From contig JBATLS010000674.1 of assembly GCA_049289435.1 (NCBI GenBank), positions 1-32,344 on the forward strand: a DNA stretch of 32,344 nucleotides, written 5' to 3'. Shown piece after piece: positions 1 through 32,344 of this stretch. Position numbers and translations under genes: made by a program. Origin of the DNA: Saprospiraceae bacterium (GTDB lineage: Bacteria > Bacteroidota > Bacteroidia > Chitinophagales > Saprospiraceae). Below the pieces are notes generated by a model. The model searched no databases. It saw only the letters and a program-made list of their open reading frames with translations, and was not told where the DNA came from. Each line of letters opens with the position of its first letter. Position 1 is the first letter of the stretch.

Positions 1-359
1 TCTGAAGACTCTATGCTGAGTTCATCATAATTCAAAAAATCGTGGTGGCTTTTGTAACTATCACCTACCAATTGTTTAGTGGTTTCAGATACTAGATTTG
101 CCAGAGAAGTAAACTCATGTGATGAAAGAGACCGTTCAAGTTTTTGGATACGTTCAGCTCCTGGAGTAGCAAAGTAAGCAGCTACGGTTTTCAGATCTTT
201 TAAAATAGTTTCTGTTTGGTGTATGTAAAGTGCTTCATTTGCAGTCCCTTTGTCTGATCTTGCCAATTCAGCAGTTGCAATCTTTAGCTTGTTCCAGTAG
301 TCCACTCTTAGTTGACCGATATTGTAATATGAAGCTGTTTTTATATTTGGTTTAACCAC
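1..359 (-). CDS. hypothetical protein, N-terminal part only (gene runs off the left edge)
   Basis: Minus-strand frame is open from GTG (359-357) to the window edge with no stop. The GTG lies one codon after the TAA of the upstream VOC gene, in the same frame. Translation VVKPNIKTASYYNIGQLRVDYWNKLKIATAELARSDKGTANEALYIHQ... has no motif I recognise. There is no in-frame ATG, so the start is uncertain. It is absent from the ORF track because it is open-ended. Confidence 0.4.
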   Translation of the reverse strand, partial: MVKPNIKTASYYNIGQLRVDYWNKLKIATAELARSDKGTANEALYIHQTETILKDLKTVAAYFATPGAERIQKLERSLSSHEFTSLANLVSETTKQLVGDSYKSHHDFLNYDELSIESS

Positions 360-362
360 AAT

Positions 363-770
363 TTAGTTTTTAGAGTATAATGCAAGTTTGTTTCCCTGCG
401 AATCAAAAAATATAGCAAAGAAACCCATCTCTTCACTTATGAGAGTTTTTGGCATGATGATCCGCCCACCGGCCACTTCTACTTTACTCAATACAGTATT
501 TAAATCTTCACCAGCATTGAGATAAATCAAAGGACCACAATCACTGGGTACATATCCCTGACCTGCTACTACCGCTCCACCAATACCCGTCGTGACTGGA
601 AAAAATGCCATAGCATTGATATCCGTGATATTCTGCTGCATGGTGATACTAAATATGTGGTTGTAAAAATTGACTGCCTGCTCAAAGTCTATAGCTGGTA
701 TCTCAAACCAACTGACATAATCTTTGATTGTTTCTGATTTATTCTTTTTTCCTCGAGGTACACCTCCCAT
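363..770 (-). CDS. VOC (glyoxalase / bleomycin-resistance / dioxygenase) family protein
   Basis: 135-aa ORF. It has a VSWFEIPAIDFEQAVNFYNHIF N-terminal beta-alpha-beta module and a C-terminal GFFAIFFDSQGNKLALY strand, both typical of single-domain VOC proteins. Confidence 0.75.
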   Translation of the reverse strand: MGGVPRGKKNKSETIKDYVSWFEIPAIDFEQAVNFYNHIFSITMQQNITDINAMAFFPVTTGIGGAVVAGQGYVPSDCGPLIYLNAGEDLNTVLSKVEVAGGRIIMPKTLISEEMGFFAIFFDSQGNKLALYSKN

Positions 771-844
771 ATTTGTTATTTTTATCGCTTTTATTATTTG
801 TGAAATAATTGATAATCATTAAATCCCCTTTCCCTAAATTCATT

Positions 845-1759
845 TTAATGGGAAGATGTATGAACGATTTCACTTTCTTTAAATTTTAATTCGGATAATT
901 TGTCCAATCTTGTAGGTTTGATCAATGGGCCCAAAGAATCCAAGTAAGATGTAGATGCATTGGGCTGATAAATATCAAACTGATCCGTTTTTAAATGTTG
1001 TCTGAAACTCTTGAGCGGTTGTCCAAGGCGAAGGATGCCCATCTCCCGACTTCTTTTGACTCTTTCGATGTTTAATTCGAGTGGGATGATCTCTTCTGTA
1101 CCCTCAGATTGATGTAAGACACGACCGTCAGGACCACACACGATAGACTTCCCGCTACCTCCTGTGTCAAGACCATTGACGTCAAAGAAATAACATTGAT
1201 TGATCGATGCCATGGCTCTCACTATAGACAACTCAATGTCTCTATCTATCGTACCTGACATAGTAGGATGCATGATGACCTCGGCACCCATAGCTACCAA
1301 TGTTCTGATGGTCTCTGGAAACCACATATCATAACATATCGATACGCCAAATTTAGCTACTCCCGGCACATCAAAAGTACAATATTCATTGCCTGGTGTG
1401 ACACCTACTTCATACGGATAGAAAGGAAACATCTTTCGATATCTGGTAACTATCTCCCCTTTGGGATTGATTACTGTGGCTGTGTTGTAAATTTTGCCTT
1501 CACTTTTTTCGAATATTGATCCTGGTAGCAACCAAATGCCGTATTTTTTGGCCATTGCCTGCATTTCGGCTTCAAAATCATTTGGGATAGGTTGGGCAGT
1601 ATGCGTCAATGGCCCGTAAGCACACAGCTCACTAAACATGATCATCTCGATCCATGGATATAGATTCATGGTGATATCTATTTTCAGCTTCATCATTTCC
1701 ACATTGGGTACGACTGCTGATACTTTCATTTGTATGCCTGCTATTGCAAATGGTCTCAT
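845..1759 (-). CDS. carbon-nitrogen hydrolase (nitrilase superfamily) amidase
   Basis: 304-aa ORF with the Glu-Lys-Cys triad in family-typical contexts: MFSELCAYG (Glu), TRYRKMFPF (Lys), FGVSICYDMWFPE (Cys). Its ATG lies 1 nt after the stop of the upstream transaminase. Confidence 0.85.
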   Translation of the reverse strand: MRPFAIAGIQMKVSAVVPNVEMMKLKIDITMNLYPWIEMIMFSELCAYGPLTHTAQPIPNDFEAEMQAMAKKYGIWLLPGSIFEKSEGKIYNTATVINPKGEIVTRYRKMFPFYPYEVGVTPGNEYCTFDVPGVAKFGVSICYDMWFPETIRTLVAMGAEVIMHPTMSGTIDRDIELSIVRAMASINQCYFFDVNGLDTGGSGKSIVCGPDGRVLHQSEGTEEIIPLELNIERVKRSREMGILRLGQPLKSFRQHLKTDQFDIYQPNASTSYLDSLGPLIKPTRLDKLSELKFKESEIVHTSSH

Positions 1760-1760
1760 A

Positions 1761-3074
1761 TTATATATTTTTTAATTTTTTAATTTCGTTTTCTAAAATG
1801 GTCAATCCTCTATCTAATTCCGCATTAGTGATGACTAATGGAGATAGTATTCTGATGATATTTTTGTAGGTTCCGGCATTCAAAATGATCAAACCGTTTT
1901 CAAAACAGCCTTTTACTATTGTAGCACAAGAATCAGGATCTGGATTTGTTGGATCATTGTTTTTCACAAATTCAATGGCTATCATGGCGCCAACCCCTCT
2001 GACGTCTCCGATTTCGGGACAGATCTTTTGTAGATTTTTTAATCGGTCTCGAATGATGGCTCCAACATCTTTGGCTCTTTGATTTAGGTTGATCTCCTTC
2101 ATATACTTGATGGTGGCCAGTGATGCTATACAGCATATCGGACTTCCTATGTAAGTGCCACCTATAGATCCAGGTGCTGCTGCATCCATGATTTCAGCTC
2201 GCCCGACTACTGCTGCAATAGGAAGTCCTGAGCCCATAGATTTGGCATACACACTGATATCTGGTTGTACACCGTAATGCTGCCAACTTGCCCAATGTCC
2301 AGTCCGACAAAAACCACTCTGTACTTCGTCCATGATAAGCATAACCCCATGTTCGTCACAAAATGCTCTCAAACCCTCCAAATACTTTTGCGGGATAGGA
2401 TTGAATCCGCCTTCACCTTGAATAGGTTCTAATATAATGGCAGCTACTGTATCGATATCTACCAAGTTTAATGCACTTTCGTGCAATCGCTTTAGTTCAT
2501 CTGCGACAAATTCATCTTCATTCCGATTGCCTCTATAACGGTAGAAATTTGGGAAAGGCAGTCTATATACCTCTGGGGCAAAAGGCCCACTATAATGTTT
2601 ATAGCCAATTTTACTGGTCAAGGTCATGGCCATCAATGTACGTCCGTGATAAGCTTCAGTGTAACATATGATAGCAGGTCTTTTGGTAGCTTGCCTGGCT
2701 ATCTTTATTGCATTTTCTACCGCTTCAGCACCTGTGCTGATCAGCATGACTTTCGTTTTATCTCCATGAGGAAGTATGTCAGCCATCACTTCACATAGTT
2801 CAATGTAGGGCTCATAGGTCACCACATTAAAACTGGTATGTAAGTATTTACCCGCTTGCTCTCTGATGGCTGCTACCACGGGTTCGGGACAATGGCCTGC
2901 ATTTGTCACTCCAATACCGCCTACAAAATCTATCAGTTCACGTCCATCAGCATCAATGATGATAGCTCCTTTGGCACTTGAAACAGTTGCAGTATTAAAC
3001 ACGCCCACCCCATTGGGTACAATCTCCTTCCTTCTATCAAGGAGTTCCTGAGACTTGGTCAAATTTTTTGTCAA
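1761..3074 (-). CDS. gabT: class III PLP aminotransferase, 4-aminobutyrate/omega-amino acid transaminase-like
   Basis: 437 aa, collinear along its whole length with my memory of E. coli GabT. Matching segments: LLDRRKEIVPNGVG, DFVGGIGVTNAGH, STGAEAVENAIKIAR, ILEPIQGEGGF, MDEVQSGFCRTG, PLP-Lys context YAKSMGSG, GDVRGVGAMIAIEF. Substrate specificity cannot be read from the sequence. Confidence 0.85.
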   Translation of the reverse strand: MTKNLTKSQELLDRRKEIVPNGVGVFNTATVSSAKGAIIIDADGRELIDFVGGIGVTNAGHCPEPVVAAIREQAGKYLHTSFNVVTYEPYIELCEVMADILPHGDKTKVMLISTGAEAVENAIKIARQATKRPAIICYTEAYHGRTLMAMTLTSKIGYKHYSGPFAPEVYRLPFPNFYRYRGNRNEDEFVADELKRLHESALNLVDIDTVAAIILEPIQGEGGFNPIPQKYLEGLRAFCDEHGVMLIMDEVQSGFCRTGHWASWQHYGVQPDISVYAKSMGSGLPIAAVVGRAEIMDAAAPGSIGGTYIGSPICCIASLATIKYMKEINLNQRAKDVGAIIRDRLKNLQKICPEIGDVRGVGAMIAIEFVKNNDPTNPDPDSCATIVKGCFENGLIILNAGTYKNIIRILSPLVITNAELDRGLTILENEIKKLKNI

Positions 3075-3190
3075 TTTATTTGTTTTTTTAATGTATAAAA
3101 ATAAATGAGATAGCTACCGATAATATATCGATTCAATGGTAAAAGCAAATATCCTAATAGTAAAAAGTAGGTGCACCAATAGCTAGATTT

Positions 3191-3252
3191 AGAGTATGTT
3201 TAAATTTTCATGTTTGAGCGAAAGCGAGCAAATGGAATTTTAAACATACTCT
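3191..3252. repeat. 14-bp perfect inverted repeat (AGAGTATGTTTAAA ... TTTAAACATACTCT) with a 34-nt spacer
   Basis: Read directly: left arm 3191-3204, right arm 3239-3252. The spacer contains a GCGAAAGC mini-hairpin. It lies in the 411-bp gap between the crp-like gene and the gabT-like gene. Confidence 0.6.
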
Positions 3253-3485
3253 TAACTAAGCCAGACCTAGGACATTATATTATTGTCAGTTTTTATTTGT
3301 ATAAAAGAGTAGAAATTGAAATCCCAAAAAGAATTAACTACCTCCAAAACTGGGTCATTAAGCACAAATATACCACTTTTAATAGACTTATAAAGCTACT
3401 TAGGTAGCATTTGTCTATTTTTGGTGCATTAGCTATGGGTTAGATGGCTTTTATGAATACACAGATTTTTTCCGGTTGGAAGATC

Positions 3486-4193
3486 TCAGCGATTATATTT
3501 ATCTCTGGCTATAGATAGCAGTAGCTCTAAATTATCAATGTTTATATTTTTTCTACCGACCGATATGGCACCACACTGTTTTAGTTCCTGTATATGTCGA
3601 TTTACTACCGCTCTGGTCGTGCCAATCAAACCTGCGATTTCCTCATTCGAAAGGTTATTTATTAATTCCAACTTGCGGGTTTCACCATTGATGTTACTGA
3701 GTAAAAGGCTTGCTAATCGCACCAGAGTGCTATGCAAAGTGACATCTGTAGCCACATCCATCAGTCGTTGCATCCGCTCTCCCAAATACAAAAATATAGC
3801 TCCGTGAATTATGGGGTACTCCAAGATCCATTGACGCATCTGATCCATGGATATTTTGAGTATTTCAAGGTGATCCAATGCTTCCCAATACACATCGTTT
3901 GATTTCATATCCAAAAGAGACAATACATCAAACACATCTCCTGACGACAATATAAACACGGTATGTGCCCTGCCTGACTCAGGATGGGACTTAAACACTT
4001 TTAGCCTTCCAGATACTATAAAATAAAAAGTAGATAATACTTCAGTACTATTCTTTAAACTCTTTATTTTCCATTGTTCTGCCTTACAAAAAGTCAATAG
4101 GGTTTTTAAGGACTCTTCTGTAGAATCCTTGAAAAAAGGTGAAGTTTGTAAAGCTCTAAGACATCTAAGATAAAATATATCGCTTTTATCCAT
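3486..4193 (-). CDS. Crp/Fnr family transcriptional regulator
   Basis: 235 aa. It has an N-terminal cNMP-binding-like beta-roll (FYFIVSGRLKVFKSHPESGRAHTVFILSSGDVFD) and a C-terminal HTH (NEEIAGLIGTTRAVVNRHIQELKQCGAI). There is no FNR-type N-terminal Cys cluster. Confidence 0.85.
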   Translation of the reverse strand: MDKSDIFYLRCLRALQTSPFFKDSTEESLKTLLTFCKAEQWKIKSLKNSTEVLSTFYFIVSGRLKVFKSHPESGRAHTVFILSSGDVFDVLSLLDMKSNDVYWEALDHLEILKISMDQMRQWILEYPIIHGAIFLYLGERMQRLMDVATDVTLHSTLVRLASLLLSNINGETRKLELINNLSNEEIAGLIGTTRAVVNRHIQELKQCGAISVGRKNINIDNLELLLSIARDKYNR

Positions 4194-4273
4194 GCAGAGA
4201 CAAAATTTATGATGGCAAGGTACACAATTTGTATGCGAAGCAGCGTATAATCAAAATTTATATATGGACAAAA

Positions 4274-5869
4274 TTACCAGCAGTTTTGCCATAAACTACC
4301 ATCAAATACCCGCAATTTTTTTAAAATGCTATCGTAATATATGTCTCCCTCAGATGGATTGTCTGGGGGTTGATTTCGAGGTTCCAGTCGCATGACATCC
4401 TTTATATGCAGATTACGTAGAGGAGTTTCTACATTTATACCTACATTCCCAAGTGTCGTATTTGGTATAAAAGGAGTTACTGTTATGGCTAATGAAGATG
4501 CATTGCCTACTCCATAATCATTATCGCCTCTGACAGTAATGTTGCCTGAAAGTGCCGAATTTTCATAATTAATTGTAATACTACTCGTATTGCTGGTCCC
4601 TGTTGCCCCATTTGGCAATGTCCATACATATGTATTTACATTTGCAATAGGCGCAGTAGTATAGGTCACATTGTTTTGACCTTGCACTACAGATGTCAAT
4701 CCTGAGATGGCACCTGGGCATCCCGGCACATGATTTTTGATCGCCCGATAGATCAGAAATGGAATAGAAGTCATGCCATCCGGAAAAGAGTTGGACATAC
4801 CACAAATCACTGCTCCCATACATGTATCGTATATCATTTTGCTCTTATATCCCCACGTATCACCCCCATGTCCCCAATAGGTCAATCCCTGAGTGGTTTC
4901 TCTCGCCAGACCCAAGCTATATTGCTGGACAGGAGACATCGTTGGACCAAAATTCATCAACTCTGTCATAGAAGTAGCATTTAGTAGCTGCCCACTAAAT
5001 AAGGCATGATACCACTGTGCCATCTCTGACGAATTGGAAAAAAGAGCACCAGCAGCACCACCTGCAGAATTTAATCCAACTCTACTCACATTATGATAAT
5101 CATATACGACAATTCCTGAGCCTCCATTCCACCAGCGATGTGCTAAAGTACCCACTACTGGTTCTTCATAATCATAAAATGTACTATCTAAACTTAATGG
5201 GGTTAAGATGCTGTCACGTATCAACTTTGAAATGGGATATCCCGTGGCACTTTTAGCAACCATAGCTGCCAAAATATAATTTACATTTGAATAGCCCCAA
5301 CTTGCACCTTTCGGGAATAAACGTGGACCCAACCATCCTATCACTTCGACCGGGGCAAAGACTCTGGAAGGATTTGCAATGATGGTATCCATCCATGGTG
5401 ATACAAATATAGGATCAGAAATACCGCTCCTGTGACTCAAGAGTTGTCTGATGGTAATATCAGGATCAACATTCGTATAATTGGGCAACCATTTGTGCAG
5501 GGAATCATTTAGGCTAATAATATTATCCTCTGCCAGTTTTAACATCATAGTTGCAACAAATAATTTGGTATTGCTTGCCACGCCAAATGACATATCTTGT
5601 GTGATGGGCTGTCCAGTAAATGATACACCCGCTTTGCCTTGCCAAATACCCTGACCTGGCAAATATACACTTGCCGTCATTCCTTTGATATTATTGATCG
5701 CGGTAAAATACGTCTGTAATGTATCCTGAAGCATCATAGCCAAATTGTTGTTGAAAGGTTGCGCTTGAGTATCAGTGACTTTCCAAACATACAATGTTAT
5801 AAAAACAATCACAAAAAGTTGATTCTTTTTCACTATTATGATATTTTGAATAAAGGCTTTAATTAACAC
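4274..5869 (-). CDS. secreted serine hydrolase (beta-lactamase / class C-like family) with C-terminal PKD-like and tail-fibre-like extension
   Basis: 531 aa with an N-terminal signal-like hydrophobic segment. The SxxK active-site motif is in GVASNTKLF and a YSN motif in GYSNVNY. Roughly the last 155 aa form an extra non-catalytic region. Confidence 0.8.
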   Translation of the reverse strand: MLIKAFIQNIIIVKKNQLFVIVFITLYVWKVTDTQAQPFNNNLAMMLQDTLQTYFTAINNIKGMTASVYLPGQGIWQGKAGVSFTGQPITQDMSFGVASNTKLFVATMMLKLAEDNIISLNDSLHKWLPNYTNVDPDITIRQLLSHRSGISDPIFVSPWMDTIIANPSRVFAPVEVIGWLGPRLFPKGASWGYSNVNYILAAMVAKSATGYPISKLIRDSILTPLSLDSTFYDYEEPVVGTLAHRWWNGGSGIVVYDYHNVSRVGLNSAGGAAGALFSNSSEMAQWYHALFSGQLLNATSMTELMNFGPTMSPVQQYSLGLARETTQGLTYWGHGGDTWGYKSKMIYDTCMGAVICGMSNSFPDGMTSIPFLIYRAIKNHVPGCPGAISGLTSVVQGQNNVTYTTAPIANVNTYVWTLPNGATGTSNTSSITINYENSALSGNITVRGDNDYGVGNASSLAITVTPFIPNTTLGNVGINVETPLRNLHIKDVMRLEPRNQPPDNPSEGDIYYDSILKKLRVFDGSLWQNCW

Positions 5870-6049
5870 ATTGCCGTATTAATGTATGGCGGTTGGACCA
5901 AAAAACTGCTTACACAAAAATAACTATGTAAAAGTACATTTAATACTCATTATTTTTGACTTTATCCATCCGAAGTGTCTTTTTAACTTATCGACGTGTA
6001 GTAAATGAATGATAAATTGTCCTAACTGAGTCAAATTAGCTGTGGAAGC

Positions 6050-7078
6050 TTATTTGTATGTTTCGATAAATTTAACAACTTTTTCTTGATATAGGTCGAT
6101 ACCATTTGATATACCTAAATTATGATCAGAATGGGCAAATATGAAAATTTCCTTTTTAGTATTGAGACTATTATAAAAATCTACCCCTACTGCTGGAGGT
6201 ACCACAAAGTCATATTTTCCGTAGTATAATGCTACTGGAATATTCACTTTTGATAGCCTTGGAGACAGGTCAAGCGTGAGTAGTTGAGGCCACATGACAT
6301 TACTCGTCACTAGATTATTTACAACAAAACTGAAACCTAAACTATTCGGCTTCCCTCCGCTCAGTGTGATGGATTTGATACTATCTATCTCCTCCAGATA
6401 TTGTTGAGCCTGATAGCCATATTTTTGAAGCGTGTTTAACCCCTCTATTTTGGTTAAATCAACTTTCGAAATGTCTCCTATTATATTTTGCCACTCATTG
6501 ACTCTATTTCCGAGGCTTATTTGTTGATTTCCATAGTATTCCAATATGTTTTTTTTGCTTTGCATCCACAGGGGAAAGTTGTGTACACCTACTGTGGCAA
6601 TCACCCCTTTTAAGTTTTGTTGAAAGTCATCGGTAGTCATATATGCAGTTGCCAATGTACTCCCCCAGCTATCGCCCAAAAGGAAAATACTCAAGTTTGA
6701 CCCATATCTGAATTTCAAAACACTTATTAGCTTGTCTACATCTTTCACATAACTTTCGACTGTCAAGCTGCCTGAATTGCAATTGCCCTGAGAAGCTCCG
6801 GCACAGCGTTGGTCCCAATATACCAGACCATACTTTTCTTCCAATACTGAAAATACATTTAGCTCATTATAACCTATGGAGCTCCCTCCAGGTCCTCCAT
6901 GCAAAAAGATGACAAATGTCTTTGATGCAGTATTTCCCTCTACCCAAACTGGCATTTCTGCCTCATCGTTTTTTAGAAAAAAATGGTCGAAAGCATTTTC
7001 AGATATCGTAATTTCTACCTTTTGACAGCCTAATAACAAAAAGATGCTCCACATCGCTAAGTAAAAAACAGATCTCAT
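6050..7078 (-). CDS. alpha/beta hydrolase lipoprotein (prolyl aminopeptidase-like)
   Basis: 342 aa. It has a lipobox-like signal (FLLLGC), an HGGPGG oxyanion motif, a nucleophile elbow GDSWGS and a C-terminal His in FAHSDHNLG. Confidence 0.75.
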   Translation of the reverse strand: MRSVFYLAMWSIFLLLGCQKVEITISENAFDHFFLKNDEAEMPVWVEGNTASKTFVIFLHGGPGGSSIGYNELNVFSVLEEKYGLVYWDQRCAGASQGNCNSGSLTVESYVKDVDKLISVLKFRYGSNLSIFLLGDSWGSTLATAYMTTDDFQQNLKGVIATVGVHNFPLWMQSKKNILEYYGNQQISLGNRVNEWQNIIGDISKVDLTKIEGLNTLQKYGYQAQQYLEEIDSIKSITLSGGKPNSLGFSFVVNNLVTSNVMWPQLLTLDLSPRLSKVNIPVALYYGKYDFVVPPAVGVDFYNSLNTKKEIFIFAHSDHNLGISNGIDLYQEKVVKFIETYK

Positions 7079-7087
7079 CTTGTTGAA

Positions 7088-7756
7088 TTATTTAGATTTA
7101 TAAATAACTTTTGAGTTTTGCCATAGAGCATGCAATCTATACGAGAAATTCAATTCTATGGCAAATTGAGGTAGCACAGTTTTATTATACGGAAACCTAA
7201 AAAAAAGAGTTGGTCTTAATGAGAAGGCAAAAGGAATATTCTGATGCTTTGACGAATGATCATATCCAATTCCAAAACTTACAGAAGGCATGACATAATT
7301 ACTACCTGCATTTTGGACTAAAACTACGTTACCTGTTTCATCCACTTCATAAGTTTCACCTTTTAAATACGTACGTAGGTATCCCAAACCAATAAATGTT
7401 TCGGTCTTAAATCCCGATCGCCTCGTCTTCCTATACCCAAATTCTCCATTCAAAAACAAAGAATGATTATGTTCCTTGGTCGAAAAATAGCCCAAATTCA
7501 GTGTGTTTAAAAATTGTTGTTGAAAAATTTTTATGGTTCCATTTTTTTTTATTTTAGACTTATTCATAGTCAGAATGGGTCTTTCTAATCCTATTTTGAC
7601 ACCTGGGTCCACCAAAAAATTAGTAAAATATGAAATGGTAAAAGGTATATGAATCTGATTATTAGCTATGCTATCAGTACGGTAAGATTGAGCTTTTATC
7701 GCTGTTGAGAAGCATAGCAAGGAAGTCAGTAATAAAGAGGTCTTTAATACTTGCAT
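7088..7756 (-). CDS. hypothetical secreted protein, probable small outer-membrane beta-barrel
   Basis: 222 aa. A signal peptide ends in AIKAQ. Alternating hydrophobic/aromatic beta-strand pattern (FGIGYDH, FAFSLRPTLFFRF, FAIELNFSYRL). No catalytic motif. Confidence 0.5.
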   Translation of the reverse strand: MQVLKTSLLLTSLLCFSTAIKAQSYRTDSIANNQIHIPFTISYFTNFLVDPGVKIGLERPILTMNKSKIKKNGTIKIFQQQFLNTLNLGYFSTKEHNHSLFLNGEFGYRKTRRSGFKTETFIGLGYLRTYLKGETYEVDETGNVVLVQNAGSNYVMPSVSFGIGYDHSSKHQNIPFAFSLRPTLFFRFPYNKTVLPQFAIELNFSYRLHALWQNSKVIYKSK

Positions 7757-8161
7757 TTGTACATTTATTGATTTACTTGGTTAGATAGTACTTATATTTA
7801 ACTTGTATCTATTACAAAGTTATTTCTATTATTCAAGTATTTTGGTATAGTGATTGACTTTAACGCAAGTTTATGAATTCCATAAATAATGGTATTTTAG
7901 ATGGTAGATTTCCTTCTATTATAAAATTCAGAACACGATGGTTTAGTCAAATTAAATGGTCAGATATTGCACAAGTTTAGCAAATTCTACGAGAGGAAAA
8001 AGTCTATTTCTTTTGGTAGATGTTTTGCTATCACGATACCCATCGACAGACACTTTTTAACCACAGCATAAAGCTAATGGCACTTGAAAAAATGTATATA
8101 CTTTAGAGTTTTAGATCGAGACTACAGCGATTGGACGTTGATCTGCAATTATATCTTGAGA

Positions 8162-8419
8162 TTACTCAACTATTTCAGATTCCTGATCGTATTGTTTTCT
8201 GTTTCGGTACCAAATGTAACCGAGTGTTCCCACCAATATATAAGGCATCACAAACATATATAATATCCCGGTATTCAAACCTTTACCTGCTGTACCGCCA
8301 TCCCTTAGATTGGACTCAGCAGATATTTTACACATTGGACATTGAGCATCTAAATCTCTTTGTCCTACTATGGCAACAAGTACAAAAACCAACACGGTAA
8401 AAAAAATCCACTTTTTCAT
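8162..8419 (-). CDS. small (85 aa) bitopic membrane protein with a periplasm-facing CPMC motif
   Basis: This is the C-terminal part of track ORF 8162-8782, starting at the internal ATG 8419-8417. That ATG overlaps the TGA of the DUF420 gene (ATGA overlap at 8416-8419). Sequence: MKKWIFFTVLVFVLVAIVGQRDLDAQCPMCK...GILYMFVMPYILVGTLGYIWYRNRK. This gives a signal/TM segment, the CxxC, a second TM and a basic tail. Confidence 0.6.
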   Translation of the reverse strand: MKKWIFFTVLVFVLVAIVGQRDLDAQCPMCKISAESNLRDGGTAGKGLNTGILYMFVMPYILVGTLGYIWYRNRKQYDQESEIVE

Positions 8420-8955
8420 AAATAACATGGTTTTAAAAGTAAATAACACAATGGTCCCGTAATAGCTACATACAACCAGATCGGGAAAACCCATCTTGCC
8501 AGCTGCTTGTGCTTCTGAACCTGATAAGTGAAGCCTCTCGAGAATGTAATCAATATAAATGGCAAGGAAACTCCAGCAAATATGATGTGGGACGCCAATA
8601 AAATATAATAGACTGATCTGATCCAACCCTCTTGGCAAAATGTAGTCTCCACAGTAGTGAAATGATACAGGATATAACACAATAAAAATAATCCCGAAAA
8701 AGTCATCGCACCAAAAATAGCCTTTCTGTGATTCAGTATATCTTTTTGTTTTACAAAATATAAAGCAGCCATCAAACAGCAAGCGACCAAAGTATTTAAT
8801 ACGGCATTGACCGGAGGTAAAAAACTAAAATCCAACCCCAAATCGATCTTAACCCTACGCATGACACCTACCAAAGTAAGTACCACAATAGAAATTATGA
8901 TGCTTACAAGTGTAAGTTTTTTTGCAAGGATATCATCTGCTTTTGGATATTGCAT
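8416..8955 (-). CDS. DUF420 family membrane protein (CtaM-like cytochrome oxidase accessory protein)
   Basis: 179 aa with 4-5 TM segments. The pattern LPPVNAVLNT...HRKAIFGAMTFSGLFLLCYILYH...ILLASHIIFAG...HKQLARWVFPIWLYVAITG matches my memory of DUF420. The position after cox genes is typical. Confidence 0.75.
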   Translation of the reverse strand: MQYPKADDILAKKLTLVSIIISIVVLTLVGVMRRVKIDLGLDFSFLPPVNAVLNTLVACCLMAALYFVKQKDILNHRKAIFGAMTFSGLFLLCYILYHFTTVETTFCQEGWIRSVYYILLASHIIFAGVSLPFILITFSRGFTYQVQKHKQLARWVFPIWLYVAITGPLCYLLLKPCYL

Positions 8956-8965
8956 CGATGTCTTT

Positions 8966-9451
8966 TTAGTGTTTCATTTTTATATCAGACTCTTTTGGTC
9001 TGGGCAGCACTATCGCTATGTGTTCCACCAATTTCTTTACAGCCGTCTCATCTGATTTGTAAGTATTTCTTATCATCCTGGACTCATCTACTAGTACAAA
9101 GGTATCATCTGGATATTTGGATTTGAAGTATTTTAGCAAATCTTCAGGTAGCAATACGACGTCAGATTGAGCAATGGGATACAGTATTTGGAAACCAATA
9201 GAACTTTTGTATTGCTCCAGCAAAGCTTCTTTGATCTTATAGATATCATCACTTACATCAAGCACTACCAGAGAAGTTTTATTTTGGAACAACCTAAACG
9301 TGTCAATACTATTGGACAGACTGTCCTTGATTTCCAATTCTCTCAAGGCATTTTTGCGGTAATCAAGTCCTTTTTGCAAGTAATACCAAGAACCAAAGGG
9401 CACAATTACCAAAAACAGCCCCAACACTACCCACGAAACCAACTTGCCCAT
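8966..9451 (-). CDS. membrane-anchored SCO/thioredoxin-like protein lacking all cysteines
   Basis: 161 aa. It has an N-terminal TM anchor and a soluble domain of about 130 aa in the operon slot normally held by SCO1/SenC. Thioredoxin-fold-like strands are present (KTSLVVLDVS.., TFVLVDESRMIRNTY). The polypeptide contains no Cys, so there is no CxxxC. Confidence 0.5.
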   Translation of the reverse strand: MGKLVSWVVLGLFLVIVPFGSWYYLQKGLDYRKNALRELEIKDSLSNSIDTFRLFQNKTSLVVLDVSDDIYKIKEALLEQYKSSIGFQILYPIAQSDVVLLPEDLLKYFKSKYPDDTFVLVDESRMIRNTYKSDETAVKKLVEHIAIVLPRPKESDIKMKH

Positions 9452-9626
9452 GTCTATCAGATTTGATTTAACAAAAAGGAAACATAATTGCTAAAAATTA
9501 GGATTTTAATCGATTGATTTTAAACATATTAAAACTAATTTTTTTACAATTTCATTCCTTTTGCCTATTTATAACAGAAGCTATTTGGATTTGTTTTTTT
9601 AATGGCTAAGTAAAAACAACTGAGGC

Positions 9627-9995
9627 TTATTTTAAAGAGGAAACTTCCGTTTTAACAGGGTTTACCGCTTCGCTCCTCGAATCATTCCAATATTTACCTT
9701 CTGCAAGGAATGCTATGACGGCCCATACTAGGAGTAAAGTCGGTAGCAACACTGTTTTGACCAAACCAGGCACTTCATATTTCATATGCATAAATTCATA
9801 CACTATAAGATACGCCTTGACGATACTTAGTACGATCATCAAACTTCCGACCAGCCAATGAGGCAAAAACACACCTGAGATGAGGTATCCTTTGCCGAGA
9901 AGTGCCATGAGTACTTCAAAAATAGTGATTCCACCTAAAATCAATATGGTTTTGGTAGCTATTGTCTTTGATTGGTCATATGTCAAATGGCTCAT
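9627..9995 (-). CDS. cytochrome c oxidase subunit IV (bacterial CoxIV/CtaF-type small subunit)
   Basis: 122 aa with three predicted TM helices. It lies immediately downstream of the subunit III genes. The call rests on size, topology and position. Confidence 0.65.
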   Translation of the reverse strand: MSHLTYDQSKTIATKTILILGGITIFEVLMALLGKGYLISGVFLPHWLVGSLMIVLSIVKAYLIVYEFMHMKYEVPGLVKTVLLPTLLLVWAVIAFLAEGKYWNDSRSEAVNPVKTEVSSLK

Positions 9996-10051
9996 AAGTC
10001 AGATTTATTTTATTAATTGAAAGTACAGTTGGATTGTTAAAAATTAATTGA

Positions 10052-10912
10052 TTAAAGTAGATAAAAGCTTAAGAATACAAAAACCCAAACAAGGTCAACA
10101 AAGTGCCAGTAAAGTCCGATTTTTTCGACCATTTCATAGCCGTTTTTGCGCCGGGTATAAATGCCCGTAGCAGAATTTAGACAAATAATCAACAAAAATG
10201 CCACTCCAGATAATACGTGAAAACCATGAAATCCTGTGATAAAGAAAAATAATGCTCCGAAAGCCTTCGGGCCAAAAGATTGTTGCTTGACCACACCAGC
10301 ATCTGGTCCTTCGCTCACTTTATATTTTAGGGGAGCCCATTCTCCATCATGCTTATGGATCAAATAAGACTCTCCTGCATTGAATGTGTCTCCTTCTTTG
10401 ATATCTTTGCCATCACCCATCATATAGACTCCATTTTCCGTGTGCGTACCAAATGGATTGACTGTAATAGTCATATGCTCTTCGCCCATCAGAGTGGTCC
10501 ATTCCCAAGCCTGGCAGCCCAAAAATGCCAGTCCTCCTACGATGGTCCACAACATCCAGACTACGACTCCACGTTTGTTTTCTCTATGTCCTTCCTGCAC
10601 CGCTCTTACCATCGTAAATGAGCTCGCCAAAAGGATAAATGTCATCACTGTCACAAACAATAATGGCTTATGATGAAACCCACCCGGGAAGGTACTGAAG
10701 ACAAAATCCGGAACAGGCCATGTAGGTACACTGGCTCTCAATGCACCGTAAGCTATCAAAAAGCCAGAAAATGTAAATGCATCTGACAACAGGAAATACC
10801 ACATCATCAATTTACCATAAGACGTCTTAAACGGGGCACTGCCACCTTTCCAGGATGCTTCTCCTTCAGTGTGTGCGTGATCGTGATCGTGAGCTATTGT
10901 AACTGAATCCAT
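10052..10912 (-). CDS. cytochrome c oxidase subunit III (long paralog with hydrophilic loop insertion)
   Basis: Track ORF 10052-10966, trimmed to the ATG at 10912 (MDSVTIAHDHDH...) so it does not overlap the upstream gene. Subunit III hallmarks: FFFITGFHGFHVLSGV and GLYWHFVDLVWVFVF. Confidence 0.85.
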   Translation of the reverse strand: MDSVTIAHDHDHAHTEGEASWKGGSAPFKTSYGKLMMWYFLLSDAFTFSGFLIAYGALRASVPTWPVPDFVFSTFPGGFHHKPLLFVTVMTFILLASSFTMVRAVQEGHRENKRGVVVWMLWTIVGGLAFLGCQAWEWTTLMGEEHMTITVNPFGTHTENGVYMMGDGKDIKEGDTFNAGESYLIHKHDGEWAPLKYKVSEGPDAGVVKQQSFGPKAFGALFFFITGFHGFHVLSGVAFLLIICLNSATGIYTRRKNGYEMVEKIGLYWHFVDLVWVFVFLSFYLL

Positions 10913-10926
10913 TATATATTGTGTAT

Positions 10927-11499
10927 TTATTTGCTGATTAATAAGAATATAAAAAGATAAACCCATAGAAAATCTACAAAATGCCAGTAGTTGACTACGA
11001 GGTCAAACCTGTTTTTGCGAACTTCGGAGATCTTATATTTTAGTGTAAATGCATGTAGCAAAGCCACGATAATGGCCGCAATACCACCTAAAACATGCAA
11101 TGCGTGTATCCCTGACAAAAGATAGAAAAATGATCCTGAGACATTACCCTTCAGATCAACACCCATCTCATACAACTGATTCCATCCGACATACTGCAAT
11201 ACCACAAAGGTCATGCCTAATGCGAAAGTCAACAATAAGTATTGTTTGTACAGGTTTTCCCTCCCGGTCACATAAGATTTGAATGACATATGGAGAGATA
11301 TACTGGAACATAAAATGACTACCGTACTAAAATAAAAAGCAGCTGGAAATGAAAATTCAAGCCAGTTGCCAGCAGATTGTTTTACTATGTATGCGCTGGT
11401 GAATGCGCCAAACATCATGGTGATGCTTGCCATAGCTGCCCACAATGCAAATTTGTGTGGGTGTATTTTATTTCTTTTATTTTCTAATATCTTGTCCAT
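10927..11499 (-). CDS. cytochrome c oxidase subunit III family protein (short paralog)
   Basis: 190 aa with 5 TM segments. Motifs FFYLLSGIHALHVLGG and NYWHFVDFLWVYLF. Confidence 0.85.
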   Translation of the reverse strand: MDKILENKRNKIHPHKFALWAAMASITMMFGAFTSAYIVKQSAGNWLEFSFPAAFYFSTVVILCSSISLHMSFKSYVTGRENLYKQYLLLTFALGMTFVVLQYVGWNQLYEMGVDLKGNVSGSFFYLLSGIHALHVLGGIAAIIVALLHAFTLKYKISEVRKNRFDLVVNYWHFVDFLWVYLFIFLLISK

Positions 11500-11509
11500 C
11501 TAATATTTT

Positions 11510-12412
11510 TTATAATAACCAGTATGCTAATAAAACAAATGGCAAGTAGAAAAATGAATAAAACATTAGTTTCATGGCTGCTGCCCTGTCAAACTTTTTA
11601 TGAAAATGAAAACTTAGTCCCATGTAACCAAAAGTTAAGAGAAGCACTATTGCTGTACTCCACAATGAAACATCTAATCTTATGGCCATAAAAGCGATTA
11701 ATGGAAGTATCAAAAAAGCATAAAACAAAGAAGACATCCCCAAATTTCTGTCAATTTTCCCCAATCTTTCAGGCAATAATTTAAACCCAGCTTTCTGATA
11801 ATCTTCATATCCCAAAAATCCAATAGACCAAAAGTGAGGAAATTGCCATAAAAATTGAATGATAAACAGACAGACTGCCATCAATGAAAGACGTCCATCA
11901 AATGCTGTAGCACCTATCAACACCGGTAATGCTCCAGGTATTGCTCCCACAGCTACAGCTATCGTACTATATCTTTTTAATGGCGTATAAACAAAGGCGT
12001 ACAAAATCAATGAAAGCATACCAATCAACGCTGTCAAAGGATTGAAGGTAGCCAAAATACTGATTCCTATCAAGCACATAATGCCACCAAACAATACGCC
12101 ATCCGATGTCTTCAACCTACCTGTGGCTATAGGACGATTGGCAGTTCGTGTCATCATGATGTCAAAATCCTTTTCCAGTACCTGATTGAATGTATTGGCA
12201 GCACCTGTGACCAATAATCCTCCTGCTATCAAACGAAATACATCAAACAAACTGATGAATGCACCAGCAGCTATCACATATCCCAGGACAGATGACATGA
12301 CCACTACCAGACTAAGTTTTAGTTTTACCAACATCACATAGTCCAGCAAGACTGCACCGAAACTCCCTCTTTCAGTATATGTCGAAACGTATGTTTTATT
12401 ATTATTATTCAA
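11510..12412 (-). CDS. cyoE: protoheme IX farnesyltransferase (heme O synthase)
   Basis: 300 aa multi-TM UbiA-family protein. Motifs GAANTFNQVLEKDFDIMMTRTANRPIATG and YTPLKR. It sits between cox subunit I and III. Confidence 0.9.
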   Translation of the reverse strand: MNNNNKTYVSTYTERGSFGAVLLDYVMLVKLKLSLVVVMSSVLGYVIAAGAFISLFDVFRLIAGGLLVTGAANTFNQVLEKDFDIMMTRTANRPIATGRLKTSDGVLFGGIMCLIGISILATFNPLTALIGMLSLILYAFVYTPLKRYSTIAVAVGAIPGALPVLIGATAFDGRLSLMAVCLFIIQFLWQFPHFWSIGFLGYEDYQKAGFKLLPERLGKIDRNLGMSSLFYAFLILPLIAFMAIRLDVSLWSTAIVLLLTFGYMGLSFHFHKKFDRAAAMKLMFYSFFYLPFVLLAYWLL

Positions 12413-12435
12413 AATTACTAATTCATATGTTATGA

Positions 12436-14280
12436 TTAATGATCACCTACTTCACCATCACGAAGTGGTATATGTTGTTGTACAAACTCGCGCTCATCCT
12501 TATTGTAATCATACGCCCATCTGTGTACTACTGGCAGATTACCAGGCCAGTTGCCATGTATAGGCTCGATAGGTGTGGTCCACTCCAATGTGGTGGCATC
12601 CCAAGGGTTTTTAGTCTTCATCTTCTTACCGTACCAGATACTATAGAAAAAATTGATGACAAAAACCAATTGTATAAAGAAAGCTATGATGGCAAATATG
12701 GTGATAAACTTATTCATATCCGTAAAGTGCCTAAATGCATCGAAGGTATCAAATGAGTAATACCTCCTTGGCACTCCAGCCATGCCTATATAGTGCATTG
12801 GCCAGAAGATCGCATAAGAACAAATAATGGTTCCCCAGAAATGAATCTTGCCAAGCGTCTCATTCATAAATCTGCCATACATCTTTGGATACCAATGGTA
12901 AACGCCAGCAAACATCCCAAAGAAAGCCGCAACTCCCATGACAATGTGAAAGTGAGCTACTACAAAATAAGTATCGTGCATCTGTATATCAATAGCGGAG
13001 TTTCCAAGGAAAATACCGGTAAGTCCACCTGATATAAACATAGAAACAAATCCTATGGCAAATAACATAGGTGTATTGAGTCGTAGATTACCACCATATA
13101 AAGTAGTGATCCAGTTGAACACCTTAACAGCAGAAGGCACTGCTATAATTAGTGTGAATATGACGAAAAAATTGGATATAAATGGATTAACCCCGGACAT
13201 AAACATATGGTGTGCCCATACTAAAAACGAAAGGAAGCCGATTGCCATGATAGAATAGACCATCGCTCTGTATCCAAAGATAGGCTTGCGTGCATGAACA
13301 GAAAGTACTTCTGACACGATTCCCATCGCAGGTAAAATAATGATGTACACTTCAGGGTGCCCTAAGAACCAGAATAAATGCTGGTACAATATTGGGCTAC
13401 CACCTACTCTATCCAATGCCTGGCCAGCAATAAATATATCACTTAAGAAGAAACTTGTTCCTAAACTTCTATCAAATATCAGCATAAAGAAACCTGATGC
13501 TAATACAGGGAAAGATAATAGTCCAAGGATAGCTGTAACTAAGAAGGCCCAAATAGGTAGAGGCATTCTCCATAAACTCATTCCTTTTGTTCTAAGGTTC
13601 AAAATAGTAGTGATATAATTGATACCACCTAGCAAAACTGAAACTACAAATAGTGTTAAACTCACCAACCAAAGTGTCATACCAGTACCAGAACCTGAGG
13701 ATGCCTGTGGCAATGCGCTCAATGGAGGGTAAGCTACCCACCCACCCGCAAAAGGTCCTGTGCTTAAAAATAAAGAGTAAAACATAACTATACCTGCGAG
13801 AAAGAAAAACCAATAGGACAGCATATTCATAAATGGTGATGCCATATCACGCGAACCTATCTGAAAAGGTATCAAAAGGTTACTAAATGTACCACTCAGT
13901 CCTGCGGTTAATACAAAAAACACTATGATGGTACCATGCATAGTCACTAATGCGTAGTAAAACTCCGGTGCAAGTTTACCTATTCCAGTGCTTGGGTCTA
14001 CCACAATCCACTTACCTAGAAACGGTTTGATCCATGTCAAACTTTCTTCAGGGAATCCCAATTGCATCCTGAATACAACAGACATTGCAGCACCAATAAT
14101 GGCCCATATCATACCAGTAATCAGAAACTGGCGGGCAATAATCTTATGATCCATCGAAAAAATATAATGGAAAATAAAATTTGTTTGGTATTTATCACCA
14201 TGATGATGGTCATGAAAATGATCATTGTAACCACTTTCTCTGATCAGAACATCCTCTTCATGAACGGTAATGTTTGCCAT
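12436..14280 (-). CDS. ctaD: cytochrome c oxidase subunit I (heme-copper oxidase, A-type)
   Basis: 614 aa. Motifs WFLGHPEVYIIILP (His-Tyr site), WAHHMF (CuB His pair) and HDTYFVVAHFHIVM (heme a / a3 ligands). Confidence 0.95.
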   Translation of the reverse strand: MANITVHEEDVLIRESGYNDHFHDHHHGDKYQTNFIFHYIFSMDHKIIARQFLITGMIWAIIGAAMSVVFRMQLGFPEESLTWIKPFLGKWIVVDPSTGIGKLAPEFYYALVTMHGTIIVFFVLTAGLSGTFSNLLIPFQIGSRDMASPFMNMLSYWFFFLAGIVMFYSLFLSTGPFAGGWVAYPPLSALPQASSGSGTGMTLWLVSLTLFVVSVLLGGINYITTILNLRTKGMSLWRMPLPIWAFLVTAILGLLSFPVLASGFFMLIFDRSLGTSFFLSDIFIAGQALDRVGGSPILYQHLFWFLGHPEVYIIILPAMGIVSEVLSVHARKPIFGYRAMVYSIMAIGFLSFLVWAHHMFMSGVNPFISNFFVIFTLIIAVPSAVKVFNWITTLYGGNLRLNTPMLFAIGFVSMFISGGLTGIFLGNSAIDIQMHDTYFVVAHFHIVMGVAAFFGMFAGVYHWYPKMYGRFMNETLGKIHFWGTIICSYAIFWPMHYIGMAGVPRRYYSFDTFDAFRHFTDMNKFITIFAIIAFFIQLVFVINFFYSIWYGKKMKTKNPWDATTLEWTTPIEPIHGNWPGNLPVVHRWAYDYNKDEREFVQQHIPLRDGEVGDH

Positions 14281-14300
14281 TTAATTCTTTTTTTAAAAAT

Positions 14301-15818
14301 TTATTTAGAAATAATTCTAAGTTCGGTTCTTCTGTTTTTTTGTCTTCCAAGTGGAGTATCATTGGTGTCCAGTGGCTGATCCTGACCATAGCCTTTTGCT
14401 AATAAACGGTCTGCTGCCACTCCTTTTGCTACTAGATATTCCTTTACTTTGTTAGCTCGTTCGTTTGATAGGTTTAGATTGGAGTCTGCATCACCTACAT
14501 TGTCGGTATGACCAGCCAACTCCACTCTCAGCTTAGGAAATCTGCCCATCAGTGTAACAAGGTTATCCAATTCATGTTTAGACATATCACTATTTAATCC
14601 TGATGCCCCGGTCACATAAAAGACGTGCTCCAAATTGATCACATTGCTCATGGTCCCTGTGGTATCATCGACAAACCTGGCCACTGCCGACCTTAATTCA
14701 AATCCTCTCGCTTTGATCTCATAGTCAAACAATTTTTTGCCTGCCCATGGATCGCTATCAGTATTCCTTATATTGGTAGCATAAAAAGGCTTTTGGCCAG
14801 CCAGCCAGGTATTAAATTCTTCTCTACTGACTACTTCAACAATACGTCTCATAGAGTAATGTCCTTTGCCACACAACTCAGCACATGCCAGTTCATATTC
14901 AAATGTTTCCCATTTTTTAGGTCCGTCAGGATCTGCTGGATCTGCTGGTACTTGCCACTCCGGATAGGTGCTCAACTGCTCTCTGAACTCTTGTGTAGTT
15001 TTTACAGGAGTGAATATAAAAGAAGTAGGCAATCCAGGCACTGCATCCATTTTAACCCGAAAATGCGGTAGATAAAAATTGTGCAATACATCCTTAGCCG
15101 TTATTCTCACCTTGATGGTCGAATCTTTAGGAAGTACTATTTTATCAGAACCTCCCAATAAGATATCATCCACAGAAGCTTCATCTTTCCAGTCGATACC
15201 CAGGGAGTTGGTGGCAAGATCTATGAGTCTGAAATCTTTATTACCGAGTTTGCCATCAGCACCCGGGTATCTGATATCCCACGCAAACTGATAACCCGTT
15301 GCTTCTATTTCTATGTATTTATCTTCTGATGTCAGTGTAGGAAATATACTATTCCACGTAATCAAACCATCAGCCACCAAAAAGGTCATAACGACAGCCG
15401 GTACACCCGTCCATATCCATTCCAATTTCGTATCATGTGCAAAAAACAATGCTTTTCGCCCACCTATGTTTCGATATTTGTATGCATACCAAAAAAGTAA
15501 AATATGAGTAATCACAAATACAATACCTGTTACTATCAGTGTTACATTAAATATTCTATCCAATTCAAAACCATGCGCTGATGCACTGGAAAGTGGTCCA
15601 TAACCAAGCATAGAATTTTTATAATGCCATGCCGACCAAATACAACCGACTAAGAATACGACCATAAAAACAACCAAAGCTTTTCCTTGAGTATTGTTAT
15701 TGGCTCTCTCCACAGTCTCTTCTCCTCTGATTCTGGCTGCCAACTCAGAAAGTTTACCTATCTGAACCACCACTACTGCCAGTAAAAAGATGATTCCTAA
15801 AGCAACAAAATATATCAT
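14301..15818 (-). CDS. coxB: cytochrome c oxidase subunit II fused to a C-terminal OmpA-like peptidoglycan-binding domain
   Basis: 505 aa with N-terminal TM helices. The CuA site is intact (DVLHNFYLPHF ... CAELCGKGHYSM). There is no CXXCH anywhere. Roughly the last 110 aa carry OmpA_C/MotB signatures: ELAGHTDNVGDADSNLNLSNERANKVKEYLVAKGV...GYGQDQPL...NRRTELRI. Confidence 0.9.
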   Translation of the reverse strand: MIYFVALGIIFLLAVVVVQIGKLSELAARIRGEETVERANNNTQGKALVVFMVVFLVGCIWSAWHYKNSMLGYGPLSSASAHGFELDRIFNVTLIVTGIVFVITHILLFWYAYKYRNIGGRKALFFAHDTKLEWIWTGVPAVVMTFLVADGLITWNSIFPTLTSEDKYIEIEATGYQFAWDIRYPGADGKLGNKDFRLIDLATNSLGIDWKDEASVDDILLGGSDKIVLPKDSTIKVRITAKDVLHNFYLPHFRVKMDAVPGLPTSFIFTPVKTTQEFREQLSTYPEWQVPADPADPDGPKKWETFEYELACAELCGKGHYSMRRIVEVVSREEFNTWLAGQKPFYATNIRNTDSDPWAGKKLFDYEIKARGFELRSAVARFVDDTTGTMSNVINLEHVFYVTGASGLNSDMSKHELDNLVTLMGRFPKLRVELAGHTDNVGDADSNLNLSNERANKVKEYLVAKGVAADRLLAKGYGQDQPLDTNDTPLGRQKNRRTELRIISK

Positions 15819-15851
15819 TTTATTTATTTTAATATTATCGTTAAATAATCT

Positions 15852-17165
15852 TTATATCACATGATGGTGCAAGCTCTCTTCCAAATATGGATCATTTTTG
15901 GGTACGAGTGCTGACTTGGAAAGTATCGTAAGTGCCACAAATAAAAATAATCCTAAAAACCCGATAAAGGTACCAAGCTCCAATAATCCAGGAAAACTAA
16001 ATCCTGCCACAAAACTGCTTGCATGTTCAACTCCGTGTGCAGCAACTTGTTCGATAGCGTGGCCACCTGCCTCAGTATGGACTTCTGCTCCATGACCTTC
16101 AGAGCCTTGTCCAGCAGCATGGCTTACATTGATTAGTGCACCTGGTTTGATCATCAAAAAGTAATCTATCCAGTGACCCAAAAGGCATATGATCGCAACA
16201 AAACTCACTGAACCAAACTTCCTTTTAGTGTCATTTCTCATCAGTATAAAAAATGGCACTAAAAAGTTTATAATGAGGTTGCCAAAAAATAATATCGGAT
16301 AATGATCATATCGCTCTCTAAAGTAAATCGTCTCCTCTCCTATATTGGCATACCAAATCAACATAAATTGAGAAAACCACAAATACGTCCAGAATATACT
16401 GATGGCAAACAAATACTTACCTAAATCATGTATATGGTTGCCATTGACTTCTTCAAAATATCCGTTGGACTTCAGAAATATGATCAAAAGAATAGTAAGA
16501 GCTATCATGGCGATAAATGCACTTGCTGTCGAATACCATGCAAACAAGGTACTATACCAGTGTGCATCCACACTCATCACCCACTGCCATATCATCGCTG
16601 CACTCGAAAACCCGAAGATGGGTAATAGTACCGCTGCCCAAACACGCATATTTTTATGGTGAGCAAATCGACTGTCACCTGATTTATCTTCATCAAGTGA
16701 TAAGTTTCTTAATTTCATGGCAAAAAACGACCATGCACCCAGAAAGATGATAGTACCAAAGAAATACCAGTTTTTATTTAGAAATGATGCTTTCCCTTTT
16801 AAGACTGCATCGTTTTCGACACTTGCGGCATCAGCCCAGTGATATAAATGATGCCAATGCATATATACTCCCAATCCTAATACCACCATCAATACCAATC
16901 CTACAAACAAAAACATAGCATACGCTTCCCAAACACGCTTGAAGGTAGTATGCCAGCCAGAATATGCCGTAATACAAACTGCCAAAAAGAATAATGCCGT
17001 TGCCGCTATCATGGTAAAGAATACCGAATTGTGCAAAAAATTTGTCCAAAATCTGGTATGGTGACCATCATCTCCTATCCAGGTAAGGATCAGGCATATC
17101 AATCCTAAACCCATAGCCCCAAACAGCACATTGCGATGATTGTTTGTAAATATATACTGATTCAT
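15852..17165 (-). CDS. actF: alternative complex III subunit ActF (polytopic membrane subunit)
   Basis: 437 aa with about 10 TM segments. It is the last gene of an actABCDE-ordered cluster. It contains a Gly/Ala/His-rich insert (GQGSEGHGAEVHTEAGGHAIEQVAAHGVEH). Confidence 0.75.
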   Translation of the reverse strand: MNQYIFTNNHRNVLFGAMGLGLICLILTWIGDDGHHTRFWTNFLHNSVFFTMIAATALFFLAVCITAYSGWHTTFKRVWEAYAMFLFVGLVLMVVLGLGVYMHWHHLYHWADAASVENDAVLKGKASFLNKNWYFFGTIIFLGAWSFFAMKLRNLSLDEDKSGDSRFAHHKNMRVWAAVLLPIFGFSSAAMIWQWVMSVDAHWYSTLFAWYSTASAFIAMIALTILLIIFLKSNGYFEEVNGNHIHDLGKYLFAISIFWTYLWFSQFMLIWYANIGEETIYFRERYDHYPILFFGNLIINFLVPFFILMRNDTKRKFGSVSFVAIICLLGHWIDYFLMIKPGALINVSHAAGQGSEGHGAEVHTEAGGHAIEQVAAHGVEHASSFVAGFSFPGLLELGTFIGFLGLFLFVALTILSKSALVPKNDPYLEESLHHHVI

Positions 17166-17295
17166 TTGATTCTTTTTTTTATTATTTTTTAATGGCCGAT
17201 TTGACGCCCTTTTTTTATAATATTTCGGTTTTTATCCTACGTCTTTTGGCATTTAGCCTTTTATAATCTGTTTTAAAAACTTGTATCAAAAGTCA

Positions 17296-18162
17296 TTAAT
17301 GCTGACCACCACTATTAGGTTCTATTGCACGTTGTGCAGAATCTTTGACCATAGTCGCTGTTGACAGGGCTTTTTCTTCCGACGCCATTTTATCAGCTAT
17401 GACACTATAAGGCGTATCAGTATTATTGAACGTATTGTTCTTTTCTGAATATTCCAATTTTTGATTTGCAGCCTGAAGTGATCTGATATACTGAATCACA
17501 TACCATCTCTCTTCATAAGACAATTTGTCACTATATCCACCCATCAGGTTTTTACCATACATGATGGCATGATAATATCTCCCATTGGACGACACCAAAA
17601 AATCTTCTAACATAAAGTTGGCTGGCTGAACAGGATATTTACCCCCATCGTCTCTCACTAAGTATCCAGCCCCATCACCTTTTTCGCCATGACAGATTCC
17701 ACACTGTATATTATAGAGGAACTTGCCTTTCTCCAAACCCAATGAAGTGATCGGATAAGGGTTATTTATAATCTCAGCAATGGCACGAGTCCTTTCTTCT
17801 TCTGTATTTTCATAATAATAGGGTACACTTCCATTGGCCGTGAACGATACTCCACGGTCGGCTACCTGTGGGTGCAAGGCACCTCCTGCATATCCACGTG
17901 CTATGGTGCCCGGGACAGGTTTTCTTGGTTGCACCATATTATGCAGTTCTTGTTCGGTGCCCCATCGATTATTATAATAATATGAATATGTATTGGCTTC
18001 ATAGGCAACTGAGTGCGCCATATCAGGCATATATTCACTACCTGTACTATTACCATCAGCTGACTGGCAAGAAGTAAATCCTACGCAAGCCCCCAACAAG
18101 ACAAATGCGTAGAGTGTATGTTTTATATCCATTTCGCTTATATTTTTTAAAACTATAGACAT
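17296..18162 (-). CDS. actE: alternative complex III subunit ActE (monoheme cytochrome c lipoprotein)
   Basis: 288 aa with a lipobox (GFTSC) and a single CXXCH (CGICHGEKGDG). It lies after actD. The real start may be the internal ATG at 18132. Confidence 0.8.
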   Translation of the reverse strand: MSIVLKNISEMDIKHTLYAFVLLGACVGFTSCQSADGNSTGSEYMPDMAHSVAYEANTYSYYYNNRWGTEQELHNMVQPRKPVPGTIARGYAGGALHPQVADRGVSFTANGSVPYYYENTEEERTRAIAEIINNPYPITSLGLEKGKFLYNIQCGICHGEKGDGAGYLVRDDGGKYPVQPANFMLEDFLVSSNGRYYHAIMYGKNLMGGYSDKLSYEERWYVIQYIRSLQAANQKLEYSEKNNTFNNTDTPYSVIADKMASEEKALSTATMVKDSAQRAIEPNSGGQH

Positions 18163-18170
18163 CTGATTAG

Positions 18171-18695
18171 TTAAATCGTTTTTGTATTCACTTCAGAAGC
18201 ACCAGTTGATTTGAAAAACTTTTCTGCTTTATCTGAACCAATGATGGATGCATCAAAAGCAATGCAGAACTTATCATCCGTGATTCTATCGTCGAGATGC
18301 TTATTGACTACACCAGGCCCTAAGCCACTGATGATATAAAAAGTAACAGTAACGCCGATAGCGCAAAATAAGACCGTCATTTCAAATGTGATGGGTATAA
18401 AAGCAGGTACCGACCAATATGGTTTACCACCAAATACAATAGGCCAATCCTTGGTAAAGATCCAAGACATACCCAAAAAGGCAGTCAAAGTACCTAAAGC
18501 ACCGTATATAAATCCAGCTTGATGCAATCTGGACTCTTCGAGCCCCAACAGTGGATCCAATCCATGCACCGGAAAAGGACTATACACATCATATATATCC
18601 AGGTGATCATTTTTAGCTTCCTTTACAGCTCTCAACAGGTCTTCTTCGTCATTGTAGAGACCGTATATTACTTCTGTATGATTGATATTTGACAT
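18171..18695 (-). CDS. actD: alternative complex III subunit ActD (DUF3341-type)
   Basis: 174 aa. It has a soluble N-domain (YGLYNDEEDLLRAVKEAK..DVYSPFPVHGL) followed by two TM helices. Positioned between actC and actE. Confidence 0.8.
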   Translation of the reverse strand: MSNINHTEVIYGLYNDEEDLLRAVKEAKNDHLDIYDVYSPFPVHGLDPLLGLEESRLHQAGFIYGALGTLTAFLGMSWIFTKDWPIVFGGKPYWSVPAFIPITFEMTVLFCAIGVTVTFYIISGLGPGVVNKHLDDRITDDKFCIAFDASIIGSDKAEKFFKSTGASEVNTKTI

Positions 18696-18717
18696 TTAAT
18701 AAAGATTTCTATTATGA

Positions 18718-20148
18718 TTAATGTTGGTCTGAATGGGAAGTACCGTGCTCATGTTTTTCATGACCATGTTTGTGAGTAGCGTGATCTCCAATGTATTGAT
18801 CACCTGCTGTTTTCAATATAGCCTTGATCTCCGCCACTGCAACTACAGGTGCTACTCTGACAAATATCAAAAAGCATGTGAAAAACAAACCAAAAGTACC
18901 TGCATATATACCTATTTCCACCCAACTTGGCGAGTATAAACTCCACGATGACGGCAAATAATCTCTTGCCAATGTAGTTGCAATGATTACAAATCGCTCA
19001 AACCACATACCTACATTTACCAATATGGACAAAAAGAATGTCAGGGTTAAATTTCGTCTCCAAGACTTTTTCCAAAAGAACTGAGGAGAGATGACATTGC
19101 AGAACATCATGCCAAAATAAGCCCACCAATATGGACCCAAAGCACGATTGAAAAAGGCAAATTGCTCATAAACGTATCCTGAATACCAGGCTATAAAAAG
19201 CTCAGTCAAATAGGCTACCCCTACTATAGTACCTGTCAGTAGGATGACCTTATTCATTGACTCTACATGCTCCACAGTAATGTAATCTTCCAGATGAAGG
19301 AGTTTTCTGGTAACTAACATAAGCGTCAACACCATGGCAAATCCAGAAAAAATAGCTCCTGCCACAAAATACGGTGGAAAAATGGTGGTATGCCATCCCG
19401 GTATCACTGAAGTGGCAAAATCAAAACTTACTATAGTGTGTACTGACAATACCAAAGGAGTAGCAAGTCCGGCAAGAAGTAAAGACAATGATTCCCATCT
19501 TTGCCAATGCTTCGCTGATCCTGTCCAGCCAAATGACAATGTGTTATAGATTTTTCTTCTTAGGCCTTTGGCACGATCTCTTACTGTAGCGAAATCCGGT
19601 ACTAAACCTGTGTACCAAAATAGCAATGAAACGGTCAGGTAGGTACTGATCGCAAACACATCCCAGAGAAGGGGGGAGTTGAAATTGGGCCAAAGTGGAC
19701 CTCTGGTGTTTGGATAAGGCAATATAAACATAGCCAACCAGATACGCCCCATATGAATCAATGGAAACAAACCAGCACACATTACAGCGAAAATAGTCAT
19801 AGCTTCAGCGGCTCGGTTTACTCCTGTACGCCATTTTTGTCTGAAAAGTAACAAAATGGCGGATATCAATGTACCCGCATGACCTATACCGATCCACCAA
19901 ACGAAATTGGTAATGTCCCAAGACCAATTGATGGTACGGTTCAGATTCCATGATCCGATACCTACCCAAATGGTCCAAAGGATACAAAATACCCCAAAGG
20001 ATAAAACAGCCACTGACAAGATGAAGCCGATGACCCATTCTTTAGTGGGGGTCTTCTCGGTAGGCGATATCAAATCTTCAGTGATCTGATGATATGTTTT
20101 ATTGCCTGTGATCAGTGGATTTCTTAACGAACTTACGACAGCACTCAT
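18718..20148 (-). CDS. actC: alternative complex III subunit ActC (NrfD/PsrC-like quinol-interacting membrane subunit)
   Basis: 476 aa, about 10 TM, NrfD-like pattern. It follows the FeS subunit. The C-terminal tail is His-rich (DHATHKHGHEKHEHGTSHSDQH). Confidence 0.9.
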   Translation of the reverse strand: MSAVVSSLRNPLITGNKTYHQITEDLISPTEKTPTKEWVIGFILSVAVLSFGVFCILWTIWVGIGSWNLNRTINWSWDITNFVWWIGIGHAGTLISAILLLFRQKWRTGVNRAAEAMTIFAVMCAGLFPLIHMGRIWLAMFILPYPNTRGPLWPNFNSPLLWDVFAISTYLTVSLLFWYTGLVPDFATVRDRAKGLRRKIYNTLSFGWTGSAKHWQRWESLSLLLAGLATPLVLSVHTIVSFDFATSVIPGWHTTIFPPYFVAGAIFSGFAMVLTLMLVTRKLLHLEDYITVEHVESMNKVILLTGTIVGVAYLTELFIAWYSGYVYEQFAFFNRALGPYWWAYFGMMFCNVISPQFFWKKSWRRNLTLTFFLSILVNVGMWFERFVIIATTLARDYLPSSWSLYSPSWVEIGIYAGTFGLFFTCFLIFVRVAPVVAVAEIKAILKTAGDQYIGDHATHKHGHEKHEHGTSHSDQH

Positions 20149-20184
20149 GTATTGTATTTTGAATGTTATTTCTTAAGATAAATA

Positions 20185-23100
20185 TTAAACATCAAATGAT
20201 TTGTCACGATTGTTGACTTTCATTGTGTATGTTACAGATGGTCTCACATTGATCTCCTCCAATGCTATGTAATTGAGTGGCGACTCCAGTTTAGCTGTGA
20301 GTTGCCCTTTTTTGTCATTCATATCACCAAAAGTAATGGCTTCTGTAGGACAAGAAGTCTGGCATGCCGTACGTACATCACTGTCTCTCAATGATCTACC
20401 TTCTGTCTTAGCAGTGAGTTTTCCTTCCTGGATTCTTTGTACGCAGAAACTGCATTTTTCGATAACCCCTCTAGACCTGACCGTGACATCTGGATTTAGT
20501 ACCATTCTGGTCAAGTTGTCTGCCATAAACGGTACAGATTCATCCTGCAGTCTTGGTTGGTTGGCAGGCCAAATGTCTGCTTTGGTATAGTCCAGCCAAT
20601 TGAATCTTCTCACTTTATACGGGCAGTTGTTAGCACAATATCTTGTACCTATACATCTGTTATATGCCATTTGGTTGAGTCCTTCAGCACTGTGATTGGT
20701 AGCACTTACAGGGCATACATTTTCACATGGAGCATTGTCACAATGCTGACACATCATAGGCTGATATATCGTATTTGGATTTTCGACATCACCATAATAA
20801 TATCTGTCTATTCGCAACCATGACATTTCGTGGTGGATAGACACCTCGTGCTTACCTACGACAGGCACATTATTTTCAGACATACACGCCACCGTGCAGG
20901 CACCACAACCGATACATGCGTTGAGATCTACGTGCATTCCCCAGTGATGACCCAGAGCATAGTTTGCATCAAAACCACCGTAAATTTGCTGAGCATTGAG
21001 ATGCTGAGCATGTGCCCTTCTCTCCTGCAAATGTTCCACGCTATTTTTCAGTTCAGTGACATTGGACGTATAAATCACTGATCTATCTGTCAATGCGCCT
21101 TGAAATCCTTTGACCCCGGTGAAATAGTCAAAAAACACCAAAGCAGCCTCATCTGCATTGATCTCAGTACCAGTCTCTTTATCGATGCCCCTCACGCCGA
21201 TGGTATGGTGATATTGCACACAAGAGAAATCATCTTCTTTTCCTTTTCTGTCTGAAATGCTTACAGAAGTATTATAGTACTGCGGACCATTGACGCCATT
21301 TGTTAAACAATCATTTACATTGACCCCTACATTGGATCCTGTATTTCCTGCTGAAGTTCTCCCATATCCGAGTGCTAAACCTACGGTGCCCACCATTTGG
21401 CCAAACTGCTGGATGACTGGAAGTACCATCTTCTTGTCTCCAATCGTAAGTTCGACCAAATCACCATCTACCAAATCCTTGAAACCTACCATCTTTTTTA
21501 CTCCGTCAAAATTGACAGGTACAGCTAAGTAGTTGCCCCAATTGGTTCTTGATACTGGATCTGCCAATTCCATGAGCCATGGATTGCCAGCATACTGACC
21601 ATTGCCCAATTGTACCGTTTCGAAATACGAAATTTCCAACTCCGCACTAGAGACTTTAGTAATATCTGTTCCAATATCAGCCGAAGAATAGGCATTACTT
21701 CCCAAAGAAGATGCCTGATAAATACCATCGTGCACTACATGATCCCAAAAGGTCTGAAAAGTACTAAATGAGGACTGAGTCGTATATGGACCCGATTGCC
21801 AGGTTGATTTTAAATATTCATAATATGGCTGCTCGTTGGTAGCATCGATATTTGCGCTATCTGCCCACATCAATAAAGATAATTCAGCAGGTCTTGAATT
21901 GAACAAAGGTGCTATTGTGGGTTGTAATAATGTATAATGACCTTTTTTGACTTCAGCATCTCCCCATGACTCCAAAAAGTGGGAGGTTGGTGCTATCACG
22001 TCGCATAACTCTGTGGTTTCATCTGTGACCAGAGCAAAAGATATCTTATTTTTAATTTTTGGAAAAGAAGCTGCCAACTGTGTACCAAAAGCCGAATCAT
22101 ATACTGGATTGGCACCATAAACCACCACAAAATCTACCACTCCTGACTTTATTTCATCTACCAATGCTTTCATGGCTGTGTCATCACCTTGTCTCTGATA
22201 GGATGGTGTACTCATATCTATAGTAGCACCATAGTTGCCCAATGATTGATTTATGGCGTTGACCATCAATTGCTCATTGACATTATTGCTGGCAGAAACT
22301 ATGATAGACTTACCACTCGCCGCTTTCAATTCAGCTGCTACTTTTGTAAGTGCTTTCTTTGCTTTTTCATTTAGGCCATTGGTCACCGCACCTGCGCCTA
22401 CTATGTGATTGTATAGATGTGCTATGGCTACTCCTTGCTCTGATGGTTTTACCAAAATTCTGTTGTCAGCATTGGATCCAGTGAGTGACATGTGATTTTC
22501 CACTTGGATATGTCTGGACATCTTGGCAGTAGCTGGATCTGATATGCGTCTTCCTGCTACATAGGCAGCAGCATACTCAATAGGGCTGATCCAAGTGCCT
22601 AAAAAGTCAGCATTGAAACTTACGATAACATCAGCTTTGTCAAACATATAGGAAGGCACGGCCCTTACACCAAAATTTTTGGCATTGGCATCCAATAATG
22701 CTGAGCATGATACCGGATCATAAGTCACTACTTTGGCATTTGGATATTTTGCTACAAACTCTGCCATAGCTCGTTGGGCAGTAGGGCTAAGATTTGTATT
22801 AGTAATGATTCTGATATTTTTGGAGCTTTCCAATGTCGGCTTGACCATTTTGTCCACTTCTTCCCAAGTACTATCTTTCCACGATGTACCATCCTTTTTC
22901 TTTGGACCTGTAAATCTATTGGTGTCATATAAACTAAGTACTGAAGCCTGAGCTCTGGCTGATGTTCCTCCCTTGGTCACGGATGAAAGATCATTACCTT
23001 CTATTTTTATGGGTCTGCCTTCTCTTGTCTTTACCAATATTGGGCAGTAATCACCCCCATGGATAAAGGTAGAAGCATAGTAATTGGCGATGCCTGGCAC

Positions 23101-23352
23101 TATCTGATCTGGCTTGATCACATATGGGATGGCTTTTTTGATAGGAATATCACATCCTGCTGCCACCGTTGCAGCCCCTAGTCCAAAACCAAGAAACTTT
23201 AAAAAATCTCTTCTGTTTCCAGCAAGGTGTGATGTCATATCGGAATAAGTTACCTGCTCCTCAGCAAATTCTTTTCCTGCATTTTTAACAAACTCGGAAT
23301 CGTTGTTGAGGTCTTGCTGACCTATCCAAATATTATCTAATTGATTTTTCAT
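20185..23352 (-). CDS. actB: alternative complex III subunit ActB (molybdopterin-oxidoreductase-like domain fused to 4Fe-4S ferredoxin domain)
   Basis: 1055 aa with a twin-arginine signal (NRRDFLKFLGFGLGAATVAAGC). A large MopB-like domain lacks the N-terminal Cys cluster. The C-terminal FeS motifs are CIGCGACTVAC, CQHCDNAPCENVCP, CIGTRYCANNCP and CSFC. Confidence 0.9.
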   Translation of the reverse strand: MKNQLDNIWIGQQDLNNDSEFVKNAGKEFAEEQVTYSDMTSHLAGNRRDFLKFLGFGLGAATVAAGCDIPIKKAIPYVIKPDQIVPGIANYYASTFIHGGDYCPILVKTREGRPIKIEGNDLSSVTKGGTSARAQASVLSLYDTNRFTGPKKKDGTSWKDSTWEEVDKMVKPTLESSKNIRIITNTNLSPTAQRAMAEFVAKYPNAKVVTYDPVSCSALLDANAKNFGVRAVPSYMFDKADVIVSFNADFLGTWISPIEYAAAYVAGRRISDPATAKMSRHIQVENHMSLTGSNADNRILVKPSEQGVAIAHLYNHIVGAGAVTNGLNEKAKKALTKVAAELKAASGKSIIVSASNNVNEQLMVNAINQSLGNYGATIDMSTPSYQRQGDDTAMKALVDEIKSGVVDFVVVYGANPVYDSAFGTQLAASFPKIKNKISFALVTDETTELCDVIAPTSHFLESWGDAEVKKGHYTLLQPTIAPLFNSRPAELSLLMWADSANIDATNEQPYYEYLKSTWQSGPYTTQSSFSTFQTFWDHVVHDGIYQASSLGSNAYSSADIGTDITKVSSAELEISYFETVQLGNGQYAGNPWLMELADPVSRTNWGNYLAVPVNFDGVKKMVGFKDLVDGDLVELTIGDKKMVLPVIQQFGQMVGTVGLALGYGRTSAGNTGSNVGVNVNDCLTNGVNGPQYYNTSVSISDRKGKEDDFSCVQYHHTIGVRGIDKETGTEINADEAALVFFDYFTGVKGFQGALTDRSVIYTSNVTELKNSVEHLQERRAHAQHLNAQQIYGGFDANYALGHHWGMHVDLNACIGCGACTVACMSENNVPVVGKHEVSIHHEMSWLRIDRYYYGDVENPNTIYQPMMCQHCDNAPCENVCPVSATNHSAEGLNQMAYNRCIGTRYCANNCPYKVRRFNWLDYTKADIWPANQPRLQDESVPFMADNLTRMVLNPDVTVRSRGVIEKCSFCVQRIQEGKLTAKTEGRSLRDSDVRTACQTSCPTEAITFGDMNDKKGQLTAKLESPLNYIALEEINVRPSVTYTMKVNNRDKSFDV

Positions 23353-23397
23353 TGATATATTAAGATTAATATTATCTAAACTGTATTTACAATATAA

Positions 23398-24801
23398 TTA
23401 ATAGTGGCATTTTTGACATTCCAAACCACCTATATCGGCCACGGTGACTTTGTCTCTTTTGCCTGCAGCCATCTCCTCATGGTATTGAGTATAGTTTGCA
23501 TAATATGCATTTTCTTTAAACTTGACTTCGGTCTGTCTGTGGCAATTGACACACCAACCCATAGAAAGAGGAGACATTTGTTTCATCACTTCCATACCTT
23601 CTACTTTGCCGTGGCATGTCTGACACTCCAGTTTACCTACAGTCACGTGTTGCGAATGGTTAAAGTAAACGTGATCCGGCAGGTTGTGGATTCTGACCCA
23701 CTCTATCGGACCCGGGATTTGTTTTTTGAGGTCATTGGTCAGTGATTTTTTGATATCTGCCCATTGTTCTGCGACGATTCTTTCGCCTTCATTGTTAAGA
23801 TCTGCTTTTTCTTTGACCCTTTTATATTCATCACCGATCCATTTAGTGTAGATGGCTTTTATTTCATCTTCTGTTTTGGTAGTATAATTTTCTATATATT
23901 TATTTGCAGTAGGATCGTAACCGATGGATGCATATATCTTGGTGATTTCGCCTGTACCGTATTTGCTTCCGTTTTTGACTGCTGCATGGCAATTCATACA
24001 GGTATTTGTGCTTGGGATACTCGAATGCTTAGATTTTCGGGCACTATCATGGCAATACTGACAATCAATCTTGTGTACACCCGCATGAGTTTCGTGCGAA
24101 AATTTGATCGGTTGGTCAGGCGCATATCCTTCCTGACGACCTAATTCAGTGGCTTTATTTACGGTAGTATAAGCTCCGAGCACGATGGCTGCAAAGATTG
24201 CGAAGGTGACCACCCCTTTGGATGTAAGTATCTGAGTGATGGTTTTGGGCCCTACTTTATCGCCTTCTTTGGCTGCTGCTATTTGATTGAGATTCGAAAT
24301 GATTTTAGTCAAGAGCAAAGCTAAAATGGCCAATACACCCAATATAATCAAATACATAGGCAGAGGCGACTTGGGTGCTACTTTTGTTTCTGTGGCAGCC
24401 GCCGTAGCTTTTGTTGCACCATAGGTGCCATCATATACACCATTGATATAAAGCAACATACTACCGATCTCATCATCAGTCAATTTCGCGAAAGCAGTCA
24501 TAACCGTAGGCTTATATTGGTTCCATAGCTCAACAGCTCTTGGATGCCCAGCCTGTACCAAAGCCTGAGAGTTTCTGATCCAAGCATAAAGTGCTTCGTC
24601 ATCAGCCCATCTCTCTTGTGCACCTCCAACTGCTGGGCCTGTAGCCGCACTCCTCATATCTTTACTATGGCAAGCTGCACAATAATTTTTGAATAGCTCT
24701 TTGCCAGCATCGGCAGTAGATTGAGCAGAGATATCTATATATAACAAAGTCAATAAAACAAACGCTATTGACTTGATAGTTAGATGCTTGTAAATCATCA
24801 T
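23398..24801 (-). CDS. actA: alternative complex III subunit ActA, hexaheme form (N-terminal monoheme c domain + TM + pentaheme domain)
   Basis: Track ORF 23398-24900, trimmed to ATGATG at 24801 (MMIYKHLTIKSIAFVLLTLLYIDISAQ signal). Six CXXCH motifs: CAACH, CQYCH, CMNCH, CQTCH, CVNCH, CQKCH. A TM helix (LPMYLIILGVLAILALLL) separates the first heme domain from the rest. Confidence 0.85.
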   Translation of the reverse strand: MMIYKHLTIKSIAFVLLTLLYIDISAQSTADAGKELFKNYCAACHSKDMRSAATGPAVGGAQERWADDEALYAWIRNSQALVQAGHPRAVELWNQYKPTVMTAFAKLTDDEIGSMLLYINGVYDGTYGATKATAAATETKVAPKSPLPMYLIILGVLAILALLLTKIISNLNQIAAAKEGDKVGPKTITQILTSKGVVTFAIFAAIVLGAYTTVNKATELGRQEGYAPDQPIKFSHETHAGVHKIDCQYCHDSARKSKHSSIPSTNTCMNCHAAVKNGSKYGTGEITKIYASIGYDPTANKYIENYTTKTEDEIKAIYTKWIGDEYKRVKEKADLNNEGERIVAEQWADIKKSLTNDLKKQIPGPIEWVRIHNLPDHVYFNHSQHVTVGKLECQTCHGKVEGMEVMKQMSPLSMGWCVNCHRQTEVKFKENAYYANYTQYHEEMAAGKRDKVTVADIGGLECQKCHY

Positions 24802-24871
24802 TTTTTTTTCTTTATTGTAACCGAGTGAAAACGGAAAAAATTTAACTAAAAAGGAAAAAATTAATTTGCCA

Positions 24872-24903
24872 CAAAAGTAAAACACTGGCTCATTAATCAC
24901 AAT
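24872..24903 (-). promoter_or_regulatory. candidate Bacteroidota sigma-A type promoter for the actA operon
   Basis: On the minus strand, ATTG (24903-24900), a 20-nt spacer, then TACTTTTG (24879-24872). This fits the TTTG / TAnnTTTG consensus known for Bacteroidetes and lies about 70 nt upstream of the actA ATG. AT-rich DNA produces such matches by chance. Confidence 0.3.
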
Positions 24904-24993
24904 TTTTGATATGTGTTTCTTGCTATTTAGAAATTATCTAAATAAAGTTTAAAAAAAAGTTTCTATTTTAAGTGATACAGTAACCAAGGCTGA

Positions 24994-25716
24994 TTACACT
25001 CTTTCTCCCAATATCCAGGAGGCTTTATACTTCACTTTATAGTTTTTGTTGATATATTCGGATATATGATCTGTAGCTTCTTTGATGTCGTCAGTAAATT
25101 TTATCAAGTGGATGTCGTTGGGAGATATGGTTTTTTCGACGATCATCTTGTCTATCATCTCTTTGATATCTTGAAAATAAGAAGTACCCATGATGACAAT
25201 GGGAAAATGGTGTAATATTCCGGTTTGTATCAATGTCACAGTCTCAAATAGTTCGTCCAAGGTACCAAAGCCACCCGGCATGACTACAAATCCGTAGGAA
25301 TACTTTGTGAGTAACACTTTACGGACAAAAAAATAATCAAAATCCACTACTTTGGTCATATATGGGTTGGAAGATTGTTCCTTGGGCAGTTTGATAGTAC
25401 ACCCTATGGATTGTCCACCGTTTTCGAAAGCTCCTCTATTGGCAGCCTCCATAATGCCTGGCCCACCACCTGTCATCACTGCAAATCCCAACTCAGACAA
25501 TTGATTGCCTAAAGACCTGGCCGTTTTATATTCCTGATGATCCTCACTAAATCTGGCTGACCCAAAAACTGTAATACATGGCCCTGTAAAATGGAGTTTT
25601 CTAAATCCGTTGATAAATTGAAAAAATACTTTTACTACAAATAGCAACTCTCTGCCTCGGCTATTTGGCCCGGAGAGAAATTGAGAATCTGCATGAATGA
25701 GTCGTTTGGTTGACAT
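24994..25716 (-). CDS. LOG family protein (TIGR00730-type, cytokinin riboside 5'-monophosphate phosphoribohydrolase-like)
   Basis: 240 aa. Motifs VFGSARF, VMTGGGPGIMEAANRGA and the family hallmark PGGFGTLDELFE. Confidence 0.85.
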   Translation of the reverse strand: MSTKRLIHADSQFLSGPNSRGRELLFVVKVFFQFINGFRKLHFTGPCITVFGSARFSEDHQEYKTARSLGNQLSELGFAVMTGGGPGIMEAANRGAFENGGQSIGCTIKLPKEQSSNPYMTKVVDFDYFFVRKVLLTKYSYGFVVMPGGFGTLDELFETVTLIQTGILHHFPIVIMGTSYFQDIKEMIDKMIVEKTISPNDIHLIKFTDDIKEATDHISEYINKNYKVKYKASWILGERV

Positions 25717-25768
25717 ATATTAAAGAGGTCTATGTGGAGACCTACTAACAATGAAAGGATAAAAAATG

Positions 25769-26881
25769 TTAACTCTCACTCCCCAGCGATTTCTCACTAA
25801 GTATCAAAAGTGACGCATGACTATGCAAAGCGGCGTACTCCGTAACGCTCTTGTGAAACAAATTTTGGAATAAATTCCGATGTTTTGTGGACAAAACTAC
25901 CAAACGTTGATGATCTGTATCGGTAACTACGTCTTTTATGGATGAAAAAAGATCCGATGTCTCTACCACATCAATATTATATCGCACCATTGGATAATAA
26001 CTCTCTAATAGCTTTTTAGTATCCATGATGTCATATGGACCATCTTGGTTGGCTTTAAAATGAATAATTCTCAGATCAGTGGACATTTTCATACATAGTC
26101 TCCCTGCGTATAATAGATGTAGTGAATCGTTTTTCAAATCCTCGGAGAGATATACTATTTCTTTATTTTGACTATACGCCGCTCCTGGTGGAATCAAAAA
26201 CAATGGACAATGGCATTGATCCAACATATCAAGCGATAATGATCCAAATAATTTTTTGAACGCATCTCCTTCACCAGTGGTACCCATCACCATGACAGAA
26301 CCAGGTTGCTTAGACATTTCAATGAGTTCAATCCTGGGAAAACCAACTCTAAAGACCCCTTCTATCATAGGTTCTTTGATAAAATTGCCAATCCAGTCGT
26401 TATTGAGAGACTCCACATACTCACCCAATTTCTTTTCGTGAATCTTTTCGGCTTCATCATTGATGATAGAAAATTGGTTGGCTTCTGTGGAGGTAGGGTA
26501 ATATACATGCGTCAGGAGAATCACACCTTTGAGATCTTTGGCCAAATAATTTGCAAAATTATAGGCATTGAAAGATGTCCCTGAAAAATCTGTTGGAACG
26601 ATTATTTTTGTCATTTTGCCAAAATTTCCCACCTTCAAGATATTTTGAACTGTCGATCTCAGCGTTTTGTTATAGCTGCCATTTTGCTTTATCTCAAACA
26701 ACAAATTTCCATTTACTTTGATCGCAGGCACAGACATGATATCATCCTTGATAATATCCGTCACCTTAGTGACTTCTTTCAATTGGTAATCAATGCCCGC
26801 ATCGGTCAAATGACGTACAATTCTGGATTTGGCGAGCTGATATGTGGGTGTCCCAGTGCCATATATTTTGATATCCATCAT
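25769..26881 (-). CDS. Cys-less thioredoxin-like (MTH895/redox_disulf_2-like) domain fused to tandem universal stress protein (USP) domains
   Basis: 370 aa. The N-terminus MMDIKIYGTGTPTYQLAK...VPAIKVNGNL matches my memory of the KIxIYGTGCxxC...PxLxVdG family, but both Cys are replaced by Thr and Tyr. Two USP-like modules follow: KIIVPTDFSGTS...VMVMGTTGEGDAFKKLFGS and KEIVYLSEDL...LVVLSTKHRNLFQNLFHKS. Confidence 0.75.
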   Translation of the reverse strand: MMDIKIYGTGTPTYQLAKSRIVRHLTDAGIDYQLKEVTKVTDIIKDDIMSVPAIKVNGNLLFEIKQNGSYNKTLRSTVQNILKVGNFGKMTKIIVPTDFSGTSFNAYNFANYLAKDLKGVILLTHVYYPTSTEANQFSIINDEAEKIHEKKLGEYVESLNNDWIGNFIKEPMIEGVFRVGFPRIELIEMSKQPGSVMVMGTTGEGDAFKKLFGSLSLDMLDQCHCPLFLIPPGAAYSQNKEIVYLSEDLKNDSLHLLYAGRLCMKMSTDLRIIHFKANQDGPYDIMDTKKLLESYYPMVRYNIDVVETSDLFSSIKDVVTDTDHQRLVVLSTKHRNLFQNLFHKSVTEYAALHSHASLLILSEKSLGSES

Positions 26882-27109
26882 ACATATATTATTTAAATGG
26901 TTATAGTAATTTTAGTATTAATAAATTCATAAATATGTATGTAATTGACTATTAAAATGATATTCTATAAACGTGTTGCCTGCATTACAAATATTAGAAT
27001 CCATCATGAAATATTTTGAATACCTAAACTTTATGTACTTATAAATAAATCAATATACTTACGCTTCTGTTGGATCATTCCATAGGAAACAAACATTTTT
27101 CTGATCGTA

Positions 27110-27553
27110 TCATAGTTCATAATCTGCTACTGCACCTGAATCAATGGCAAGTCTATTTATGATGTCAAAAGTAGTAAGTATGCCTACGATCTTTTCATTT
27201 TCAACAATAGGTATGGCATGAAAAAGATTTTCTTTAAATACTTCCAAAGCCACATTAATCCTGTCTCCAGGATTTAGTTTTGCCAATTTTTTCGTCATAA
27301 TGTCTTTGGCCAAAAAATTGTTTAATCTCACTTCATCAGCCAGTTTTTCGACTTCTTCATCTGAGAAACCTCGCCTAAAAAACAAGAAATCTGATTTGCT
27401 GAGCATACCCACCAACTTACCATCTTCAATCACTGGTATGTGGTGAATTTTGTGCCCCTTAAATATTTTATTTGCTACCGCCAATGTTTCAGTAGCACCG
27501 ATGCAAATAGGGTTGGGAGACATGATAGTGGAGACAGGGTTAAGAATATTCAT
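27110..27553 (-). CDS. CBS-pair-only protein
   Basis: Track ORF 27110-27586, trimmed to the ATG at 27553 (MNILNPVSTIMSPNPICI). It has two CBS motifs (HHIPVIEDGKLVGMLSKSD and HAIPIVENEKIVGILTTFD) and no other domain. Confidence 0.8.
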   Translation of the reverse strand: MNILNPVSTIMSPNPICIGATETLAVANKIFKGHKIHHIPVIEDGKLVGMLSKSDFLFFRRGFSDEEVEKLADEVRLNNFLAKDIMTKKLAKLNPGDRINVALEVFKENLFHAIPIVENEKIVGILTTFDIINRLAIDSGAVADYEL

Positions 27554-27591
27554 ATGCTTGAGATTTAATTGTGCCCCAAAGATCAACTAAT

Positions 27592-27620
27592 TATTTTTGG
27601 AAAAATATGACATAAGTCAT
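27592..27620 (+). promoter_or_regulatory. candidate -7 box (TATTTTTG) followed by a 5-4-5 palindrome ATGAC-ATAA-GTCAT in the divergent CBS / kinase intergenic region
   Basis: Read directly: TATTTTTG at 27592-27599 on the plus strand and ATGACATAAGTCAT at 27607-27620. The 5-N4-5 geometry matches Crp/Fnr-family operators, but the sequence is not the TTGAT-N4-ATCAA consensus. Confidence 0.2.
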
Positions 27621-27713
27621 TCCTTTACATGATATTTGTGATGCGTAAGTCCTGATATAATCATGACATTGTGCTATAATTCTGATTTTCGATACAAAAA
27701 TAAGCATATAAGG

Positions 27714-28997
27714 ATGCATAGTCAAAGTGATGTAGAGAGACGATTGAAGGCCATTTTTGATGCTGCGGTGGATGGCATCATTACTATCAATCAAAGGGGC
27801 ATCATCGAAGAAGTCAATCTTGCATCCTGTAGATTGTTTGGCTATACACCCGAAGAGATGATGGGTAAAAATGTAAGCTTCCTCATGCCTATCGAACACA
27901 GCATCCACCATGACAAATATCTGGAAAGGTATCATAAAACAAGACAAGCAAAGATCATCGGAATAGGTCGGGAGGTCGTAGGTAAGAAAAAAAATGGGGA
28001 AGAATTTCCTTTTTGGTTGGCGGTGATCGAAGTAAAGCTGGATCAAAGCACGATCTATACAGGATTTATTCATGACTTGTCAGAGATCAAAAACGCTGAA
28101 GATAGATTAAAGTCTCTCAATGAAGATCTGGAAAAAAAAGTCATGGACAGAACTTATGAATTGGAAAATGCTGTCAATCAACTGCTGGCACTTAACCGGC
28201 AGTTTGAAGATGAAATTGCCCTAAAAATAAAAGTACAAAACGATCTTAAGGAACGTGAAGCAGAGCTGGAGAAAAGCCTGGTAAAAGAAAAGGAACTGGG
28301 AGAACTAAAGTCAAGATTTGTATCTATGGCCTCACATGAATTCAGGACACCTTTAGCTACTATACTCTCTTCTGTGTCACTCATAGGAAGGTACAAAGAA
28401 ACAGATCAGCAGGCTAATAGGGACAAACACATACACAAAATAAAATCGTCCGTGTCACATCTCACTGGAATCCTCAATGATTTCCTATCTATGAATAAGC
28501 TGGAAGAAGGCAAAATAATGACAACCATAGGAGAGTTTGACGCCAAGGAAATAGGATTGGAAGTGGTGGAAGAATTTAAGACCATTTTAAAAGGACAACA
28601 ACAGATTATATTTGACCATATTGGGCAATCTGAAATGGTATCGTCAGATAGAAAAATATTGAAAAACATACTCATCAATCTGTTATCCAATGCCATCAAA
28701 TACACGGCTGAATCGGGGATCATACATGTCAATATGTGGAGTAACAAAGATACTATCAGATTTTCTATAGCTGACAATGGTATTGGCATACCCGAGGATG
28801 AACAAAAGCACTTGTTTGATAGATTTTTCAGGGCTAGTAATGCTACCAATATCGAAGGCACAGGCTTGGGCTTGAACATAGTAAAAAAATATGCAGAAAT
28901 GTTGGATGGACAAATAACCTTCCAAAGTAAACTGTATGAGGGCAGTACCTTTACAGTGGAACTTCCAAACAAAATTGCGGACTTAACTCAACATTAA
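27714..28997 (+). CDS. soluble FixL-type heme-PAS sensor histidine kinase
   Basis: The track ORF starts at 27663. I prefer the ATG at 27714 (MHSQSDVERRLKAIF) because the preceding 17 codons look intergenic. The PAS domain matches my memory of the rhizobial FixL heme domain: GKNVSFLMPIEHSIHHDKYLERYHKTRQAKIIGIGREVVGKKKNGEEFPFWLAVIEV...IYTGFIHDLSE. A coiled coil follows, then HisKA (SMASHEFRTPL) and HATPase_c (NAIKYT, DNGIGIP, GTGLGL). No TM segments. Confidence 0.85.
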   Translation: MHSQSDVERRLKAIFDAAVDGIITINQRGIIEEVNLASCRLFGYTPEEMMGKNVSFLMPIEHSIHHDKYLERYHKTRQAKIIGIGREVVGKKKNGEEFPFWLAVIEVKLDQSTIYTGFIHDLSEIKNAEDRLKSLNEDLEKKVMDRTYELENAVNQLLALNRQFEDEIALKIKVQNDLKEREAELEKSLVKEKELGELKSRFVSMASHEFRTPLATILSSVSLIGRYKETDQQANRDKHIHKIKSSVSHLTGILNDFLSMNKLEEGKIMTTIGEFDAKEIGLEVVEEFKTILKGQQQIIFDHIGQSEMVSSDRKILKNILINLLSNAIKYTAESGIIHVNMWSNKDTIRFSIADNGIGIPEDEQKHLFDRFFRASNATNIEGTGLGLNIVKKYAEMLDGQITFQSKLYEGSTFTVELPNKIADLTQH

Positions 28998-29008
28998 ATA
29001 TCATAAAA

Positions 29009-30064
29009 ATGACCACAATGAAATCAAAAATCCTGGTGATCGAAGACAATAACGATGTAAGAGAAAACATAGAGGAACTCTTACAACTGACCGGATACGA
29101 AGTATTTACGGCTGAAAACGGAAAACTAGGAACTACAAAAGCACTCGAAGTGATACCCGACCTCATCCTATGTGATATCATGATGCCCGAGTTGGATGGA
29201 TTCGGAGTACTGCGTATCCTCTCCAATCACCCTACTACGATGGATATTCCTTTTATTTTTCTGACTGCAAAGATAGAAAAGGAAGATTTCAGAAAAGGTA
29301 TGGGCTTAGGAGCAGATGATTATATCACCAAGCCTTATGACGATATCCAATTACTAGATACTATAGAAATCCGAATCAAAAAAAGTGCTAGAATAAAAAA
29401 TTCTTTTGATCGATCAGGCTCTGGACTTCAGCGATTTATAGATGAGGCAAAGGCTCAAAGGGAATTTGATAAATTATCAGAAAATCGGGAGATCAGAAAA
29501 TATCATAAAAAAGACATCATCTATGAAATTGGACAATACCCTAAATGGCTGTACTTCGTGGCATCCGGGAGTGTAAAATCCTTTCAGATCAACGATTTCG
29601 GCAAGGAGTTTACTACCAACATATATGCTCCGGGTGATTTTTTTGGATATATGCCTCTATTGGTTGGTGAAAAATATCATGACTCTGTCTCCGTCATAGA
29701 TGATTGTGAACTAAGATTGATCCCTATAGATGACTTCACCCTGCTGCTCTTCAATAATAGAGAGTTTTCAGCCAAGTTTATCAAAATGCTGGCAAATCAA
29801 TCAGAAGAAGTAGAAAAACAACTCATTGAAATGGCGTATAGTTCCGTCAGAAAAAGAGTAGCAAATGCACTACTGAAATTTAGTGAAACAAAACACTCCA
29901 CAACGATGTCGATCCTCAGAGATGACATAGCCAGTCTAGCGGGTACAGCTAAGGAAACGACCATCAGAACACTCTCAGACTTCAAAAGCGAAGGTCTGAT
30001 CGGTATCGATGATAATAAAATAGAGCTCCTAAAAATCGAAAAACTTAAAAACATGCCGCAATAA
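29009..30064 (+). CDS. hybrid response regulator: REC receiver domain fused to a Crp/Fnr-type effector + HTH domain
   Basis: 351 aa. REC features: KILVIEDNNDVRE, phospho-acceptor Asp in DLILCDIMMPELDG, FLTAK, DDYITKP. Next is a cNMP-binding-like beta-roll (WLYFVASGSVKSF...GDFFGYMPLL) and then a Crp-type HTH (RDDIASLAGTAKETTIRTLSDFKSEGLI). It starts 11 nt after the kinase stop. Confidence 0.85.
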   Translation: MTTMKSKILVIEDNNDVRENIEELLQLTGYEVFTAENGKLGTTKALEVIPDLILCDIMMPELDGFGVLRILSNHPTTMDIPFIFLTAKIEKEDFRKGMGLGADDYITKPYDDIQLLDTIEIRIKKSARIKNSFDRSGSGLQRFIDEAKAQREFDKLSENREIRKYHKKDIIYEIGQYPKWLYFVASGSVKSFQINDFGKEFTTNIYAPGDFFGYMPLLVGEKYHDSVSVIDDCELRLIPIDDFTLLLFNNREFSAKFIKMLANQSEEVEKQLIEMAYSSVRKRVANALLKFSETKHSTTMSILRDDIASLAGTAKETTIRTLSDFKSEGLIGIDDNKIELLKIEKLKNMPQ

Positions 30065-30147
30065 TGACTTAAATCATACTATAATAGAATGGTGGTCATA
30101 TGCTTTGGATGCAATCTGTCCTATATTTGTATCGAAAACAAGAGACC

Positions 30148-30555
30148 ATGAGACCAGAGCTCAACGATAAGATAAGCGAGATCATGACGGTACAGCCAAT
30201 GACTGTTCAGGTGCATGAGCCGTTACAAAAGGTGTATGAACTCATGAATAAATTGTGTATCAGACATATACCAGTAGAGGAAGATACGGTGCTCAAAGGT
30301 ATGATAAGTAAGAGTGATTTGGACAAATGGCAGTATCTGTATAGCACAAATAGTAATCTCTCTACTCCACTGACAGCGAAAGAAGTAATGACAAAATCTC
30401 TGCACACCATTCAACATGATGATACCATCAAAGATGCGGCAGAAATGCTCAGTTTGGCGTCATTTCATGCATTGCCTGTGATGCAGGATGAAAAATTGGC
30501 AGGTATCGTCACGAGTACCGATTTGATCATTTACCTTCTCAAAGATCATAAATGA
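30148..30555 (+). CDS. CBS-pair-only protein (second copy)
   Basis: Track ORF 30100-30555, trimmed to the ATG at 30148 (MRPELNDKISEIMTVQPMTV). Two CBS motifs (RHIPVEEDTVLKGMISKSD and HALPVMQDEKLAGIVTSTD). Confidence 0.8.
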   Translation: MRPELNDKISEIMTVQPMTVQVHEPLQKVYELMNKLCIRHIPVEEDTVLKGMISKSDLDKWQYLYSTNSNLSTPLTAKEVMTKSLHTIQHDDTIKDAAEMLSLASFHALPVMQDEKLAGIVTSTDLIIYLLKDHK

Positions 30556-30631
30556 GCATGAGTTGGGCATAAATTTGACATAATAAAATGTTTTAGAAGT
30601 ATAGATTGTTGATCTAATTGTTTTGATTTGT

Positions 30632-30667
30632 AAGAGGCGGCACAAAAGGTGAAGCCTCTTATTTTTT
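30632..30667 (+). terminator. rho-independent terminator after the kinase / regulator / CBS unit
   Basis: AAGAGGC (30632-30638) pairs with GCCTCTT (30654-30660). Inner CAC/GTG pairing is possible. ATTTTTTG follows directly. Confidence 0.55.
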
Positions 30668-30701
30668 GCCAATTACCCTATGAATAACAAAGAATAACGT
30701 A

Positions 30702-31736
30702 TTACAAAATCTTTAATCTATCCATCAATTGATCAATAAGTTCTTTTCCTTCCTTTGAAAATTTCTTAAAATCACCCTTGGAATACGCCTGGAGACCCAA
30801 CATAAAATTGTCCGCCATGATCTCATCAGGATGGATGATATATTGAGTATTGTCTTTGATCTTACTAAAAAACATGGGGGTGCTCTTCAGTGGGATCGTG
30901 GTCTGTCCATTTGACGTAGTGGATGCTTCCAGATATTCACCCTTATCGACTAATTCATATAAATCAAAATTTAGATAATCAAAAAAGGCATTTGTTGATG
31001 ATCTATAACCATCATATTTACTTGTGATCAAAGGTACAGCTTGTATGGTGCCTCCATCTTTGGGTAGTTCCATGACATATTGGTAAGATACTCCATCGGG
31101 GTTGGTCAGCAGCCTTCTACTTAAGTGATCATTGAGGCGGACGGGTTTAGGAGACTTACTAAAACCAATCAAACGATATAAATCTTTTCGCAATGTCTCA
31201 TCATATCTCGACAATACATGAAAAACTTCATGAATCATCACAGGGATTTGACGAGCTGGATCATCTATTGGAAATATGTTTTCTGGGATCAGAATATCAC
31301 GCTCTCTGGTATAATACACATGATCTCCCAGGGGGTCGGTTTTTATTTTGATCAATCTCATACCTGCAGGAAATAATCTTGGACTCAAGGTATCACAAAG
31401 TGCTTTTACAACATTGAAGATTTCAGTGAGCTGTAGCCTTTCATCCTGCTTCCAAGGGGATACTTGCGTAGAAAGAAATGATTTATATTGATTTAATACT
31501 TGACTTCTGTCTTCATTTTTAAAATATTTTTTCATCTGTATGCCCATTTCGACGACGGAGACTTGGTCAAAAAAGCCATCTTTAGTATCAGTAATTATGG
31601 CTTTGGCAGCTGCAGTGCTGTCAACAAAGGTAACTATAGCTGGCTTAAGGTATGGATCCTTAGCCGTCTTATTGGATTTACATGATATAAATAGAAGCAC
31701 AATTATCGAAAAATATGAAATCTCTCTTGCCAGCAT
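30702..31736 (-). CDS. hypothetical lipoprotein with HExxH motif (putative zinc metallohydrolase)
   Basis: Track ORF 30702-31775, trimmed to the ATG at 31736 (MLAREISYFSIIVLLFISC lipobox). It has a single HEVFH motif in IPVMIHEVFHVLSRY and a downstream acidic HPDEIMADNF. I do not recognise the family. Confidence 0.55.
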   Translation of the reverse strand: MLAREISYFSIIVLLFISCKSNKTAKDPYLKPAIVTFVDSTAAAKAIITDTKDGFFDQVSVVEMGIQMKKYFKNEDRSQVLNQYKSFLSTQVSPWKQDERLQLTEIFNVVKALCDTLSPRLFPAGMRLIKIKTDPLGDHVYYTRERDILIPENIFPIDDPARQIPVMIHEVFHVLSRYDETLRKDLYRLIGFSKSPKPVRLNDHLSRRLLTNPDGVSYQYVMELPKDGGTIQAVPLITSKYDGYRSSTNAFFDYLNFDLYELVDKGEYLEASTTSNGQTTIPLKSTPMFFSKIKDNTQYIIHPDEIMADNFMLGLQAYSKGDFKKFSKEGKELIDQLMDRLKIL

Positions 31737-31853
31737 AAATAGTATGTTTGGCCAAAAGTAATAAATTTTTTGCAACTATATGGATCTATCAAATAGGTAA
31801 CATCACATCGATATCTATTATTTTTATACCTTTGTGGGCTCAAAAGTACATTC

Positions 31854-32344
31854 ATGTCACAAATAGTTGCCATAGTAGGCAGACCCAACGTAGGAAAATC
31901 TACGCTCTTTAACCGCTTGATCGGCGAGCGAAAAGCGATCATTGATAATGTCAGTGGAGTGACAAGAGACAGAATGTATGGTTATTCTGACTGGAATGGG
32001 AAAAACTTTACGGTCGTAGATACTGGTGGATTTGTCAAAGGCTCCACAGATATATTCGAGGCAGAGATCAGAAGACAGGTGCAGATAGCCATGGACGAAG
32101 CTACCATCATCATATTCCTGACGGATGTGTCCACAGGAATCACAGATCTGGATGAAGAAATAGCTAAAATGTTACGAAAGAATCCAACTAAAGTCATCTT
32201 GGCCGTGAATAAAGTCGATAACTCGCAGAGGCATCTTATGGCTAATGAATTTTGGAGTCTAGGCTTCAATGATACCGTATTTATCTCCTCTATTTCAGGA
32301 GGTGGTTCGGGCGAATTGCTGGATTTGGTAGCAGAATATCTACC
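31854..32344 (+). CDS. der: ribosome biogenesis GTPase Der (EngA), N-terminal part (runs off the right edge)
   Basis: Open frame from ATG 31854: MSQIVAIVGRPNVGKSTLFNRLIGERKAIIDNVSGVTRDRMYG...VVDTGG...AVNKVD. G1 (GRPNVGKS), G3 (DTGG) and G4 (NKVD) of the first GTPase domain are present. It is missing from the ORF track because it is open-ended. Confidence 0.9.
   Translation, partial: MSQIVAIVGRPNVGKSTLFNRLIGERKAIIDNVSGVTRDRMYGYSDWNGKNFTVVDTGGFVKGSTDIFEAEIRRQVQIAMDEATIIIFLTDVSTGITDLDEEIAKMLRKNPTKVILAVNKVDNSQRHLMANEFWSLGFNDTVFISSISGGGSGELLDLVAEYL

Follow-up and report, generated by a model that had tools for sequence, protein, structure and literature searches.

A FixL-type heme-PAS kinase and a REC-Crp regulator as a likely low-oxygen switch with two CBS-pair genes as predicted local targets in a Saprospiraceae bacterium

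We analysed a 32,344-bp window of a Saprospiraceae genome in which an initial annotation had placed a five-gene hypoxia-response island. The five open reading frames and their Pfam domains matched the coordinates given there, with the caveat of a weak second USP domain in the first gene. Two genes lie on the minus strand and encode a thioredoxin-like and USP protein of 370 aa (25769-26881) and CBS1, a stand-alone CBS-pair protein of 147 aa (27110-27553; two CBS domains, E = 5e-28). Three follow on the plus strand, encoding a soluble FixL-type heme-PAS histidine kinase of 427 aa (27714-28997; PAS, HisKA and HATPase_c), a REC-Crp hybrid response regulator of 348 aa (29018-30064, in an ORF from 29009), and CBS2, a second stand-alone CBS-pair protein of 135 aa (30148-30555; two CBS domains, E = 1.7e-24) with 33% identity to CBS1. 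The start codons at 27553, 27714 and 30148 are correct, as they are the same as the gene calls in 90%-identical relatives and lie just 3' of predicted transcription start sites (TSSs), and the regulator's length agrees with gene calls in relatives. The terminator proposed after CBS2 was confirmed: on the plus strand, a hairpin (30630-30662; -17.4 kcal/mol, z = -3.28) and the U-run behind it make up an intrinsic terminator (30630-30668), closing the island between CBS2 and a convergent gene for a 357-aa hypothetical protein.

The PAS domain of the kinase (approximately residues 8-135) aligned without gaps over 128 aa to the heme domain of B. japonicum FixL (BjFixL; 1dp6/8js5) with 38.8% identity (E = 1.6e-24). 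In this alignment, proximal His66, Arg72 and Arg86 correspond to BjFixL His200, Arg206 and Arg220, and Ile215/216 are also kept; the conserved heme pocket bears out the description of the protein as a FixL-type heme-PAS kinase. In FixL, discrimination of O2 depends on Arg206 and Arg220. The HisKA and HATPase_c domains of the window kinase are intact, with the H-box at His208 and the N, G1 and G2 boxes present. The NCBIfam FixL equivalog model covers residues 24-156 of the longer 444-aa kinase ORF and gave 163 bits against a cut-off of 850, and the kinase is therefore not a FixL orthologue. Among 65 kinases of the family, the His200 equivalent is kept in 64, while position 220 is Met rather than Arg in 18, and the signal may therefore vary within the family.

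The regulator consists of REC, a helical linker, a cNMP-like beta-barrel without cAMP ligands, a C-helix and a winged helix-turn-helix (wHTH), and Pfam matched all three families expected of the REC-Crp hybrid that had been described (Response_reg, cNMP_binding and HTH_Crp_2). Its receiver carries Asp10, Asp53, Thr83 and Lys105, and the REC catalytic residues are invariant across the alignment of the family, which has ~1,650 cluster representatives. Alignment to CRP showed the ligands Glu72, Arg82 and Ser83 to be replaced. Alignment to FNR begins only past the FNR Cys cluster, whose cysteines are absent from the regulator. The recognition helix KETTIR spans residues 312-317; its Glu and Arg, through which FNR reads TGA, do not vary within the family. 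The fold of beta-barrel, C-helix and wHTH matches stand-alone Crp-FNR structures (Foldseek E = 5e-18 to 1e-13) and is shared, together with the recognition-helix Glu and Arg, with E. coli FNR, CRP, FixK2 and P. gingivalis 2gau. Sequence and Foldseek structure searches found no solved structure combining REC and Crp, and an AF2 model of the regulator has unreliable inter-domain geometry (pTM 0.42).

The USP protein conforms in part to its earlier description as a thioredoxin-like, tandem-USP protein. Thioredoxin_3 matches residues 2-62, but the place where the thioredoxin family usually has a CxxC motif reads GTGTPTY, with no Cys there. The first USP domain is clear (residues 91-231, E = 3.7e-14), whereas the second is weak: the C-terminal 139 aa match the Usp model over its final third alone (E = 0.026), and no similarity was detectable between them and the first domain. 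This C-terminus is degenerate and USP-like, and a tandem-USP arrangement has weak support.

Conservation was assessed in 80 reference loci, all picked for carrying the REC-Crp regulator. The heme-PAS kinase lies directly 5' of the regulator in ~65 of them, and loci with the pair come from Saprospiraceae, Cytophagales, Chitinophagaceae and Flavobacteriales, covering at least four Bacteroidota orders. The kinase-regulator pair is conserved across aerobic Bacteroidota. Eight Saprospiraceae loci have the regulator without an adjacent kinase. The order of USP with Trx, CBS, kinase and regulator recurs in L002, L005, L007, L013 and L022, and the same order with no Trx part detected is found in L011 and L074. 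Given the adjacency of the pair and the recurrence of this four-gene order in Saprospiraceae, the clustering is not chance. The five-gene island is syntenic in Saprospiraceae alone, and its conserved core is the kinase-regulator pair.

The neighbours named in the initial annotation were confirmed: a LOG-family gene (TIGR00730; 24994-25716), then ActA-F of ACIII and a COX2/COX1/CtaB/COX3 oxidase cluster. However, the significance attached to the ACIII/aa3 operon did not survive comparison, as an amino-acid permease occupies its place in a relative with 90% identity and ActA occurs near the regulator in 1 of the 80 loci. The operon's position beside the island is incidental and does not persist even at 90% identity. 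Linkage of the LOG gene to the island is confined to the closest relatives.

An unbiased palindrome search yielded an FNR/FixK-like box, TGAY-N4-RTCA, and the top three palindromes enriched upstream of kinase, CBS and USP genes are facets of this one box (z up to 13.5). Exact boxes are intergenic in 236 of 328 cases, though intergenic DNA makes up roughly 9% of the sequence. Pairs of boxes fall at exactly 22 bp (37 pairs), with 7 at 23 bp and almost none at other distances, and the distance between box and TAnnTTTG peaks sharply at 29 and 51-52. Boxes usually come in twos, at 29.5 and 51.5 bp 5' of the -7 promoter element typical of Bacteroidota. Since TAnnTTTG occupies -12 to -5 (PMC9723704), the box centres lie at -41.5 and -63.5, of which -41.5 is the Class II activator position. 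Statistics establish the operator, its 22-bp spacing and the phase it keeps with the -7 element, and we infer that the REC-Crp protein binds there from co-localisation among loci selected for that regulator.

This assignment must be weighed against binding by another, stand-alone Crp/FNR protein encoded elsewhere, with the kinase/REC-Crp pair having other targets. In favour of this alternative, the box is similar to the generic FNR/FixK consensus TTGAT-N4-ATCAA, Bacteroidota possess several paralogues of Crp/FNR such as MalR-like proteins (PMC8510549), and choosing all 80 loci through the regulator leaves no negative set. However, 55 of 77 loci have an exact box ahead of the kinase-regulator unit, and in loci lacking the kinase the boxes stand immediately 5' of the regulator gene. 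A stand-alone Crp paralogue within 8 kb was detected in no locus, and the TGA-reading residues never vary in the REC-Crp family. We consider a different binder unlikely and retain the REC-Crp regulator as the protein that would occupy these boxes.

Only two promoters in the window have the full architecture; they face CBS1 and CBS2 and coincide with its two best matches to the PWM, whose scores are partly circular because the search pattern set its core. Box 1 (TGACATAAGTCA, 27608-27619) is a perfect palindrome, the top match (score 16.8), the only exact ATGAC-N4-GTCAT in the window and the predicted proximal (-41.5) operator of CBS1. Box 2 (TGATATTTGTGA, 27630-27641), with one core mismatch and 22 bp from Box 1, is the predicted distal (-63.5) operator. 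The first base of the CBS1 -7 element (GATCTTTG, 27577-27584, minus strand; 7 of 8 against TAnnTTTG) lies exactly 29.5 bp from the centre of the proximal box, the modal distance family-wide, with a predicted TSS near 27572 and a leader of ~19 nt. CBS1 is predicted to be a direct target of the regulator. On the other side, Box 3 (TGACTTAAATCA, 30065-30076) begins directly after the regulator's stop codon, has an exact core (score 15.8) and is the predicted distal (-63.5) operator of CBS2; its position is conserved in L081, as a tandem pair, and in L084. Box 4 (GAATGGTGGTCA, 30087-30098), 22 bp from Box 3, has an intact right half-site and two mismatches in the left, and is the predicted proximal (-41.5) site. 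A perfect TAnnTTTG (TATATTTG, 30122-30129, plus strand) follows at 29.5 bp from the proximal centre, with a predicted TSS near 30134 and a 14-nt leader. CBS2 is kept in L081-83; L084/85 have a box-preceded HSP20 gene instead, a replacement seen at 76% identity.

The remaining genes are less simply placed. Box 2 could also serve as the proximal site of a weak rightward kinase promoter; the candidate -7 element (TGACATTG, 27664-27671) agrees with the consensus at just 4 of 6 specified positions, the window's kinase gene has no canonical -7 element facing it, and autoregulation of the pair within the window is uncertain. No box-type promoter lies directly before the USP gene in the window and no minus-strand terminator-like site was found between CBS1 and USP, a gap of 228 bp here and 34-90 bp in relatives. 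USP is probably co-transcribed with CBS1, and its control hangs on assumed read-through from CBS1, because it is without a box of its own and 228 bp away. The PWM scan of the window found no box upstream of the ACIII/aa3 operon.

The same box promoters in relatives, Saprospiraceae included, precede ccoNO (cbb3 oxidase), fixI, ccoS, hemN, USP, CBS, HSP20 and the kinase-regulator operon, with hemA and O2-dependent enzymes as further targets. Exact boxes occur upstream of ccoNO in 15/24 cases and fixI in 14/24, compared with 91/884 for other genes. Fifty of 64 strict promoters drive ccoNO, fixI, ccoS, hemN, USP, CBS, DoxX, the kinase, the regulator or small unannotated families, and 12 were scored as other, including HSP20, desaturase and PNPOx. 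In two Saprospiraceae loci (L005 and L026) the gene layout is that of the window, and hemN/fixI with boxes in front come next, joined in L026 by ccoS and ccoNO. Because the window has no cbb3, fixI or hemN genes, the view of the regulon's respiratory arm comes from relatives alone. In F. psychrophilum, cbb3 oxidase and hemN (cluster C52) are strongly induced when O2 is limiting, with the regulator unassigned (PMC9723704), and ATGATaattATCAT occurs ~40 bp upstream of the mapped TSS of a C52-cluster gene. The hypoxia reading of the island is reinforced by this shared FNR-like Class II operator, which ties CBS and USP to cbb3, its maturation genes and hemN in relatives. From the operator, the kinase-regulator pair is the probable activator of genes for low-oxygen respiration and stress.

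The locus is therefore read, with good though incomplete confidence from its sequence, as a likely two-component low-oxygen switch whose local targets would be the two CBS-pair genes, with USP downstream of CBS1. The soluble kinase would bind heme in the FixL-type PAS pocket. If it behaves as FixL-type kinases do, whose active form is deoxygenated, O2 on the heme would keep it off and loss of O2 would lead to autophosphorylation at His208. Adjacency and intact catalytic residues suggest that the phosphoryl group would move to Asp53 of the regulator. Because the N-terminal receiver stands where FNR has its Fe-S cluster region and the cAMP pocket is disabled, phosphorylation rather than a ligand would license DNA binding. 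Sigma-A promoters would then be activated by a Class II mechanism, with two regulator dimers occupying a pair of TGAY-N4-RTCA boxes whose centres, at -41.5 and -63.5, lie 22 bp from each other. The switch would drive CBS1(-USP) leftward and CBS2 rightward in the window, and in relatives cbb3 (ccoNO), the copper/maturation genes fixI and ccoS, hemN, hemA, USP, CBS, HSP20 and its own operon.

A kinase that senses NO, CO or redox state rather than O2, with a nitrosative or redox stress regulon, is about as improbable as a different binder of the boxes. Although heme-PAS domains can answer several diatomic gases, the window kinase retains both of FixL's O2-discrimination residues. About a quarter of the family has Met at position 220, a residue shared with E. 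coli DosP, in which ligand switching is unlike that of FixL. Thioredoxin-like and DoxX genes are among the targets, but the recurrent ones form the classic O2-limitation set (high-affinity cbb3, fixI, ccoS and O2-independent HemN), the same genes are O2-limitation-induced in a flavobacterium, and nor, hmp and nir genes were not seen among them. Still less probable is a repressor released at low O2. Some Crp/FNR proteins repress, and tandem boxes between divergent genes could act by occlusion, with the proximal box covering the -33 element. However, that box is phased at -41.5 in dozens of promoters, where it takes the place of the -12 to -5 element instead of overlapping it; such fixed upstream phasing is a signature of Class II activation absent from repressor sites, and kinase activity in the deoxygenated state is consistent with hypoxic cbb3 induction. 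Very improbable is a link between kinase and regulator only, with CBS, USP and LOG as unrelated chance neighbours: CBS genes lie near the regulator in 21/80 loci and LOG in 2/80, USP has no box of its own here, and the objection does hold for LOG and the ACIII operon, but the window's two full-architecture promoters drive both CBS genes, exact boxes precede 23/34 CBS and 21/64 USP genes in relatives, and USP-CBS remains beside the regulator even in loci missing the kinase.

We found no earlier description of such an O2 switch in Bacteroidota in the literature, as the initial annotation had supposed. An activating REC-Crp regulator under a heme-PAS kinase would amount to the rhizobial FixL-FixJ-FixK cascade (Bradyrhizobium/Sinorhizobium) collapsed into one phosphotransfer step. 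The two systems share a homologous heme-PAS sensor with proximal His and distal Arg, a Crp/FNR-family end-point acting on a TTGAT-N4-ATCAA-type box at the Class II position, and a regulon of ccoNO (= fixNO), fixI, fixS/ccoS and hemN with autoregulation. In contrast, the Saprospiraceae system has neither FixJ (REC with a LuxR/GerE-type HTH) nor a separate fixK; with the receiver fused straight to the Crp module, these two transcriptional tiers become one step, under a kinase that is not a FixL orthologue. Its operator consists of two boxes in tandem at a fixed 22 bp, the outer half-site base is A or unconstrained rather than T, and its promoters are of the Bacteroidota sigma-A type (-7 TAnnTTTG). 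In the hFixL-FxkR-FixK system of Rhizobium etli/R. leguminosarum, FixL signalling is also rewired, with an OmpR-type FxkR replacing FixJ (PMC7888657), but a separate FixK is still needed; the FixK tier is gone in the Bacteroidota variant. FNR and stand-alone Crp regulators share the 5-N4-5 operator geometry and activation from -41.5, whereas their inputs, an N-terminal [4Fe-4S] cluster in FNR and cAMP in CRP, differ from the phospho-receiver. The mycobacterial DosS/DosT-DosR system likewise connects a heme-based kinase to a response regulator for low O2, and its regulon includes Rv2623 (USP), Rv2626c/Hrp1 (CBS-pair-only) and HspX (alpha-crystallin/HSP20). There, however, the heme is held by GAF rather than PAS, the output is of LuxR/NarL rather than Crp type and the operators are unrelated, and respiratory cbb3 genes are core targets here. 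The comparison drawn earlier with the DosR regulon accordingly stands as convergence of regulon content rather than homology of systems, and it is strengthened by the box-carrying HSP20 genes.

All five open reading frames that the initial annotation had assembled into a hypoxia-response island were recovered, and their Pfam domains were as claimed with the exception of a second USP domain. They encode a thioredoxin-like/USP protein (25769-26881, minus strand; Thioredoxin_3 and Usp), the CBS-pair protein CBS1 (27110-27553, minus; two CBS domains), a histidine kinase (27714-28997, plus; PAS, HisKA and HATPase_c), a REC-Crp hybrid regulator (29009/29018-30064, plus; Response_reg, cNMP_binding and HTH_Crp_2), and a second CBS-pair protein, CBS2 (30148-30555, plus; two CBS domains). 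The description of the first protein as a tandem USP held for the first Usp domain only. Its C-terminal USP-like part gave a weak, partial match to Usp at a relaxed Pfam threshold (E 0.026), and comparing the protein with itself revealed no similarity of the second half to the first USP domain. The Trx-like domain at its N-terminus (26800-26881) reads GTGTPTY at the position where Thioredoxin_3-family proteins usually carry a CxxC motif, and the redox cysteines are absent. Folding bore out the terminator proposed after CBS2, a strong hairpin followed by a U-run (-17.4 kcal/mol, z -3.3), which our terminator scan had missed because the hairpin has an unextended loop of 13 nt and the scan allows 8 nt at most. 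A sigma-70 promoter scan of the window was uninformative, as expected for Bacteroidota.

The best explanation of this locus, and a probable one, is a low-oxygen switch. The kinase, with its heme in the deoxy state, would autophosphorylate, and Asp53 in the receiver of the REC-Crp protein would accept the phosphoryl group. Two regulator dimers would then bind a double operator box and activate transcription in Class II fashion. We scanned one genome per species for relatives of the regulator, and at least 584 genomes encode one. The best 80 of these were all Bacteroidota, drawn from Saprospiraceae, Lewinellaceae, Dyadobacter, Emticicia, Pontibacter, Adhaeribacter, Chitinophagaceae, Cyclobacteriaceae, Crocinitomicaceae, and Flavobacteriaceae. 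A heme-PAS kinase lies directly upstream of the regulator in ~65 of these 80 loci, and several of the others are truncated contigs. USP genes are found near the regulator in 44 loci and CBS genes in 21, nearly all of the latter Saprospiraceae. These counts imply that the conserved core is the kinase-regulator pair, and the presence of USP and CBS genes beside it is a Saprospiraceae-level association. In relatives at 90% identity, the order LOG-USP-CBS-HK-RR-CBS (HK, kinase; RR, regulator) is intact, while at 76% identity the LOG gene is lost and an HSP20 gene occupies the slot of CBS2. Hence, the proposed co-conservation of five genes survives across Bacteroidota as the kinase-regulator pair, and already fails for CBS2 at 76% identity.

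Two groups of loci depart from the simple pair. Four loci from Pontibacter, Adhaeribacter and relatives (L042, L054, L059, and L066) have extra genes within ~3.7 kb before the regulator, in the order heme-PAS kinase (~514 aa), single-domain receiver (~150 aa), second histidine kinase (~410 aa), and REC-Crp, a layout that suggests a four-component relay or branch point. In eight Saprospiraceae/Lewinellaceae loci (L001, L006, L008, L009, L010, L012, L014, and L061), USP-CBS adjoins the regulator with no kinase between, and tandem operator boxes precede the regulator gene. The lack of a kinase beside these eight regulators implies that the cognate kinase is located elsewhere in the genome or has been lost.

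The claim that the kinase is a FixL-type heme-PAS sensor was upheld by comparison with the Bradyrhizobium japonicum FixL heme domain (1dp6, 8js5), to which its PAS domain aligned without gaps over 128 aa (E 1.6e-24, 38.8% identity). Residues 24-156 of a longer, 444-aa version of the ORF aligned to positions 121-253 of the NCBIfam FixL model. In the numbering of the 427-aa protein, the proximal heme ligand is kept as His66 (FixL His200), within HHDKY here and RHDSY in FixL. The distal pocket and FG loop are kept as well, including Arg72 (Arg206), Arg86 (Arg220), Ile81/82 (Ile215/216), and the motif IIGIGR. The kinase core has intact H, N, G1, and G2 boxes. Since Pfam identified only PAS, HisKA, and HATPase_c, and no N-terminal hydrophobic segment was visible by eye, the protein is apparently a soluble sensor of the FixL type. 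With 163 bits, where the NCBIfam equivalog cut-off is 850, it is not a FixL orthologue. In the alignment of homologous kinases from the 80 loci, the proximal His was present in 64 of 65; at the position of FixL Arg220, 36 of the 65 have Arg and 18 have Met. Since Escherichia coli DosP uses Met as its distal heme ligand, the kinase family spans FixL-like and DosP-like pockets. It therefore seems from the alignment that a single kinase family with the same regulator partner has two different distal-pocket chemistries. The window kinase would bind heme and, like FixL, would be active when oxygen is absent. An alternative is that the signal is NO, CO, or redox state; set beside both the variation at position 220 and the retained FixL-like pocket of the window kinase, we regard it as unlikely and favor O2 as the signal.

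The receiver of the regulator (Response_reg, E 3e-25) has Asp10, Asp53, Thr83, and Lys105, which are invariant in 13 diverse members of the family (59-84% identity to the window protein). A Crp/FNR module makes up the C-terminal two-thirds (Pfam cNMP_binding, E 8e-17; HTH_Crp_2, E 6e-13), and its fold places it in that family, with a beta-barrel, a dimerisation helix, HTH_Crp, and top Foldseek matches that are all CRP/FNR proteins. Alignment to CRP showed that the cAMP ligands are not kept (Glu72 is Tyr and Arg82/Ser83 are Tyr/His). The Cys4 Fe-S cluster of FNR is also absent, as the part of FNR that aligns starts at residue 36, past the N-terminal cysteines, and the REC domain holds the position of that cysteine region. 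No PDB chain spanning both the REC and Crp halves was found by sequence or fold search. An AF2 model of the regulator (pLDDT 76, pTM 0.42) confirmed the domain folds and contained a long helical linker, although the geometry between REC and Crp is unreliable at this pTM. The family comprises 1,647 representatives of 50%-identity clusters (E <= 1e-30), the best 150 of which are nearly all ~345 aa and align end to end. Relatives are annotated just generically, as 'response regulator' or 'CRP-like cAMP-binding protein', and their source records put the lineage of the window in Saprospiraceae.

We next sought the operator by unbiased enumeration of every 4- and 5-mer palindrome with spacers of 0-10 nt, comparing sequence upstream of the kinase, CBS, and USP genes with the rest of each locus. 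The top three palindromes were TGAT-N4-ATCA (z 13.5), ATGA-N6-TCAT, and TGAC-N4-GTCA, all of which are facets of one box, aTGAy-N4-rTCAt. This box was enriched 6-7 fold, compared with ~2 fold for generic AT-rich palindromes. A search for TGAY-N6-RTCA gave matches in coding regions alone, near chance level. In 1.33 Mb of sequence we counted 328 exact boxes, 236 of which fall in the ~9% that is intergenic. Exact boxes lie upstream of the kinase in 44 of 67 loci and of USP genes in 21 of 64; kinase-less loci have them directly before the regulator gene. The kinase-regulator unit is preceded by an exact box in 55 of 77 loci, compared with a chance expectation of ~7. Pairs of boxes were separated by exactly 22 bp in 37 cases and 23 bp in seven, and no other distance up to 120 bp accounted for more than two pairs. 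This implies that the operator is a double site with both boxes on one face of the helix.

We infer that the regulator itself binds the box. Its recognition helix, KETTIR, shares with FNR (VETISR) and CRP (RETVGR) a Glu and an Arg that are both invariant in the regulator family. Another Crp/FNR protein could be the one that occupies the boxes. The 80 loci contain neither a FixJ-type regulator nor a stand-alone Crp gene within 8 kb, and we consider binding by another such protein improbable.

The distance from box centre to the Bacteroidota promoter motif TAnnTTTG peaked at 29 bp (27 cases, with 41 at 28-30 bp) and at 51-52 bp (49 cases), over a background of 0-3 per bin that was mostly 0 or 1. 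In a genome-wide map of transcription start sites (TSS) from Flavobacterium psychrophilum, TAnnTTTG spans -12 to -5 (PMC9723704). Placing this -7 element accordingly, the peak distances put the box centres at -41.5, the canonical position of Class II activation by CRP and FNR, and at -63.5. Thus, box and -7 statistics place a 5-N4-5 palindromic operator at the Class II position of the target promoters. The proximal box at -41.5 argues for an activator, and we judge the alternative, that the regulator is a repressor, very improbable.

Both strands of the window were searched for the full architecture, defined as two boxes 22 bp apart with a -7 element 29.5 bp from the proximal centre. It occurred at two sites alone, which contain the two best matches in the 32-kb window to a position weight matrix (PWM; 27605-27622 and 30062-30079). 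The first is predicted to drive CBS1 on the minus strand and consists of the -7 element GATCTTTG (27584 to 27577), the proximal box TGACATAAGTCA (27608-27619), which is a perfect palindrome match, and a distal box with one mismatch (27630-27641). The second, on the plus strand, is predicted to drive CBS2 and consists of a distal box, TGACTTAAATCA (30065-30076), that begins right after the regulator's stop codon, a proximal half-site box (30087-30098), and the -7 element TATATTTG (30122-30129). At both promoters the proximal centre is precisely 29.5 bp from the -7 element. Predicted TSSs near 27572 (minus) and near 30134 (plus) give leaders of 19 nt for CBS1 and 14 nt for CBS2, in support of the start codons that had been assigned to these genes. 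The same positions are boxed in closer relatives, with a 22-bp pair before CBS2 in L081 and a box before HSP20 in L084. In the window, the kinase gene has no canonical -7 element facing it. The USP gene has no box of its own. Between it and CBS1 there is no terminator-like site on the minus strand, and the CBS-USP gap is 34-90 bp in relatives, so USP probably depends on read-through from CBS1. That the CBS and USP genes are unrelated neighbours of the pair is barely credible, given the two full-architecture promoters facing CBS1 and CBS2 and an exact box before 23 of 34 CBS genes, which also uphold the proposal that CBS genes belong to the low-oxygen set.

Box-bearing neighbours in the 80 loci point to a wider predicted regulon. 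They include CcoNO (a COX1+FixO fusion, cbb3 oxidase), a FixI/CcoI-type copper ATPase, FixS/CcoS, a HemN-like radical SAM enzyme, HemA, DoxX, TerB, small thioredoxin-like proteins, and two unannotated small families. In 15 of the 24 loci that have it within 10 kb of the regulator, ccoNO carries an exact box; the corresponding figure is 14 of 24 for fixI, compared with 91 of 884 for other genes. Exact boxes precede ccoS in five of six cases and hemN in three of ten (relatives, Saprospiraceae loci included). Strict-architecture promoters numbered 64 and preceded ccoNO (9), fixI (7), USP (6), kinase (5), the unannotated ~137-aa family (5), regulator (4), CBS (4), DoxX (4), hemN (2), ccoS (2), the thioredoxin-like family (1), the unannotated ~126-aa family (1), other genes (12), and no gene (2). 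Ten of the 12 other targets were scanned and include a USP, two HSP20s, a fatty-acid desaturase, a pyridoxamine-phosphate oxidase, and an AI-2E transporter. The cbb3/fixI/ccoS/hemN arm was seen in relatives and not in the window. Two Saprospiraceae loci, L005 and L026, have the USP-CBS-HK-RR layout of the window followed by box-preceded hemN/fixI, with ccoS and ccoNO as well in L026. By gene content, the predicted regulon is the classic FixK/FNR low-oxygen set plus a stasis set of USP, CBS, and HSP20. In F. psychrophilum under O2 limitation, the cbb3 operon and hemN (cluster C52) were strongly induced, as were other heme-biosynthesis genes, with no regulator named (PMC9723704). In one C52-cluster gene, THC0290_0456, ATGATaattATCAT lies ~40 bp before the mapped TSS, which is suggestive but a single case (PMC9723704).

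Several smaller observations concern individual families. Box-preceded HSP20 (alpha-crystallin) genes occur at 11168-11611 (plus strand) in L084 and L085, at L027:14456-14899, and at L037:8130-8558, and the L084/L085 copy is in the exact slot of CBS2. Stand-alone Thioredoxin_3 proteins of ~104 aa are box-controlled neighbours in five other loci (L003:7835-8149 and similar). The unannotated families of ~137 aa (16 loci, e.g., L038:8233-8646, minus) and ~126 aa (7 loci, e.g., L027:8134-8514, minus) repeatedly lie behind full-architecture box promoters. Neither has a Pfam or NCBIfam match, and both are candidate new members of the low-oxygen regulon.

When compared with FixL-FixJ-FixK, the window system is a cascade in one step, with the same predicted sensor chemistry, operator type, and regulon but with no FixJ and no separate FixK. 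It falls outside the FixLJ family on two counts, as the adjacent partner is REC-cNMP-HTH_Crp and the equivalog score is below the cut-off; the two-tier design of that family is replaced by receiver and Crp modules in one polypeptide. The resemblance to mycobacterial DosS/T-DosR drawn by the initial annotation held for regulon content (USP, CBS pair, and HSP20, which parallels HspX) and not for sensor or output type, which are GAF-heme and LuxR/NarL-type there but PAS-heme and Crp-type here. We also considered RgzAB of F. johnsoniae (September 2026 preprint) as prior art and rejected it, since RgzA is an iron-linked hybrid kinase of the GAF-HK-REC-Hpt type. Among open-access papers and bioRxiv, we found no description of the architecture or function of the kinase/REC-Crp system, although the domain combination may be in the Galperin response-regulator classification, and no published account of O2 sensing in aerobic Bacteroidota. 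A wastewater meta-regulon study filed Crp/FNR homologues of Saprospiraceae and Flavobacteriales as carbon sensors (PMC8510549).

On balance, we lean towards a broader reading in which the REC-Crp family serves aerobic Bacteroidota (Saprospiria, Chitinophagia, Cytophagia, and Flavobacteriia) as their master low-oxygen regulator. A FixL-like heme kinase would act on REC-Crp in one step, and the phospho-regulator would assemble into a dimer of dimers at the double operator, with its fixed 22-bp spacing (-41.5/-63.5), and so control cbb3 oxidase, heme supply, and the USP/CBS/HSP20 stasis set. On the same footing, it would be the first characterised Crp/FNR protein gated by phosphorylation of a fused receiver. 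Such gating would be a third mode for the Crp/FNR scaffold beside a small ligand and an Fe-S cluster, and the system would show that FixL-FixJ-FixK logic is compressible into one step. The CBS/USP/HSP20 parallel with the mycobacterial dormancy regulon points to a toolkit for hypoxic stasis that is widely convergent. Oceans, soils, wastewater, and fish disease are all settings in which aerobic Bacteroidota abound. The locus supplies a testable candidate, with a sensor, a regulator, an operator of strict spacing, a promoter architecture, and a predicted regulon. Several carriers are in culture, namely Dyadobacter koreensis DSM 19938, D. sediminis, Emticicia agri, Pontibacter cellulosilyticus, Adhaeribacter terrigena, Phaeodactylibacter xiamenensis KD52, and Flavilitoribacter nigricans.

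The genes flanking the island were considered separately. A LOG/TIGR00730-family gene (24994-25716, minus) comes first, followed by ActA-F of Alternative Complex III (ACIII) and a COX2/COX1/CtaB/COX3 cluster, and an EngA/Der-like GTPase was recognized by eye from its translation at the far end of the window. The LOG gene, whose product we take to be possibly a nucleotide or cytokinin-riboside 5'-monophosphate phosphoribohydrolase, follows USP on the same strand after a 52-bp gap, with a weak terminator-like hairpin between them (25743-25726). We rejected it as a module member: it has no box upstream, it is near the regulator in 2 of 80 loci, and its link, present in the 90%-identical relatives, no longer holds at 76% identity. 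The ACIII/aa3 operon was rejected likewise, having no box upstream. Its adjacency, to which the initial annotation had attached significance, proved incidental, with an amino-acid permease in its place at 90% identity and ActA near the regulator in 1 of 80 loci. The third-best PWM match in the window (AAATGATTTTAGTCAAGA, 24297-24314, score 14.9), the sole strong box near the respiratory operon, lies within the ActA coding region ~500 nt from its start, has no partner box or -7 element, and is probably due to chance. The COX2 gene (14301-15818, minus) encodes COX2_TM, COX2, and a C-terminal OmpA-family domain (residues 406-496, E 3e-19), and by its predicted domains is an unusual fusion of a respiratory subunit with a peptidoglycan-binding-type module. 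On the other side, a 357-aa protein (30702-31775, minus) without a Pfam or NCBIfam match has a lipoprotein-like N-terminus (…LLFISCKSN) and an HExxH-type motif, HEVFH, and may be an unclassified metallopeptidase. It has no box upstream and still adjoins the island in the 90%-identical L081, where it is 345 aa long.
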